In this document: positions 1-64,000 of the stretch, in pieces | How positions within the stretch are numbered: the stretch's first letter is position 1 | Layout: each line of letters starts with the position of its first letter | Source: Clostridia bacterium | GTDB taxonomy: Bacteria > Bacillota > Clostridia > JAAYHZ01 | Reading direction: 5' to 3' | Assembly: GCA_050950825.1 (NCBI GenBank) | Contig: JBMNIH010000009.1 | Location: forward strand, 32,001-96,000 | Length of the DNA stretch: 64,000 nucleotides | Made by a program: the position numbers and the translations under genes | Notes under the pieces: model-generated | What the model was told of the DNA's origin: nothing | The model's database searches: none | What the model saw: the letters and a program-made list of their open reading frames with translations, nothing else

Positions 1-608
1 CGGACGAAATTTGGAATGAGCCTAGCGAGGATTCCTATTATTATCTCCATCGATGGATGGAAAAGAAATTTGAAAGGTTTTTGGATTTGGGCTGCGGATT
101 GGGAAGACACTCGATATTGTTTGCAAAAAACGGTTTTTTAACCGATAGCATTGATCTTTCTCCGTATGCCGTAGAACAACTGACTCAAAAAGCAAAAGAG
201 CAAAATCTAAGCATTAAGGCTGAGGTCGGCGACATTCATAATCTGCCTTACGAGGATAATCGGTTCGACTGCTTGTTGGCCTATCATGTCATATCTCATA
301 CCGATTCCGAGGGGATTATTAAGGTTATAAGCGAAATCCGTCGCGTATTAAGAAGCGGAGGAGAGTTTTATATCACCCTATGCTCGAAAAGCAGCCCCAA
401 TTTTACTCAGTCAAAGTATCCAAAAATCGATGAAAATACCGTCATAAAAACGGAAGAGCCGGAAATAGGCATTCCTCACTATTATGCCGATTTACAAGAT
501 ATACATCGACTTTTACGTGAATTTTTAATCTTTCGAATCCGACACATTGAAGATTTCTTTAAAAATACAAGTAGCCGGCACTATTATATTCACGGCGGAA
601 AACCGTAA
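1..608 (+). CDS. Class I SAM-dependent methyltransferase (5'-truncated by window edge)
   Basis: Motif I FLDLGCGLGRH and FDCLLA/RVLRSGG motifs. The frame is open upstream of the ORF-track start 57 (DEIWNEPSEDSYYYLHRW), so the gene starts before the window. Confidence 0.85.
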   Translation, partial: DEIWNEPSEDSYYYLHRWMEKKFERFLDLGCGLGRHSILFAKNGFLTDSIDLSPYAVEQLTQKAKEQNLSIKAEVGDIHNLPYEDNRFDCLLAYHVISHTDSEGIIKVISEIRRVLRSGGEFYITLCSKSSPNFTQSKYPKIDENTVIKTEEPEIGIPHYYADLQDIHRLLREFLIFRIRHIEDFFKNTSSRHYYIHGGKP

Positions 609-633
609 GGGTGAAGGACAGTAGGAAGAAAAG

Positions 634-1383
634 CTATTTTAACAACCTTTTTATCATCGATCGGTTCGCTTCTAATTCTTCCCGGTCGTTCAATTCTTGC
701 AATTCCGGAGCATCCGGATATTTTTTCTTAAAAGCACAGGAAAGAATATAATCCGCAAGATGAGGGTTTTTAGGCAAAAGGCTGCCGTGAGAATAAGAAC
801 AGAATACATTCTTGTAGCGTGCACCTTCGTATCCGTCTTCTCCGTTATTACCAAACCCCTTTACTACTTTGCCCAAAGGGTCTACTCCTTCACCGAGATA
901 AGTTAAGCCGGAATGGTTTTCGAATCCGACGGCACGATACGATTCCCCGGTTTGATTGTGAACCCATTCGAACACCAAATTGCCGATCAATCGCTTTTTG
1001 GAGCTTTTGGTCTCGATATTGATAACTCCCGGAAGTTCAATGAGTTTTTCTTCGGTTTCGTAGTATTTTCCCAACATTTGGTAGCCGCCGCAGATTGCCA
1101 ATACGGTTCCGTCGTTTTCCACGTATCTTTTTATTTCCTCATGCTGTTTATAAAAATCTTCCAACATGATTTCCTGCTCGAAATCTTGACCGCCCCCGAT
1201 AAAAAGGATATCGCATTGTTCCGCCGAGAAAGGACGGCCTAAAGATATGTTTTGTATCCCGACATCAATGCCTCTCCAGAGGCATCTTTTTTGAAGAGCG
1301 ATTACATTTCCTCTGTCGCCGTATAAATTCAAAATATCCGGGTATAAGTGACAAATCGTTAATGAATACATAGGAAACCTCAT
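634..1383 (-). CDS. gatD: GatD, CobQ-like type 1 glutamine amidotransferase (lipid II isoglutaminyl synthase subunit)
   Basis: LYPDILNLYGDRGN, GGGQD, AICGGYQ, GFENH and HGSLLPKN motifs; overlaps the murT stop. Confidence 0.93.
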   Translation of the reverse strand: MRFPMYSLTICHLYPDILNLYGDRGNVIALQKRCLWRGIDVGIQNISLGRPFSAEQCDILFIGGGQDFEQEIMLEDFYKQHEEIKRYVENDGTVLAICGGYQMLGKYYETEEKLIELPGVINIETKSSKKRLIGNLVFEWVHNQTGESYRAVGFENHSGLTYLGEGVDPLGKVVKGFGNNGEDGYEGARYKNVFCSYSHGSLLPKNPHLADYILSCAFKKKYPDAPELQELNDREELEANRSMIKRLLK

Positions 1384-2774
1384 TTCCAGAATTTTTTGAT
1401 ACCGTATCTGCGAACCAATAATTTTCGAAAATCCAATAAAGCGGTATAGGAGGGGAAAACGTAGAAATAGCCGTTTTCGGGTGTTATAGCTAATCCCTTG
1501 TCCACAAGCAGGTTATAATCCTTTATTAAACGAACCTTTTTCATATCCAAACCGGCGTATTTCAAACGAACGGTCATATCCTCGCCTCGCAGTCCGGAGG
1601 TAAAGAAAGCAGGCACAACCTCCTGTACTTGACCGAGTTTTTCAAATTCAACGTCCCAAAGCCACGAAATGTCTCTTCCGTCCGCGGTGAGATCGTTGAT
1701 GATCATGGCGGCAGGATAAGGTTTGTTTTGGGAAATGAACAATTCCAATGCTTGATCGAAACCGACTACGTTTTTCACCAAAACCATTCTTAACGTTTTA
1801 TTGCCGATACGAATATCTTCCATCCTCCCGAATCCGATTTCGAAGCCGGCCAAGGCCTCCACACTTTTTTTCGGATCGAAACCGAAAACCTTGCTTAATG
1901 TAATGGCGGCCATGGCATTGTAAATATTGTACTGACCGGGAACGGGGATTGTACCTTCGATGGTTTGAACATTCTCTTTGTTATCCGGATCGCCAATGGA
2001 AAGAAGGATTTTTGTGTTTTTGTCGGTCAAAACGGGAGTTTCCGACAAAGCCGTCAAAAGGTAAGGACGGCTAAAGCCACATTCCGGACAGTAAAAATCA
2101 CCTAAATGCCCGTAGGTGTGGTGGCGGTAAAGGTACTCGACTTTGCAATAGATGCAAAATCTTCCGTCGGAAACGCTTCCTTCTTTGTATTCGCCGAAAG
2201 CGATACGGGTTCCGTAATAGTAGGCTTCGTTGGGAAGGTCTTTTCCGATAGAAGCGCAAAAAGAATCGTCTCCGTTTAAAATAAGCTTCGTATTTGGGCA
2301 GCTGCTTAGTCCTTCCTTTACTCCGGATAATAAAGTATATAACTCGCCGAAGCGATCCAGCTGGTCTCTGAAAAAGTTTGTTACAACCACATAATCCGGC
2401 TTTATTAACGGAGCTATGGTTTTTAATGCCGCTTCGTCCACTTCCAAAACCGCATATTCTTCGTCAAATCGCCCGTTGAGCTTCATTGCGTTTAATAGGG
2501 TGGTGGTAATGCCGCTTTGCAAGTTGGCACCGGACTTGTTCGTAATATATTTGATATCATGAGCCTTTAAGATTCCCGTAATCATGCGAACCGTTGTTGT
2601 TTTTCCGTTTGTACCTGTGACGAACACCGTTTTAATGCGAGAAGATATAACCGAAAGGATATTCGGATAAATTTTAGCCGCAATTTTGCCGGGTAAAGAG
2701 GTACCGCCGGATTTAAAGATGCGCAATATCTTAACAAGTAGTTTTACCAACAAAACCGTAATCGTTAATCTCAT
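1380..2774 (-). CDS. murT: MurT, Mur ligase with DUF1727 domain
   Basis: GTNGKTT P-loop, LEVDE, NFFRDQLDRFGE, CIYC..CPEC Zn site, ADGRDISWLWD; coupled to gatD. Confidence 0.93.
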   Translation of the reverse strand: MRLTITVLLVKLLVKILRIFKSGGTSLPGKIAAKIYPNILSVISSRIKTVFVTGTNGKTTTVRMITGILKAHDIKYITNKSGANLQSGITTTLLNAMKLNGRFDEEYAVLEVDEAALKTIAPLIKPDYVVVTNFFRDQLDRFGELYTLLSGVKEGLSSCPNTKLILNGDDSFCASIGKDLPNEAYYYGTRIAFGEYKEGSVSDGRFCIYCKVEYLYRHHTYGHLGDFYCPECGFSRPYLLTALSETPVLTDKNTKILLSIGDPDNKENVQTIEGTIPVPGQYNIYNAMAAITLSKVFGFDPKKSVEALAGFEIGFGRMEDIRIGNKTLRMVLVKNVVGFDQALELFISQNKPYPAAMIINDLTADGRDISWLWDVEFEKLGQVQEVVPAFFTSGLRGEDMTVRLKYAGLDMKKVRLIKDYNLLVDKGLAITPENGYFYVFPSYTALLDFRKLLVRRYGIKKFWK

Positions 2775-2920
2775 ACAATCTCCGCTCGTCTGAAAACAAA
2801 ATTAGCGGCGTCAAAGAATGTGGTTCTCTTAGCCGTTCGCCATACCTATTATAACCGTCCGGGAGAAGGTTTACAAGAAATTCATATACAAGATATTTTC
2901 ACGAACTTTTCAAATTGCAG

Positions 2921-2948
2921 TTGCACGAAAAACCGTTTATGCTATAAT
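2921..2948 (+). promoter_or_regulatory. Putative sigma-A promoter of the hutP-cmk operon
   Basis: TTGCAC-N16-TATAAT with extended -10 TG. A divergent TTGTAA-N17-TATAAT for murT lies on the minus strand just to the left. Confidence 0.6.
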
Positions 2949-2977
2949 GTACTAAAATATTCTTACGGAGAGCAACG

Positions 2978-3403
2978 ATGATTTCAGGCGGCGGCGTTCC
3001 CGGAAGCAAAACGGTGGCAAAAATAGCGATTGAAATGGCTTTATCCGAAACCCGAGAACAAGAAAATATCATAAAGGAACGGTACGCAAAAGAAGGTATT
3101 TTGTGTGCGGCGGCGGAATACGGCGGGGAATTCTTAAATTCCGTCATGAAGATTGTCGAAAGAGCCGTCGTTGCCGCAAAGAGAGAAAACCTGATTCGTC
3201 CCTCTCATGCGGAAGAAGGGGCGGTTGCAGGTGCCACCCGAGAAGCGTTGAGCCAGATTATGCCGAAAGCAATCGGCTTGAATATCGGCGGGAAAATCGG
3301 TATTGCGCGCTACCAAGATCATATCACGGTTGCCATTTTCGTAGGAATCGGTCTTCTGCACTTGAATGAAGTGGCCATCGGCCTCGGTCATCGCGTGATA
3401 TGA
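2978..3403 (+). CDS. hutP: HutP-family protein
   Basis: SKTVAKIAIEMALS, AAKRE...HAEEGAVAGATREAL, GIGLLHLNEVAIGLGHR are typical of clostridial HutP homologs. Confidence 0.85.
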   Translation: MISGGGVPGSKTVAKIAIEMALSETREQENIIKERYAKEGILCAAAEYGGEFLNSVMKIVERAVVAAKRENLIRPSHAEEGAVAGATREALSQIMPKAIGLNIGGKIGIARYQDHITVAIFVGIGLLHLNEVAIGLGHRVI

Positions 3404-3485
3404 CAGTATAAAAATTTGAAATTTATATACAATACGTAATAAATCGAATCATTGTAAAAGTACGATTTTACTTGAAGGAGATTGA

Positions 3486-4163
3486 ATGAAATACACCATA
3501 GCCATTGACGGACCTGCCGGGGCAGGAAAAAGCACGATAGCAAAATTGTTGGCTTCCGAACTCAATATTCTCTACTTGGATACCGGAGCGATGTACAGAG
3601 CCGTCGGATTAAAAGCTCTCCGAGAAAACATTGATATAAAGGATACGGAAAAAATCGACGAAATGATTAAAAACATCGATATTCAAGTTCGCTACATTGA
3701 CGGTAAGCAGCATACGTATTTGGACGGCGAAGACGTTACCCACAAGATCAGAACTCCCGAGGTATCTTTAGCGGCGTCAAACGTTGCCGTCATTAAAAGC
3801 GTACGTCTTAAGATGGTAGAACTGCAGCGTGAAATTGCTAAAGACATGTCCGTTATCATGGACGGTCGGGATATCGGAACCTATGTATTGCCGAATGCTC
3901 CTTTCAAATTTTTCATTACGGCTACACCGGAGGAAAGAGCAAGAAGAAGATACTTGGAAATGAAAGAAAGCGGCGAAAAAAATGTCGATTATGATATAAT
4001 ATTAAAAGATATTAAATATCGCGATGAAAATGACAGCACAAGAGCTTTTGCTCCATTAAAAAAAGCGGATGATGCCATATTGGTCGATAACACCTTTATG
4101 ACGGTGGAAGAAACATTAAGCAAAATTCTTAGTCATATTAAAGGAGACGGAGTAAATCAGTAA
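3486..4163 (+). CDS. cmk: Cytidylate kinase
   Basis: IAIDGPAGAGKST, LDTGAMYRA, MDGRDIGT. Confidence 0.97.
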   Translation: MKYTIAIDGPAGAGKSTIAKLLASELNILYLDTGAMYRAVGLKALRENIDIKDTEKIDEMIKNIDIQVRYIDGKQHTYLDGEDVTHKIRTPEVSLAASNVAVIKSVRLKMVELQREIAKDMSVIMDGRDIGTYVLPNAPFKFFITATPEERARRRYLEMKESGEKNVDYDIILKDIKYRDENDSTRAFAPLKKADDAILVDNTFMTVEETLSKILSHIKGDGVNQ

Positions 4164-4757
4164 GTGAGGCGTTTTATCAAAGGACTTGCGACGATTTTCG
4201 TCGGCTTGTTATACAGGGTAAAAGTTCAAGGACTTGAAAATATCGATAATAACCGGCCCTATCTATTGTGTGCAAACCATACCAGTATCATGGATTTGCT
4301 GTTTATCCAAGTCAAATTAAAAAGATGGGTCTATTGGATGGCAAAGAAAGAATTGTTCAAGAACCCTCTCTTTGGAAAATTTCTCGAAAAACTCGGAGCC
4401 TTCCCCGTGGAAAGAGGCAAGGCCGATTTGTCTGCGCTGCGAAAAGCTTTGAAAATCTTGAATGAAGGCCACATTTGCGGTGTTTTCCCGGAAGGTACCC
4501 GACAAAACCAACATGTCGGAGAAGAATTGAAGCCTAAATCCGGAGCGGCTTTTATTGCGTACAAAGCCGGTGTAAATATATTGCCCGTATACATTACCCC
4601 GAATCATCGTCCTTTTAGCACGGTGCATATCGTTATCGGCAAACCGTTCGCCATCGAAAGAGAGAAAAACCACGAGAACGGCAACGGAGCGGCACTGAAA
4701 GAGAATGCTCGATACATCATGGATCGAATTTATGCTCTTAAGGAGAATATTATATGA
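4164..4757 (+). CDS. plsC: 1-acyl-sn-glycerol-3-phosphate acyltransferase
   Basis: NHTSIMD (HxxxxD), MAKKELF, FPEGTR; GTG start. Confidence 0.93.
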   Translation: MRRFIKGLATIFVGLLYRVKVQGLENIDNNRPYLLCANHTSIMDLLFIQVKLKRWVYWMAKKELFKNPLFGKFLEKLGAFPVERGKADLSALRKALKILNEGHICGVFPEGTRQNQHVGEELKPKSGAAFIAYKAGVNILPVYITPNHRPFSTVHIVIGKPFAIEREKNHENGNGAALKENARYIMDRIYALKENII

Positions 4758-7114
4758 ATATAATCGTATCCGAGCATGCCGGATTTTGCTTCGGTGTCAA
4801 AAACGCCGTAAAAAAAGCATTGGAAGAAGCGGAAAAACAAAAAAAACCCATACATACCTTAGGCCAGCTCATTCACAATAATACGACGATAAAGGATTTG
4901 GAGAACCGTGGGATTTATGCCGTAAACCGGCTTGATGAACTTAAACCGGGGGATACAGTGATTATTCGTGCCCACGGCATTCCGGAGAAAACCGAAGCGG
5001 AATTAAAAGAAAAGCAAATTCATATAATCGATGCCACCTGTCCTTTTGTGAAAAAAATTCACCGTTTGGCAGTGGAAAATTACAACAAGGGGAGGAAAAT
5101 CGTTATTATCGGGGATGCTAACCATCCTGAGGTTATCGGCATAAACGGATGGTGCGGTGACAGCGCCGTGATCATCAACAGCTTGGAAGACGCACAAAAT
5201 GTTAAAGAGAGCTTGAACAATGCCGTTGTCGTGGTGCAAACCACGTATAACGTAAACTTATATAAAGAAATAAAAAATTATTTAAATAAAACGTACGAAA
5301 ACATTGATTTTTATGATACAATATGTAATACTACCATAGGTAGACAAGAGAATGCCCGCAAAATAGCCTCTAATGCTGATATGATGTTGGTAATCGGCAG
5401 TCATCACAGCGCAAATTCCCAACAACTGTTTAATATTTGCAAAGGAGAATGTGTGCATACATATCTTGTTGAGTCTGCGGATGATATTCCGCATGATATT
5501 ATAAATGAAAACATTAAAAATATTGGGATTACTGCGGGTGCATCAACGCCTGATAAAGTAATCAAGGAGGTAATTGGACGCATGGAAGAGTTGAACAAAC
5601 AGGGGATCGAAACAGTTGAGGCTGCAAGCGTAGTTGATACTCCTGAGAGCAAAGAAAGCGGTGAAAAGAATTTCTTTGAGGAAGCTCTCGAAGATTCCCT
5701 TGTTACAGTGAGGACCGGTCAAGTTGTAAAAGGCAGGATAATCAGTTATAACACCCAAGCACAAGAAGTTTACGTGGATCTGGGTTTCAAAATTGACGGA
5801 ACCATACCCTTCAGTGAATATACTGATGACAGCGACTTTGATCCGGAGAAGGACATTAAAGAAGGACAAGAAATTGAAGTTCTTGTCATACGTGTGAACG
5901 AAAGCGAAGGCAACGTTTTATTGTCCAAGAAGAAAGTGGATAATAAAAGAAAGTGGAAGCTCATAGAAAACGCCCACAAAAAACAAGAGGTTGTCACCGT
6001 TAAGGTGAAAGAGGTCATTAAAGGCGGTTTGCTGGCCGTATACGAAGGACAGGAAGTCTTTATTCCTGCATCTCAAGTTAGCGATAGGTTTATTCGCAAC
6101 TTAAACAAATACGTAAATAACGATTTGGATATTAGAATTATTGAATTGAACAAAAGACGCAAAAAGGTCGTCGGTTCCTCAAGAGTTCTGATTGAAGAAG
6201 AAAAAGCAAGAGTCGAAAAAGAAGTTTGGGATAATATCGAAGTAGGAAAAGTATACAACGGTATCGTAAAAAGCATAACTGACTTTGGTGTATTCGTAGA
6301 CATTGGCGGTATTGACGGTTTGGTTCACATCTCCGAGCTGTCTTGGTCAAAGATTAATCATCCTTCCGAAGTGGTTAAAAAAGGCCAAGCGATGGAAGTA
6401 TTCGTTTTGGATTTCGATAGAGAAGCGAACAGGATTTCTTTAGGCTATCGCAAAGAAGAAGATAATCCTTGGTATAACGCTGAACAAAAATATGCCGTAG
6501 GTACAATTGTGGAAGGTAAGGTTGTTCGAATCGTTCCTTTCGGTGCATTTATAGAAATAGCCGAAGGTGTTGACGGACTGGTACACATATCGCAGATATC
6601 CACTGTTCGAATCAATAAAGTGGAAGACGTACTTACAGTCGGAATGAATGTGAAGGCCAAGATTATCGAAAATGATGTCGAAAACAAGAAGATCAGTTTA
6701 AGCATTAAAGAAGTAAGTCCTATCGAACCTCCTTATGCCCAAGAAATTATTAACGATAATATAGATTTTGCAGGTGATGAAGCGAATTACAAAACCGATC
6801 GCGCTGAAAAATTCGAAAAGAGTGAAAAAGTTGAAAAAACCGATAAATCGGATAAATTCGATCGTTTTGAAAGAGCTGAAAGAAATATTCGCGCAGCAGC
6901 GAACAAGCCGAAGGATTACAAGAAAATGATCGACGAAGAATCCACGGAATATAAACGTGAATTCAAGAAACCCGCTCGTGAAAGAAAAGACTTTAAAGAT
7001 ATGCCCGAAGCGGTGCTGGAACACAAAGAAGAATTGGAAAATAAGATCGGTGATTTGCTGCAGGGATTGAACCTAAGCTTCGTAACTGCAGACGAAGAAG
7101 AGAACAAAAACTAA
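4754..7114 (+). CDS. ispH: Fused HMBPP reductase IspH / ribosomal protein S1
   Basis: AGFCFGV, DATCPFV, TICNTT and TAGASTP followed by four S1 domains (DGLVHISELSW, DGLVHISQIS). Confidence 0.96.
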   Translation: MNIIVSEHAGFCFGVKNAVKKALEEAEKQKKPIHTLGQLIHNNTTIKDLENRGIYAVNRLDELKPGDTVIIRAHGIPEKTEAELKEKQIHIIDATCPFVKKIHRLAVENYNKGRKIVIIGDANHPEVIGINGWCGDSAVIINSLEDAQNVKESLNNAVVVVQTTYNVNLYKEIKNYLNKTYENIDFYDTICNTTIGRQENARKIASNADMMLVIGSHHSANSQQLFNICKGECVHTYLVESADDIPHDIINENIKNIGITAGASTPDKVIKEVIGRMEELNKQGIETVEAASVVDTPESKESGEKNFFEEALEDSLVTVRTGQVVKGRIISYNTQAQEVYVDLGFKIDGTIPFSEYTDDSDFDPEKDIKEGQEIEVLVIRVNESEGNVLLSKKKVDNKRKWKLIENAHKKQEVVTVKVKEVIKGGLLAVYEGQEVFIPASQVSDRFIRNLNKYVNNDLDIRIIELNKRRKKVVGSSRVLIEEEKARVEKEVWDNIEVGKVYNGIVKSITDFGVFVDIGGIDGLVHISELSWSKINHPSEVVKKGQAMEVFVLDFDREANRISLGYRKEEDNPWYNAEQKYAVGTIVEGKVVRIVPFGAFIEIAEGVDGLVHISQISTVRINKVEDVLTVGMNVKAKIIENDVENKKISLSIKEVSPIEPPYAQEIINDNIDFAGDEANYKTDRAEKFEKSEKVEKTDKSDKFDRFERAERNIRAAANKPKDYKKMIDEESTEYKREFKKPARERKDFKDMPEAVLEHKEELENKIGDLLQGLNLSFVTADEEENKN

Positions 7115-7131
7115 AAAAAGAATTTATCACT

Positions 7132-7167
7132 TTCAGAGGGGCATTACGCTCCTCTGAATTGTTATTT
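7132..7167 (+). terminator. Intrinsic terminator after ispH-rpsA
   Basis: TTCAGAGGGG-loop-CTCCTCTGAA followed by a T-rich tail. Confidence 0.7.
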
Positions 7168-7221
7168 AGACAAAAAACGAGTGCATCTCGCTTTTATTTT
7201 TCTAAAAAAGAGGTATAACAT

Positions 7222-7374
7222 ATGAAAACACTTGAGGAAATGAACAGGGAAGAGCTCTTGGAAATCATTGAAGTAAAAAATCAAATTATCAAAGAATTAG
7301 AGACGGAAATTGCACTTTATCAAAAACTTATTGAAGAGATCAAGAATAAATATATAGAAAACAATAGAAAATAA
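7222..7374 (+). CDS. Small 50-aa putative coiled-coil protein (below ORF-track cut-off)
   Basis: AAGAGGT RBS before the ATG; translates MKTLEEMNREELLEIIEVKNQIIKELETEIALYQKLIEEIKNKYIENNRK. Confidence 0.6.
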   Translation: MKTLEEMNREELLEIIEVKNQIIKELETEIALYQKLIEEIKNKYIENNRK

Positions 7375-7450
7375 AACCGGCATTTTGATGACAACAACCG
7401 GTCAGCGATGAAGGATCGATGATGGATGGAATTCGAATAAAAAGGGAAAT

Positions 7451-7478
7451 AAAAAAGGCTTCGATTGTATCCGAAGCC
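7451..7478 (-). terminator. Terminator of tRNA-Leu
   Basis: GGCTTCG/CGAAGCC stem with a T-run on the minus strand. Confidence 0.75.
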
Positions 7479-7487
7479 CTCATATAT

Positions 7488-7574
7488 TGGTGCGAGAGAC
7501 GGGAGTCGAACCCGTACGCCCTTGCGAGCACTAGAACCTGAATCTAGCGAGTCTGCCAATTCCACCACTCTCGC
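7488..7574 (-). tRNA. tRNA-Leu(CAG)
   Basis: Reverse complement GCGAGAGTGGTGGAATTGGCAGAC...CTAGA-TTCAGGT-TCTAG...GGTTCGACTCCC...CTCTCGCACCA, with long variable arm and CCA. Upstream promoter TTGAAT-N17-TATAAT at 7617-7589. Confidence 0.97.
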
Positions 7575-7653
7575 AAATCAACAAGCAGATTATACAATAA
7601 AGATTTAAATTATTCAAGAGGTAATGTAAAGAAATATTTTTACGAGGTACTTT

Positions 7654-9045
7654 ATGACGAAGCGTTTTGAACATTATTTATATTCATTGAAAAATAAAAA
7701 AATAGCCGTTTTGGGGATGGGAATCAGCAATCGTCCTTTGGTGGACTTCTTTTATGAAAATGACATCTATCCGGATTTATTCGATAAAAACGAAGACGAA
7801 GCTCTGCATAAAAAGTATCATATTCCCGGAAAAAACCGCGTTTTTTTAGGACACGATTACATGTCCTATTGCAAAGGGTATGATTTGATATTCAAAACGC
7901 CTTCCATGCGCCCGGATCTGCCGGAATTGATAGCCGAAAGAGAACGCGGTGCAAAAATCACATCGGAGATAAATGAATTTTTAAAATTCTGTCCTTGTAA
8001 AACCTTCGGCATTACCGGTAGCGACGGGAAAAGCACCACAACCACCATTATCGCTAAGATGCTGGAGGCGGAAGGATATAAGGTTTGGTTAGGCGGAAAC
8101 TTAGGAACTCCTCTTTTCAATTGTCTTCCGAAAATAAAAGAGGATCACATGGCCGTTTTGGAATTATCCAGTTTTCAGTTGATGACCACGGAAGTCAGCC
8201 CGAATGTAGCCGTCATAACCAATATCACACCGAACCACTTGGATATTCATAAGGATTTTGATGAGTATATACAAGCCAAGAAAAATATATTACGTTATCA
8301 GAAAAAGAATGATAAAGCCGTTCTTAATATGGATAACAAGATAACAAAAGAGTTCTACGAAGATTATGAAAACGAAGCCATAGGCTTTTGTAAGCACCAA
8401 GACTGCGTTAGCTGCATTTGCTATGTGGACGGAGTGATTTGCAAGATTGATAAAATGCATAACCGAATGGTATTGCTTGAAGCGGATCGTATAAGATTAC
8501 CCGGAATTCACAATATCGAAAACTATATGGCTGCATGCGGTGCGGTCTTAGATGACGTTTGTATCAACAGTATTCAATCGGTAGCTTATTCGTTCAAAGG
8601 AGTGGAGCATCGAAGAGAAGAGGTTCGGACCGTAAACGGTCGAACTTTTTACAACGATTCGATTGCCAGCAGTCCCACAAGGACAAAAGCGACTTTATCC
8701 ACATTTAAAAATAAAGTGATTCTCATTGCCGGAGGAAAGGACAAAAAGAACGACTACTCCATTGTAGCGGAGGATTTGTGCAATAAGGTTAAAGTGTTGA
8801 TTCTGACGGGACAAACGGCCCAAGCCATCGAGGATGCGGTCAAACGATACATGGAAGAAAACCGGATAGAAGGACCGAAAATATACCGTTTCGATGATTT
8901 TGAAAAAGCCGTAAGGTTTTCCTATGAAATTTCGGAGCCCGGTGACGAGATTTTGCTTTCTCCTGCGAGCACCAGCTTTGATCGGTTTAAGAATTTTGAA
9001 GAAAGAGGAAATTATTTTAAAGAAATCGTTGAAAAGCTTTCGTAA
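7654..9045 (+). CDS. murD: UDP-N-acetylmuramoyl-L-alanine:D-glutamate ligase
   Basis: GITGSDGKSTTT, GGNLG, LELSSFQL, NHLDIH, YNDS, LLSPASTSFD. Confidence 0.96.
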   Translation: MTKRFEHYLYSLKNKKIAVLGMGISNRPLVDFFYENDIYPDLFDKNEDEALHKKYHIPGKNRVFLGHDYMSYCKGYDLIFKTPSMRPDLPELIAERERGAKITSEINEFLKFCPCKTFGITGSDGKSTTTTIIAKMLEAEGYKVWLGGNLGTPLFNCLPKIKEDHMAVLELSSFQLMTTEVSPNVAVITNITPNHLDIHKDFDEYIQAKKNILRYQKKNDKAVLNMDNKITKEFYEDYENEAIGFCKHQDCVSCICYVDGVICKIDKMHNRMVLLEADRIRLPGIHNIENYMAACGAVLDDVCINSIQSVAYSFKGVEHRREEVRTVNGRTFYNDSIASSPTRTKATLSTFKNKVILIAGGKDKKNDYSIVAEDLCNKVKVLILTGQTAQAIEDAVKRYMEENRIEGPKIYRFDDFEKAVRFSYEISEPGDEILLSPASTSFDRFKNFEERGNYFKEIVEKLS

Positions 9046-9082
9046 CATCGTCAACCAAGCTTCATAAAAGAAAAATTTCCGG

Positions 9083-9111
9083 TTGACTTCTCTTTCGTAT
9101 TTTTGTATACT
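9083..9111 (+). promoter_or_regulatory. Sigma-A promoter of tRNA-Phe/Tyr
   Basis: TTGACT-N17-TATACT just upstream of the tRNAs. Confidence 0.8.
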
Positions 9112-9129
9112 GTCAAAGGTAAGCGATTC

Positions 9130-9205
<76 letters not shown>

Positions 9206-9210
9206 TATGC

Positions 9211-9295
9211 GGAGGAATTCCCGAGCGGCCAAAGGGGGCAGACTGTAAATCTGTTGGCAGTGCCTTCGGTGGTTCGAATCCACCTTCCTCCACCA
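9211..9295 (+). tRNA. tRNA-Tyr(GTA)
   Basis: GGAGGAATTCCCGAGCGGCCAAAGGG...GCAGA-CTGTAAA-TCTGT...GGTTCGAATCC...CCA, 85 nt. Confidence 0.97.
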
Positions 9296-9328
9296 AAAAA
9301 GACTGTCGATGAATGTCGACAGTCTTTT
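9295..9328. terminator. Bidirectional terminator
   Basis: AAAAGACTGTCGA-loop-TCGACAGTCTTTT perfect inverted repeat between the tRNAs and the convergent XRE gene. Confidence 0.85.
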
Positions 9329-9364
9329 GCATAATACGAGAAATTTTTCGAGATATTATCGATC

Positions 9365-10366
9365 TTAGTATTTCGTATCTTTGGCAAAGGGGCGATATTT
9401 GTCCAAAACCGCTTTGAACCAATCCATGTTACGGACTTCATCGTAAAATTTGTTTGTGTCAATGTAGTCCGGCACCCGCTTGATTTCGTTGCCTTCGTAA
9501 CCCGAATATACTGTTGATTTATCAAATACATGGTCTTTGACCAAAATGGAAACGTGTACGGTTTTCGTCGGCAGCTCGTCGTACATTTTACCGTGGAAGA
9601 GCCCCAAGTCCAAGTATTTCGCCGCATTTACATAATCCTTTAGCATAATGTATCGATTGGCGATATAGATGTACAGCTCGCATAAATGATAGTGGTTAAA
9701 TCCGTAGTCGGATTGATCATAAATCAAACGAAGCAAGTCAACGGCTTTTTCGAAAATATTTATTTGCTCATCCGGTGGTGATGATGTGTACAAAGCGATG
9801 TTTCGAATTTTTATAACCAACATATAAGTTAATTGATTGATGTTGCTTCGTACGACTTCGAACCATTTATCGCTTCCTCTGTCGTAAATTTCCTCAAGTT
9901 CTTCCTCTTGAGAATAACCATAGGTGGGAAAACGATTGTTGTATTCGAGGGCCTTCTCCGTATCTCCTTTATCACTGTATAGACTGCTTAGCATAGACAA
10001 GGCGGAATAATGAACGGAATCCAAAGGACATTCGTCCAAGATTCGATTGCAAAGATAAAACAATTCGTCCTCATTGGCAAGAGGAACATAGTTGCCGTTT
10101 TCATCGAAATTATTAGGCGCATTGTAATACAAGCCGAAAATATACTTTTCCATGATTCGGTAATCGTTCGGATATTCGTAATAGGCTTTTCGGATAAAGT
10201 CAAATGATTTATTTTCTTTACCTAAGTTCTTCAAGCGCGTGTATTCGGACAAGATTTCGTCGATTTTTTCTTGTTTTTTCGACAAATCAACGCCTAACAA
10301 TTCGTCCGTCGTCACATTGAAAAAATTCGCCAAAACGGGAAGCATGGAAATGTCGGGTAAAGCCGT
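9365..10366 (-). pseudogene. 3' portion of an interrupted XRE-family HTH regulator with helical/TPR-like C-terminus
   Basis: Reads (T)ALPDISMLPVLANFFNVTTDELLG..., the second half of an HTH_3 domain. The first half is at 11876-11992. Confidence 0.9.
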
Positions 10367-10484
10367 GAACGGCGCATTTCATGCGCCGCCGTTGACAGTC
10401 CCGCCCGTCTTTGCTAAAGGGTAATCAAGGCGGGAAAGCCCTAAAATGGCTTCACACCTATTTCAATAATTGGAGGAGATAAAA

Positions 10485-11351
10485 ATGAGATCAGAAAAGG
10501 AAGTTTATGATATTGTTTTGAATTTTGCAAAAACAGACAAACGCATTCGCATGGTTACTTTGGAAGGATCTAGAACAAATACAAATATTCCGCCTGATGA
10601 TTTTCAGGATTTTGATATTACTTTTTTTGTTACGGATATGGACAGCTTCACAAGTGATGATAAATGGCTAGATATATTTGGTGAAAGGTTGATTCTGCAA
10701 AAGCCGGAAGATATGGAATTATTTCCAGCTGTAGAAAAGGGATTTTCATATTTAATGCTGTTTACTGATGATGTTAAGATAGATTTAACTTTGCTGCCGC
10801 TGGAACTGATAGACGAGTATTTTACATGGGATAAACTGGTAAAGTTACTGTTGGATAAAGACAACCGTATCGTAAAGCCGCCAATACCAACGGATATAGA
10901 CTACCACTTGCAGAAGCCTACTCAAAGAATGTTTGACGATTGCTGTAATGAATTTTGGAATACTACAACATATGTAGTAAAGGGCTTATGCCGCAAAGAA
11001 ATTCTTTTTGCTATTGACCATATGAATGATATAGTACGAAAAGAATTGCTTCGCATGATTTCCTGGCTGATTGGTATCAAACAGGGATTTCATTTCAGTT
11101 TGGGAAAAAACTATAAATTTATGAAGCAATATGTCCCAGAGGAATTGTGGGAACGACTTATGTCCACTTATAATATGGATTCCTATCCCCATATGTGGGA
11201 ATCCTTTGAACAATGTATGGCATTGTTCCGGGAGGTTTCGTCAGAAGTGGCATGCCAGTTGGATTACCAGTATCCACTATATGATGAAAAAATCAGTAAT
11301 TATGTGATTCGGCAAAAGAAAAAATATGGCATTGAAGATGATAACAAATAA
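10485..11351 (+). CDS. aadE: Aminoglycoside 6-adenylyltransferase ANT(6) (streptomycin resistance), 288 aa
   Basis: MRSEKEVYDIVLNFAK, LEGSRTN..PPDDFQDFDI, KIDLTL, DDCCNEFW; GGAGG RBS upstream of ATG 10485. Confidence 0.96.
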   Translation: MRSEKEVYDIVLNFAKTDKRIRMVTLEGSRTNTNIPPDDFQDFDITFFVTDMDSFTSDDKWLDIFGERLILQKPEDMELFPAVEKGFSYLMLFTDDVKIDLTLLPLELIDEYFTWDKLVKLLLDKDNRIVKPPIPTDIDYHLQKPTQRMFDDCCNEFWNTTTYVVKGLCRKEILFAIDHMNDIVRKELLRMISWLIGIKQGFHFSLGKNYKFMKQYVPEELWERLMSTYNMDSYPHMWESFEQCMALFREVSSEVACQLDYQYPLYDEKISNYVIRQKKKYGIEDDNK

Positions 11352-11764
11352 AATTTTTTCAATCGAAAAAATTTATTTTGATTATTCAATTTTGAAAAAC
11401 TGAATACCTCAAAATCAGAAAGAGCGCGGCCAAGCACTTTGAGGGATTGGCCGCCTTGTCCACCCATCCAGCGGGACGGCGGGCGGCGGTCAAGGCCGGG
11501 TGTAAACCCGTTCATTTCAGCCTTGACGGTTGCCCGCTGTCCTGCTACTTTTCCGGGAGTGTGGCCACAACTTCGGGACACTTTGTCCACAAGTCGGAGC
11601 GTAGGACGAGGAACGGGGGCTTTCATATACGCCCTGTCTGCTGATGAAACCAGACCTGCGCTTGCGGCTCCACGCCACGCAAGCACAGCCCTGTTTTCCT
11701 GCCGCTTCAAATGCCCTTGCCCTCCCCGGCGGCAACGGCATTTTCACGGCAACGCCGACAGAGC

Positions 11765-11801
11765 GTATAACACACTACACTTTGCTTCGCAAAGTCGTGT
11801 G
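11765..11801 (-). promoter_or_regulatory. pMV158-family (MOBV/RSA) origin of transfer; predicted nic between 11771 and 11770
   Basis: Minus strand CACACGACTTTGC-GAA-GCAAAGTGTAGTGTG^TTATAC matches the AAAGTxTAGTGTG/TTATAC nic motif with its adjacent inverted repeat. Confidence 0.85.
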
Positions 11802-11875
11802 CCAAATGGGGGCGTTGCCCCCTTTGGAAACCCCCACAAGAAAAGGCGGTACGCTACCCCTCCACGGGGCGCATA

Positions 11876-11992
11876 GCCGGTTTCCCATTTCGAGACGGCT
11901 TGAAAGGATACGCCCAATCTTTCGGCAAGCTGCTCCTGCGTTAAATCCGTCTTTTTTCGCAGTTCTTTTATTTTCTTTCCCAAACGATCCAT
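11876..11992 (-). pseudogene. 5' portion (39 codons) of the interrupted XRE regulator
   Basis: MDRLGKKIKELRKKTDLTQEQLAERLGVSFQAVSKWETG with AAGGAG RBS; the ORF-track continuation runs into element DNA. Confidence 0.9.
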
Positions 11993-12120
11993 AATTCTTT
12001 CTCCTTATCGTTGATTTTGCTTGCAAGCTACTTCCATTATAATCCTTGATAAAGTTTTATCCATATAACCGTATTTGAATTCTATTCAACCGCGGTTCGA
12101 ATAATGGTATTTGCCGATAT

Positions 12121-12152
12121 AAAAAACAGGCGGCCTTTGAAGACCGCCTGTT
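12121..12152 (-). terminator. Terminator of the permease-glycerate kinase operon
   Basis: AACAGGCGG/CCGCCTGTT stem with a T-run on the minus strand. Confidence 0.75.
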
Positions 12153-12172
12153 ATGCTTAAATTCTTTTAGCT

Positions 12173-13312
12173 TTATTTACCTATAGTATTTTTTATGAAT
12201 CTTATCAAATTGTCCATTGTCAAATAAAGGTCCTTTTGGGCTCGCAATTTTGCTTGCGGGAAATCAACGGCAACGCGGTTGATGCTGAATACGGCCGATA
12301 CCCCCGTTTCGTATACCGGGTCAATATCGTCACCGATATCGCCGACAATGGCGATTACGGGAACATGAGCGAGTTTTGCACGCTTGGCAACACCGATCAC
12401 AACTTTCCCTCGCAGCGTTTGCGAATCGATTTTTCCTTCTCCCGTGAACACAAAATCCGCATCTTTTACAAGGCTATCGAATTGAACGGTATCCAACACC
12501 GTTTCAATCCCCATTTGAAGCCTTGAGCCGAAGAATACATGCATACCGTAGCCCATGCCGCCTGCCGCTCCTGCTCCGGGCATGCTCTCGGATTCGATTC
12601 CTATATCCCTTTTTACGATTTCGGATACATGACGCAACCCTTTGTCCAATTCTTCGACCATGGAGGGGTCCGCTCCTTTTTGAGGTCCGAAAATATGGGC
12701 AGCGCCGTTCGTACCGAATAAGGGATTGTTGATATCACACATAGTCGTAATGGATACATCTTTAAGTAGGGGATTTAATGTTTTTGCATCGATAGCGGCA
12801 ATGTCTTTTAGTGTTCCGCCCGTGGGAACGAATGACTTTCGATTCCGGTCGAAAAATACAACACCACAGGCGGCTGCCGCACCGGTTCCGGCATCATTGG
12901 TAGCGCTTCCGCCGAGACCTACAATGACATGCTTCGCTCCCTTTTTTACGGCATCTAAAATCAATTGTCCTACGCCGTAGGTGGTTGTCAAGGAGGGATT
13001 TTTTTTGTCACCCACCAAGGGTAGACCTGCGCAAGCCGCCATTTCAATGACGGCGGTTTTTCCATCGTCCAGCATTCCGTAAAAGGCATCCATATCTTCG
13101 AAGTAAGGACCTTTGACCGTGGTATATACTTTCGTTCCTCCTGCCGCTTGTAAAAAAGCATCCACACTTCCTTCTCCGCCGTCCGCCACGGGGATTTTTT
13201 GAATTTCAGCGGAAGGATAATACTTTTTGACGGCTTCTTCCATGATGTCACATATTAAGGATGAACTCATCGTCCCTTTAAAAGAATCGGGAATAAGGAT
13301 TACTTTTCTCAT
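12173..13312 (-). CDS. garK: Glycerate kinase
   Basis: PDSFKGT, PVADGGEG, GLGGSATND, GAGAAGG, TGEGKIDSQT. Confidence 0.93.
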   Translation of the reverse strand: MRKVILIPDSFKGTMSSSLICDIMEEAVKKYYPSAEIQKIPVADGGEGSVDAFLQAAGGTKVYTTVKGPYFEDMDAFYGMLDDGKTAVIEMAACAGLPLVGDKKNPSLTTTYGVGQLILDAVKKGAKHVIVGLGGSATNDAGTGAAAACGVVFFDRNRKSFVPTGGTLKDIAAIDAKTLNPLLKDVSITTMCDINNPLFGTNGAAHIFGPQKGADPSMVEELDKGLRHVSEIVKRDIGIESESMPGAGAAGGMGYGMHVFFGSRLQMGIETVLDTVQFDSLVKDADFVFTGEGKIDSQTLRGKVVIGVAKRAKLAHVPVIAIVGDIGDDIDPVYETGVSAVFSINRVAVDFPQAKLRAQKDLYLTMDNLIRFIKNTIGK

Positions 13313-13382
13313 CGGCAGCCTCCTGTTATCCGTATATCTACGGTTTTTATTTCATTATACCTTATATCTCATTGCACCGAAA

Positions 13383-14750
13383 CTACCTTAAAATCAAATA
13401 GGCGATATAAACGCCGATGATGGATGCCAGACCGACCACGAGAGTTCCTAATGTTTGAGTCTTGTAGCCGTCCTGTGTTTTCATGGAACCGAAGTTGGTA
13501 ACAACCCAGAAATAGCTGTCGTTTGCATGGGATACGGTCATAGCACCCGCTCCGATGGCAATTACCGTTAAAGCGCCTAGCATTGGCGTATTGAATCCCA
13601 TGGTTGCCATTAAGGGAGCCATGATACCGGCTGTGGTGGTGATGGCGACCGTAGAGGATCCTTGGGCGGATTTTAATATGGCTGCCAATATAAAGGGGAA
13701 GAAGATACCGATGGTAGCCAGTACGGTTGAATTTTCGGTGATATAGGGGACGATGTTTGTTGAGGCAATGACCTTTCCTAAAACCCCGCCTGCCGCCGTT
13801 ACGAACAAGATGGGACCGGTAACCTTTAACGTTTCGTTCGTAAGGTCATAAAAATCGGCTCCTTTTTTGGTGCTAAACAAAAGCGCTATGGATAAAATCG
13901 CACCTACCGCCAAAGCGATAATGGGAGTACCTAAGAAGGCGATAAGAGAAACGGACAAACCGGCCATGGAAAACGCGGAAGAAATGGCCATTAAAAGAAT
14001 GGGAACAACGATGGGAGCGAAAGAGGCCCAAGCATTCGGCAATTTTCCATAAGATGCAACCAACTCCTCGTAGGTTTTTTCAACACTGCCTTCTACGACG
14101 ATGTCGGCTTCGTCATTGGCTTTGACTTTCTTGCCGATAAACAAGGAGAAGAAGTAAGCGGCAATCAGACTGGGGATCGACAGAATGATACCCAAGACGA
14201 TAACCAACAGTAAGTTTTCACCGTATCCCAATGTATTCGCCGCCGCAATGGGACCCGGCGTCGGAGGGATAAAGCAGTGGGATATATACAAGCCTAAAGA
14301 CAAACACATGGTCATGGCAACGGAAGAGACCTTTGTACGTTTTACAAGAGCTTTGCGTATGGGGTTTAAGATGACAAATCCGCTGTCACAGAAGACCGGG
14401 ATGGAAACAATCCAACCCATAATGAGCATAGCCAGCTGAGGATTCTTTTTGCCCACCAAACGTACGACGCAGTCGGACATTTTTAATGCGGCACCGGTTT
14501 TTTCAAGCAACGTACCGACCAAGGCACCGAATATGATGACAATTCCGATGCTTGAGAAGGTTCCGCTGAATCCGGCTCCGATTACTCCGGGTATATCTTT
14601 TAAAGGAATGCCGGCGATGATGGCAAAGAGAAGAGATATACCCATTATGGACAAGAAGGGATGGACTCTAAACTTGGAAATCGCTAGAATCATGACAATG
14701 ATCGCCACTACGAAAACGATGATAAGTGATAGACCTGACATAAACTCCAC
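13383..14750 (-). CDS. GntP-family sugar-acid permease
   Basis: SIPVFCDSGF, PPTPGP, AQGSSTVA, SHANDSYFWVV; multi-TM. Confidence 0.92.
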   Translation of the reverse strand: MEFMSGLSLIIVFVVAIIVMILAISKFRVHPFLSIMGISLLFAIIAGIPLKDIPGVIGAGFSGTFSSIGIVIIFGALVGTLLEKTGAALKMSDCVVRLVGKKNPQLAMLIMGWIVSIPVFCDSGFVILNPIRKALVKRTKVSSVAMTMCLSLGLYISHCFIPPTPGPIAAANTLGYGENLLLVIVLGIILSIPSLIAAYFFSLFIGKKVKANDEADIVVEGSVEKTYEELVASYGKLPNAWASFAPIVVPILLMAISSAFSMAGLSVSLIAFLGTPIIALAVGAILSIALLFSTKKGADFYDLTNETLKVTGPILFVTAAGGVLGKVIASTNIVPYITENSTVLATIGIFFPFILAAILKSAQGSSTVAITTTAGIMAPLMATMGFNTPMLGALTVIAIGAGAMTVSHANDSYFWVVTNFGSMKTQDGYKTQTLGTLVVGLASIIGVYIAYLILR

Positions 14751-14974
14751 CTCTCATTTCTTGAAAATCTATGGATTTACTTTAATATTAACATTAAATA
14801 GCTAAAATATTAATATCTAAAAAATATAATTATTTAAGTATGTTTAGAACTTTTTTAGCACCAAAAACATCTTTCAAGCCGTCTGTTCCCAAAAACAGAA
14901 TTATGGTACAATCTTCGTTATGAACGGATTAAACGAAAATCAATCACCTATCGTTTTTTTCAAGGAGTAAAAAT

Positions 14975-16147
14975 ATGGACTATAGAAAAGAATCGTTAAA
15001 GCTGCACCGGGAATGGAAGGGTAAAATCGAAGTTATTGCTTCCGTACCGGTTCGAAACAAAGAAGAATTGTCTCTCGCGTATACCCCCGGAGTCGCCGAG
15101 CCTTGTCTTGCCATAAAGGAAAACACCGATCTTTCCTATGAATTGACCAGAAGATGGAATTTGGTAGCCGTTGTAACCGACGGAACGGCGGTTTTAGGGT
15201 TAGGAGATATCGGTCCGGAAGCCGGTATGCCGGTGATGGAAGGAAAGTGCGTGTTATTTAAAAAGTTTGCGGATGTAGACGCTTTCCCTCTTTGCATTCG
15301 TTCGAAGGACGTCAACGAAATCGTTCAGACCGTAAAGCTGATATCCGGCAGCTTCGGTGGTATCAATTTGGAAGACATATCTGCACCTCGCTGCTTCGAA
15401 ATTGAAAGGCGGTTAAAAGAAGAATGTGACATACCGATTTTCCATGACGATCAGCACGGCACGGCGATTGTGACGTTGGCCGCATTGACTAACGCCATGA
15501 AATTGACGAACAAGAAGCCGGAAGAAATCGAAATCGTTATCAACGGAGCGGGGGCGGCAGGGATCGCCATCGCGAAGCTTTTGCTTGTGGCGGGATATGA
15601 GAACATTATCCTTTGTAACAGGCAAGGAGCCGTTTACGAAGGAAAAGAGAATCTGAACCCGGAAGTGGAAAAGATTGCGAAAATTACGAATCGAAAGCAT
15701 AAAAAGGGTTCCTTGAAGGACGTTATCGTAGGAGCCGACGTTTTCATCGGGGTATCCGCGGCAGGTCTTGTAACACCGGAAATGGTTCGATCCATGGCCA
15801 AAGATCCTATACTGTTTGCCATGGCAAATCCGGTACCGGAGATCATGCCGGATTTGGCACTGGAGGCCGGTGCCATGATTATGGGAACCGGGAGATCGGA
15901 TTTTCCGAATCAAATCAACAACGTTTTGGCTTTTCCGGGTGTTTTCCGAGGCGCTTTGGATGTTCGTGCAAAAGATATCAACGACGAGATGAAAATGGCC
16001 GCCGCCTATGCCATTGCATCCATTATTTCGGATCATGAGCTTCGACCGGATTACATCATTCCCGCACCCTTTGACGAAAGGGTTGTACAAAAGGTAGCCC
16101 GGGCGGTTGCGGAAGCGGCAATAAAAACGGGCGTGAACAGAATATAG
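14975..16147 (+). CDS. NAD(P)-dependent malic enzyme
   Basis: [57 protein letters not shown]. Confidence 0.96.
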
Positions 16148-16160
16148 AAAGGGCGAAGGA

Positions 16161-17420
16161 ATGGATATCGATTTATTGTTAAAAAATGATAAAGTCTGCG
16201 GCTGCGGAAAACGGCATACGGTGGATATCGAAAAAACGATTATTGAATCCGGTGCCGTCGATAAATTGTATGAGCTGACCGAGGAATACGAACGTGTTCT
16301 ATTGGTTTCCGACAGCCATACCTACAAGGCCTGCGGGGAGCAGGTGAAAGATCTTCTCGGGGATAAAATAGAAACGAATCTCGTTTTTGAATGCGAAGGA
16401 TTCTTAGTACCGGACGAAAAGGCCGTGGAGGTTTTAAGATCAAAAATATCTTCCGACACGGATTTAGTCATCGGTGTCGGGTCCGGAGTAATAAACGATT
16501 TATGCAAGTACGTAAGCTTTCTTTCGGATCTTCCGTATTTTATCGTGGCGACCGCCCCTTCCATGGACGGATACGCTTCCACGGGTGCCGCCATGATTTT
16601 TAAAAATATGAAGGTGACCTTTCATGCAAGGGTGCCGAAAGCCATTATTGCCGACACGAAGGTATTAAAAAATGCGCCTTCGGATTTGATCAAGGCGGGC
16701 TACGGCGATATTATCGGCAAATATTCGGCTTTGAACGATTGGAAATTGGGACATGTTGTCCTGAACGAATACTTTTGCAGCGAGGTATACGATTTGGTCA
16801 TGGAGACGACGGAGAAAACCGTTAGCCTTGCGGCGGGATTAAAGGATCGAAAGGAAGATAGCATCGAAACCTTGATGGAAGCGTTGGTGATTACGGGAAT
16901 TGCCATGAGTTATGTGGGAAATTCCAGACCGGCTTCCGGAAGCGAACATCATTTTTCCCACTTTTTCGAAGTTGTCGGGCTGTTGAATAACGAACCGTAT
17001 CTTTTGCACGGCATTGACGTCGCTTTCTCCGCCGTTGAAACACAAAAAATTCGGGAGAAGCTACTAAACATATCAAAACCTTCAAAATTTCGAATATTCG
17101 ACAGAAACTTGTGGGAAGAGAATATTAAACGTGTTTACGGAAAAGGAGCCGCGGAAATCATTGCCCTGCAGGATAAAATCGGTCGGTACGAACAAAGCTT
17201 AAACGAGATTTATATATCCAAATGGGAAGAGATAAAAAGCGTTTTAGAAGAAGCTCCGAAAAGTGAGCAAATCAAAGGGCTTTTGGAGGATGCGGGTCTG
17301 AACTATGAAGATTTTCTTAATATATACGGTAAAGAAAAATTAGCGGATGCCTATCTATATGCAAAGGATTGCAAGGACCGATATACCGTCTTATGGCCCT
17401 ACTATTCCATACTCGGATAA
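16161..17420 (+). CDS. sn-glycerol-1-phosphate dehydrogenase (AraM/EgsA-like)
   Basis: CGCGKRH, GVGSGVINDLCKY, TAPSMDGYAS, SRPASGSEHHFSH, LHG. Confidence 0.85.
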   Translation: MDIDLLLKNDKVCGCGKRHTVDIEKTIIESGAVDKLYELTEEYERVLLVSDSHTYKACGEQVKDLLGDKIETNLVFECEGFLVPDEKAVEVLRSKISSDTDLVIGVGSGVINDLCKYVSFLSDLPYFIVATAPSMDGYASTGAAMIFKNMKVTFHARVPKAIIADTKVLKNAPSDLIKAGYGDIIGKYSALNDWKLGHVVLNEYFCSEVYDLVMETTEKTVSLAAGLKDRKEDSIETLMEALVITGIAMSYVGNSRPASGSEHHFSHFFEVVGLLNNEPYLLHGIDVAFSAVETQKIREKLLNISKPSKFRIFDRNLWEENIKRVYGKGAAEIIALQDKIGRYEQSLNEIYISKWEEIKSVLEEAPKSEQIKGLLEDAGLNYEDFLNIYGKEKLADAYLYAKDCKDRYTVLWPYYSILG

Positions 17421-17429
17421 AAGGATAGA

Positions 17430-17465
17430 CCCGTACTTTCCTTTCGGAGGGTACGGGCTTTTTTT
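17430..17465 (+). terminator. Intrinsic terminator
   Basis: CCCGTACTTTCC-TTTC-GGAGGGTACGGG followed by a T-run. Confidence 0.85.
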
Positions 17466-17489
17466 ACGGAAAATATTAAGGATCATACC

Positions 17490-17515
17490 GAACCTTTCTT
17501 GTTATTCACCTACTT
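17490..17515 (+). promoter_or_regulatory. Putative autoregulatory ECF promoter
   Basis: GAACC-N16-TACTT directly upstream of the ECF sigma gene; the AAC -35 core is typical of ECF promoters. Confidence 0.45.
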
Positions 17516-17552
17516 AGTAAGTAACAGAACACAATTTTTTGAGGTCGGAAGT

Positions 17553-19151
17553 ATGAAACGATTTTTTACGGAAGAATTGATCGAGACAACGTATTTATAC
17601 TGCTATAAACGGCTGAACGATTCGGAGGATGCCAAGGAATTGGCGCAAGATATTTTAACCGAAGCCTATGCTGCCGTTAAAACGGGCAGAAGGATTGATA
17701 GCTTCTACTCTTGGTATTGGCAATTGGCATACAACCGATACTGCCTTTATCTTAAGATGCGTTCAACGGGAGCCGTTTCTTTGGAAACGGCAGGCGGCGT
17801 CATTCCGGCGGAAACGGAGCCCTTTGACTCCATTGAAGATGACGAAGAAATTTCCGCTTTGAATTATGCCTTGTCTCGATTATCCAAAGCCTATCGTGAA
17901 ACCGTCGTTTTGTACTACCTCAAAGAACTGTCGATCAAGGAGATTGCAATTCGCTTAGGGTTACCGGAAGGTACCGTTAAGAGTCGATTGCATGATGCCA
18001 AATTACACGTTAAGGAAGGTGTCGAAAGGATGAACAGAATCGGACAATTGTCGTATGCTCCCGTCGATCTTCAATTGTTTGGCGGGTATTCCGCACCCCG
18101 ATATTGGGACTCCGTAAATGATTTGATGACGAAGCAAATTTTTTCGGTATGTGCTAAGGAACCGAAAAGCATAAGGGAAATCGCCGATGAAATCGGTGTA
18201 GCCCCGGTGTATTTCGAAGAAAAGATGGAGTATCTGTTGAAGAATAAGTTTATCAAGGAAAAGACCAAAGGCACATACGTAACGGATTTTGTGATACTCC
18301 CCAAGCAAGCATGGGTAGATTTTCAATATGAGTGTTCTTGTATCTATGAATCCTTTGGAAAGGAGATTACCGAAGCGATTCGTTCCGTTGAAAAAACGAT
18401 CAGAGAACTGCCTTTTTACGGAAATGATATGGAGCTTTCCTACCTTCTATGGATCCTGTACGTCTATGCATGCACGGCTGCCGGAAGCAACATGATGAAG
18501 ATCCATAAGGAAAGCCTAAAGGAAAAGGTACCCGATTATAACGGAAAAGATTACCGCATCGCGGGTATCGTAACGTTGCCGAACGAAAACATTGTATATA
18601 AAAAGATAAAGACCGTGAGCCGGAGCAATCTTCACAACGATTTCCAAACCTCTCGATACCGAAAAGTAACACATGCGAATTTATTCCAAATAGAGCCTTT
18701 CCCTTCGAGAGACCAAATCATTTCCGAAAGAAATATCAATACGGTCATGAAGCTTTTCAATAATCCCTATGCGGCTTTAACCGATGTGGAGCAAGAACAG
18801 GCGGCAAAGCTGATTGAAAAGGGTTATCTTCAAAAGAAAGGAACCGGGCTATTTCTCACCATGCCGGTGATAGAATATAAAATAAAAAAGGAAATGGAGA
18901 GCATTTTCGAAAGAGTAACCGTCGATATGTCAAAAAAGTATGTACAATCGGTGACAAAGCTCGGAGATCGAATTTTGCTGCCTCATATAAGAGAGGATTT
19001 GTTCGAAGAATACGTTAATTTTATCCTGAGCATTTCCTTCTCTTCTATAAACCGTGTTTTCTACTACGGCATGTACGAAGGAAAAACTCCGGCCATACCC
19101 GAAGATTACAATCGTTCGGCGGCAGGAATTTGCTTGTACTATACGGAGTAA
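17553..19151 (+). CDS. ECF-type sigma-70 factor with long C-terminal extension
   Basis: Region 2 (DAKELAQDIL..FYSWYWQLAYN) and region 4 (SIKEIAIRLGLPEGTVKSRLH), then about 370 aa including a second HTH. ATG 17553 has a GAGG RBS. Confidence 0.85.
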   Translation: MKRFFTEELIETTYLYCYKRLNDSEDAKELAQDILTEAYAAVKTGRRIDSFYSWYWQLAYNRYCLYLKMRSTGAVSLETAGGVIPAETEPFDSIEDDEEISALNYALSRLSKAYRETVVLYYLKELSIKEIAIRLGLPEGTVKSRLHDAKLHVKEGVERMNRIGQLSYAPVDLQLFGGYSAPRYWDSVNDLMTKQIFSVCAKEPKSIREIADEIGVAPVYFEEKMEYLLKNKFIKEKTKGTYVTDFVILPKQAWVDFQYECSCIYESFGKEITEAIRSVEKTIRELPFYGNDMELSYLLWILYVYACTAAGSNMMKIHKESLKEKVPDYNGKDYRIAGIVTLPNENIVYKKIKTVSRSNLHNDFQTSRYRKVTHANLFQIEPFPSRDQIISERNINTVMKLFNNPYAALTDVEQEQAAKLIEKGYLQKKGTGLFLTMPVIEYKIKKEMESIFERVTVDMSKKYVQSVTKLGDRILLPHIREDLFEEYVNFILSISFSSINRVFYYGMYEGKTPAIPEDYNRSAAGICLYYTE

Positions 19152-19281
19152 AAAATTATCGAAAATGTTTTTAATAAATACCGTTGCGATTAAAGTCGTA
19201 ACGGTATTTCTATGGCTAAAAATTCAATTGTTTTATGATATAATCCAATTAAAGTGTGGAAAAGGAGCCAAATAGATTAAA

Positions 19282-20538
19282 GTGATTCAGCCTGTTCAAT
19301 CCGCCATCGGTAAGAAGACGGAATCCGTTTTTCAAGAAATAAAGAACATTTGGTTATGCTCGGAAGAACGTTTTCCGGAGTATTTGCCTGTCGTTTCCGA
19401 AGAAACACGCATGCGAAATTTACGGAGCATTCAAGAAAAAACATGTCTTTTCCGGAATCGGATTCGGCAATTTCCTCGTTTGCTTCTGAATAGAAACCGG
19501 TGGGCGCAAAAGGTTAACAAGGACATTCATGACATCTTACATAACGATGACGTTTGGGGGATTCGGCAGGTGATGTCAAAAGATAAAATCGATTTGTGGC
19601 AAGAAGAGCTGAAAGAATTTTTGCGACGGACCCGTATGCTTTTTCCCCGAATGTCCTTCGAAGAGATCGGTCAAGGGATACGCAATTACATGGTTTATGC
19701 CATGATTCGAGAGTTGTGCGATGTCTCCATGGAATTTAGCAAGGCGGCGTACGGCTACAGCATGCTTTATCCCGTGACGGATAACTTTTTGGACGGCAGC
19801 CGCTCCGTAGAAGACAAACTCGAATACAACCGCTTCATCAAAGACGTCATCGAAGGCAAAGGTCCGGCTCCGAAGAATTTTCATCAACAAAAGACAAAAG
19901 AGATGCTGGATTTTATCCGCTCGGAGTTTTTGCCCGAGCAGAACAAAGACCTTTATGATCTTTTGCTGATGATGCTGGATGCACAAAACACAAGCTTGAC
20001 ACAGCAAAACAAGCAAAAGAGCCTATCACCGGATGAACGGTTGAACATATCCATATACAAAGGCGGAATATCGGTGCTGTTCGACCGCTTCTTGGTAAAG
20101 AAGAAAATTGCGGAAAACGACCTTTTCTCCTATATCGGTTTAGGATTCTTCCTTCAGCTTTCCGACGACCTTCAGGATATCCAAGAAGACGGGAAGAGGG
20201 GACACCAAACGATTTTTACATACAATACCGATCCCGAATATATCGAGGGCTTGGTCAATAAAATGCTTCGGTATATTTTTTACGTCATGGAGCGCCTTCA
20301 AACCGTACACGAACCCTTTAAAGAATTTTTACTGCAAAACTGCTGCAATTTGGTTTATGCATCGGTTCTGATGAGCAAGGGCTTTTTCTCGGAAGCGTAT
20401 TTGAAAAGACTGGAATCCTTCATGCCGATTCCCGCCCCTTCCGTAGAAGCATACTTGGAAAATCGACTTGAGGAGTTGGACGAGAAGGAACAAAAACGTT
20501 ATCGAAAAATGCTTGATGCCATTATATTTTTAAAATAA
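19282..20538 (+). CDS. Class I isoprenoid-synthase/terpene-synthase-fold protein (function unknown)
   Basis: Two Asp-rich motifs, YPVTDNFLD and FLQLSDDLQDIQED, plus YKGG; predominantly helical. Confidence 0.6.
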   Translation: MIQPVQSAIGKKTESVFQEIKNIWLCSEERFPEYLPVVSEETRMRNLRSIQEKTCLFRNRIRQFPRLLLNRNRWAQKVNKDIHDILHNDDVWGIRQVMSKDKIDLWQEELKEFLRRTRMLFPRMSFEEIGQGIRNYMVYAMIRELCDVSMEFSKAAYGYSMLYPVTDNFLDGSRSVEDKLEYNRFIKDVIEGKGPAPKNFHQQKTKEMLDFIRSEFLPEQNKDLYDLLLMMLDAQNTSLTQQNKQKSLSPDERLNISIYKGGISVLFDRFLVKKKIAENDLFSYIGLGFFLQLSDDLQDIQEDGKRGHQTIFTYNTDPEYIEGLVNKMLRYIFYVMERLQTVHEPFKEFLLQNCCNLVYASVLMSKGFFSEAYLKRLESFMPIPAPSVEAYLENRLEELDEKEQKRYRKMLDAIIFLK

Positions 20539-20553
20539 TTCGGAGATAAGACT

Positions 20554-21021
20554 ATGAACGAATACATCAAATCGCTGCGCAAGAAAATAGGACACGACCT
20601 GATTATACAATGCGGCGCAAGCGTGATTGTACTGAACGAACAAAACGAAATATTGCTTCAGCTTCGAAAAGATAACTCGTGTTGGGGCTATGCAGGCGGC
20701 GCGGTGGAACCCAATGAACCGGTGGAAGAGGCCGCCAAAAGAGAATTGTACGAAGAAACGGGACTCATTGCAAACAAGCTGGAGCTTTTCGGTGTTTTTT
20801 CCGGTCCCGATCTTCATTACATTTACCCGAACGGAGACGAAGTGTCAAATGTGGATATCGTTTACTTGTGTAAGGATTATTCCGGCGAACTAAAGTGCCA
20901 AGATTCCGAGGTTTCGGATTTACGCTTTTTCCCTTTGGATCGATTGCCGGAGAATTTATCTCCGCCCGTAAGAAAAGCGATTCTTCGTTTTGCGGAAGAA
21001 TTTTTAACGAGAAATAAATAA
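20554..21021 (+). CDS. NUDIX hydrolase
   Basis: Nudix box GGAVEPNEPVEEAAKRELYEETG; YPNGD subfamily motif. Confidence 0.92.
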   Translation: MNEYIKSLRKKIGHDLIIQCGASVIVLNEQNEILLQLRKDNSCWGYAGGAVEPNEPVEEAAKRELYEETGLIANKLELFGVFSGPDLHYIYPNGDEVSNVDIVYLCKDYSGELKCQDSEVSDLRFFPLDRLPENLSPPVRKAILRFAEEFLTRNK

Positions 21022-21047
21022 AGGACAATAAGAAGGAGGATAAGGGT

Positions 21048-21980
21048 ATGTTTACGATTTCGAACGGTGTATATCCTACCATGATTACACCCTATACAAA
21101 GGACAACGAGGTGGATTACGAGAATGTGAAAAGGATCGCCTCTTGGTATATTCAAAAGGGCTGCGAAGGTATATTTTCCGTATGCCAGTCAAGCGAAATG
21201 TTCTATCTTAGCTTGGATGAAAGAGTGAACATTGCAAAAACCGTGAAGAATACGGCGGGACCGAATGTCTGTGTAGTGGCATCCGGACATACGGGCAGTT
21301 CCATCGAAGAACAGGCTTATGAATTGAATGCCATGGCGGAAACCGGCGTTGACGGTATCGTGCTGGTCAGCAATCGTTTGGATATGCATAACGACGGCGA
21401 TACGGTATGGATCAAAAACGCCGAAAAGCTTTTATCAAAAATCAAGTCCGACATCCCCTTGGGTATTTACGAGTGCCCTCATCCGTATAAAAAGCTGTTA
21501 TCTTCGGCCATACTGAATTGGATGAAAGAAACGAATCGATTCGTCTTTATTAAAGATACCTGCTGCAGCCCGAATCTTCTAAAGCAAAGATTGGAGCTTT
21601 TACGGGGAAGCGGTATCAAGCTGTACAATGCCAACGGCCAAACGCTTTTGTATTCCTTGCGTTTAGGCGCGGGAGGCTACTCCGGCATCATGGCCAATTT
21701 CCATCCGGAGATTTACGTTTGGCTGTGCAAAAACCCTGATCATCCCTATGCGGAAAAAGTACAGACTTTTTTAAGCTTGTATGCTTTTACGGAAGCGTTA
21801 CCTTATCCTCTGACCGCCAAATACCGTATGTCATTAGAAGGCATACCGGTCAATCTCGAATCGAGAATGGTGGACAAAAAAAGGTGGGACGACTTTGCGA
21901 AATTTATGATCCACCAATTATTGGATATCGAAAAAGAAACGATTGAATATATCAAGAAAATGGATAGTAAATCGATATAA
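21048..21980 (+). CDS. Dihydrodipicolinate synthase/N-acetylneuraminate lyase family aldolase
   Basis: PTMITPY, CQSSEM, YECP (catalytic Tyr), IKDT (Schiff-base Lys). Confidence 0.88.
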   Translation: MFTISNGVYPTMITPYTKDNEVDYENVKRIASWYIQKGCEGIFSVCQSSEMFYLSLDERVNIAKTVKNTAGPNVCVVASGHTGSSIEEQAYELNAMAETGVDGIVLVSNRLDMHNDGDTVWIKNAEKLLSKIKSDIPLGIYECPHPYKKLLSSAILNWMKETNRFVFIKDTCCSPNLLKQRLELLRGSGIKLYNANGQTLLYSLRLGAGGYSGIMANFHPEIYVWLCKNPDHPYAEKVQTFLSLYAFTEALPYPLTAKYRMSLEGIPVNLESRMVDKKRWDDFAKFMIHQLLDIEKETIEYIKKMDSKSI

Positions 21981-21991
21981 AGCTCCGATAT

Positions 21992-22035
21992 AAAAAAATA
22001 AAGGCCGGCCGTCCGAAAGAACGACCGACCTTTAT
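21992..22035 (-). terminator. Terminator between convergent genes
   Basis: Minus strand ATAAAGGTCGGTCGT-loop-ACGGCCGGCCTTTAT followed by a T-run. Confidence 0.7.
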
Positions 22036-22038
22036 ATT

Positions 22039-22983
22039 TTACAGAATTTCGTCGTAAAAAACGCTTTTAAATCCGTTTTCACTTACGATTCTCACGGCCG
22101 TTTCGATTTTCTTTGTGTAATTCGGCTGATAGGAGCGGTATTTCGGATAAAAATATTGTTCGTGGGTTCCGAATCCTATGTATTCTTTATCCAAATCCTG
22201 CGTTATCAATGCGGCGATTTTTTCGGGCTGCAGGCGGTCCAAAACGAATTTCACGGTGGATTTAAATTTCAATCCGGTTTTCTCGTCCGTGTAGTATTTT
22301 ATCGTATCCATTTGATCCGTATAGGCTTCGTCACTGATATGATTGTATCCTTTCAACCGCAGCATGTTCACATCGGGGGACAGGTGGTGATACACCCATG
22401 AAGCGGATTCGGTACGGTTTTGAAAAAGACGATCCCGGTGTGCATCCGATAAACCGGATAAATCGTCGTCGAAAGGCAAAACCCTTCCGTGTGTTGCGTT
22501 TAAGCATTGTACGCCTACATCCGCCAAAGCTATACAGCCTTCGTAGCTTACGCAGTTCCAGTGGGCAACCATTTGGGAATAGGAAAAGGTATCCTCTCCT
22601 GCAAAACGATAGACTTCGTCACGGACGCGAGTAAAAGCATCCTTCATTTCGTCGTATGTAACATTGATGAAAGGATAGTCGGGAAACTCGGCTTTTGCAT
22701 GGAATGCAAGCCGTAACCAACGAGAATTGGCCTTCCATTCCTCTTTGTAGCAATCCGGCATTTCCGAAAGGTTAAAAGAGCCTTTTTCGCCTAAAGGATC
22801 GCTGAGAGGATGGGTTTCAAAGAATACGTTTAATTGCACTTTCATGCCGTACTTGTCATGCAAGCTTTTTAAAAATGCCAAATAGGCATGGTCAAACAAA
22901 GAAGAAGGCCGCTCCCTTGCGATGTCCCTTAAAAACCAAATGTTGTCGTCTATGAAAAAATAGTATACGCTCATATCTGTCAC
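22039..22983 (-). CDS. Hypothetical protein, possible polysaccharide-deacetylase-like fold
   Basis: FFIDDN, AFHA and GTHEQYF resemble NodB-like metal motifs; AAGGA RBS. Confidence 0.5.
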   Translation of the reverse strand: MTDMSVYYFFIDDNIWFLRDIARERPSSLFDHAYLAFLKSLHDKYGMKVQLNVFFETHPLSDPLGEKGSFNLSEMPDCYKEEWKANSRWLRLAFHAKAEFPDYPFINVTYDEMKDAFTRVRDEVYRFAGEDTFSYSQMVAHWNCVSYEGCIALADVGVQCLNATHGRVLPFDDDLSGLSDAHRDRLFQNRTESASWVYHHLSPDVNMLRLKGYNHISDEAYTDQMDTIKYYTDEKTGLKFKSTVKFVLDRLQPEKIAALITQDLDKEYIGFGTHEQYFYPKYRSYQPNYTKKIETAVRIVSENGFKSVFYDEIL

Positions 22984-23147
22984 ATCCTTTTCATTTATTT
23001 CCTGAAAATAAGCGCATCTTAATAGATATTGTGGTACTTATGTACAATTATACCACAATGAACTTTTTAAACCCTTTTACTTTTATTATGCTTTAAAGGA
23101 ATGAAGGTTTTATAGTATACTGAAGCTGCAAAGGAAGGATGGTCCCC

Positions 23148-23336
23148 ATGAAAAAGAAAGCACAATCAAAATGTGAATCTTGCTATCATTACACCTACGA
23201 CGAGGATTACGGCTATTATACCTGCCAAATCGACTTGGACATTGACGATATGGAAAGGTTTTTAACCGATACCTTTCGCCATTGTCCCTATTACCAATAC
23301 AACGACGAATACATCATTGTAAAGAAGCAAAATTAA
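23148..23336 (+). CDS. Small Cys-containing protein (DUF6472-like)
   Basis: CESC..YYTCQIDLDIDD..CPYYQYNDEYIIVKKQN; alternative start 23139. Confidence 0.75.
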   Translation: MKKKAQSKCESCYHYTYDEDYGYYTCQIDLDIDDMERFLTDTFRHCPYYQYNDEYIIVKKQN

Positions 23337-23366
23337 CCGATCCGCGGGAGAAAGGAAAGAAAGCCT

Positions 23367-24425
23367 ATGAACCTTCAATATACGGAAAAATGCAGTATAC
23401 CTGAAAACGGTTTTTTTGGTGAAGACCAAGCCTTGATGCCTTTGTTCGAAAAGGATGAGGAGCAAACCCTTGAAATTTGGGAGCAAAAACGTAAAATTCT
23501 TATCGAACAGTGGCAAAAGGTAATCGGAGAGCCCTCATATACGGATTACGAAAAGACAACGAAGGTCATCGAAAAGTTTGAACATCCGGAATTTTACGGA
23601 ACCGTATGCAAGCAATCCGTCGGTCCTATGAACAAGCAATTGGTATTGATTATGGAGCCCAAAAATCCCGTAAAAACACCGAGACCGGGAGCGATTGTGC
23701 CCTTCTATCGGCCGGATGCCATGGCGGGATTTGACCTTGCGCAAAAAACACCGATTGAAGACGGGAAAAATGTTCAATTCGGCCTTCATCTTGTCCGCCA
23801 AGGGTATGTTGCAGTTTGCACCGAAGCTTTTCCTTTCAATACCGTTCCGGAATTTAACGATGACAAGGGCTTGGCCCGGTGGAAGGTGGCGGCGGAAAAA
23901 TTGTTGAAAGAAAACCCCGGGTGGACGGGAATCGGAAAGCTGATCCAAGATACAAGCCGCGGCGTCGATCTTTTGTTAAGCCTCGAAAATATCGACCCGG
24001 AACGGATTGTAGCCGTTGGCCATTCCTTAGGAGGTAAAATGGTCTTTTGCACCGCCGCATTCGATGAAAGAATCAAATGCGTTATCGCTTCGGATTTCGG
24101 CATCGGATGGAGCTTTACCAACTGGAACGATATTTGGTATTACGGTAAAAAGATCAATGAAAAGGATTTTCCGTTGGCGAATCATCAGCTTCTTGCCCTG
24201 ATAGCGCCTCGCTCCTTCCTGTTGGTCGCCGGCTTATACGACAAAACGGAAAGCCTGCAGTATCTTTCGGAAGCAAAAAAGGTGTATGCTCTTTACCGAA
24301 GAGAGAATCGTGTAGGGATGTTCGATCACAAATCCGGACATCGCCCTCCGGAATATGCCATGGATATCGCCTACAAATGGCTTGCCGAGCAATTCGAATT
24401 GCCCTATAGGGAATGGAATTTTTAG
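23367..24425 (+). CDS. Alpha/beta-hydrolase (dienelactone hydrolase/acetylxylan esterase-like)
   Basis: GHSLGG nucleophile elbow, FDERIKC, LIAPR, C-terminal GH. Confidence 0.8.
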   Translation: MNLQYTEKCSIPENGFFGEDQALMPLFEKDEEQTLEIWEQKRKILIEQWQKVIGEPSYTDYEKTTKVIEKFEHPEFYGTVCKQSVGPMNKQLVLIMEPKNPVKTPRPGAIVPFYRPDAMAGFDLAQKTPIEDGKNVQFGLHLVRQGYVAVCTEAFPFNTVPEFNDDKGLARWKVAAEKLLKENPGWTGIGKLIQDTSRGVDLLLSLENIDPERIVAVGHSLGGKMVFCTAAFDERIKCVIASDFGIGWSFTNWNDIWYYGKKINEKDFPLANHQLLALIAPRSFLLVAGLYDKTESLQYLSEAKKVYALYRRENRVGMFDHKSGHRPPEYAMDIAYKWLAEQFELPYREWNF

Positions 24426-24537
24426 CTTTTAGGGAAACTTCGATTATACGCAACCTGTCAATTGCGTTTTGTATCGTTTCCCGATAGTCTGATATAAAAG
24501 GCGAATAAGGAAAGAATGAAGAATAACAGGAGGATCC

Positions 24538-25581
24538 ATGCTCGACATCATAAACTACGGCTATGATCCGACACTCGAACCGATTCCGGAAGGAATTGAA
24601 GTTGCACGGGTAGCGGCGGTATATAAGGAACGTTACGAACTCATATGCCGTTACGGTTTGATTTACGGACGTCTTAAATCAAGCGTATATTACGATAAAA
24701 ACGAGGAATTTCCCACAACCGGGGATTTTGTTTGGATACAATACAATCCTTCCGGAGACAGTGTCATCATCAAGACATTGGAAAGAAAATCCTTCTTTTC
24801 GCGCTTGGACCCGATACCCGGAAAAGGGATGCAGGCCGTAGCGGCGAATTTCGATTACGTGTTCATACTCACATCATTGAACCGAGATTTTAATTTGAAA
24901 CGATTGGAACGCTATCTGGCCCTTTCCTGGCAAAGCGGCGGCATTCCCGTCATTTTACTTACCAAATCCGATTTGATTGAGGACCCTTCCGAATACGTGA
25001 AACAGGTTGAAAAGACGGCAAAAAACGTGTTGGTCCATACCATCAGCGTAAAAACCGGTTACGGGCTTCAAGACCTTTCCGAATACTTAAAGCCGCGTAA
25101 AACCGTCGTACTTTTAGGTTCCTCGGGGGTCGGAAAATCCAGCCTCATAAATGCATTGGCCGGCAGTGAAATCATGAAAGTAAATGAAATTCGGGAAGAC
25201 GATGCCCGAGGACGGCATACCACGACAAAACGCCAATTGATTCCGCTTTCATGCGGTGCCATGATCATCGACACCCCGGGCATGCGTTCCGTGGGTATGC
25301 AGGATACGGAGCAAGGATTAGGGGAAGCTTTTTCCGATGTGGAAGAATACTTTGGCAAGTGCCGATTCAAAGACTGTAAGCATTCAAAGGAGCCGGGTTG
25401 TGCAATAAAGGCGGCGTTACAAAACGGGGAGCTTTCCTTGGAACGATGGAACAGTTATCTGCAATTAAAAAGAGAATCGGAATATTCCGAGGATCCTTTT
25501 GAATACTTGAAGAAAAAGAAAGAAAAGTTTAAGACCATTGCCAAGATCAACAAGGAAAAGTACAAGGGAAGAATCGAGTAA
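24538..25581 (+). CDS. rsgA: RsgA/EngC-family circularly permuted GTPase
   Basis: VAANFD, TKSD, GSSGVGKSS, GRHTT, DTPG and the CRFKDCKH..EPGC Zn finger. Confidence 0.93.
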   Translation: MLDIINYGYDPTLEPIPEGIEVARVAAVYKERYELICRYGLIYGRLKSSVYYDKNEEFPTTGDFVWIQYNPSGDSVIIKTLERKSFFSRLDPIPGKGMQAVAANFDYVFILTSLNRDFNLKRLERYLALSWQSGGIPVILLTKSDLIEDPSEYVKQVEKTAKNVLVHTISVKTGYGLQDLSEYLKPRKTVVLLGSSGVGKSSLINALAGSEIMKVNEIREDDARGRHTTTKRQLIPLSCGAMIIDTPGMRSVGMQDTEQGLGEAFSDVEEYFGKCRFKDCKHSKEPGCAIKAALQNGELSLERWNSYLQLKRESEYSEDPFEYLKKKKEKFKTIAKINKEKYKGRIE

Positions 25582-25611
25582 CGGTAAATTCTTAATTTAA
25601 CGAATGCGAAT

Positions 25612-25642
25612 AAGCATGTACCTTTACGGTATGTGCTTTTTT
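25612..25642 (+). terminator. Intrinsic terminator
   Basis: AAGCATGTACC-loop-GGTATGTGCTT followed by a T-run. Confidence 0.75.
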
Positions 25643-25715
25643 CATGTAAATAAAAAATATCGCGAATTAAATACGGTGAAAAAGTCGAAACGTTATGATA
25701 CAATCACGATACAAA

Positions 25716-25725
25716 TGGTGAACCA
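25716..25725. promoter_or_regulatory. Putative GntR/FadR-type operator
   Basis: TGGT-GA-ACCA palindrome just downstream of an extended -10 (TGaTACAAT) and upstream of the lyase-like pair. Confidence 0.45.
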
Positions 25726-25754
25726 AATTCATTTGAAAAAAAGGAGAAGCCGTT

Positions 25755-28700
25755 ATGAAACGTTTTGAACGTGACACCGTGAAAACTTCTCGGACCTTTT
25801 ACACCGATGAAAAATTGCGCAATGCAAAGAAAAATATCGAGAAGTTCGAATGGGCAAGAAAAGAAAAAGAGAAGGCTGTAAAAATGGCCGAGGAATTTTT
25901 GGCATACGGAGTTCCCAACCTGCTGACGTATGTGACACAGCAAAACATTCCTCGAAGCTACGGGGTCAATCAAATGAAAGGCTGCCCGGTTTGCGGCAAA
26001 GGCATCGATAAGTACGGTAATTATCCTTATCTTGCCGACATTTTCAACAGGCCTTTCAAACTGCAGTGTCCGAATTGCAAATCCCTTTTCCCGTCCAACG
26101 ATTTCGATTCCTACTACAAAAGCGGACTGGACGAAAACGGAAGATTTCATTATGAAAAAGCCGATCCGAAATATTTGGTAAACGAACTGTATCCCGATAA
26201 GCCCTCCGACTGGTGTGTTGACAACGGATTCGGATGGGTGGATCCGGAAGGATGCAAGACAAAATCCTATTCCATGGTATACGACAAAAACGGATATCAT
26301 CAAAAAGATACCACCACCGGAGACAATCGTTATACCTTTATCGCCTATTACAACCACTGGTTCATATGGATGACCTGGCAAGGCGTCGGTATGGTTACAT
26401 GTGCCATATCCGCGTTACGAGATGCGTACCTATACACGGATGACCCGAAATACGCCAAAGCGGGGCTGATGCTTTTAAACCGTGTTGCGGACTTTTACAA
26501 AGAATACGATGCCTGCGTCTATAAATGGGAAGACAATTTCCGCCACTCGGGAGGCGCATGGGGCAAAATCGTAGGCTCTATCTGGGAAGAAAGCGTTGTG
26601 AACCAATTCATTAAAGCATACGATGCCTTTTTCCCCGCCATTACGGAGGAAGTCGTTCAAGAAATCAATGCACATCCCTTCTACAAAAACAATCCCGTAT
26701 CTCCGAAAAACGCCGAAGACATTAAATTGAATATCGAGAACAATATTCTCTACCAAATTCTACCGGAAGTAAAGAACCACAGAATACGCGGCAATTTCGG
26801 TATGCATCAGGAAAGCATCGCTTTGGCCGCTTTGGTTCTTCAAAACGATGAATACTTCAAATACAGCATCGATACCATCATGGAGACCACGGACGGCCAG
26901 CCGTGGGGTGTGGGAAACATTGAAAATGTATTGATCAACGAGATTGACCATGACGGATGCGGAAACGAAACCGCCGCCGGGTACAACGGAATTTGGATCA
27001 ACGGTATGAGTGCCATTGCCGACATATTGAAGGGGACTTCGAAGGATCTGTACAACAATAAAAAGTTTTTAAAGATGCACGACCTCGAAATCCCGTATAT
27101 CGTTGCGGATCGATATACTTTAAACATCGGAGATTCCGGTATTGCCGGAAATCCACACACCGTCGTATACAAAGACCCTCAAATTGCCCTGTTCCTTCAC
27201 AACGGCAACGTACAAAGCGCACAGCTTCTGGATTTGGATGCGAAGGTTCGAAAACAAAAGGGGGAAAACGGCTCCATTGTTCAGAACATGCTTATCGATT
27301 GTGAAAAAGTAGAAGAAGACATCGTCAAAACCATTGAAAAACACGGCCCCTTCCGGTCCGTCAGCGAAAACTACAGCGGATACGGCATCGCCAAATACGA
27401 AATTCGAAATGAAGCCCAAGAGCCGAAAAGCGTATGGATGTATTACGGGCGAAACACCGGCCACGGACATAAAGACACATTGATGTTGGGCTTTTTCGGG
27501 TACGGCGTATTTCTAAACCCGGACCACGGTTACCCCTGCTTTGCAGACGGCAATTTCGAACGCAGCCGCTGGACCGTAAATACCCTATCTCACGATACGG
27601 TTTCGGTAGACGAAGGCCCCGGAAAGAACCACGTCGTCGGCATTCCTCATCACTTCGATGCAAGAGAAAAAATCGGCGTTATGGACACGGAAGCGCCTCT
27701 TCTGTATGAGCAAACCTCATGCTATCGAAGAACGTCGGTTACGGTGAACTTGGACGGCGCCGCATACACCGCCGACTTTTTCAGAGTGGCGGGAGGAAAA
27801 GACCATCGGTACGTATTCCACGGTGCGGAAGGTGAGGCTCAAACGACGGGCTTGAACCCGGTCGCCCAAATGCGTGGAACCTATGCCGGAGAAGACGTTA
27901 AGTTTGCATCGGAAGAATACGATCGTAAATCTCGCAGCGGCTTTAACTATTTGTACGACGTAAAAAGAGATTCTTCGGTGAAAGGCTCTTTTACGGTGGA
28001 TTGGAAAGTAAAAGACACCTTCAAAGTATGGAATAAGGAAAGAGACGTCCACATTGCCGTTACGGTTTTGGATCCGCCGTACGAAGCCGTCCTTGCAAAA
28101 GGCCAACCGCCGCAAAACAAGCCCGGCAACCCGAAGGAATATACCTATTTGATCGTTCATAACAAGGGCGAAAATTTGGAAAGCCAATTTGCAACCGTCA
28201 TCGAATCCTATGAAAACGATAGCGCCGTATTGAATGCGGAAGCCTTGCCTATCGCTTGCGAAGACGGAAGCGATCCCGGGTATCTTGCCAAAGCGGTGAA
28301 GGTTACGATGAAAAACGGTCGCATCGATTATATTTTAAACGCCATTGATCAAAGAACCTACGTTGTCGACAACGGAAAGATGAAGTTCAAGGGATTTCTT
28401 GCGGTTATCAGCGAAAAAGACGGCCGTGTTTGCTACAAGTATGCGAATGATCTTTCCTACTTGAAATTCAAGGATCAGGAGCTTGTCAAGGGGGATCTGT
28501 TCGTAACGGGAATCGTTATTGATTTTACCAAAGAAAGCAGTTTGGATAACAGAATCATCGTGAAGCTTGATACCGACGTATGTCCTTCCAAGCTTACTCA
28601 TGCATACACGGATATCGAAACCGATAAGATCCGAAACGGATGCTACAAAATCCTCTCCGCTCAAAAGAACCGAGACGGTTTGTACGAATTGAATATCGGA

Positions 28701-28808
28701 GACATTACATTGATTCGCGCTTTGGTTAACGAGGGCCAAGAAGAAAAATACGTATACAATATAGCCGAAGGCGCCAAAATACGTATACCGTTGGCCAAGG
28801 AAGAATAA
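25755..28808 (+). CDS. Large heparinase II/III-like (polysaccharide-lyase-type) protein, copy 1
   Basis: GNFGMHQ, GYN, GHGHKD and NTLSHDTV motifs; N-terminal CPVC..CPNC; no signal peptide. Confidence 0.72.
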   Translation: MKRFERDTVKTSRTFYTDEKLRNAKKNIEKFEWARKEKEKAVKMAEEFLAYGVPNLLTYVTQQNIPRSYGVNQMKGCPVCGKGIDKYGNYPYLADIFNRPFKLQCPNCKSLFPSNDFDSYYKSGLDENGRFHYEKADPKYLVNELYPDKPSDWCVDNGFGWVDPEGCKTKSYSMVYDKNGYHQKDTTTGDNRYTFIAYYNHWFIWMTWQGVGMVTCAISALRDAYLYTDDPKYAKAGLMLLNRVADFYKEYDACVYKWEDNFRHSGGAWGKIVGSIWEESVVNQFIKAYDAFFPAITEEVVQEINAHPFYKNNPVSPKNAEDIKLNIENNILYQILPEVKNHRIRGNFGMHQESIALAALVLQNDEYFKYSIDTIMETTDGQPWGVGNIENVLINEIDHDGCGNETAAGYNGIWINGMSAIADILKGTSKDLYNNKKFLKMHDLEIPYIVADRYTLNIGDSGIAGNPHTVVYKDPQIALFLHNGNVQSAQLLDLDAKVRKQKGENGSIVQNMLIDCEKVEEDIVKTIEKHGPFRSVSENYSGYGIAKYEIRNEAQEPKSVWMYYGRNTGHGHKDTLMLGFFGYGVFLNPDHGYPCFADGNFERSRWTVNTLSHDTVSVDEGPGKNHVVGIPHHFDAREKIGVMDTEAPLLYEQTSCYRRTSVTVNLDGAAYTADFFRVAGGKDHRYVFHGAEGEAQTTGLNPVAQMRGTYAGEDVKFASEEYDRKSRSGFNYLYDVKRDSSVKGSFTVDWKVKDTFKVWNKERDVHIAVTVLDPPYEAVLAKGQPPQNKPGNPKEYTYLIVHNKGENLESQFATVIESYENDSAVLNAEALPIACEDGSDPGYLAKAVKVTMKNGRIDYILNAIDQRTYVVDNGKMKFKGFLAVISEKDGRVCYKYANDLSYLKFKDQELVKGDLFVTGIVIDFTKESSLDNRIIVKLDTDVCPSKLTHAYTDIETDKIRNGCYKILSAQKNRDGLYELNIGDITLIRALVNEGQEEKYVYNIAEGAKIRIPLAKEE

Positions 28809-28811
28809 CAA

Positions 28812-28872
28812 AAAGAAAAAGGCTGCTGCATTCCAAAGGAAAACCTCTTATGAATGCAGAGCCTTTTTCTTT
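28812..28872. terminator. Long hairpin/terminator between the paralogs
   Basis: AAAGAAAAAGGCT-G-CTGCATTC...GAATGCAG-AGCCTTTTTCTTT. Confidence 0.7.
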
Positions 28873-28902
28873 ATACCAAAACCTTGAAAAGGAGTAGCCG
28901 AC

Positions 28903-31900
28903 ATGAAATTCTTTGAACACGATACCGTGAAGACTTCCCGAACCTTTTATACCGACGAAAAAATACGAAATGCAAAGAAAAACATCGAAAGATTCGATCG
29001 GGCAAGAAAAGAAAAAGAAAGAGTCGTGCAATTAGCCGAGGAATATTTGGCTTACGGAATAAACAATCTTTTGACTTACGTGACGCAGCAGAATCTTCCC
29101 CGAAGCTATAGCGTAAACGAAATGAAGGGTTGTCCGGTCTGCGGGAAAGATATCGATCGATTCGGTAATTACCCTTACATTGCCGATATTTTCCAAAAGC
29201 CTTTCAAACTTCAATGTCCCAATTGCCAATCGGTTTTTCCTTCCAACGATTTTGATTCTTACTACAAAAGCGGGTTGGACGAAAACGGAAGATTTCATTA
29301 TGAAAAAGCCGATCCGAAATACTTGGTAAACGAATTGTATCCGGACAAGCCTTCCGATTGGTGTACCGACAACGGATTCGGATGGGTGGATCCGGAAGGC
29401 TGCAAAACAAAATCCTATTCCTATGTCTATGACAAAGAAAAGGGCATGGTATTCAAGGAGACCACCGTAGGGGACAATCGCTATACCTTCATCGCCTATT
29501 ACAACCACTGGTTCATCTGGATGACCTGGCAAGACAAGACGATGGTTACGGGCGCCATATCCGCGTTACGAGATGCGTACCTATACACGGATGACCCGAA
29601 ATACGCCAAAGCGGGGCTGATGCTTTTAAACCGGGTTGCGGACTTTTACAAAGAATTCGATGCTTGTATCTACAAATGGGAAGACAACTTTCGTCATTCG
29701 GGAGGCGCATGGGGTAAAATCGTAGGCTCCATATGGGAAGAAAGTGTTGTGAATCAATTTGCAAAGGCCTACGACGCCTTTTTCCCGGCCATTACGGAAG
29801 ATACGGTCCGAGAAATCAACGCCCATCCCTTCTACAAAAGCAATCCCCAAGCCCCGAATACGACGGAGGATATTAAACGAAACATAGAAAACAATATCCT
29901 TTATCAAATCCTTCCGGAAGTGAAAAATCACAGAATCCGAGGCAACTTCGGCATGCATCAGGAAAGCATTGCCTTAGCGGCTTTGGTTCTTCAAAACGAA
30001 GAATACTTTCGGCACAGCATCGATGCCATTATGTCCTTCTCGGACGGCAGTTCTAGGGGCATAGGAAACATTGAAAAGGTGCTGATCGATGAAATCGACC
30101 ATGACGGATGCGGTAACGAGACCTCCATCGGCTACAACGGCATATGGCTCAATACTTTAAGTACCATTGCCGATATTTTAAGAGGAACTCCTTCGGATCT
30201 TTATAAGAACATCAAATTTTTAAAAATGCATAACCTGGAGATTCCTTCTATTATTGCCGATCGATATACTTTGAATATCGGCGATTCGGGTCATGCCGGA
30301 AATCCCGAGACCGTTGTGAATATAAATCCCCATATCGCTTTGCTTCAAAATTATGCCGACGTAACAAGCGCCCGGCTTTTGGATTTAGCACAAAGGGTAA
30401 AGAAAGAAAAAGGAGAAGAGGGTGCCTTTTATCAAAATATGTTTGTCGATTGGGAAAAGACGAATCGAAATATTGCAAAAATCGTTGAAAAACACGGTCC
30501 TTTTCGATCCGTCAGTGAAAACTACAGCGGTTACGGTCTTGCCAAATACGAGATACGGAATGAAGCCCAAGAACCGAGAAGCGTATGGATGTATTACGGT
30601 CGAAATACCGGCCATGCTCACAAAGACACTTTGATGCTGGGCTTTTTCGGATACGGCGTATTTTTAAATCCGGATCACGGTTATCCCTGTTATACCGACG
30701 GCAACTTTGAGCTTCGCAACTGGACCGGCAATACCCTATCTCACGATACGGTTCTTGTAGGCGAAGAACCGGGGAATAACCATGTGGTCGGTATTCCTCA
30801 TCATTATGATGCAAAGGAATCCGTCGGCGTTATGGATATCGAAGCTCCTCTTTTATACGAGCAAACATCCTGCTACCGAAGAACGGCGATCACGGTGAAC
30901 AGGGACGGTATCGTATATACCGTCGACTTATTCCGAGTAGCGGGAGGAAACGATCATCGGTACGTATTCCACGGTGCGGAAGGAGAGGCGCAAGCTACGG
31001 GCTTGAACCCGGTCGCTCAAAAGCGGGGAACCTATGCCGGGGAAGAGGTGGAATTCGCTTCGGAAGAGTACGATCGAAAATCTCGCAGCGGCTTTAACTA
31101 TTTGTACGATATCAAAAGAGACCCTTCGGTGAAAGGCTCCTTTACGGTGGATTGGAAAATTAAAGACACTTTTAAGGTATGGGAAAAGGATAGAGACGTT
31201 CATATTGCAATCACGGTTTTGGACCCTCCCGACGAAGCGGTTCTTGCAAAAGGCCAACCGCCGCAAAACAAGCCCGGCAATCCGAAGGAATATACCTATT
31301 TGATCCTTCATAACAAAGGGGAGGACATCGAAAGCCAATTTGCAGCCTTAATCGAATCCTATGAAAACGATAGCGCCGTATTGAATGCGGAAGCCTTGCC
31401 TATCGCTTGCGAAGACGGAAGCGATGCCGGGTATCTTGCAAAAGCAGTGAAGGTGACGATGAAAAACGGACGCATCGATTACATTCTAAACGCCATTGAT
31501 CAAAGGACTTACGTTGTCGGAAACGGAGAATTCGAATTCAAGGGCTTTCTTGCAATCATCAGCGAAAAGGACGGCCGTGTTTGCTACAAGTACGCAAACG
31601 ATCTTTCCTACTTGAAATTCATGGATCAGGAGCTTGTAACGGAGGATCTTTTCGTAACGGGAACCGTTATTGATTTTACCAAAGAAAGCAGTTTGGACAA
31701 CACAATCGTCGTGAAGCTTGATACCGACGTATGTCCTTCCAAGCTTTTCGGTGCTTACACGGATATCGAAACCGACAAGATCCGAAACGGATGCTATAAA
31801 GTCCTCTCCGCCGAGAAGAATAAAGACGGGTTGTACGAATTGAATATCGGAGACATTACGTTGATTCGTGCCGCGACGGGGGATGTCGGCCAATACGAAT

Positions 31901-31959
31901 ACAATATCGCAAACGGAGCCCAAATACGTATTCCGCTGTCCGAAGAAGAACGAAGATAA
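28903..31959 (+). CDS. Large heparinase II/III-like protein, copy 2 (tandem paralog)
   Basis: Colinear with and highly similar to 25755-28808 over its full length; GHAHKD. Confidence 0.72.
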   Translation: MKFFEHDTVKTSRTFYTDEKIRNAKKNIERFDRARKEKERVVQLAEEYLAYGINNLLTYVTQQNLPRSYSVNEMKGCPVCGKDIDRFGNYPYIADIFQKPFKLQCPNCQSVFPSNDFDSYYKSGLDENGRFHYEKADPKYLVNELYPDKPSDWCTDNGFGWVDPEGCKTKSYSYVYDKEKGMVFKETTVGDNRYTFIAYYNHWFIWMTWQDKTMVTGAISALRDAYLYTDDPKYAKAGLMLLNRVADFYKEFDACIYKWEDNFRHSGGAWGKIVGSIWEESVVNQFAKAYDAFFPAITEDTVREINAHPFYKSNPQAPNTTEDIKRNIENNILYQILPEVKNHRIRGNFGMHQESIALAALVLQNEEYFRHSIDAIMSFSDGSSRGIGNIEKVLIDEIDHDGCGNETSIGYNGIWLNTLSTIADILRGTPSDLYKNIKFLKMHNLEIPSIIADRYTLNIGDSGHAGNPETVVNINPHIALLQNYADVTSARLLDLAQRVKKEKGEEGAFYQNMFVDWEKTNRNIAKIVEKHGPFRSVSENYSGYGLAKYEIRNEAQEPRSVWMYYGRNTGHAHKDTLMLGFFGYGVFLNPDHGYPCYTDGNFELRNWTGNTLSHDTVLVGEEPGNNHVVGIPHHYDAKESVGVMDIEAPLLYEQTSCYRRTAITVNRDGIVYTVDLFRVAGGNDHRYVFHGAEGEAQATGLNPVAQKRGTYAGEEVEFASEEYDRKSRSGFNYLYDIKRDPSVKGSFTVDWKIKDTFKVWEKDRDVHIAITVLDPPDEAVLAKGQPPQNKPGNPKEYTYLILHNKGEDIESQFAALIESYENDSAVLNAEALPIACEDGSDAGYLAKAVKVTMKNGRIDYILNAIDQRTYVVGNGEFEFKGFLAIISEKDGRVCYKYANDLSYLKFMDQELVTEDLFVTGTVIDFTKESSLDNTIVVKLDTDVCPSKLFGAYTDIETDKIRNGCYKVLSAEKNKDGLYELNIGDITLIRAATGDVGQYEYNIANGAQIRIPLSEEERR

Positions 31960-32059
31960 ATTTTTGTTAATTGTTTGTAAATTCGTTGACAAATACAAGT
32001 AGTTAGTACTAATATATAAATAAGTAAAAAGCCCGAGTGGAATAGTAGGGAGACGGTTT

Positions 32060-32968
32060 ATGAGTTTGATGAGGAATAAGGACGGTTTAACGGAAAAGGA
32101 GTTTTTGGAAAGATACGATCCGAGCAAGTTTGAGCGGCCTTCCGTTACGGTGGATATGCTGATTTTCACCGTTTTGAGCAAGGACGCGGAGGATAATCGG
32201 CGGCTTCCGGATAAAGACTTGTATGTATTAATGATTAAAAGAAGAGATCATCCCTGTATCGGCCGATGGGCTTTGCCCGGAGGATTTGTGAATATGAACG
32301 AAAACTTGGATGAAGCGGCCCAAAGGGAATTAAAGGAAGAAACCGGCATTGAGAACCTGTACATGGAGCAGCTTTATACCTTCGGCGATGTAAACAGGGA
32401 TCCGAGGACCCGGATTATCAGTACCTCCTATATGACCTTGGTGGATTCCGAAACGTTAGGGAGTATTCGTGCCGGGGACGATGCGGCGGACGTTGCCTTA
32501 TTTCGAGTCAAAACGGCTTTGGAGGGTGAAAAAAGTACGCTATTGCCGGATTGCAGGATCAAGGAGCAAGTATATACGCTGATCCTTGACAACAAACAGA
32601 CGACATTAAAAGCGACTTTAAAGAAAACAATAACGAGAAAGGGGAAAGTCACCCGAACCGGCTGGGAGATTGTTGAAAACGACGGAATTGCTTTTGACCA
32701 TGCTAAAATTATTCTCTACGGATTGGAAAGACTGAGAAACAAAATTGAATACACGGATATTGCGTTCAATCTGATGCCGGATTTGTTTACCTTGTCCGAG
32801 CTGCAGCAGGTATATGAAGTCATACTGGGCAAGGAGCTTTCGAAGGCGAACTTCCGCAGGAAGATATCGAATTTTGTACTGAAAACCGGAAAATCCACCG
32901 AAGACAAAGCCCATCGACCGTCCATGCTGTATCGCTTTAATCCGGATTGGACCGAAAGAGGATTTTAA
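32060..32968 (+). CDS. nrtR: NrtR-family Nudix/winged-helix regulator of NAD metabolism
   Basis: PSVTVD, WALPGGF, Nudix box, RDPRTR, AFDH, FTLSELQQVYE..ANFRRK..HRPS; heads pncA-pncB. TTGACA promoter at 31986. Confidence 0.88.
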   Translation: MSLMRNKDGLTEKEFLERYDPSKFERPSVTVDMLIFTVLSKDAEDNRRLPDKDLYVLMIKRRDHPCIGRWALPGGFVNMNENLDEAAQRELKEETGIENLYMEQLYTFGDVNRDPRTRIISTSYMTLVDSETLGSIRAGDDAADVALFRVKTALEGEKSTLLPDCRIKEQVYTLILDNKQTTLKATLKKTITRKGKVTRTGWEIVENDGIAFDHAKIILYGLERLRNKIEYTDIAFNLMPDLFTLSELQQVYEVILGKELSKANFRRKISNFVLKTGKSTEDKAHRPSMLYRFNPDWTERGF

Positions 32969-32985
32969 ACAGAGGAGGGATTTTC

Positions 32986-33633
32986 ATGAAAGGATTTGGA
33001 GAAAGAATACTTGCCGAAATTCAGGAACGGTTGAAGAATATGCCTGTTCTTTCTTTTGATGATTTCGACAAAGAAGATACCGCCTTGGTCATCGTAGACA
33101 TGGTAAACGGATTTGCCAAAGAAGGCTTGTTAAGCAGTCCGAGGATTCGAAGCATTATCGATCCCATTGCAGGCCTTTTGAAAAAGTTTAAAGAAAAGGA
33201 TATGACGGTCATCGCTTTTGCCGATGCCCATAAGCCGGATTCCATCGAGCTTACGAATTTTCCGGAGCACTGTATCGCAGGAACTTATGAAAGCGAAGTG
33301 GTGGAAGAGCTTCAAAGCATAGGCGGATATACGCTGTTTCCCAAAAACTCCGTTAACGGATTTTTGGAGGATGCATTTTTGGAATGGTACGGGCGCCATG
33401 ACCGGATTAAAAACTGGATTGTAACCGGAGATTGTACGGATATTTGTATTCTGAATTTCGCTTTGACCTTAAAAAACGACCGAAATCGTAGAAACAAGGA
33501 ATCCCGAGTAATCGTTCCTTTATCCATGGTTGAGACCTATGACGGGGAAGGACATAATGCGGAATTTATGAATTTATCGGCCGCTGCCATTATGCTCAAC
33601 CAGGGAATCGAAATCGTTAAAAATATCGAATAA
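32986..33633 (+). CDS. pncA: Isochorismatase-family cysteine hydrolase, probable nicotinamidase
   Basis: IVDMVNGF, DAH, FPEHC, KNS, GDCTDIC; lies between nrtR and pncB. Confidence 0.8.
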   Translation: MKGFGERILAEIQERLKNMPVLSFDDFDKEDTALVIVDMVNGFAKEGLLSSPRIRSIIDPIAGLLKKFKEKDMTVIAFADAHKPDSIELTNFPEHCIAGTYESEVVEELQSIGGYTLFPKNSVNGFLEDAFLEWYGRHDRIKNWIVTGDCTDICILNFALTLKNDRNRRNKESRVIVPLSMVETYDGEGHNAEFMNLSAAAIMLNQGIEIVKNIE

Positions 33634-33680
33634 CATAAAAATTAAAATATATCACGGGAAACCGGGGAGGTTTTTTATCA

Positions 33681-35144
33681 ATGACAGAAACGAATCGTTG
33701 GACACAAAAGAGAAATTTGACCATGTTAACGGATTTTTACGAGTTAACCATGGCAAACGGATACCTGAAACACGGAATGCAGGATAAAATCGCATATTTC
33801 GATATGTTCTTCCGAAAAATACCGGATGACGGCGGATACGCCATCATGGCCGGTTTGGAACAAATGATTGAATATTTAAATGACTTGGTTTTTACCGAAC
33901 GTGACATTGCCTATTTAAAAAGCAAAAAGATTTTTTCTGATGAATTCTTAGACTACTTAAAAAATTTTAAATTTTCATGCGACGTATGGGCGGTTCCCGA
34001 AGGTACACCGATTTTTCCGGGTGAACCCATCGTTAAAGTTCGAGGACCCGTCATTGAAGCCCAGTTTGTGGAAACCATGATTTTACTTACCATCAACCAC
34101 CAGAGCTTGATTGCCACGAAAGCCAATCGAATCGTTTCGGCGGCACAAGGCAGAGCGGTGATGGAGTTCGGATCTCGAAGAGCCCAAGGGTACGACGGTG
34201 CCGTTATCGGCGCTCGAGCGGCATACATCGGAGGGTGTATAGGAACCGCATGCACCATGACCGATCGGGACTACAATATTCCCGCATTAGGTACCATGGC
34301 TCATTCTTGGATCCAGATGTTTCCCACCGAGTTGGAGGCCTTTAAAGCATATGCCAAAACGTATCCCCGGGGATGTACGCTGCTGGTAGATACCTACGAC
34401 GTTCTAAGAAGCGGTGTTCCCAATGCCATAAGAACCTTTAATGAAGTCCTTCTTCCTTTAGGGTACCGTCCGGCCGCCATACGGCTTGACAGCGGCGATA
34501 TTGCGTATCTGTCCAAAGCGGCTCGAAAAATGCTGGACGAAGCGGGATTTCCGGATTGCAAGATCGTAGCGTCAAATTCCTTGGATGAGTTCCGTATTCG
34601 TGACCTTTTACTGCAAAACGCACAAATCGATTTATTCGGAGTAGGAGAACGCTTAATCACCGCCGCATCGGAACCGGTCTTCGGAGGCGTTTACAAGCTG
34701 TCCGCGGTTGTGGAGAACGGAAAAATCATACCGAAGATTAAGATCAGTGAAAACCCCGGCAAGATCACCAATCCCGGAGCCAAGGAGGTATACCGCCTGT
34801 ATGACCGAGACAGCGGTATCGCTCTTGCCGACGTCATCACTTTAGAGGATGAAATCATCGACGATACGAAGCCTTATGAAATTTTCGATCCGGTTCATAC
34901 TTGGAAGCGGAAAACCCTTACGAATTTTAAAGCATCGAAACTGTTGGTTCCCGTGTTTAAAAAAGGCGTCTGTGTATACCAAAGCCCGAACATACAAGAA
35001 ATTCGAGAGTACTGCAAGCGGCAGGTCAACACGTTGTGGGAAGAAGTTCGAAGATTCGAAGATCCCCATGAGTATTATGTGGACTTGTCACAACCCTTGT
35101 GGGATATGAAAGACCAACTGATTCGCCGGCATTCAAGACCTTGA
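33681..35144 (+). CDS. pncB: Nicotinate phosphoribosyltransferase
   Basis: LTDFYELTM, EFGSRRAQG, GTMAHSW, LVDTYD, RLDSGD, GGVYKL. Confidence 0.96.
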   Translation: MTETNRWTQKRNLTMLTDFYELTMANGYLKHGMQDKIAYFDMFFRKIPDDGGYAIMAGLEQMIEYLNDLVFTERDIAYLKSKKIFSDEFLDYLKNFKFSCDVWAVPEGTPIFPGEPIVKVRGPVIEAQFVETMILLTINHQSLIATKANRIVSAAQGRAVMEFGSRRAQGYDGAVIGARAAYIGGCIGTACTMTDRDYNIPALGTMAHSWIQMFPTELEAFKAYAKTYPRGCTLLVDTYDVLRSGVPNAIRTFNEVLLPLGYRPAAIRLDSGDIAYLSKAARKMLDEAGFPDCKIVASNSLDEFRIRDLLLQNAQIDLFGVGERLITAASEPVFGGVYKLSAVVENGKIIPKIKISENPGKITNPGAKEVYRLYDRDSGIALADVITLEDEIIDDTKPYEIFDPVHTWKRKTLTNFKASKLLVPVFKKGVCVYQSPNIQEIREYCKRQVNTLWEEVRRFEDPHEYYVDLSQPLWDMKDQLIRRHSRP

Positions 35145-35224
35145 TAAAACCGTATTGAACCTCCAAATCCTTTATGCTACACTTTATTTATGGATATGGC
35201 GAAAAATTCCGGTTTGGGGGATGA

Positions 35225-36553
35225 ATGGATATGATCGGTTTTCGTATAAAGCCCGAGATGAAATTAGGGGTAGCCGTATCGGCTACCCAAATCGAGGGCG
35301 GTGATCGGAACAACAGCTGGTACGATTGGTATCGGAAAGGGAAAATCAAAGACAACTCGAGTCCGGAAAGGGCCAATCGGCATTACGAGCTTTTTCGTGA
35401 AGACACGGATTTATTAAAAGAAACTTTAATCCAAACCTACCGGTTCGGCATCGAATGGAGCCGAATCGAGCCGAAGCCGGGTGAATTCCGACAAGACGTT
35501 TTGAATCGATATCGTGAAGAGATTTCTTTATTAACGGAAGCGGGTATTCTTCCGCTTTTGACTTTGCATCACTTTACCAATCCTTTATGGTTCGAAGAAA
35601 TGGGCGGCTTTGAGAACCCGGATTCGGTACCGATTTTCTTACGGTTTACGGAAAAAGTCGTCTCTTCTTTCGGTGACTTGGTCAGCGAATACATAACCGT
35701 CAATGAACCGAACGTGTATAGCGTAGGCGGATTCTTTTTCGGCAATTGGCCCCCCGGAAAAAAGTCCTTTCGATCGGTTTTAAAAGTATACCGTCATTTG
35801 ACGGAATGCCATGTTAAAGCCTACGAGCTTATCCACAACATACGAAAAAACAAAGGTTATCACGATACCAAAGTCGGTTTTGCCCACCATATGCGTGTAT
35901 TTGAACCGAAAAATCCGAACAATCCTCTTCATCGGTTGTATGCAAATTGTAGCGAATATCTTTTTCAAGACGTCATTTGCAAAGCTTTTATGACCGGCGT
36001 GTGCGAGTTTCCCTTAAAAAAACCGAAGGATATCAAACCCGGTAAGTATTACGACTTTATCGGTTTGAATTACTACAGCCGAAGCACCGTGTCACGCTTC
36101 GGAGACGGTGTTAAAGGTAATGTACCCGTTAACGATTTGGGTTGGGAAATCTATCCCCAAGGTATCTTGGAATGTGCAAAAAAATTGTATAATCAATATT
36201 CGGCACCCGTTTACATAACCGAGAACGGAACCTGTGACAACGAGGACAAGTTCCGCTCTCGGTTTATTTATGAGCATTTAAAGGTTCTTTGCGAAAGCAA
36301 TCTTCCCGTACATCGATATTACCACTGGTGTTTTCTTGACAACTTCGAATGGCTGGAAGGTGAGAGTGCACGTTTCGGCATTGTTCATGTGGATTTTGAA
36401 ACCCAAAAGCGTACCGTGAAAAAAAGCGGATATTTTTACAGGGAAATTATCCGAAACGGCGGTGTCAGCGAGGAAATGGCACGAGAATGCTTGAACGAAG
36501 AATACAAAATCAACGATCCGAAAGAAAAGATAATAGGCGGAGCATGGTCATGA
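35225..36553 (+). CDS. Glycoside hydrolase family 1 (beta-glycosidase)
   Basis: QIEG, WSRIEP, TLHHF, NEP (acid/base), ITENG (nucleophile), DNFEW. Confidence 0.95.
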   Translation: MDMIGFRIKPEMKLGVAVSATQIEGGDRNNSWYDWYRKGKIKDNSSPERANRHYELFREDTDLLKETLIQTYRFGIEWSRIEPKPGEFRQDVLNRYREEISLLTEAGILPLLTLHHFTNPLWFEEMGGFENPDSVPIFLRFTEKVVSSFGDLVSEYITVNEPNVYSVGGFFFGNWPPGKKSFRSVLKVYRHLTECHVKAYELIHNIRKNKGYHDTKVGFAHHMRVFEPKNPNNPLHRLYANCSEYLFQDVICKAFMTGVCEFPLKKPKDIKPGKYYDFIGLNYYSRSTVSRFGDGVKGNVPVNDLGWEIYPQGILECAKKLYNQYSAPVYITENGTCDNEDKFRSRFIYEHLKVLCESNLPVHRYYHWCFLDNFEWLEGESARFGIVHVDFETQKRTVKKSGYFYREIIRNGGVSEEMARECLNEEYKINDPKEKIIGGAWS

Positions 36554-38172
36554 CGAATTTGTGGTGGCAAGACGCCGTCGTTTATCAAATCTATCCGAAA
36601 AGCTTTAAGGACTCGAATAACGACGGCATCGGAGACATAAAAGGAATCATATCGAAGCCGGACTACTTGAAAGACCTGGGAGTCGATGTTTTATGGCTGT
36701 GCCCCGTATATCGATCTCCGGAAGTCGATAACGGATACGACATCAGCGATTACTTGGACATCAATCCGAAATTCGGTACCATGGAAGATATGGACCGTTT
36801 GATTCGACAAGCCGATCAACGAGGCATGAAAATTATCATGGATTTGGTGATCAACCACACTTCGGATAGGCACCCGTGGTTTTTAGAAAGCAAAGACAAA
36901 ACCGGTCCTTACCGTAATTATTACTATTGGAGGGAAGACGACGGCAAGGGCACCCCGAGCAATTGGACCGGATTTTTCGGCGGAAAAACCCGGAGCAAGG
37001 ATCCGGATACCGGCGATTGGTATTTGCACCTGTTTTCCAAAGAGCAACCGGACTTGAATTGGCACCATCCTGCCGTCATGGAAGAAATCAAGTCCGTAAT
37101 GAAATTTTGGCCGGACAAAGGTATTGCCGGTTTTCGATATGACGTGATCAATGTCATTTGGAAGGATTCCTTGGAAAACGGAAGATTTAAGCTTATCTTG
37201 AAAGGAAGTGAACACTATTTATCTCGGCCGGGAAGCCATGAGATTTTAAAAGCTCTTCGGAAAGACGTACTGAGCCGTTACGATTGCTTTACCGTGGGGG
37301 AGACGGTGTTCATAACCCCCGAAGAAGCAAGAAAATATACATTGCCAGAAAAAAAAGAACCGGATATGATTTTTTACTTCGAGCATATGGAAACGGACCA
37401 AATCCTCGTAAAATGGTTCAAAAGAAAATTCCGTCCCGAAAGATTATTTAAAACGCTGATCAAATGGCAAAAGGAACTGCCGTGGAACGCCAACTACTTG
37501 GAAAATCACGACCGGCCTCGGTCGGTTTCCCGTTTTGGCAATGTCGAAAAATATTGGAGGGAAAGCGCCAAAATGCCGGGCATGCTTCTTATGACTCTTC
37601 GAGGTACCCCCTTTTTATACCAAGGACAAGAATTGGGTATGACCGGGTTCGTTTTTCATTCCATGGAGGATATCAAAGACGTAGAATCCATTCAAATCGA
37701 AGCCTTGGCGAAAAAGCTGCTCATCCCCGAAAAGCTCCGTAAAAAAATCATTTTTTCCACAAGCCGAGACCATGCCCGTACGCCTTTTCAATGGTCCGAC
37801 CAAAAGCATGCCGGTTTTTCCGAAAGCACGCCGTGGATAAAGGTTAACCGTAATTACGTTCGTATCAACCAAGAAAATCAGAGCAAAGACCCGGACTCCG
37901 TTTTGGCTTTTTATAAACGTCTCATCGCTTTTCGTAAAAAATCCACCGCTTTAAAAGAAGGGTCTTTTACGCCCCTGTATTATGACAAAAAGACATTCAT
38001 ATATGAACGAAATCATGAACAAGAATCTTTGCTTGTATTGCTTAATTTCAGCGATAAACCGAGCAAAGTGAAATATGCGGGAGAATGTTTGCTGTCCAAT
38101 TACAACCGTAAAACCTTTGACGGGATGTTACATCCTTGGGAAGGAATTCTATTGTCAACTACTCCTCGGTAG
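36550..38172 (+). CDS. GH13 alpha-glucosidase/oligo-1,6-glucosidase, apparently decaying
   Basis: YQIYPKSF, DNGYD, DLVINHTS, GFRxD, VGE, NHD and ATGA overlap with GH1. Six conserved L/W/Q positions carry P/R. Confidence 0.9.
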   Translation: MTNLWWQDAVVYQIYPKSFKDSNNDGIGDIKGIISKPDYLKDLGVDVLWLCPVYRSPEVDNGYDISDYLDINPKFGTMEDMDRLIRQADQRGMKIIMDLVINHTSDRHPWFLESKDKTGPYRNYYYWREDDGKGTPSNWTGFFGGKTRSKDPDTGDWYLHLFSKEQPDLNWHHPAVMEEIKSVMKFWPDKGIAGFRYDVINVIWKDSLENGRFKLILKGSEHYLSRPGSHEILKALRKDVLSRYDCFTVGETVFITPEEARKYTLPEKKEPDMIFYFEHMETDQILVKWFKRKFRPERLFKTLIKWQKELPWNANYLENHDRPRSVSRFGNVEKYWRESAKMPGMLLMTLRGTPFLYQGQELGMTGFVFHSMEDIKDVESIQIEALAKKLLIPEKLRKKIIFSTSRDHARTPFQWSDQKHAGFSESTPWIKVNRNYVRINQENQSKDPDSVLAFYKRLIAFRKKSTALKEGSFTPLYYDKKTFIYERNHEQESLLVLLNFSDKPSKVKYAGECLLSNYNRKTFDGMLHPWEGILLSTTPR

Positions 38173-38186
38173 TGGAAAGGATCTTT

Positions 38187-39572
38187 ATGGAGAATGAAAA
38201 TTTGACACGAAACAAATATTGCTTCGGATTAGGAACGGTAGGAAGGGATATGCTGTACACGTTGGTCAGCATGTATCTGTTGTTTTATCTTACGGACATA
38301 TTGAATCTGCCGGATTCTACCATGTGGTGGATGACTGCCGTTCTTACGGTCTTGAGAGTTTTTGATGCCGTAAACGATCCCTTTATGGGCGTTTTGGTGG
38401 ACAATACCAAGTCACGCTACGGAAAGTTCAAGCCTTGGATTGCCGTAGGTGCCGTTTTGGCCGGTGTATTTACGGTACTGATGTTTACCGATACGGGAAT
38501 GACCGGCTCTTCCTATATCGTCTTTTTCACCTTCGTTTACTTGACCTGGGATATCGTATACGGTGCCAACGATATCGCTTATTGGTCCATGCTGCCTTCT
38601 TTGACCATCGATTTGAGAGAGCGGGAAAAAATCGGGTCTTTCGCGAAAATATGCGCCAATGTGGGTATGTATATCGTCGTTGTGGCCATTATTCCGGTTA
38701 CGGAAATCTTAAGCCGTTTGACCGGCAGCGCCGTTCAAGGATGGTTTGTTTTCTCGTTGATCGTTGCCGGGTTGCTTTTGCTGTTTCAAAGCTTTACCGT
38801 GTTCGGCGTAAAAGAGATGAAAGGGACATTCAAAGAAGAAGAAAAGACGACTTTACGGGAAATGTTTTCGGTCATCTTTAAAAACGACCAATTGATGGTA
38901 ACCGCCGTAGCCATGGCCTTGTTCATGATCGGATACTGCACGACTACAAGCTTCGGGGTCTACTTTTTCAAGTATGGGTATAAGGATGAATCCATGTATT
39001 CCGTGTTTGCCGGGGTATTGGGCGTATCGCAAATCACCGCATTATCTTTATTCCCCGTCTTCGCCAAAAGGTATAACCGAAAACGGTTGTACACTTTTGC
39101 AACCGCTATGGTTGCGGCAGGCTATATCGTATTTTTCTTTGCTCCGATGAAAATGATCCCCATCGGAATTGCGGGTATTTTGGTGTTTATCGGGGAAGCC
39201 TTCATCTCCATTCTCATGCTGATGTTCTTAACGGATACCATTGAGTACGGCCAATGGAAGTTTCGGAAAAGAAACGAAAGCATCACTTTTTCCATCCAAC
39301 CGTTTATAAATAAAATAGGGGGTGCGATCGCCAACGGGATCGTCGGGATTACGGTGATCATTGCAGGAATCAATAGAGCAGAAACTCCCGAGGACGTAAC
39401 CTCGGAAGGGCTCTTAATCATGAAGCTTGCCATGTTGGTGCTTCCGCTTATTTTTATCGCCGTAGGATATTTCATTTACTTATCTAAATTCAAAATAGAT
39501 GACCGGCTTTTCGAGCAAATCGTAGCCGAATTGAAGCAAAGAGGAGATATTCGCAAGCCCTATTCGGAATAA
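38187..39572 (+). CDS. GPH-family (MelB-like) sugar:cation symporter
   Basis: GTVGRD, DAVNDPFMGVLVDNTKSRYGKFKPW, DTIEYGQWK; multi-TM. Confidence 0.92.
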   Translation: MENENLTRNKYCFGLGTVGRDMLYTLVSMYLLFYLTDILNLPDSTMWWMTAVLTVLRVFDAVNDPFMGVLVDNTKSRYGKFKPWIAVGAVLAGVFTVLMFTDTGMTGSSYIVFFTFVYLTWDIVYGANDIAYWSMLPSLTIDLREREKIGSFAKICANVGMYIVVVAIIPVTEILSRLTGSAVQGWFVFSLIVAGLLLLFQSFTVFGVKEMKGTFKEEEKTTLREMFSVIFKNDQLMVTAVAMALFMIGYCTTTSFGVYFFKYGYKDESMYSVFAGVLGVSQITALSLFPVFAKRYNRKRLYTFATAMVAAGYIVFFFAPMKMIPIGIAGILVFIGEAFISILMLMFLTDTIEYGQWKFRKRNESITFSIQPFINKIGGAIANGIVGITVIIAGINRAETPEDVTSEGLLIMKLAMLVLPLIFIAVGYFIYLSKFKIDDRLFEQIVAELKQRGDIRKPYSE

Positions 39573-39598
39573 CTAAAAGACGACCTTTTGCTCGGGTG

Positions 39599-39647
39599 TT
39601 GTACTTTCTCGGGATATCGGATAAAATGATACGTGAACCGTTACGGT
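39599..39647 (+). promoter_or_regulatory. Sigma-A promoter with downstream palindromic operator candidate
   Basis: TTGTAC-N17-TAAAAT, then ACCGT-T-ACGGT at 39637-39647. Confidence 0.5.
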
Positions 39648-39675
39648 AAAAAACCTATGCAGAGAGGAAATCATT

Positions 39676-41688
39676 ATGGGAGACAGACAAGCACCTTATC
39701 GTTACTTCAAGCCTCGCAAAATGGCAAGCTGGGTAACGGAGCTGGAAGACATCTTATGGCCTGCCAATAACATTGTAGAAAAAATCAAAAAAAGAGCGAA
39801 AAGCTTTGCGGATGCAGGCATCGATACGGCCATAAATTTCGGTTTCCATCTACGATTTGATTTTTCCGACTATTTCGAAATGCTCCACGGATATTTTAAA
39901 AACGTATGCGACGAATTGCATAAATACGGAATCAAGTTCATGGACCATTACAGCTGCAATCTGGTGGAAAGACCTCGAACCAAAGAGGATCTGTATTTTT
40001 TGCATAACGCCCACAAACACCACGTGCTTTTGCATAAGGACAGCAAAGCCGCCGAGTTTGCCCGGTACGAAGGCTATCGTTTTCAAGACCTGTGTGAAAA
40101 GCGCGTTGATGACGGCACGAGAGGCTACAGTTGGAATTACCAAGCGGAAATGTTTTGCCACAACAATCCCGATTTTTTGGATATGCATAAAAAGTATTTG
40201 CAGCGTTTATTGGAAGAAGTACCGATCGACGGATTGGAAATTGACGATATGTGCGATTACGGTTCCTTTTCCACCTGTGCTTGCGAATACTGTAAAGAAC
40301 GCTTCCGAAAAGAATTCGGGAGGGAATTGCCGCCATTCGAAGACAAGGATTTTTGGGGCAATACCGACGGGCATCCGACGACTTGGGGAAATTACGACAA
40401 CCCCGCCTTCCGCGATTGGGTTATGTTAAAAGCCAATTCCGCTCGCGATCATATTAAGATGGTAAAAAGTATAATCGGCGATCGCCCGCTTATGACCTGC
40501 TGTTCCGCAACGGGACCCATGGTTTTAAACGGATTGGGGTTGAATTTGGAGCGGTTCATGGACAACCTGGACCTTCTCATGCTTGAAAACTGCGGTATGG
40601 GCGTTAACACCGTGATTTGGGATCGGATTGAAGCGGAAGCCTTGATGCAGAAAAACATCGCCCTGAACATGGGCAATGCCCCCGCTTTGGCGTTAAGCTA
40701 TTCCGTATACGATACCGGTGCTTACATGGGTTGGGCTTTCGCAAGATTCTGGGGAGTATCCAACTGGGCAAGCACCTTGGAAGGACGCCTAAGCCACGAT
40801 CCGGGCGACTTTAAAGAAATTCACGAACTGATCGGGCCATGCAATAACTGGGAGGATCGATACAGCCCGTTGGATCCTTGTGAAGGCGAGGATGTTTACG
40901 AAGTGCGATTGGTAAACTCTCTGCTTAACCGTGAAAACGGGCATCGGGACGAACAAGGATACGACCATTGGACCAAATCCTCCTCTTGGTCGAAAGCTCT
41001 GCTCCGCTGCAATGTAGGATACCGCTTTGTACGGTTCACGGAGCTATCCGACAAAGACCGCTTATTAAGCGAAGATACGCCCTTGATTATCGATAACTGC
41101 GGTGTCGTATCGGATGAGCAGTTCGAAGCCATTAAAGCTTATCTTGAAAAAGGGGGAAAAGCCGTTATCGTTCCGCCTTTCGGTACAAAGGATGCCAAAG
41201 GCTTTAGAAGAGAAAAACCCTTGTTCGAGCTTTTGGAAAAAGGAAATTACCCCGGTTTGGTGATCTTGGAAAACGATTTGGCCGACGAAGCAATCGTTAA
41301 AAAGCTTATGGAAAGCAATGTAATCCGTCCTCGCATCCGCCAATTGGAGGGAGACGATACATGGGCGGTAAAGATAAGAAAGCATAAAGGTCGTTTGGTC
41401 ATGCACATTTTGAATCGTGCCATCGAAGGGATCCCTCATCCGGATTTGACTTCGCCCTACGGGGGAGGCCGAATTCTTCTGGATATTAAGAATACGAACA
41501 AACAAGAGGTTTTGTCGTATGCGGTCAAAACGGACCGAATGGAAGGACCGTGGGAAAATTTGTATTTTATGAGCCCCGAAACGGGATCCGTGAAAAGGGA
41601 AGTTGCGGCAGAGCAAATATCCGATGACGAAGTAAAAATAACTTTTAGTATAAAAGACATTAGGCTTTACGGAATCGTATCGCAATAA
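39676..41688 (+). CDS. Uncharacterised putative glycoside hydrolase (GH42-like architecture), copy 1
   Basis: FCHNNPDF, DGLEIDD and CACEYC..FR..FG..LP pattern, followed by a trimerisation-like domain (VSDEQFEAIKAYLEKGG). Confidence 0.55.
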   Translation: MGDRQAPYRYFKPRKMASWVTELEDILWPANNIVEKIKKRAKSFADAGIDTAINFGFHLRFDFSDYFEMLHGYFKNVCDELHKYGIKFMDHYSCNLVERPRTKEDLYFLHNAHKHHVLLHKDSKAAEFARYEGYRFQDLCEKRVDDGTRGYSWNYQAEMFCHNNPDFLDMHKKYLQRLLEEVPIDGLEIDDMCDYGSFSTCACEYCKERFRKEFGRELPPFEDKDFWGNTDGHPTTWGNYDNPAFRDWVMLKANSARDHIKMVKSIIGDRPLMTCCSATGPMVLNGLGLNLERFMDNLDLLMLENCGMGVNTVIWDRIEAEALMQKNIALNMGNAPALALSYSVYDTGAYMGWAFARFWGVSNWASTLEGRLSHDPGDFKEIHELIGPCNNWEDRYSPLDPCEGEDVYEVRLVNSLLNRENGHRDEQGYDHWTKSSSWSKALLRCNVGYRFVRFTELSDKDRLLSEDTPLIIDNCGVVSDEQFEAIKAYLEKGGKAVIVPPFGTKDAKGFRREKPLFELLEKGNYPGLVILENDLADEAIVKKLMESNVIRPRIRQLEGDDTWAVKIRKHKGRLVMHILNRAIEGIPHPDLTSPYGGGRILLDIKNTNKQEVLSYAVKTDRMEGPWENLYFMSPETGSVKREVAAEQISDDEVKITFSIKDIRLYGIVSQ

Positions 41689-41704
41689 AGAAAAGAGGTT
41701 TATT

Positions 41705-43717
41705 ATGAGCGACAGACAAACACCCTATAAATATTTTAGACCTAGAAAAATGGCCAGCTGGGTAACCGAGCTTGACGACATTTTATGGCCGAGCAAAGCG
41801 GTAATCGAGAAAATCAAGAAGAGAGCCAAAGGATTTGCCGATGCGGGAATCGACACGGCGATTAACTACGGCTTTCATCTTCGTTTCGATTTTTCCGACT
41901 ATTTTGAAATGCTCCACGGCTATTTGAAAGATGTGTGCGACGAGCTTCACAAATACGGTATTAAATTTATGGATCACTACAGCTGCAACTTGGTGGAAAG
42001 ACCGCGAACAAAAGAAGATTTCTTTTTCCTTCGCAACGCCCACAGGCACCACGTTCTTTTGCATAAGGACAGCAAAGCCGCCGAGTTTGCCCAATACGAA
42101 GGCTATCGCTTCCAAGATATATGCGAAAAACGTATAGCCGACGGAACCCGAGGCTACAGCTGGAATTACCAGGCGGAAATGTTCTGTCACAACAACCCGA
42201 ACTTTTTGGATATGCATCGAAAATACTTGGAAAGATTGTTTAACGATGTACCCATAGACGGATTGGAAATTGACGATATGTGCGATTACGGCGCATTTTC
42301 CACTTGCTGCTGCGATTACTGCAAAGAGCGCTTCCGGAAAGAATTCGGAAGAGAACTGCCTCCCTTTGAAGATAAGGATTTTTGGGGCAATACGGACGCA
42401 CATCCGACGGCATGGGGGAATTATGAAAATCCCGCTTTCCGGGATTGGGTGATGTTAAAAGCGAACTCCGCTAAAGACCACATCAAAATGGTAAAAGAAA
42501 TATTGGGGGACCGCCCCTTAATGACGTGCTGCTCCGCAACCGGACCCATGGTTTTAAATGGCTTGGGTCTGAACCTGGAACGGTTTATGGATAATTTGGA
42601 TTTGCTTATGCTGGAAAACTGCGGCATGGGTGTCGATACGGTTTTATGGGACCGAAAAGAAGCGGAAGCGCTGCTTCAAAAAAACATTGCTCTGAACATG
42701 GGACGTGCACCGGCTATCGCTTTGAGCTACTTTGTATACGATCCCGGAGCCTATTTGGGATGGGCTTTGGCAAGGTTCTGGGGTGTGTCCAACTGGGCGA
42801 GCACCATGGCAGGAAGATTAAGCCACGACCCCGGAGACTTTAAGGAAACCCACGAGCTTTTAGCGCCTTGTAACAACTGGGAAGACCGATACAGTCGAAT
42901 CGATCCTTGCGAGGGAGAAGATATCTATGAGGTGCGTTTGGTCAACAACCTTTTATGCCGAGAAAACGGACATCGAGACGATAAGGGAAGAGACCATTGG
43001 ACGAAGGTCGCCGCATGGTCGAGGGCGTTGCTTCATAGCAACGTAGGATATCGTTTCTTACGCTATACCGAGCTTGCCGATGAAGAACGCCTTATCAGCG
43101 AAGACACGCCTTTGATTATCGATAATTGCGGAGTGGTATCCGACGCCCAGTTTAACGCGATAAAAGCATTTTTGGAAAAGGGCGGCAAGGTGATTCTTTC
43201 TCTTCCTTTCGGCATACGCGACGAAAAAGGATACCTTCGTGAAAAGCCTTTGTCCGAGGAGCTTTTAAACAAAGGATACAAAGGTCTTGTGTTGTTGGAA
43301 AACGTCGATTCGGCCGATGCATCCGTTGTTTCCCGATTGATCAGTGAAAATCATATCGTACCGAGAATTCGTCAAACGGAAGGGGATCCTACTTGGGCGG
43401 TCCGTATCCGAAAACATAAGGATAAACTCGTTATGCATGTATTGAATCGAGCATTGGAAGCAATCCCGCATCCGTCATTGACTTCTTCATTGGGACCTCA
43501 GAAGATATTGAAGGATTTTAAAGCGGTTCACAAAAACGATGTGATTACCTATGAAGTAAATATCGACGGAATTGTTGACGAATGGAACAATTTGACTTTC
43601 ATGACACCCGAAACCGGTTCAGTGAAACATGAAGTGAAAACGGAAATGATATCCGACCGGCTTGTACGGGTATCGATAAACGTGAAGGATCTTGTTTTGT
43701 ACGGTATAATTTCATAA
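41705..43717 (+). CDS. Uncharacterised putative glycoside hydrolase, copy 2 (tandem paralog)
   Basis: Same length (670 aa) and colinear with 39676-41688. Confidence 0.55.
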   Translation: MSDRQTPYKYFRPRKMASWVTELDDILWPSKAVIEKIKKRAKGFADAGIDTAINYGFHLRFDFSDYFEMLHGYLKDVCDELHKYGIKFMDHYSCNLVERPRTKEDFFFLRNAHRHHVLLHKDSKAAEFAQYEGYRFQDICEKRIADGTRGYSWNYQAEMFCHNNPNFLDMHRKYLERLFNDVPIDGLEIDDMCDYGAFSTCCCDYCKERFRKEFGRELPPFEDKDFWGNTDAHPTAWGNYENPAFRDWVMLKANSAKDHIKMVKEILGDRPLMTCCSATGPMVLNGLGLNLERFMDNLDLLMLENCGMGVDTVLWDRKEAEALLQKNIALNMGRAPAIALSYFVYDPGAYLGWALARFWGVSNWASTMAGRLSHDPGDFKETHELLAPCNNWEDRYSRIDPCEGEDIYEVRLVNNLLCRENGHRDDKGRDHWTKVAAWSRALLHSNVGYRFLRYTELADEERLISEDTPLIIDNCGVVSDAQFNAIKAFLEKGGKVILSLPFGIRDEKGYLREKPLSEELLNKGYKGLVLLENVDSADASVVSRLISENHIVPRIRQTEGDPTWAVRIRKHKDKLVMHVLNRALEAIPHPSLTSSLGPQKILKDFKAVHKNDVITYEVNIDGIVDEWNNLTFMTPETGSVKHEVKTEMISDRLVRVSINVKDLVLYGIIS

Positions 43718-43729
43718 GCGGAGGTTTTC

Positions 43730-44206
43730 ATGAGTATTTTTAACGATGACGTAATGGAAGCGTTTGCAAGCGGCATGTTGAATGCGGTTTGCGAGTACGT
43801 CAGCAATGTAATCGGATGCGAGATGCTATTCAATCCGAAGGTCACGCTTGAGGAAGCCGTCCGGCGGGGGTTTGAAGAAAGCTCCGTGGATGATACTTAC
43901 GAGCGATACGGAATTGAAACGATTTTTCGGTTGTTGGAGCGAAGCGATTACAAGAGTTACGAAGAGTTGGATGTATTAAGAAAGAAATATACCGACAAAG
44001 TGATGAAGCTCTGTGTCAATTTCTACAAAAAAGCGCTAACCGAAACTTATGAAAAAAATCCCGGCATGTCGACGGAGGAGTTGTCCGATATATTGTCGGA
44101 TGATTTGACTTTATCCGGATCCGTTTATAACGAGAATTATATGATACGAAAAATCATGAAACTGTTAAGAGAATACGAAGAGCGTGTAAACGCCGTGGAA
44201 TGGTAA
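43730..44206 (+). CDS. Hypothetical protein
   Basis: GGAGG RBS, within the operon; no recognised motif. Confidence 0.65.
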   Translation: MSIFNDDVMEAFASGMLNAVCEYVSNVIGCEMLFNPKVTLEEAVRRGFEESSVDDTYERYGIETIFRLLERSDYKSYEELDVLRKKYTDKVMKLCVNFYKKALTETYEKNPGMSTEELSDILSDDLTLSGSVYNENYMIRKIMKLLREYEERVNAVEW

Positions 44207-44217
44207 GGAGTTGTGCC

Positions 44218-45189
44218 GTGAAAAAGTATTTTTTAGGTGTAGACGGTGGAGGCACGAAATTACTGTCCCTTTTATTCGACGAAGATTTGAATTTCATTTC
44301 ATCGGGAGTCGGAGGGCCGATAAATCCGAACTTTTCCACTTTGGATCAAGTCAAGGAGAGCATGATTCAAAGCATCACCGGGTGCCTGCCCGAAGGATTT
44401 AGAGAACCGATTCAATGTTGCCATATCACGATGCCGGGACCGGCGGAGCTCTATGTGGAGCTGCTGTCGGAACGCTGTCCGGTTATTGAGAGCAGGAGAT
44501 TAAGCGAAGGAGGTGCTTGCCTTTTGGCCGGTATCCAAAAGAAAACGGGTATCGTGGCATTGGCCGGCACGGGATCCGGCGCCTTTTATATCGTGGACAT
44601 CGAGCGGATGTATCATCTTGGCGGATGGGGATCGTTAGTAGGAGACGAGGGGAGCGGATACGATATCGGAGCGAAAGGACTTCGTGCCGCCATATACTCC
44701 TATGACGGCAGGGGTCCGAAAACCGTTTTGGAAGAGATGTTTAAAAGCTATTTCCAAGTGGAAGACTTTGTTGAAATTCGAAGCATTATATATAAAAATC
44801 CCAATTATCGCTCGACTTTATCCAAGCTGTGTTTACTTGTTTTGCAAGCGGCACGGCAAGGAGACCCTTGTGCGGTCAATATTATGAAAGAAGCGGGAAA
44901 AGACATGGCTTTGCAGGTGACGACCCTTATGAAACGAGAAGGAGTACCGGAAAAAGGAGTCGATATCGTGGTCTCCGGAAGCGTATGGAAGAAAAACTCG
45001 CATATGTTTGATTCGTTCAAGCAAGAAGTACAGAATCTTTATCCCCGCATTGTCGTATCGAAGCCTCTTTTTGAGCCTGCGGTAGGTTCGGTCGTTTTTG
45101 AAGCTTTTCGTCTGTACGACGAGATCGACAATGATAGGAGAAATCACCTGAAAGAGCAATTCCAAGGGTTTTTGTACGACCCGGTGTAA
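44218..45189 (+). CDS. BadF/BadG/BcrA/BcrD-family sugar kinase (GlcNAc-kinase-like)
   Basis: LGVDGGGTK, AGTGS, GGWGSLVGDEGSG; GTG start with AAGGAG RBS. Confidence 0.88.
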   Translation: MKKYFLGVDGGGTKLLSLLFDEDLNFISSGVGGPINPNFSTLDQVKESMIQSITGCLPEGFREPIQCCHITMPGPAELYVELLSERCPVIESRRLSEGGACLLAGIQKKTGIVALAGTGSGAFYIVDIERMYHLGGWGSLVGDEGSGYDIGAKGLRAAIYSYDGRGPKTVLEEMFKSYFQVEDFVEIRSIIYKNPNYRSTLSKLCLLVLQAARQGDPCAVNIMKEAGKDMALQVTTLMKREGVPEKGVDIVVSGSVWKKNSHMFDSFKQEVQNLYPRIVVSKPLFEPAVGSVVFEAFRLYDEIDNDRRNHLKEQFQGFLYDPV

Positions 45190-45216
45190 AAGAAGAAAGG
45201 AAGGTTTAAAAAGCCA

Positions 45217-45954
45217 ATGATTCAAACCTATTTTAGTGAAATACAGCGTATTTTGGATGAAATACTGAAAACCCAGAAGCCGGTCATGGAGAAAACGGCG
45301 GAGATTTTGGCGGATGCCATTGCGGACCGTCGCAACATTTTTGTTTTCGGCTGCAGCCACGCCGGTATATTGGCGCAAGAAATGTTTTACAGAACCGGCG
45401 GCTTGGCGGTTATCAATCCCATTCTTCCACCGGGGCTGACCTTGGAGGTTCGTCCGGTGACCATGACCACCGATATGGAACGGTTGGAAGGCTACGGGAA
45501 AACGATTTTAAAATCCTCCGGAATCAAAGAAGGAGATGTGTTGATTATCCATTCCGTATCCGGAAGGAATGCCGTACCGGTGGAAATGGCGATAGAAGCA
45601 AGAAAGACGGGTGTAACCGTGGTGGCCTTAACCAACGTGAAATATTCGAAATCGGTTACATCCAGACACAGCAGCGGAAAAAGGCTGTTTGAAGTATGCG
45701 ATTACCTTTTGGACAATTGCGGAAGCATCGGTGACACGGTTTGCAAGATTGAAGGGTTCGATCAAAAGGTAGCCGCTTCTTCTACGGTTTCGGGAGCCGC
45801 CATCTTGAATGCCATATTGGCCGAGACGGTGGACCGAGTCGTGAAAAAAGGCTTAGTTCCTCCCGTGTTTATCAGTGCGAACATGGAGGGAGGAGACGAG
45901 CACAACGCTCGCATTTTAAAAGAATACAAAGACAACATCAAATATATGGATTAA
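45217..45954 (+). CDS. SIS-domain sugar-phosphate isomerase-like protein
   Basis: FGCSHA, FYRTGGL, HSVSGRN, SRHSSGKRL, PPVFISAN. Confidence 0.88.
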   Translation: MIQTYFSEIQRILDEILKTQKPVMEKTAEILADAIADRRNIFVFGCSHAGILAQEMFYRTGGLAVINPILPPGLTLEVRPVTMTTDMERLEGYGKTILKSSGIKEGDVLIIHSVSGRNAVPVEMAIEARKTGVTVVALTNVKYSKSVTSRHSSGKRLFEVCDYLLDNCGSIGDTVCKIEGFDQKVAASSTVSGAAILNAILAETVDRVVKKGLVPPVFISANMEGGDEHNARILKEYKDNIKYMD

Positions 45955-45966
45955 GGTAATGATTTT

Positions 45967-46386
45967 ATGGCAGACACGGATCGGCGCTGCCCCTATTGCC
46001 ATGCGGCGGTAAAGCAAAGAGCTTTTCGATGCGCCGCATGCGGCAGCCTCATCGGAAGGAAAAATAAAAATATTCCGAGCATTGAACCGGAACCAAGGGA
46101 AGATGCGGAGCCTTCGAATTGCCTCGAGACCGAAGAGGTTCTTCCGAAAAGAAGAGCCCTTTCCACGACCGGTGCAGGCTTGTTTTTGTTCGGACTTATG
46201 GTGTTCATTCCCTTGGTCGGTCAATTGGCCGGACTTATCACCGGACTTGTGTTGTTCTTGCAGGGTAAAAGCAAAGACGGAAAATACAAGGGAAGAGTGT
46301 ATATATTTCAATACTTCTTGTTTTTCGTCTTTTGGTTTGCCGTACTCTATTTCCTAAACGAATACTTCGGGTTGGTAAAGTTTTAG
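45967..46386 (+). CDS. Zinc-ribbon membrane protein
   Basis: CPYC..CAAC at the N-terminus plus hydrophobic C-terminal segments. Confidence 0.6.
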   Translation: MADTDRRCPYCHAAVKQRAFRCAACGSLIGRKNKNIPSIEPEPREDAEPSNCLETEEVLPKRRALSTTGAGLFLFGLMVFIPLVGQLAGLITGLVLFLQGKSKDGKYKGRVYIFQYFLFFVFWFAVLYFLNEYFGLVKF

Positions 46387-46388
46387 AT

Positions 46389-46979
46389 ATGACGGATAAG
46401 GAAACGTTAAGAAAAAGAATTCTTGCCGTAAGAAAAGGCTTGGATGAAGAAACAAAAAAGCGTTTGGGGCGGATTATATGCCAAAAGCTCTTGGATTCTT
46501 CTCTGTATAAGGAAGCAAAAACGGTTATGAGCTACATGGATTTTCGAAACGAAGCTCCGACGGAGGTTTTGAACCGTGCCTGTTTATCCGACGGTAAAAA
46601 TCTTTTGTTGCCTTACTGTATAGACGATAAAAATATGCATGCCGTAAAAGCGGAGCTTTTACCGGACGAATCCTTCACGGACCGCTTCGGCATTCGGGTT
46701 CCGAAAAACGCTCTCGAATATGTTTGGGATCCGAAAAGGATCGACCTTTTGGTTGTGCCCGGAGTGGTGTTCAACCGAAAGTGTTATCGTATCGGCTACG
46801 GGAAAGGCTTTTACGATCGGTTTTTGACACTAGTGAAGCCGGATTGCATCAAGGTGGGGTTTGCATACGAATTTCAGATCGTCGACGATCATTTTCAGCG
46901 GGATTACGATATCCCGACGGATATATTAATCAGTGAAAAGCGGGTCTATTACAATGAAAATAGTGGAGTTGGATTATAA
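46389..46979 (+). CDS. 5-formyltetrahydrofolate cyclo-ligase
   Basis: KETLRK, DLLVVPG, RIGYGKGFYDRFL; likely ATG at 46389. Confidence 0.93.
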   Translation: MTDKETLRKRILAVRKGLDEETKKRLGRIICQKLLDSSLYKEAKTVMSYMDFRNEAPTEVLNRACLSDGKNLLLPYCIDDKNMHAVKAELLPDESFTDRFGIRVPKNALEYVWDPKRIDLLVVPGVVFNRKCYRIGYGKGFYDRFLTLVKPDCIKVGFAYEFQIVDDHFQRDYDIPTDILISEKRVYYNENSGVGL

Positions 46980-47937
46980 CAAGGAGAATACGGTAACAAG
47001 AGCGAACAAGCTGTTTTTTGTGTTCTGTACCCTTTTTTTGATTTCCCGATTGGCCTTTACCCTTTATATGAACTTTCAAATTGAGCTTTACGGTTTGGAT
47101 GTGGCCAACAACATGTTTGACGATTACACATATCCTCTCATTCTTTACAATGAGATTGTTTTGGTTTTGCTGCCCGCCTTAATCTACACGTTGATATACC
47201 GGCTGAATATACCCTACGGATTTCGCTTCAACACGTTAAAGTTCAAGAATCTGATTATCATCCTTCTACTGAGCGTTCCGTTGTATGTTTTCTTAAGCTC
47301 GGTAAACAGCATTTCCTATTACTTTCTGCAGCATGTAGGGGATATTCCTGCAAGGGACCTTCCTTTGCCGAAAAATGCAAGAGAATTCATCCTAAGCCTT
47401 TTCATTGTGGCATTTATACCCGCCGTTTGCGAGGAATATTTCCTTCGGGGAATCCTTCTTAACGCCTACAACCGAAGAGGCGCTTTTTCCGCCATTATAT
47501 CAGGCGGCATATTCTTTTCGATTTTTCATTTCGATTTGACCAATATTTTGGCACCCTTTTTCTTCGGCGTTATTATCGGCTATGTGGTTTTGCGAACCAA
47601 TTCCATCTATGCCGGTATTTTAGCCCATTTTCTCAACAACGCCATTGCCCATACCATGATGTTTGTTGCGAGCAAACCCGATGCTCCGGCCATTGTCCGT
47701 ATTTCCCCGGATGAATTTTTCGGGATTTTACTGCAATGTCTTGTCTCTTTGGCCGTCATTTTCCTGCTGCTCATGGCCATAAAAGCGTTGAACCCTCAAG
47801 TAAAATTAAAAAAGACCATTCGAAATCCCTTTTTAGGTTTCTTTGATATTATCACCCATTGGCCCGTTTTGCTTTCACTCGTGTTGTACGGCCTTCGCAC
47901 ATATTTTATCCTCATTCGCGTACAATTTATAAAATAA
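46954..47937 (+). CDS. CPBP/Abi-family intramembrane metalloprotease
   Basis: EEYFLRG, FSIFH, HFLNN motifs. Confidence 0.88.
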   Translation: MKIVELDYNKENTVTRANKLFFVFCTLFLISRLAFTLYMNFQIELYGLDVANNMFDDYTYPLILYNEIVLVLLPALIYTLIYRLNIPYGFRFNTLKFKNLIIILLLSVPLYVFLSSVNSISYYFLQHVGDIPARDLPLPKNAREFILSLFIVAFIPAVCEEYFLRGILLNAYNRRGAFSAIISGGIFFSIFHFDLTNILAPFFFGVIIGYVVLRTNSIYAGILAHFLNNAIAHTMMFVASKPDAPAIVRISPDEFFGILLQCLVSLAVIFLLLMAIKALNPQVKLKKTIRNPFLGFFDIITHWPVLLSLVLYGLRTYFILIRVQFIK

Positions 47938-47960
47938 CGCCGTCTTTTTTCTTTAAATAG

Positions 47961-47988
47961 GTATAAACATTCATTTCCCACATATATT
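47961..47988 (+). promoter_or_regulatory. Putative SigE promoter of spoIVA
   Basis: GTATAA-N14-CATATATT resembles the SigE consensus; spoIVA is SigE-controlled in studied spore-formers. Confidence 0.65.
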
Positions 47989-48028
47989 TGTTATGGTACA
48001 AGTTTTAATGAATCAAGGGGGAATTTGA

Positions 48029-49504
48029 ATGGAATATAACATATACGGCGAAATCGCAGAAAGGACAAACGGCAATGTGTATATAGGTGTAGTTGGCCCG
48101 GTAAGAACCGGAAAATCCACATTCGTTAAAAGATTCATGGATTTGAAGGTCATTCCGAACATTCGGAACGGATACGACAAAGCCCGTGCAATTGACGAAT
48201 TGCCTCAAAGCGGTACCGGCAGGACCATTATGACTGCAGAGCCCAAATTTGTCCCGAACGAAGCCGTTGAAATCAATATGGAAGACAATATCAGTCTTAG
48301 CGTTCGTATGATTGATTGTGTCGGGTACATCGTAAAAGAGGCGATAGGCTACATAGAGGACAACGCACCGAGAATGGTAAACACGCCATGGTTCGATTCC
48401 CCGATACCCTTTGAAGAGGCTGCCGAAGTCGGCACGAGAAAAGTCATTCAAGATCATTCCACCATCGGCATCGTCGTAACTACGGACGGATCCATCACCG
48501 AGATCCCCCGAGACGCCTATATCGATGCCGAAAGAAGAGTAATTGAAGAGCTTAAGGCGAGAAAGAAGCCTTTTGCGGTTCTTCTCAACTCTACAAGGCC
48601 GGACGATCCCGAAACGAAAAAAATAGCGGCGGAGCTTGCGGAAACCTACCAAGTCCCGGTCAAGTGCGTAGATGCATTGAATATGAGAGAATCCGAAGTC
48701 AATGACATCATGAACATGGTTCTAATGGAGTTCCCCGTCAATGATATCTACTTTGATTTTCCTTCTTGGGTGGATAGCTTGGATGACGACTACGAACTGA
48801 AGCAAAAATACCGTAATTTATGTATAAAATCATTTTCCAATATCCGAAAGCTGAGAGAGGCGCGGGATCGGCTGCAAGGACTCATGGAACCGGAAATCGT
48901 GGAAAATGCCTTTGTGAAAGCCATTAAGCCCGGCTCCGGATTTATCAATATTCAATTGACGGCAAGTGAAAGCTTGTTCTACAAGACCCTGTGCGATATT
49001 TCCGGATTGGATGTCAGCGACGAGCGAAAGCTGATGAATTGTATCAAGGAGCTTTCAAATATTCAAGTTCAATACAAGCAGATCGAATACGCACTGCACC
49101 AAGCGAAAACCGTCGGTTACGGTATTGTTATGCCGGTCTTAGATGAAATGAGCTTGGAAAAGCCGGAGATTATCAAGCAAGCCGGTCGTTTCGGTGTAAA
49201 GCTACGAGCCACCGCTCCTTCCATTCATTTAATCCGTGCGGATATCGAAACGGAAGTAGCTCCCTTGGTAGGCACGGAAAAACAGTCGGAGGAGCTGGCG
49301 GAGCATATTATCAACGAATTTGAAGAAAAACCGGAATTGATGTGGCAGTCCAACATATTCGGAAAATCCCTTCATGATTTGGTTATCGAAGGACTTAATA
49401 ATAAGCTTTTAAAAATGCCGGAAGATGCACAAATTAAGCTGCGAGAAACCTTGGAAAGAATCCTTAACGAAAGCAACGGCAGTCTCATATGCATCATCTT
49501 GTAA
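48029..49504 (+). CDS. spoIVA: Stage IV sporulation protein A
   Basis: IAERTNG..YIGVVGPVRTGKSTF, DELPQS, IDCVGY, C-terminal LICIIL. Confidence 0.97.
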   Translation: MEYNIYGEIAERTNGNVYIGVVGPVRTGKSTFVKRFMDLKVIPNIRNGYDKARAIDELPQSGTGRTIMTAEPKFVPNEAVEINMEDNISLSVRMIDCVGYIVKEAIGYIEDNAPRMVNTPWFDSPIPFEEAAEVGTRKVIQDHSTIGIVVTTDGSITEIPRDAYIDAERRVIEELKARKKPFAVLLNSTRPDDPETKKIAAELAETYQVPVKCVDALNMRESEVNDIMNMVLMEFPVNDIYFDFPSWVDSLDDDYELKQKYRNLCIKSFSNIRKLREARDRLQGLMEPEIVENAFVKAIKPGSGFINIQLTASESLFYKTLCDISGLDVSDERKLMNCIKELSNIQVQYKQIEYALHQAKTVGYGIVMPVLDEMSLEKPEIIKQAGRFGVKLRATAPSIHLIRADIETEVAPLVGTEKQSEELAEHIINEFEEKPELMWQSNIFGKSLHDLVIEGLNNKLLKMPEDAQIKLRETLERILNESNGSLICIIL

Positions 49505-49547
49505 AACAAGCGGCGTAAAACCTTCTTTTTAATCGGATTCTAATTAT

Positions 49548-49597
49548 AAAACCTCCGAACCCATGTTATAATTAACGTAACGGTTCGGAGGTTTTTT
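49548..49597 (+). terminator. Terminator after spoIVA
   Basis: AAAACCTCCGAACC...GGTTCGGAGGTTTT inverted repeat. Confidence 0.75.
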
Positions 49598-49631
49598 CGG
49601 TTGAACGTAAAATGGAATTTTGGAGGCCGGA

Positions 49632-52600
49632 ATGAGTAATTTTGTGCATCTACATCTACATACGGAATACAGCTTGTTGGACGGAGCGGCAAGAATCAGC
49701 CTTTTGCCGAAAAGAGCAAAGGAGTTGGGCATGAATGCCTTGGCCATGACGGACCACGGTGCCATGTACGGAACCTTGGCTTTTTACAAGCAGTGTAAAA
49801 GCGAGGGAATCAAGCCTATTATCGGATGCGAGGTGTATACCGCAAGAAGAAGCCGATTCGACAAGGATAAGGATGCAGACAGCGATTACGGGCATTTGGT
49901 GCTGCTGGCTGAAAACGATACCGGGTACCATAATTTAATCAAGCTGGTCACTCGGTCTTGGTCGGAAGGCTTCTATTACAAGCCTCGTGTGGACATGGAA
50001 TTATTGCGAGAATACCGTGAAGGCTTGATTGCTTTGAGTGCATGCTTGGCAGGAGATATACCGAGGCTTCTTCTCAACGGCCAATACGAAGATGCGAAAA
50101 AAATGGCGTTGGATTTCCAAGAACTCTACGGGAAAGACCGCTTCTATTTGGAGTTGCAGTACAACGGTCTTACGGAGCAAAACAAGGTCAACGCCCAATT
50201 GATCAAGCTTTCTCAAGAAACCGGTATTCCTTTGGTAGCCACCAACGACGTCCATTACATCAACAGGGAAGACAGCAAAATGCACGATATCCTCATGTGC
50301 ATTCAAACCCAAACCACCGTTCACGATACGGACCGGATGTCCTTTGAAACGGACGAATTCTATTTAAAATCTCCTGAGGAAATGAAATCTCACTTTCCCG
50401 GCGTCCCGGAAGCTATTGAAAATACCGTGAAAATCGCGGATATGTGCAACGTGGAATTGGACTTTTCCAATCGGCATTTACCGGAATACAAGCTTCCGGA
50501 TAACACGGATGCTTATGAATATTTGGAGAAATTGGCCACCGATGGAATGATAAGAAAATACGGTAAAGAGTCTCTTCAGGACGAGAGTATTTACGGCCGT
50601 CTGAAATACGAGCTTTCGGTCATTCGACAAATGGGATACGTAGATTATTTCCTCATTGTCTGGGACTACATCAAATATGCAAGGAGCAACAATATTACCG
50701 TCGGACCCGGAAGAGGCTCCGCGGCCGGGTGCTTGGTATCCTATTGCTTGGATATTATCACCGTGGATCCTTTAAAGCACGATTTGATTTTCGAACGTTT
50801 TTTAAATCCCGAACGGGTGAGCATGCCGGATATCGACAGCGACTTTTCTTCCTTCGGAAGACAGCAGGTAATCGATTATGTCATTCATAAATACGGCCAG
50901 AGCAATGTGGCACAAATTATCACCTTCGGTACCTTAGGCGCCCGTGCCGCTGTTCGGGATGTTGGAAGGGCCATGGGAATTCCCTATTCGAGGGTGGATT
51001 CCGTCGCTAAAATGCTGCCTTCCATGGGTAGACTCTCCATCGAAGAAGCTATCGAGCAAAATCCACTTTTAAAAAAGCTTTATCTTGAGGATATGGAAAT
51101 TCGCGAGCTTTTCGATATGTCCATGCAGGTCGAAGGAATGCCTCGGCATTCGTCGGTTCATGCGTCCGGCATCGTGGTATCGAAGAAATCCATCGATAAT
51201 TACGTTCCTCTGCAGCAAGTAGAAGGAAACATGGTGACCATGTTTACCATGAACGAATTGGAGGAATTAGGACTTTTAAAGATGGACTTTTTGGGCTTAA
51301 AAAACCTGGACGTTATCGACCAAGCGGTAAAAATGATCAAAGCCAATAAGGGAACGGATATCGAATTGGAAAACATCGATATGGAGGATCCTAAGGTATT
51401 TCAATTGATTTCGGAAGGGAATACGTCCGGCTTGTTCCAGATTGAAAGTACGGGTATGACGTCTTTTTTGAAAAACCTGAAGCCGGACAAGCTGGAAGAA
51501 ATCATCGCCGGTATTTCCCTTTATCGCCCGGGTCCCATGGATTCCATCCCCACATATATAGAAAACAGAAAGAATCCTGAAAAAATACAATATCTGCATC
51601 CGAAGCTCAAAGACATTCTTGACGTGACATACGGCTGTATCGTCTACCAAGAGCAGGTCATGCGTATTTGCCGCGATTTGGCGGGATACAGCAGCGGTCG
51701 GGCCGATTTGGTCCGCCGTATCATGTCGAAGAAGAAGCATTCCGACATGATGAAGGAACGGGAAATTTTCATCTACGGCGAAAAGGACGAAAACGGAAAC
51801 GTCATCGTTCCCGGATGTGTCAACAACGGCATACCGGAGGCGATCGCTGCGGAATTGTACGACCGAATGAGTGCTTTTGCCAGCTATGCATTTAACAAGT
51901 CTCATGCCGCCGCTTATGCCTATATCTGTTATCGAGAGGCCTGGCTGAAGTGCTATTATCCGGTCGAATTTTATGCGGCACTGCTAAACAGCTATTTGGA
52001 CAACACGGATAAAATCGCCCAATACGTTTACGAATGTAACAAACAAGAGATTAAAGTGCTGCCTCCCGATATCAACGAGAGCGGATCCGAATTTACCGTT
52101 TCCGGGAAAAATATTCGATTCGGTATGTCCGCCGTTAAAAACGTCAGCACCCAAGCCGTTAAGATGATAATAAAAGAGAGGGAAGAGAACGGCATTTTTA
52201 CGGATTTCATGGACTTTTGCAAAAGAATCAGCAAACACGACGTAAACAAAAAGAGCGTGGAAAATCTGATTCGTTGCGGCGCATTTGATTCCATGGGCGT
52301 TTATCGGTCTCGCTTGCTTAGCGTCTATGAAAAGGTTTTAGACGGGTTCAACCAAGAGAATAAAAGAAACATCGAAGGTCAGCTTCGTTTGTTTGACGAT
52401 ACATCCGGTGAAGCAAAGAAATTGGAGGTTATAAACTATCCAGATATCGACGAATTTGATCCCGCCGTATTGCTGTCCATGGAAAAGGAAATCCTCGGCT
52501 ACTATATCTCCGGCCATCCTATGCTTCAATACCAGGAAAAGCTTTCGGATTTGGTGACTTTCTCCGCCAAGGACAAGTTCGATATCATAAGCGGCATCAA

Positions 52601-53246
52601 GGAGGAAAACAACGGTACCGCTTCCGCGAAAACCTTAAAAGACAAGCAAAGCGTAGTTTTTGCCGGAAGCATCACCAAAGTGACGGTAAAATCCACGAAG
52701 AGCAACCGGCTGATGGCATTTATCAACGTGGAGGATGTGTACGGATATGTGGAAGTGATTGTTTTTCCCGATGTATATAAAGAGAATATCGATTTGTTTG
52801 CCAATGACAAAATCGTTGTGATTAAAGGAACGTTGGATATACGGGACGACGAAGAAGATATCAAGATTTTATGCAATGAAATTTACGACGTTCAAAGGAT
52901 TATCGATAATCCGGAGATATTGAAAGAAAAAAATCATACGATAAGTAAGAATTCCGCGGTCTTAGAGGCCGCCCGTCCTTCCGAAAACAAGGAGAAGACC
53001 GATCCGAAGCGACAGGTTTCACCGGAGAAGAAAACGTTGTACGTACGTTTGGACAACCGGATGAGATTGGAAGAACTAAAAAGTACCGTCCGGTATTTCT
53101 ACGGACGAACGCCGGTCAAGGTATATTATCGTGACACGGAGAAGGTAGAAAAGTTGAACGACAATCATACGATTGATGTGGAAGACCCGCAAGTCGTCCG
53201 TATATTGAGTGAAAAGTTCGGAAAAGAGAACATTGTAATAAAATAG
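49632..53246 (+). CDS. dnaE: DNA polymerase III alpha subunit
   Basis: FVHLHLHTEYSLLDG PHP domain, GPGRGSAAG, SMPDIDSDF, YAFNKSH. Confidence 0.98.
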   Translation: MSNFVHLHLHTEYSLLDGAARISLLPKRAKELGMNALAMTDHGAMYGTLAFYKQCKSEGIKPIIGCEVYTARRSRFDKDKDADSDYGHLVLLAENDTGYHNLIKLVTRSWSEGFYYKPRVDMELLREYREGLIALSACLAGDIPRLLLNGQYEDAKKMALDFQELYGKDRFYLELQYNGLTEQNKVNAQLIKLSQETGIPLVATNDVHYINREDSKMHDILMCIQTQTTVHDTDRMSFETDEFYLKSPEEMKSHFPGVPEAIENTVKIADMCNVELDFSNRHLPEYKLPDNTDAYEYLEKLATDGMIRKYGKESLQDESIYGRLKYELSVIRQMGYVDYFLIVWDYIKYARSNNITVGPGRGSAAGCLVSYCLDIITVDPLKHDLIFERFLNPERVSMPDIDSDFSSFGRQQVIDYVIHKYGQSNVAQIITFGTLGARAAVRDVGRAMGIPYSRVDSVAKMLPSMGRLSIEEAIEQNPLLKKLYLEDMEIRELFDMSMQVEGMPRHSSVHASGIVVSKKSIDNYVPLQQVEGNMVTMFTMNELEELGLLKMDFLGLKNLDVIDQAVKMIKANKGTDIELENIDMEDPKVFQLISEGNTSGLFQIESTGMTSFLKNLKPDKLEEIIAGISLYRPGPMDSIPTYIENRKNPEKIQYLHPKLKDILDVTYGCIVYQEQVMRICRDLAGYSSGRADLVRRIMSKKKHSDMMKEREIFIYGEKDENGNVIVPGCVNNGIPEAIAAELYDRMSAFASYAFNKSHAAAYAYICYREAWLKCYYPVEFYAALLNSYLDNTDKIAQYVYECNKQEIKVLPPDINESGSEFTVSGKNIRFGMSAVKNVSTQAVKMIIKEREENGIFTDFMDFCKRISKHDVNKKSVENLIRCGAFDSMGVYRSRLLSVYEKVLDGFNQENKRNIEGQLRLFDDTSGEAKKLEVINYPDIDEFDPAVLLSMEKEILGYYISGHPMLQYQEKLSDLVTFSAKDKFDIISGIKEENNGTASAKTLKDKQSVVFAGSITKVTVKSTKSNRLMAFINVEDVYGYVEVIVFPDVYKENIDLFANDKIVVIKGTLDIRDDEEDIKILCNEIYDVQRIIDNPEILKEKNHTISKNSAVLEAARPSENKEKTDPKRQVSPEKKTLYVRLDNRMRLEELKSTVRYFYGRTPVKVYYRDTEKVEKLNDNHTIDVEDPQVVRILSEKFGKENIVIK

Positions 53247-53428
53247 AATATCGGTTAAAACTTGATATAGGATTTTATTCTTGTGTTACGTTATATAAGT
53301 GATATAATTATTTATGATATAACGAATGTTTCGCATGCATAGTAATGAAAAGACATGGAATCGAAAGTCCGACACCATTCGTTTGAAATTGTTCTGACGT
53401 CTTTAGTTTGGATTGGGAGGTAAGGTGT

Positions 53429-54403
53429 ATGGGTAATATCAGGACAATCGGCGTATTGACCAGCGGAGGAGATGCACCGGGTATGAATGCTGCAATCCGG
53501 GCGGTGGTACGTGCAGGTATTTATTACGGATATAAAGTGATGGGAATCAAAAGAGGCTTTACCGGCCTTGTTTCCGGAGATATGGAAGAGCTGACCCTGC
53601 GTGCCGTTTCGGGGATTATTCAGCACGGCGGAACGATGCTAAAAACATCAAGATGCCCGGAATTCAAAACAAAAGAAGGAATTTTTAAAGGGGTTTCCAT
53701 GTGTAAAATCTTCGGTATTGATGTGGTTGTAGTTATCGGAGGAGACGGTTCATTTCGAGGAGCTTTGGATTTGAGCAAAGCCGGCATTCCTGTCATCGGC
53801 ATTCCTGCAACCATCGATAACGACGTGGGCTGCACCGATTATACCATTGGATTCGATACCGCTTTAAATACCGTTTCGGATGCCTTGGATAAAATCAAAG
53901 ACACCGGATACTCTCATGAGCGCGTCAGTGTTTTGGAGGTTATGGGTCGAAAAGCGGGACATATCGCCATTAATACGGGAATCGCAGGAGGAGCGGAAGT
54001 CATTTTGATTCCGGAAGAAACACCGGATTATGAAAAAGACGTAATACGACCGATTTTGGAAGGCAGAAATCGAGGAAAGACCGATTTTAACGTCATTGTT
54101 GCCGAGGGTGTGGATATCAGTGTTCCCGAGCTGTCCCGAATGATCGAGGAAAGTACGGGTATCACCACTCGATATACCATATTAGGATACATACAAAGAG
54201 GCGGAATCCCCACCGTCAATGACCGTGTAATGGCAAGCAGGATGGGAGTCAAGGCCGTTAAGGATATCCGGGAAGGCAAGCTTAATCGAGTGATTGCATA
54301 CAAGAACGGTAAAGTCGTAGACTTTGACATAGAGGAAGCACTAAAGCAAACAAAAAGTGTTGATGAAGAAATGATTGAATTGGAAAGAATATTGTCATTG
54401 TAA
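53429..54403 (+). CDS. pfkA: ATP-dependent 6-phosphofructokinase
   Basis: TSGGDAPGMNA, GGDGS, TIDND, EVMGR, LGYIQRGG; GGAGG RBS before ATG 53429. Confidence 0.96.
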   Translation: MGNIRTIGVLTSGGDAPGMNAAIRAVVRAGIYYGYKVMGIKRGFTGLVSGDMEELTLRAVSGIIQHGGTMLKTSRCPEFKTKEGIFKGVSMCKIFGIDVVVVIGGDGSFRGALDLSKAGIPVIGIPATIDNDVGCTDYTIGFDTALNTVSDALDKIKDTGYSHERVSVLEVMGRKAGHIAINTGIAGGAEVILIPEETPDYEKDVIRPILEGRNRGKTDFNVIVAEGVDISVPELSRMIEESTGITTRYTILGYIQRGGIPTVNDRVMASRMGVKAVKDIREGKLNRVIAYKNGKVVDFDIEEALKQTKSVDEEMIELERILSL

Positions 54404-54416
54404 TATTGAGGAGAGA

Positions 54417-54968
54417 ATGAATTTACCCAATTTTTTAACCGTCATTAGATTAATATTGATACCATTTTGCGGGTATGCACTGTATAATGATCATTTTTTA
54501 CAAGCAGGCGTTATTTTTGTCATGGCATGCATAACGGATTATGCGGACGGCAAAATTGCGAGAAAGTACAATATGGTCACGAACTTCGGAAAGCTCGCCG
54601 ACCCTGCGGCTGACAAATTGTTGCTTTTAACCGCACTGTTCATACTTGCCGTAAAGAAACTAATCCCCATGTTCATTCCGGTAACGGTGTTGATAAAGGA
54701 AACCATCATGGGAATCGGCGGCTTGATTTTATTAAACAAAAAATACGTAGTGAGTGCGAACATATACGGGAAGATTGCCACCTTCTTTTTTAACACATCC
54801 GTCGCGGTGATTATCATTTTAAAACCGGCATCCTTCATAACCAATACGCTGTTGGTGACATCCGTTCTGTTGATGTTTGTTGCCTTGGCCAAATATTCGC
54901 ACCAATATTTTAAAATTAAACGTGATTTGATTGAAAAGCAGGCCAAAGAAGATCCTTTGGTAAGGTGA
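54417..54968 (+). CDS. pgsA: CDP-alcohol phosphatidyltransferase (PgsA-like)
   Basis: MNLPNFLT, DYADGKIARK..FGKLADPAADK. Confidence 0.85.
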   Translation: MNLPNFLTVIRLILIPFCGYALYNDHFLQAGVIFVMACITDYADGKIARKYNMVTNFGKLADPAADKLLLLTALFILAVKKLIPMFIPVTVLIKETIMGIGGLILLNKKYVVSANIYGKIATFFFNTSVAVIIILKPASFITNTLLVTSVLLMFVALAKYSHQYFKIKRDLIEKQAKEDPLVR

Positions 54969-54971
54969 TTT

Positions 54972-55865
54972 ATGTTTGGATATATACATCCCCTGAAGCC
55001 GGAAATGAAGATTCGAGATTACGAAACATTCAGGGCGTATTACTGCGGCGTTTGCCGTTCCATTTCCAAGCGGACGGGGCAGTCGGCAAGAATGGCATTA
55101 ACATACGATGCAACCTTTTATGCAATATTTTTGGATGCCCTGCATAAGAATACAAAGACCGGTATTTCCATGAACCGTTGTATTCGACATCCCTTGAAAA
55201 AAAGGGCCGCCGTTCACTCCTCGGACAGTACGGATTATGCCTCCGACGTGAATGTCATACTCGCATGGTTCAGCATGTTGGATCACTATCAAGACGGTGA
55301 AGGCGTAAAGTCGGTTGCGGGTATGGCGGCCTTGAGAAGAGCTTTCAAGCGGTGCAAAAAGCGTAATCCGAAGCTATGCGATTTTGTAGCGAACAAGCTT
55401 TCCGATTTGCATCGTTTGGAAAAGGAAAATTGTCCAAACATTGATATGGTTTCCGAAACCTTTGCCGATATCCTTCGCTATATATCATGTCCGCCCTTTT
55501 TGGAGCTTTCGAATGAAACCCAAGAAGCGGTGCAGTGGTTCGGCTACAATTTGGGTAAATGGCTGTATTTGATTGATGCATTCGACGATTTGGAACAAGA
55601 TGCGAAAAAGAAGCGGTATAACCCGTTTTTGGCTCGTTACGAGTACAATCCTCGGGAAACGGATATCGGAGATTTTAAAAAGAAGATTAAGGAACAAGCG
55701 GAATTTTTGCTTCTGAACTGTTTGGACCAAGTGACGAAAGCTTATCGCTTTATTGACGTTTACAGAAACAAAGATATTATCGAAAACATTATTTACTTGG
55801 GAATGCTGAATAAAACGGATCAAATTTTACAAGGAGAAAAGGAAAAGAATGAAAAATCCGTATGA
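54972..55865 (+). CDS. DUF5685-family protein
   Basis: [33 protein letters not shown]. Confidence 0.8.
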
Positions 55866-56484
55866 AGTATTAGGGGTAAAAGAGACTGCAAGCGATGCAG
55901 AAATAAAAAGAGCATATCGTGAGCTGGTAAAAAAGTACCACCCGGACCAATACCGTGATAACCCGCTGAGCAAGCTTGCGGAAGAAAAGCTTCGTGAGGT
56001 TAATGAAGCTTATGACGAAATCATGCGGCAAAGAGCCGCAGGTGGCGGCAGCGGATATCGTCAAACCGATTCCGGCTCAAGATCCGGTCAATCTTATTCC
56101 TCCAATACCGGCGGTAATGCTTTTTATGAAATCAGGCAAAAAATTAATATGGGGCAACTGAACGAGGCCGACGTTATGCTGGATAATATCGTTACAAGAA
56201 CGGCGGAGTGGTATTTCTTAAAAGGCTTGCTGTACTTTAAACGAGGCTGGTACGACGCGGCTTACAACCACGTGCAGACGGCATGCAGCATGGAACCGAA
56301 CAATTTTGAATATCGACAGACGCTGAATCGTATGCAAAACAATACGAATATGTACCGTCAAAGCTCTACCAACCGAGGATATAAAAAGAACGACGATTTC
56401 GATATTTGCTCCATATGTACGGCACTGTACTGTGCCGACTGCTGCTGCGAATGTGCCGGCGGTGACTTGATCGCTTGCTGCTGA
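55849..56484 (+). CDS. J-domain protein with TPR-like middle and Cys-rich C-terminus
   Basis: [14 protein letters not shown]-domain; tail [25 protein letters not shown]. Confidence 0.88.
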
Positions 56485-56497
56485 CAGGTGAAGCGAA

Positions 56498-57010
56498 ATG
56501 AGAAGAACCAAAAGAATCGCTTTCGGAGGGATTTTAACGGCTTTAACCGTAATAGCGGTCTTTGCAGCCGCCTATGTTCCCTCCGGGAAACTGTCCGTAT
56601 ATGTTTTGGCATCCTTTTTTACGGCCGTATTTGTGATTCATTTCGGTGCAAAATTCGGCTTGCTGTTCTACATAACGGCTTCATTATTATCTTGGATCCT
56701 ATTGCCGGATAAAATGGCCGTTGTACCCTACGCAGGATTTTTCGGCTGGTACGGAATCGTAAAGTCGTATATCGAAAAATTAAACAAGCTTTTGTTGGAA
56801 TGGATTTTGAAGATTGTAATAATGAACTTGGTTTTCGCCGTCGGTTATTTTCTTTTCCGTTCCTTTTTACCCCAAATCGATTTCTCAAGCCCTTGGATTT
56901 GGGGAGGCTTCATCCTTCTGCAGATAGCTTTTGTCGTTTATGACTATGTTTTCACCATGGTCATCAATGTATACTATAGAAGGTTTTATTCGAAATTCGG
57001 CAACGAATGA
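56498..57010 (+). CDS. Hypothetical membrane protein
   Basis: Multiple hydrophobic segments; directly follows the J-domain gene. Confidence 0.75.
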   Translation: MRRTKRIAFGGILTALTVIAVFAAAYVPSGKLSVYVLASFFTAVFVIHFGAKFGLLFYITASLLSWILLPDKMAVVPYAGFFGWYGIVKSYIEKLNKLLLEWILKIVIMNLVFAVGYFLFRSFLPQIDFSSPWIWGGFILLQIAFVVYDYVFTMVINVYYRRFYSKFGNE

Positions 57011-57098
57011 AGATTTAACAAAAGCTTACATGCTTGATATGTCAATGTGATATAATTGAGGAAATAAGAGGTATCGTTATCTTACAGAGGTGGTAGCC

Positions 57099-58940
57099 AT
57101 GTCGATGTATAAAAAATCTTTTTGTTTTCTTATGATATTTTTCCTGGTTCTATCTTTTGCTTCTTGTGCAAAAGAACAAACGCCCGATTACCTTCGTCAA
57201 ATTACCGAATCCCGAGAACGGCTGGTCATTGAGAATCCTTTGGCCGCATTTTTTGAAATCACATGGCTTGCAGGCATTGATGACGATAAATACGTAGACG
57301 GCGGTATAGACGAACGGATGCTGGAGGAGCGGTACAACGTCGATTTTAAGGTATGGAAAATAAGCAACTATGACCCGGAAGGCTTATCCGCCATGATTGC
57401 ATCCGGGGATATTCCGGATATCGGTTATCTGCCTTATGCACCTTACGATGCGCCGAGGCTTTTAAGAGAAGGCTTTACGAGAACCGTCCCCCTGGATTTA
57501 TACCAAGATTACTTTCCGTATTACTACGAACAAATGGAAAAAAACGCTCCTTATTCTTTTATGTATAACAATGTCTTAGACGAAGAAGGCAATCTTACGG
57601 AGCATTATTACGGTATCTCTTTTATAACCTGGAACTACAAATGGTACTACAACGTACCTCTTATGAGACTGGATTGGTTGGAGAAAGTTGGCTATTCCAT
57701 ACCTAGCGAGTTATTGATACCTATAACCTTGACCGATGACAAATTGGGACAATTCAGCGGCCGGCTTTTTCAAACCAACCACATTTTCTCTCACGAAGAA
57801 ATGAATGATATTCTGCGTGCCTTCACTATCATGGATCCCGATGGAAACGGGAAAGACGACACCTACGGCGCCGTCCTTTTCCGGCACGATTTCAGATCCC
57901 ACTGGGTTGATCTTTATTGGGGACAATTCGGTGTCATAGCATCCGACGACAACTTTTTATATCTCGATCATGAAACGGGCGATGTGGTACCGTATTATGC
58001 CTATTCGGGGTTCCGAGACTATATGGAATGGGCCGTCGGCATGAAAGAAAAAGGCTATATGCGCACGCTTCCCGAAGGATACGTAAGCGATGCTCCCCAA
58101 GGCGCGTGGTACGACCAATTGCTGGAGACTTGGGCTACGGGGAAGGTGGGCTTTTTTACCGCCGATATGCAATACCTTTGCAGACCGGATTTTCCGGAAT
58201 ACTCCGACAGGCAGCCTCCCCAAAGCATTTGGTTGAAAACATATGAAAAAAATGCTACATTCGTAGCCTTTCCCGTCCTTGCCGGTCCGGGAGAGCCCGG
58301 GACTTGGGGCACTCGCCGATACAATATGGATGCATTCAGCGAAGGGCAATTCAGAACTTATGTAGTGGGGGCTTCCGTTTCCGATGAAAAATTGGCTCGC
58401 GTGTTTACCATGTGGAACGACCGCTACACGAATCCGGAGGATGATTTTTGGCGAAAGGTTCTGTACGGTATCGAAGGAATCCACTACCGATGGACGGGAG
58501 AGCCTTGGAAAAGCGGTATGATTCGGACACCCAAGGAAGATATTCCTGAAAATTACCGAATGTACGGTTCATTCGGGGGCAGCTTTTCCTCCGACGTTTC
58601 TCCGGTACTTAATGAAGCCATGGCTCAATTTTATCGTTTCTTTATTGAAGACAAATGGGCGTCGAAATATACCATCGAACCTTATAAATACATCAGCGTG
58701 AGAACGATGGGTTATGACATGTACGAAGATTATATGAACAAAAGAAACGAAGTCATCGGAGAAATCTATGCCGTGGTAAACGATTATATAAACCGTTCTT
58801 GGGAAGGCCTGTTGGGAAGTTCTTCCAAAGAGTGGGAGCAATACCTCGAAAGGCTCTACGATGCGGGGTTGAATGTGTTGGTCAATAAGTATTATAACAA
58901 CCCGGAATTCGAGCTTTATGTAAGACCGGATCTTGATTGA
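57099..58940 (+). CDS. Extracellular solute-binding lipoprotein (carbohydrate ABC type)
   Basis: Lipobox LSFASC, ASGDIPD, RLDWLEKVG, DPDGNGKDDTYG, YGIEGIHY. Confidence 0.85.
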   Translation: MSMYKKSFCFLMIFFLVLSFASCAKEQTPDYLRQITESRERLVIENPLAAFFEITWLAGIDDDKYVDGGIDERMLEERYNVDFKVWKISNYDPEGLSAMIASGDIPDIGYLPYAPYDAPRLLREGFTRTVPLDLYQDYFPYYYEQMEKNAPYSFMYNNVLDEEGNLTEHYYGISFITWNYKWYYNVPLMRLDWLEKVGYSIPSELLIPITLTDDKLGQFSGRLFQTNHIFSHEEMNDILRAFTIMDPDGNGKDDTYGAVLFRHDFRSHWVDLYWGQFGVIASDDNFLYLDHETGDVVPYYAYSGFRDYMEWAVGMKEKGYMRTLPEGYVSDAPQGAWYDQLLETWATGKVGFFTADMQYLCRPDFPEYSDRQPPQSIWLKTYEKNATFVAFPVLAGPGEPGTWGTRRYNMDAFSEGQFRTYVVGASVSDEKLARVFTMWNDRYTNPEDDFWRKVLYGIEGIHYRWTGEPWKSGMIRTPKEDIPENYRMYGSFGGSFSSDVSPVLNEAMAQFYRFFIEDKWASKYTIEPYKYISVRTMGYDMYEDYMNKRNEVIGEIYAVVNDYINRSWEGLLGSSSKEWEQYLERLYDAGLNVLVNKYYNNPEFELYVRPDLD

Positions 58941-58949
58941 ATATTAGTA

Positions 58950-59050
58950 TTGACGAAGGGGTTATTGCATGGTAATATGACAATGAAAATCGGGTTTCAC
59001 GAAGAAACCGTGTAAAAAACTGCGAAGGTTTTTTTGCAGTTTTTTTCTTT
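58950..59050 (+). promoter_or_regulatory. Promoter plus leader with premature terminator (candidate attenuator)
   Basis: TTGACG-N17-TAATAT, hairpin GGTTTC/GAAACC, and terminator AAAAAACTGC...GCAGTTTTTT upstream of the start codon. Confidence 0.55.
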
Positions 59051-59083
59051 GCTTAAAAATATCATTTTTGTGAGGTCGATTCC

Positions 59084-59623
59084 ATGAAATTGAGTGTTCG
59101 AAATATTACTTACGGCGGTTTCTTTTTGGCATTGTGCGTTGTAATGCCCATGGCTTTTCATGCATTCGGAGCCGATGCGGGCAGAATATTTTTGCCCATG
59201 CATATTCCCGTTCTATTAAGCGGATTTGTATTAGGTCCCTTACCGGGGGCTATTATAGGGGCGGTAGGACCTTTATTGTCTTCCGCTATAACCGGAATGC
59301 CTGCAGGCCCCATGCTGATCAGTATGCCCATAGAGCTTTGTCTTTACGGATTGGTATCGGGTTTGTTCTTTTATAAGCTCAAGTGGAATGTATATTTATC
59401 GCTGGTATTATCTATGATTATCGGCCGCGCCGTATTGGCGGGAATTCTGCTTGTATTGACCGATGTGTTTCATATCAAGACCATCGGACCTGCCGCCGTA
59501 TTTTCTTCCGTCGGAGCAGGAATTCCCGGTATCGTTATCCAAATTCTTTTCATTCCTCTTGTGGTCATGGGGTTAAAGAAAATAAAAGGATTAAATCCGG
59601 AACAAAAAGCAATGGAAGGGTAA
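59084..59623 (+). CDS. ECF transporter S component (substrate unknown)
   Basis: FLPMHIPVLLSG..GP..G, PLLSSAITGMP, ELCLYG, PGIVIQ. Confidence 0.87.
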   Translation: MKLSVRNITYGGFFLALCVVMPMAFHAFGADAGRIFLPMHIPVLLSGFVLGPLPGAIIGAVGPLLSSAITGMPAGPMLISMPIELCLYGLVSGLFFYKLKWNVYLSLVLSMIIGRAVLAGILLVLTDVFHIKTIGPAAVFSSVGAGIPGIVIQILFIPLVVMGLKKIKGLNPEQKAMEG

Positions 59624-59664
59624 AAACAAAGAACCCGGTATTAAAAAACAAAAAACAAGTCGAC

Positions 59665-59702
59665 GGGATGAAATATGCGAATTTATTTCATCCTTTGTTT
59701 TT
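59665..59702 (+). terminator. Terminator after the S component gene
   Basis: GGATGAAATA-loop-TATTTCATCC followed by a T-rich tail. Confidence 0.65.
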
Positions 59703-59845
59703 CCAAAGACATGTTTCATGGATGGAATCCGGAATTTTTGAGTATAAATCAAAGTAATCCTATCCGTATCGTTGTTATTATCCCTTATTTACGGTAAAAT
59801 AGTAGAAGTGTAAAATCAATAATCGAAAAAAGAGGGTAGAAAGAC

Positions 59846-60295
59846 TTGAACCGAATCAAAGAATTGACGGAACAATTTTACGAGAAAAAATATACGTGCT
59901 TAATCGCCGACCCGGAGAAAATCATATTTACATCCTTTGATAAAGGCGTAAAGCCTTTGTTTGACTTTTATAATACGATGAAGAATGATACGAATTCGGA
60001 GAAGGAGCTGTATTTGATCGATAAGGTTATCGGCAAGGGTGCGGCATACTTGTGCATTCTTTCGGGCATCAAAAGAATCCGGACGGAAGTCATTAGCAAG
60101 CCGGCTTTGAAGATTTTGGCGGATAACGGAATCGACGTAATCTATGAAACGCTTACGGAATATATCTCGAACATGAAAAAGACGGGAATCTGTCCGGTGG
60201 AGAGCTTAAGCTATGAATACGATACTCCGGAGTCTTTTTATCCTGCTTTGTCGAAGTTTTTAAACGGTAAACGGGAGTTAAAAGGAACATGTTGA
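59846..60295 (+). CDS. DUF1893-family protein
   Basis: GVKPL, DKVIGKGAA, VISKPA, N..KTGICPVE; TTG start. Confidence 0.82.
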   Translation: MNRIKELTEQFYEKKYTCLIADPEKIIFTSFDKGVKPLFDFYNTMKNDTNSEKELYLIDKVIGKGAAYLCILSGIKRIRTEVISKPALKILADNGIDVIYETLTEYISNMKKTGICPVESLSYEYDTPESFYPALSKFLNGKRELKGTC

Positions 60296-60711
60296 AGATT
60301 GCAGTTATCGATGCCCAAGGAGGCGGTTTCGGGAAAGCCATTGTCGAAGGCTTGTCCGTTTTAGGAGACAAAGTTGACATATTGGCATTGGGTACCAATG
60401 TATATGCTACCATGGCCATGCGAAAAGCCGGTGCCCATCGCTATGCCACCGGAGAAAACGCCATTTGCTTTAACGCGGACAAGGTGGATATTATCATAGG
60501 AGGAATCGGCATTTTGGCTTCCAATTCCATGTTGGGTGAAATTACGCCGGCCATCGCTCATGCGGTTTCTTCTTCTCATGCCAAAAAAATCGTAATTCCA
60601 TTTGGGAAATGCAATATTACGGTACCCGGTATTTCTCAGTACACATTAAAAGAATTGGTCGACATGGCGGTAGAAACGGTGGTCCGACATATGGAGGAGC
60701 AAGATGGATAA
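60289..60711 (+). CDS. DUF3842-family protein
   Basis: IAVIDAQGGGFG, ALGTN, ATGENA, SMLGEITP. Confidence 0.85.
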   Translation: MLKIAVIDAQGGGFGKAIVEGLSVLGDKVDILALGTNVYATMAMRKAGAHRYATGENAICFNADKVDIIIGGIGILASNSMLGEITPAIAHAVSSSHAKKIVIPFGKCNITVPGISQYTLKELVDMAVETVVRHMEEQDG

Positions 60712-63085
60712 TCATACCCTTCGTGTATTGGAGTTTGAAAAAATCGTCGACATGTTGGTCGATTGTGCCGTAGCAAAGCCTGCGAAGAATCTGGCGGCGA
60801 AGGTGCGGCCCTATTCATCTCGGAAGCATGTATTGGAAAAACTAAAGGAAACCACGGATGCAACCGTCTATATGATCAAAAAAGGCCGTCCCGCATTATC
60901 CGGTGTGGACGACTTGTCTCATTTGGTCTTAAAAGCGGAAAAAGGCGGTGTTTTGAGCCCCGGAGAGCTTTTAAAGGTTGCGGACCTTTTATATTCGTGC
61001 CGGCATCTGTCCGAGTATTTTCAGGAAAGAGAGCCGGATGAAGAAAACAGCATTTACAAGCTTTATCAAAACATCGTACGAAACGACGGCTTGGAAAGAG
61101 AAATAAAAAGGATTGTCGTATCGAAGGACGATTTGGCCGACGATGCCAGTCCGGAGCTTTTTTCCATTAGAAGGAGCATCCAAAAGACCAAGGACGAGTT
61201 GAAGGCCGCATTGGATCGGTTGATACGATCCCCTCAATACGCCAAATTTATGCAGGATCCTTTGGTAACCGTTCGAAACGACCGCTATGTTCTGCCGATT
61301 AAATCCGCCTACAAATCGGAAATCAAAGGCATCATACATGATACGTCGGCAAGCGGTTCCACCGTATTTATTGAACCTGCTTTTTCCGTGGAAGCGAATA
61401 ATAAAATTCGGGAATTGATGATTCAAGAAGCCAGAGAAATCGAACGAATATTAAGAATCATGTCGGAAAAAGTACGGGATTTCGGAAAAGAGATCAACGA
61501 CAACGTCTATTTCGCTACGAGGATCGACTTTGCCTTTGCCAAGGGCGAATTAAGCTTTCGTTTAAATTGCATTTGTCCGAAGATCAGCGACAACTATACG
61601 GTTAAAATAGTGGAGGGTCGTCATCCTTTGTTGGACAAGGAGACGGTGGTTCCTTTAAATATTGAAATAGGGGAGAGGTTTAAAACCTTAATCATTACGG
61701 GACCTAACACCGGCGGAAAGACGGTAGCGCTTAAGACGAGCGGGCTGTTTTGCCTTATGGCTCAAGCGGGGCTCCACGTCCCGGCAAAAGACGGTACAAT
61801 CATGCCGGTGTTTAACGACATCTTTTGCGATATCGGCGACGAGCAAAGCATTGAGCAAAGCTTGAGTACTTTTTCTTCGCATATGAAAAACATTATACAC
61901 ATCGTAAAAAATGCCGATAGTCGGTCCTTTGTTCTTTTAGACGAGTTGGGCGCGGGAACGGACCCCGAAGAAGGCTCCGCTTTGGCCATGTCCATTTTGG
62001 ACGGTTTATCGGAAAAAGGATGCACCGTCATTGCAACCACCCACTATAGCGATTTAAAGCTTTATGCCATAAAAAACGAAAACATGGAGAATGCAAGCTG
62101 CGAATTTGATGTCGAAAGCTTAAAGCCGACCTACAAATTGATCATGGGCGTGCCGGGAGAAAGCAACGCTTTGGCGATCTGCAAAAGATTGGGATTGCCC
62201 GACACCTATATCCAAAACGCAAAAAATTATCTTCACAACGACGATATCAAGTTTGAAGAAATTCTTCATAACATTCATAAAAACAAAGCCCGAACCGATC
62301 GGGAACGCCACCAAGCCCAAATGATTACAAAAGAATTGGAGACCATGAAGGCGGAGCTGGAAGAAAAAATCAAACGCTTGGAAATTGAAAAGGAAAGACA
62401 AATCAACAAAGCGAAAGAAGAAGCCAAGCGGATTATCGCCGCCGCAAAGCTGGAAGCCCAAGCCGTCATTGACCGATTGAAGCGAATGGAGGAAGAAGGA
62501 AAGCAAAACATCAAGTTAAACGAGCTGATCGATTTGAGAAAAGAAATCAATACCATGGATAAACGAATTCTCGAATCGGAAGTGCGGGATGACGAAGAAA
62601 ACGAATTTGAAGAAGTGACGTTTTCGGAAGAAAAGAGCCTCAAAGCCGGCGATACGGTAAAAATTCTAAAGCTCAACCAAACGGGTACGTTGGTATCCGA
62701 TCCGGAACCGGACGGAAAAATACTGGTGCAGGCGGGTATGATGAAGATCGCTCTTACGTTGAACGACGTTGTTCCGGTTAAAGCATCGGAAGTAAAAACG
62801 GAGCCCTCCAAAACCGTGGTAACCGGAGTGAAAAAACCGGAGAGAGTCAGCATGGAGGTGGACGTTAGAGGGCATACCGTAGAAGAAGCCATTGATGTCA
62901 TCGACAAGTATTTGGACGATGTCATTATGGCGGGACTTCATGAAGTAAGCATTATACACGGAAAAGGAACCGGAGCCTTGCGAGCCGGCATACAAGACTA
63001 TTTAAAAAACAATCCGAGAGTCTCAAGCTTTCGTATAGGAAAACACGGCGAGGGCGATTTGGGAGTCACGATCGTGGAGTTGTAG
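60704..63085 (+). CDS. mutS2: MutS2 with C-terminal Smr domain
   Basis: ITGPNTGGKT, DIGDEQSIEQSLSTFSSHM, DELGAGTDP, IIHGKGTG. Confidence 0.97.
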   Translation: MDNHTLRVLEFEKIVDMLVDCAVAKPAKNLAAKVRPYSSRKHVLEKLKETTDATVYMIKKGRPALSGVDDLSHLVLKAEKGGVLSPGELLKVADLLYSCRHLSEYFQEREPDEENSIYKLYQNIVRNDGLEREIKRIVVSKDDLADDASPELFSIRRSIQKTKDELKAALDRLIRSPQYAKFMQDPLVTVRNDRYVLPIKSAYKSEIKGIIHDTSASGSTVFIEPAFSVEANNKIRELMIQEAREIERILRIMSEKVRDFGKEINDNVYFATRIDFAFAKGELSFRLNCICPKISDNYTVKIVEGRHPLLDKETVVPLNIEIGERFKTLIITGPNTGGKTVALKTSGLFCLMAQAGLHVPAKDGTIMPVFNDIFCDIGDEQSIEQSLSTFSSHMKNIIHIVKNADSRSFVLLDELGAGTDPEEGSALAMSILDGLSEKGCTVIATTHYSDLKLYAIKNENMENASCEFDVESLKPTYKLIMGVPGESNALAICKRLGLPDTYIQNAKNYLHNDDIKFEEILHNIHKNKARTDRERHQAQMITKELETMKAELEEKIKRLEIEKERQINKAKEEAKRIIAAAKLEAQAVIDRLKRMEEEGKQNIKLNELIDLRKEINTMDKRILESEVRDDEENEFEEVTFSEEKSLKAGDTVKILKLNQTGTLVSDPEPDGKILVQAGMMKIALTLNDVVPVKASEVKTEPSKTVVTGVKKPERVSMEVDVRGHTVEEAIDVIDKYLDDVIMAGLHEVSIIHGKGTGALRAGIQDYLKNNPRVSSFRIGKHGEGDLGVTIVEL

Positions 63086-63093
63086 TAAAAGAA

Positions 63094-63138
63094 AAGAGGA
63101 CTTACCGCGTTATTGTAAGCCCTCTTCTTTGTTTTTTG
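63094..63138 (+). terminator. Terminator after mutS2
   Basis: AAGAGGACTTAC-loop-GTAAGCCCTCTT followed by T-rich sequence. Confidence 0.7.
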
Positions 63139-63229
63139 TGGAAACTTTTATTCTTATGCGTTATAATGATAACGCCGATTTGCTTTAAAAATAATAAGGC
63201 AAAAGTATTCGAAAACATCGGGAGAACAA

Positions 63230-64000
63230 ATGGACAAGGATAAGAAAAGGAAAAATTTACTTGCTATTGAACGAACTTTTGACGTTTTGCGTTTTATCAT
63301 AACCGTCATTGTTATACTTTCTATGATCTATTTGGGAATTCATTTCTTTCGCAAGGGATATAACTTTGTAATAAAAAGAAATGAAGTCAAGGACTTGGAT
63401 ATCGAAATCAACATCGCTCCCGGAAACGAGTATGAAATTACCATTCCGTGGGGTTACAGCACCGACGATATTGCCGCTTTGCTAAAGGAAAAGGGATTTA
63501 TCGATAACGTCTTTTTGTTTTCCATATGGTCGAAATTTATAGGATATGAAGGAAAATATACCGCAGGGGTTCATGTGCTGGATAGAACCGAAAATTACAA
63601 CACCTTGGACGGGTACGAAAAATTAATGTATATCCTTTCTCAAAATCCGAAGAAAAAGCCGGACGTAAGGGTCTTCATACCGGAAGGCAGCACATGGCAC
63701 CAGACGGAAAAGATCTTAAAGGATGCGGGAATACCCGTAGACGACGATTTTTGGAAAAAGGCGGCGGAACACGAATATAATTATAGGTTCCTGGAATATG
63801 CTTTGGACGACATGAAAAAAGAAGGCCGAACCAATATGTTCGAAGGATATCTGTTCCCGGACACTTACATTATGGACCCGGAAGCTTCGCCGGAAGTTAT
63901 TGTGGACAAGTTTTTATCCAACTTTGAGAACAAATTCCGAGAAGAGTTTTACAAAAAGACGGAGGAATTAGGGATTACCGTCGACGAAGCCATTATCATC
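63230..64000 (+). CDS. mltG: Endolytic transglycosylase MltG (YceG), 3'-truncated by window edge
   Basis: Not in the ORF track. Manual translation MDKDKKRKNLL..., N-terminal TM, IPWGYSTDDIA, IPEG, FEGYLFPDTY; open to the window end. Confidence 0.9.
   Translation, partial: MDKDKKRKNLLAIERTFDVLRFIITVIVILSMIYLGIHFFRKGYNFVIKRNEVKDLDIEINIAPGNEYEITIPWGYSTDDIAALLKEKGFIDNVFLFSIWSKFIGYEGKYTAGVHVLDRTENYNTLDGYEKLMYILSQNPKKKPDVRVFIPEGSTWHQTEKILKDAGIPVDDDFWKKAAEHEYNYRFLEYALDDMKKEGRTNMFEGYLFPDTYIMDPEASPEVIVDKFLSNFENKFREEFYKKTEELGITVDEAIII

Follow-up and report, generated by a model that had tools for sequence, protein, structure and literature searches.

Six family-conserved residues replaced at CCGG sites in an intact GH13 gene of a clostridial genome biased toward C before GG

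An intact open reading frame for a GH13 protein carries proline or arginine at six positions where its family has leucine, tryptophan or glutamine, and each of the six codons lies in a CCGG. The locus raises the question of what rewrote these residues in a gene whose frame is whole. The features concerned are listed below, with positions given in the window, by which we mean the whole stretch of 64,000 nucleotides that was analysed.

36550..38172, + strand: GH13 oligo-1,6-glucosidase-like ORF, 540 aa, intact (Pfam PF00128 Alpha-amylase, 1.1e-139)
36658..36661, + strand: CCGG; codon CCG encodes P37, L in 119/119 homologues in the alignment (SK-L-DYL)
36990..36993, + strand: CCGG; codon CGG at 36991-36993 encodes R148, W in 119/119 homologues; the sister species has ACC-TGG-AGC
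37111..37114, + strand: CCGG; codon CCG encodes P188, L in 100% of homologues (FW-L-DKG); the sister species has CTG-G
37138..37140, + strand: TAT encodes Y197, C in 100% of the 119 homologues (GFR-C-D), adjoining the presumed catalytic nucleophile; not a CCGG-type change
37360..37363, + strand: CCGG; codon CCG encodes P271, L in 99% of homologues in the alignment (E-L-DM)
37512..37515, + strand: CCGG; codon CGG at 37513-37515 encodes R322, Q in 99% of homologues (NHD-Q-PR), adjoining the presumed third catalytic Asp
37576..37579, + strand: CCGG; codon CCG encodes P343, L in 99% of homologues (AKM-L); the sister species has CTG-G

The protein was aligned with 119 homologues, namely the 120 matches listed minus the window's own cluster. 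All six sites (four L>P, one W>R and one Q>R) had been placed correctly in a preliminary description of this DNA, and they are 99-100% conserved. The P/R residues are not shared by the family: at all six positions, every one of the 119 homologues differs from the protein encoded here. Of 147 columns with conservation of 98% or more, eight deviate in the GH13 protein, compared with 0-3 in four sister sequences, and six of the eight are the CCGG sites. Because the inner base of a CCGG falls in only 23 of the 540 codons, this clustering is beyond chance (binomial P 1.6e-7). The best solved relatives are the oligo-1,6-glucosidases 9u7v and 1uok, with whose corresponding motifs GFRYD, VGET and NHD align; we take these to hold the catalytic Asp, Glu and Asp. 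Our recount of the gene, 17 CCGG against one CTGG and one CCAG, agrees with the earlier hand count of 17 against 2.

In the sister species (G001), the codons at the six sites are, in order, TTA, TGG, CTG, TTG, CAA and CTG. A single T>C, which had been put forward for every site, is borne out at the three sites with TGG or CTG and was assumed at the other three, where the sister's TTA, TTG and CAA leave room for ancestral codons other than CTG or CAG. With six CCGG-coded P/R sites, the GH13 gene holds the maximum among 697 gene pairs between the genome of the window (G000) and G001, and is the most extreme of the genes compared.

The bias toward C acts genome-wide and at the DNA level. In G000, codons of the form NCT followed by GG are nearly missing next to NCC-GG (C share 0.98-0.99): we counted 14 TCT-GG against 2252 TCC-GG, 36 ACT-GG against 2862 ACC-GG, 57 GCT-GG against 2276 GCC-GG, and 37 CCT-GG against 1536 CCC-GG. 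With the contexts GA, GC and GT as reference, C is favoured over T before GG with a Mantel-Haenszel odds ratio of 9.0. The bias is visible on both strands, as pyrimidine (Y) before GG and as CCR, and at synonymous and intergenic sites alike CGG/CCG is strongly preferred to TGG/CCA and to CAG/CTG. Of 39229 Pro codons, 1418 are CCA; a missing tRNA-Pro(UGG) was considered as the cause of this scarcity and rejected, since the genome has that tRNA. In short intergenic DNA we counted 868 CCGG and 138 CTGG/CCAG, and the bias there (odds ratio about 2.4-3.4) is weaker than at synonymous sites (odds ratio 9).

CCGG had been expected to be high and CTGG/CCAG low after Markov correction. The second expectation holds, with CTGG/CCAG at 0.65 of the third-order expectation (0.39 relative to base composition), whereas the first fails, with CCGG at 0.85 of that expectation while standing at 2.6 relative to base composition. 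The T-containing near-cognate words are depleted and the cognate word is favoured, which is the compositional footprint of a very-short-patch (VSP) type system. Furthermore, whether the preceding base is C or one of the other three makes little difference to the size of the effect at Y before GG. As no 5′ C is needed and CCGG falls below its Markov expectation, much of the signal is a preference for CGG/CCG rather than for CCGG as such. Restriction avoidance of CTGG/CCAG was set aside, since it is trinucleotides that are affected, over about 10^5 sites, with CGG/CCG as the preferred product.

Comparison with relatives gives the direction of change in the lineage. At synonymous Y before GG where both G001 and G002 have T (n=36), G000 has C at 34, and where both have C (n=107) G000 has T at 7; at this divergence such three-way counts have reached saturation, so that direction and equilibrium can be read from them and rates cannot. 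The directional bias toward CCGG proposed earlier is upheld in proteins: across 114k columns of the 697 gene pairs, CCGG-coded P/R in G000 faces L/W/Q in G001 at 86 sites, against 13 in the reverse direction, and the bias is strand-symmetric at free sites. Between G000 and G002 the counts are weakly asymmetric (45 against 35). The usual rate falls well below that of the GH13 gene, with one L>P and no W>R specific to G000 in 18427 three-way columns. A histidine kinase provides a second case, with Q135R, L265P and W375R at 99-100% conserved columns, all three in CCGG.

Other genes in the window serve as neighbours or contrasts.

35225..36553, + strand: GH1 beta-glucosidase, the upstream gene in the same operon as GH13, syntenic in the sister species
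38136..39572, + strand: GPH-family sugar:cation symporter, downstream of GH13, 83% identical to the sister's
10470..11351, + strand: ANT(6) aminoglycoside adenylyltransferase (aadE), contrast gene; GC 35.5%, 2 CCGG against 7 CTGG/CCAG
50660..50663, + strand: CTGG retained at the Trp codon (IVWD) of dnaE

No CCGG-type radical change was found in either operon neighbour, GH1 or the GPH-family symporter. The aadE counts match those first reported, and this gene is probably a recent arrival that the bias has so far not reshaped. The CTGG described at the dnaE tryptophan is also present, the T being kept there by strong selection.

We then turn to the enzymes that might produce such a bias. G000 encodes one C5 methyltransferase (PF00145, 2.9e-98; G000:C10:25415-26419), which is solitary and has intact motifs. 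Along its whole length it shares 77% identity with homologues that are joined to RE_HpaII, and the genome also keeps a 40-residue C-terminal relic of R.HpaII next to a transposase. By this homology the methylase would be of the HpaII (CCGG) type; its target-recognition part gave no alignment with M.HhaI or M.HaeIII (solved structures, PDB). Among the 120 methylase homologues listed, 8 carry PF09561 and one carries Vsr, and the methylase is kept in G001 (81%, syntenic) and G002 (61%). A six-frame HMM search of G000, which is 97% complete, returned no match to PF03852, PF04480 or PF18741 (Vsr, DUF559 and MTES_1575), the best hit of three relatives' Vsr in tblastn against G000 (E 0.09) lies in a spurious antisense frame, and no Vsr was found in G001. 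The named glycosylases in G000 are Nth, MutY and three family-4 UDGs, next to a third HhH-GPD protein, and none of them is named as T:G-specific. Of the expected pairing of a C5 methyltransferase with a vsr or a T:G glycosylase, G000 thus holds the methylase, and neither a Vsr or Vsr-like PD-(D/E)XK protein nor a glycosylase named for T:G was found. A methylase without VSP repair is expected to cause loss of CCGG; a gain is seen instead.

On balance, we think it probable that a lineage-wide, context-specific T>C pressure made the six GH13 replacements, overriding weak selection. Under it, TGG and CTG would have their T replaced by C (equivalently, CCA and CAG their A by G), and the effect would peak where the two contexts overlap, converting CTGG/CCAG to CCGG. 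At free sites it would have run almost to completion, while at constrained sites it would prevail only under weak purifying selection. By nature the pressure may be mutation, conversion or selection on DNA, which the data fit alike. More tentatively, and with somewhat less than an even chance in our estimate, the pressure would come from an enzyme, not recognisable as Vsr, that corrects T:G mismatches to C:G in connection with HpaII-type CCGG methylation; its substrates could be replication errors or, in the manner of biased gene conversion, recombination heteroduplexes. The most specific version is distinctly unlikely when taken as a whole: that this bacterial family has an unrecognised T:G-to-C:G system, independent of Vsr, which works on replication errors or heteroduplexes in and around the CCGG sites of a solitary HpaII-type methylase and is strong enough to behave as a motif-specific conversion drive, so that L>P, W>R and Q>R damage becomes fixed at invariant residues of genes that are otherwise intact.

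The alternative that survives best is a class-wide compositional preference for CGG/CCG, independent of CCGG methylation, with CCGG being the overlap of two favoured trinucleotides. Its source could be a mutational bias of replication or repair, or selection on DNA or codon pairs, with weakly selected genes being hit. We regard it as a serious contender, albeit on the unlikely side. It is favoured by the odds ratio for C before GG in relatives, which from 20-40 kb sampled per genome is about 3 in most of 20 genomes and reaches 16 in G012, where no PF00145 (C5 methylase) or Vsr match was found, and 10.7 in G008, which has a methylase fragment only. The independence from the 5′ base, the CCGG value of 0.85 and the lack of a detectable Vsr in G000 and G001 point the same way, and the excess of the synonymous over the intergenic effect leaves room for a translational part. 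Against it, an odds ratio of at least 7 occurs in 5/5 genomes with a full-length HpaII-like methylase and in 2/15 others (Fisher P 0.0014, with a threshold picked after the data were seen and with related, hence not independent, genomes), and the excess of CCGG over base composition is greatest, at 2.6-4.25 fold, in family f1. Furthermore, CGG codons opposite W in relatives are preceded by C in 9/12 and 6/6 cases (15/18), compared with 20-22% for conserved Arg, and in intergenic DNA of G000 the C share is 0.93 in C_GG and 0.56-0.64 with other 5′ bases. As no Vsr was found and G012 is biased without methylase or Vsr matches, the CCGG- or CGG-directed T:G repair or mutator activity suggested at the outset keeps its directional signature and loses the support for a Vsr-type mechanism.

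It is very improbable that the GH13 protein has changed function, the six replacements being adaptive or harmless in a new role. The intact ORF is fixed, nearly invariant across samples and present in RNA libraries, its three catalytic acid positions align with the solved enzymes, and outside the six sites its conservation equals that of its sisters. However, one mutational route with every change ending in CCGG fits a bias rather than adaptation (P 1.6e-7, as above), an unrelated histidine kinase has the same pattern, and C197Y adjoins the nucleophile.

Under the context-specific T>C pressure that we prefer, we infer weak selection on the GH13 gene, which from its sequence is probably crippled or heading for loss with the frame still whole. 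No stop or frameshift was found in the ORF, and the protein deviates at 26 columns of at least 90% conservation, compared with 15-20 in four sister sequences, so that the gene is without general decay; with the six sites set aside, its deviation is no greater than that of the sisters. Erosion under relaxed selection, as first suggested, is still what we infer for the six sites, but the ORF is intact, the operon neighbours are untouched and there is no excess deviation beyond those sites. A rough argument that CTGG mutates at 100 times the background rate at least would hold only if the GH13 gene were neutral, and we do not lean on it.

The six replacements are real at the DNA level and fixed in what is a widespread species of biogas reactors. 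The 15 members listed of the 28 in the GH13 cluster (JGI, NCBI and Logan contigs) have P/R wherever a site is covered in frame, and none has L/W/Q. Four of four run contigs show no difference at the six sites: X12 (DNA, 2025, not flagged as a possible source), X15 and X16 (Illumina RNA libraries, 2017) and X6. The stretch is present in sequencing runs from 19 studies, and of six loci in a metagenome scan the one conspecific (L168, a JGI contig of 3023 bases) is 100% identical with 0 mismatches. Transition miscalls at methylated motifs are known from nanopore data, and the 11-contig assembly suggests long reads, but a sequencing or assembly artefact in which T is miscalled as C in CTGG can be practically dismissed, given these agreeing letters from independent assemblies and runs and the 8079 CTGG/CCAG sites that the genome retains next to its 21,108 CCGG. 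Equally negligible is restoration of the family residues in the cell by recoding or RNA editing of the CCGG-embedded codons: C-to-U change of the inner C would return Leu or Trp at five of the six sites, but the Q site is beyond its reach, as the preliminary description had rightly argued, and the RNA-library contigs (consensus contigs, with DNA carry-over possible) have C at each covered site. As to recoding, the 53 tRNAs have standard anticodons, including Pro-CGG, Pro-UGG and Arg-CCG, with no odd anticodon, and in alignments with G001 CCG pairs with P 1557 times and L 31 times, and CGG with R 382, W 12 and Q 93 times; neither the tRNA set nor the codon alignment indicates reassignment.

Several known systems bear comparison. 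The HpaII restriction-modification system includes M.HpaII, whose target is CCGG. G000 resembles it in the 77% identity of its methylase to RE_HpaII-joined homologues and in the R.HpaII relic that it keeps, and differs in that its methylase is solitary, with specificity read from homology, and the nuclease gene destroyed. GC-biased gene conversion fixes clustered deleterious W>S (weak-to-strong) changes in eukaryotes and has been proposed in bacteria. The bias in G000 is like it in that a repair bias would mimic selection, beat weak purifying selection and cluster at conserved sites, and is unlike it in being motif-specific. We know of no report from E. coli of a bias that reaches invariant protein residues. 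For Dcm/Vsr of E. coli, the available text of PMC5337935, referring to Bhagwat & McClelland 1992, describes a VSP repair footprint on oligonucleotide abundance, with CTAG scarce. Directional correction of T:G to C:G at and near the site of a cytosine methylase would deplete T-containing words and raise the methylated word together with its 3-of-4 relatives. In agreement with this, CTGG, TGG and CTG are low and CGG/CCG high in G000; unlike in E. coli, the site is CCGG and not CCWGG, no vsr was found, and the bias is near-complete at free sites and extends to invariant residues. According to PMC6116569, the Vsr endonuclease V.NgoAXIV of Neisseria gonorrhoeae cleaves CTGG/CCGG substrates at their T:G mismatch, an activity that a T:G-correction model would need; V.NgoAXIV is a PF03852 protein, and searches of G000 and G001 found no member of that family. 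Caulobacter has a solitary C5 methylase, ScmA, with a CCGG-containing motif, and an unlinked Vsr-like VsrA, as stated in the available portion of PMC12907096, where no compositional drive was found; a solitary C5 methylase is thus common to both organisms, whereas the Vsr-like gene has no recognisable counterpart in G000.

Should a bias in repair or mutation be able to overwrite six invariant residues within a whole frame, intact ORFs in such genomes could not safely be taken as functional. In that case, some of the lineage-specific substitutions seen at conserved sites would record DNA repair rather than adaptation, and Pro or Arg codons in CCGG that face a family-invariant Leu, Trp or Gln could serve as a flag in annotation. 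With a solitary CCGG methylase, 21,108 CCGG sites and no recognisable Vsr, G000 offers a natural system for the study of 5-methylcytosine deamination, and would allow motif-specific biased correction to be tested as a drive in bacterial populations.

The GH13 gene has no stop or frameshift in its reading frame and is flanked by two further genes in an order that is also found in the sister species (G001):

35225-36553, GH1 beta-glucosidase, on one side of the GH13 gene
36550-38172, plus strand, GH13 gene, intact, 540 codons (Pfam Alpha-amylase, 1.1e-139)
38136-39572, GPH-family sugar symporter, on the other side

The source genome (G000) comprises 11 contigs and 3.55 Mb at 43.7% G+C, the window being part of contig 9, and the runs in which the GH13 stretch occurs carry bioreactor, biogas-fermenter or anaerobic-digester metagenome labels. 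The closest solved structures to the GH13 protein are the oligo-1,6-glucosidases 9u7v and 1uok.

The preliminary description had reported six conserved residues of this protein as altered, each within a CCGG, and an alignment of 119 homologues (120 listed matches minus the window's own cluster) agrees. At P37, R148, P188, P271, R322 and P343 of the window protein, the residues in 99-100% of homologues, as well as in 9u7v and 1uok, are L, W, L, L, Q and L, and none of the 119 shares the window residue at any of the six sites. All six codons are CCG or CGG and every one lies within a CCGG; the gene holds 17 CCGG against one CTGG and one CCAG, as counted earlier by hand. Eight of the 147 columns of at least 98% conservation deviate and six of the eight are the CCGG sites, while the four nearest sequences show 0, 2, 3 and 2 deviations at the same columns. 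With the inner CCGG base in only 23 of 540 codons, the binomial P for six out of eight is 1.6e-7. The protein has 26 deviations at columns of at least 90% conservation versus 15-20 in its sisters and, apart from the six sites, departs from the family no more than they do. R322 (Q>R) adjoins the catalytic NHD and a further change, C197Y, adjoins the catalytic nucleophile; from these two, together with the four L>P and the single W>R, we infer that the enzyme would be damaged. We found no CCGG-type radical change in the flanking GH1 and transporter genes.

At the six sites the sister species has TTA, TGG, CTG, TTG, CAA and CTG. Accordingly, one T>C (or A>G) step from the sister codon accounts directly for three sites, and the others need a prior synonymous step, which corrects the claim of one such change at each. 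Separately, at V368 (window 37651-37653) D is the residue in 94% of homologues and also in the cluster members P0128 and P0130, so this site is polymorphic within the species. Three other members (P0001, P0126 and P0127) have H and A in common at two further sites.

A basecalling artefact is rejected, because the same letters appear in Illumina-derived contigs and in cluster members from other assemblies. JGI, NCBI and Logan contigs supply the 28 members of the 90% protein cluster; of the 15 members listed, the 10 full-length ones have all six P/R residues, and the 5 partial or frame-shifted ones have P/R at every in-frame covered site and the family residue at none. Contigs of four runs were compared: X12, digester DNA from 2025 without a possible-source flag; X15 and X16, Illumina metatranscriptomes from 2017; and X6, a possible source. 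They differ from the window at two positions in total (36920 and 37747) and at none of the six sites, all of which are spanned by the contigs of X12 and X16. Neither T nor A is thus seen at the six bases at the level of consensus, which hides minor variants. A JGI contig is 100% identical over 3023 bases.

Furthermore, the preference for C before GG is pervasive across the genome. In 2712 long ORFs, covering 87% of G000, TCT-GG occurs 14 times versus 2252 for TCC-GG, ACT-GG 36 versus 2862 for ACC-GG, GCT-GG 57 versus 2276 for GCC-GG, and CCT-GG 37 versus 1536 for CCC-GG. Across second-position bases, the C share of third-position pyrimidines is 0.62-0.99 before GG versus 0.27-0.95 before GA (stratified odds ratio 9.0). 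The coding strand itself also shows the mirror bias: 1418 of 39229 Pro codons are CCA, despite a tRNA-Pro(UGG), and, before G, NCA is strongly avoided and NCG favoured (odds ratio 7.2). Short intergenic DNA (1431 pieces, 215 kb) contains 868 CCGG versus 138 CTGG/CCAG, with a C share before GG of 0.93 after C versus 0.56-0.64 after other bases. The bias is therefore largely DNA-level and strand-symmetric. Against base composition, CCGG is 2.6-fold over expectation and CTGG/CCAG at 0.39. Of the Markov-corrected values anticipated earlier, the low CTGG/CCAG was borne out (0.65 at third order, among the four lowest words) and the high CCGG was not (0.85), because CCG/CGG are themselves 1.32-fold enriched.

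Substitutions were polarised against relatives, as had been proposed. In 66 three-way orthologues with a same-family outgroup (G002), 34 of 36 synonymous Y|GG sites (Y, C or T) with T in both relatives have C in G000, and 7 of 107 with C in both have T; these sites are saturated and show direction and equilibrium rather than rate. CCGG-coded Pro/Arg in G000 faces Leu/Trp/Gln 86 times versus 13 for the reverse against G001 (114k columns), and 45 versus 35 against G002 (149k columns). In the sister's orthologue of ORF a1331, a W>R of its own lies at CCGGC (CTGGC in G000, ATGGC in G002), so the same kind of change also occurs in that lineage.

With 6 such CCGG-coded sites, the GH13 gene ranks first in 697 gene-pair comparisons; a histidine kinase comes second (4) and an SNF2-type helicase third (3), and 588 pairs lack such sites. 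The changes specific to G000 in 18427 three-way columns include one L>P (outside CCGG), no W>R and six Q>R. With a CCGG share of 0.895, the GH13 gene reaches only the top 14% among 1112 genes, and its oddity is therefore one of CCGG placement rather than composition. Further genes considered are:

10470-11351, window, ANT(6) aminoglycoside adenylyltransferase, 35.5% G+C
G000:C5:80190-81482, minus strand, outside the window, histidine kinase (HAMP/HisKA/HATPase)
G000:C11:52542-54524, minus strand, outside the window, P-type ATPase-like protein

The signature extends beyond one gene, since in the histidine kinase Q135R, L265P and W375R, all within CCGG, fall where 119 homologues are 99-100% conserved; of the four deviations that this protein shows at 98% conservation or more, these are three. 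The P-type ATPase-like protein differs from the sister species by an L>P (GTA-CCG-GTT) five residues ahead of the CPC motif and by one Q>R in CCGG. As first described, dnaE retains CTGG at the IVWD Trp (50660) and the ANT(6) gene (aadE) has 2 CCGG versus 7 CTGG/CCAG; its inverted ratio and low G+C would be consistent with recent acquisition. Contigs 7 and 3 carry other gene clusters of low ratio and low G+C.

A search for a C5 methyltransferase plus vsr or a T:G glycosylase had been proposed; of the methyltransferase and vsr, the first was found and the second was not. The loci concerned are:

C10:25415-26419, the sole C5 methyltransferase in G000, usual motifs legible in translation
G000:C4:37452-37571 (locus L040 1447-1626), R.HpaII C-terminal relic of 40 residues in a 59-codon ORF

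Comparison with solved structures did not settle the methylase target; by homology we take it as HpaII-type (CCGG). Among its best 120 homologues, nearly all 74-80% identical, 8 are joined to RE_HpaII and 1 to Vsr in a single predicted protein, and one RE_HpaII-joined form matches it at 77% identity over the full length, including the recognition part. The methylase is syntenic in G001 (81%) and present in G002 (61%). No nuclease gene adjoins it in G000. The 59-codon ORF, whose match is confined to the final 40 positions of RE_HpaII and which directly follows a 406-aa transposase-like ORF, appears to be a remnant of a destroyed HpaII-type restriction gene; it is distant from the methylase, which is on contig 10. 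Neither G000 nor G001 yielded a Vsr, and G000 yielded no DUF559 or MTES_1575; Vsr is present in G002, G013, G014 and G010. G000 has MutS, Nth, MutY, one more HhH-GPD protein and three family-4 UDGs. UDG paralogues lie at G000:C2:528701-529919 and C2:277425-278042; two of the three are in tandem, and the second of the pair is without the N-terminal Cys motif of the other two.

Across 20 relatives sampled at 20-40 kb each (G001 and G002 more), the odds ratio of C before GG is 7.1 in G001, 8.1 in G002, 19.6 in G013 and 7.7 in G014, all with a full-length HpaII-like methylase. It is 10.7 in G008, whose sole methylase sequence is a fragment at the end of a contig. G012, 100% complete and without a PF00145 or Vsr match, reaches 16.0 and is a plain counter-example to a methylation link. 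The remaining relatives range from 0.55 to 5.5, many near 3. A ratio of at least 7 is found in 5 of 5 genomes with the full-length methylase versus 2 of 15 others (P 0.0014), a suggestive association with a post hoc cut, small samples and related, non-independent genomes. At the opposite extreme, G021 (loci L062 and L063) has 2 CCGG versus 171 CTGG/CCAG in 40 kb, 0.07 of the base-composition expectation, the pattern that avoidance of CCGG restriction or decay of unrepaired methyl-C would leave.

Taken together, the observation first made is confirmed and its interpretation is supported in part. A DNA-level, context-specific T>C pressure probably overrode weak selection in the GH13 gene. That this pressure is methylation-linked correction is a tentative reading. 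5-methylcytosine deaminates to T, and Vsr-type enzymes nick the T strand of T:G so that C is restored, according to PMC12907096 and PMC5337935; the latter, citing Bhagwat & McClelland 1992, holds E. coli very-short-patch repair to have depleted CTAG, and a gonococcal Vsr is described as cleaving T:G in CTGG/CCGG (PMC6116569). In the G000 lineage, a Vsr-like T:G correction with relaxed recognition (NTGG, CTGN) would yield the observed TGG>CGG, CTG>CCG and, above all, CTGG>CCGG; it might act on replication errors or on recombination heteroduplexes, where it would be drive-like. Against methylation-linked correction stand the absent nuclease, an effect independent of the 5′ base, the Markov value for CCGG and G012. 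A methylation-independent CGG/CCG pressure is only slightly less likely than that correction. With the GH13 gene excluded, G000's CGG opposite a relative's Trp follows a C in 9 of 12 and in 6 of 6 instances, and C precedes CGG at 20-22% of conserved Arg and about 42% of other non-conserved positions, so a CCGG-specific component exists on top of the CGG/CCG preference.

Repair-driven oligonucleotide bias is a known kind of process. What differs here is its CCGG form and near-completion at free sites, a conserved solitary methylase with no recognisable Vsr beside it, and visible effects that extend to invariant residues in two or more intact genes.
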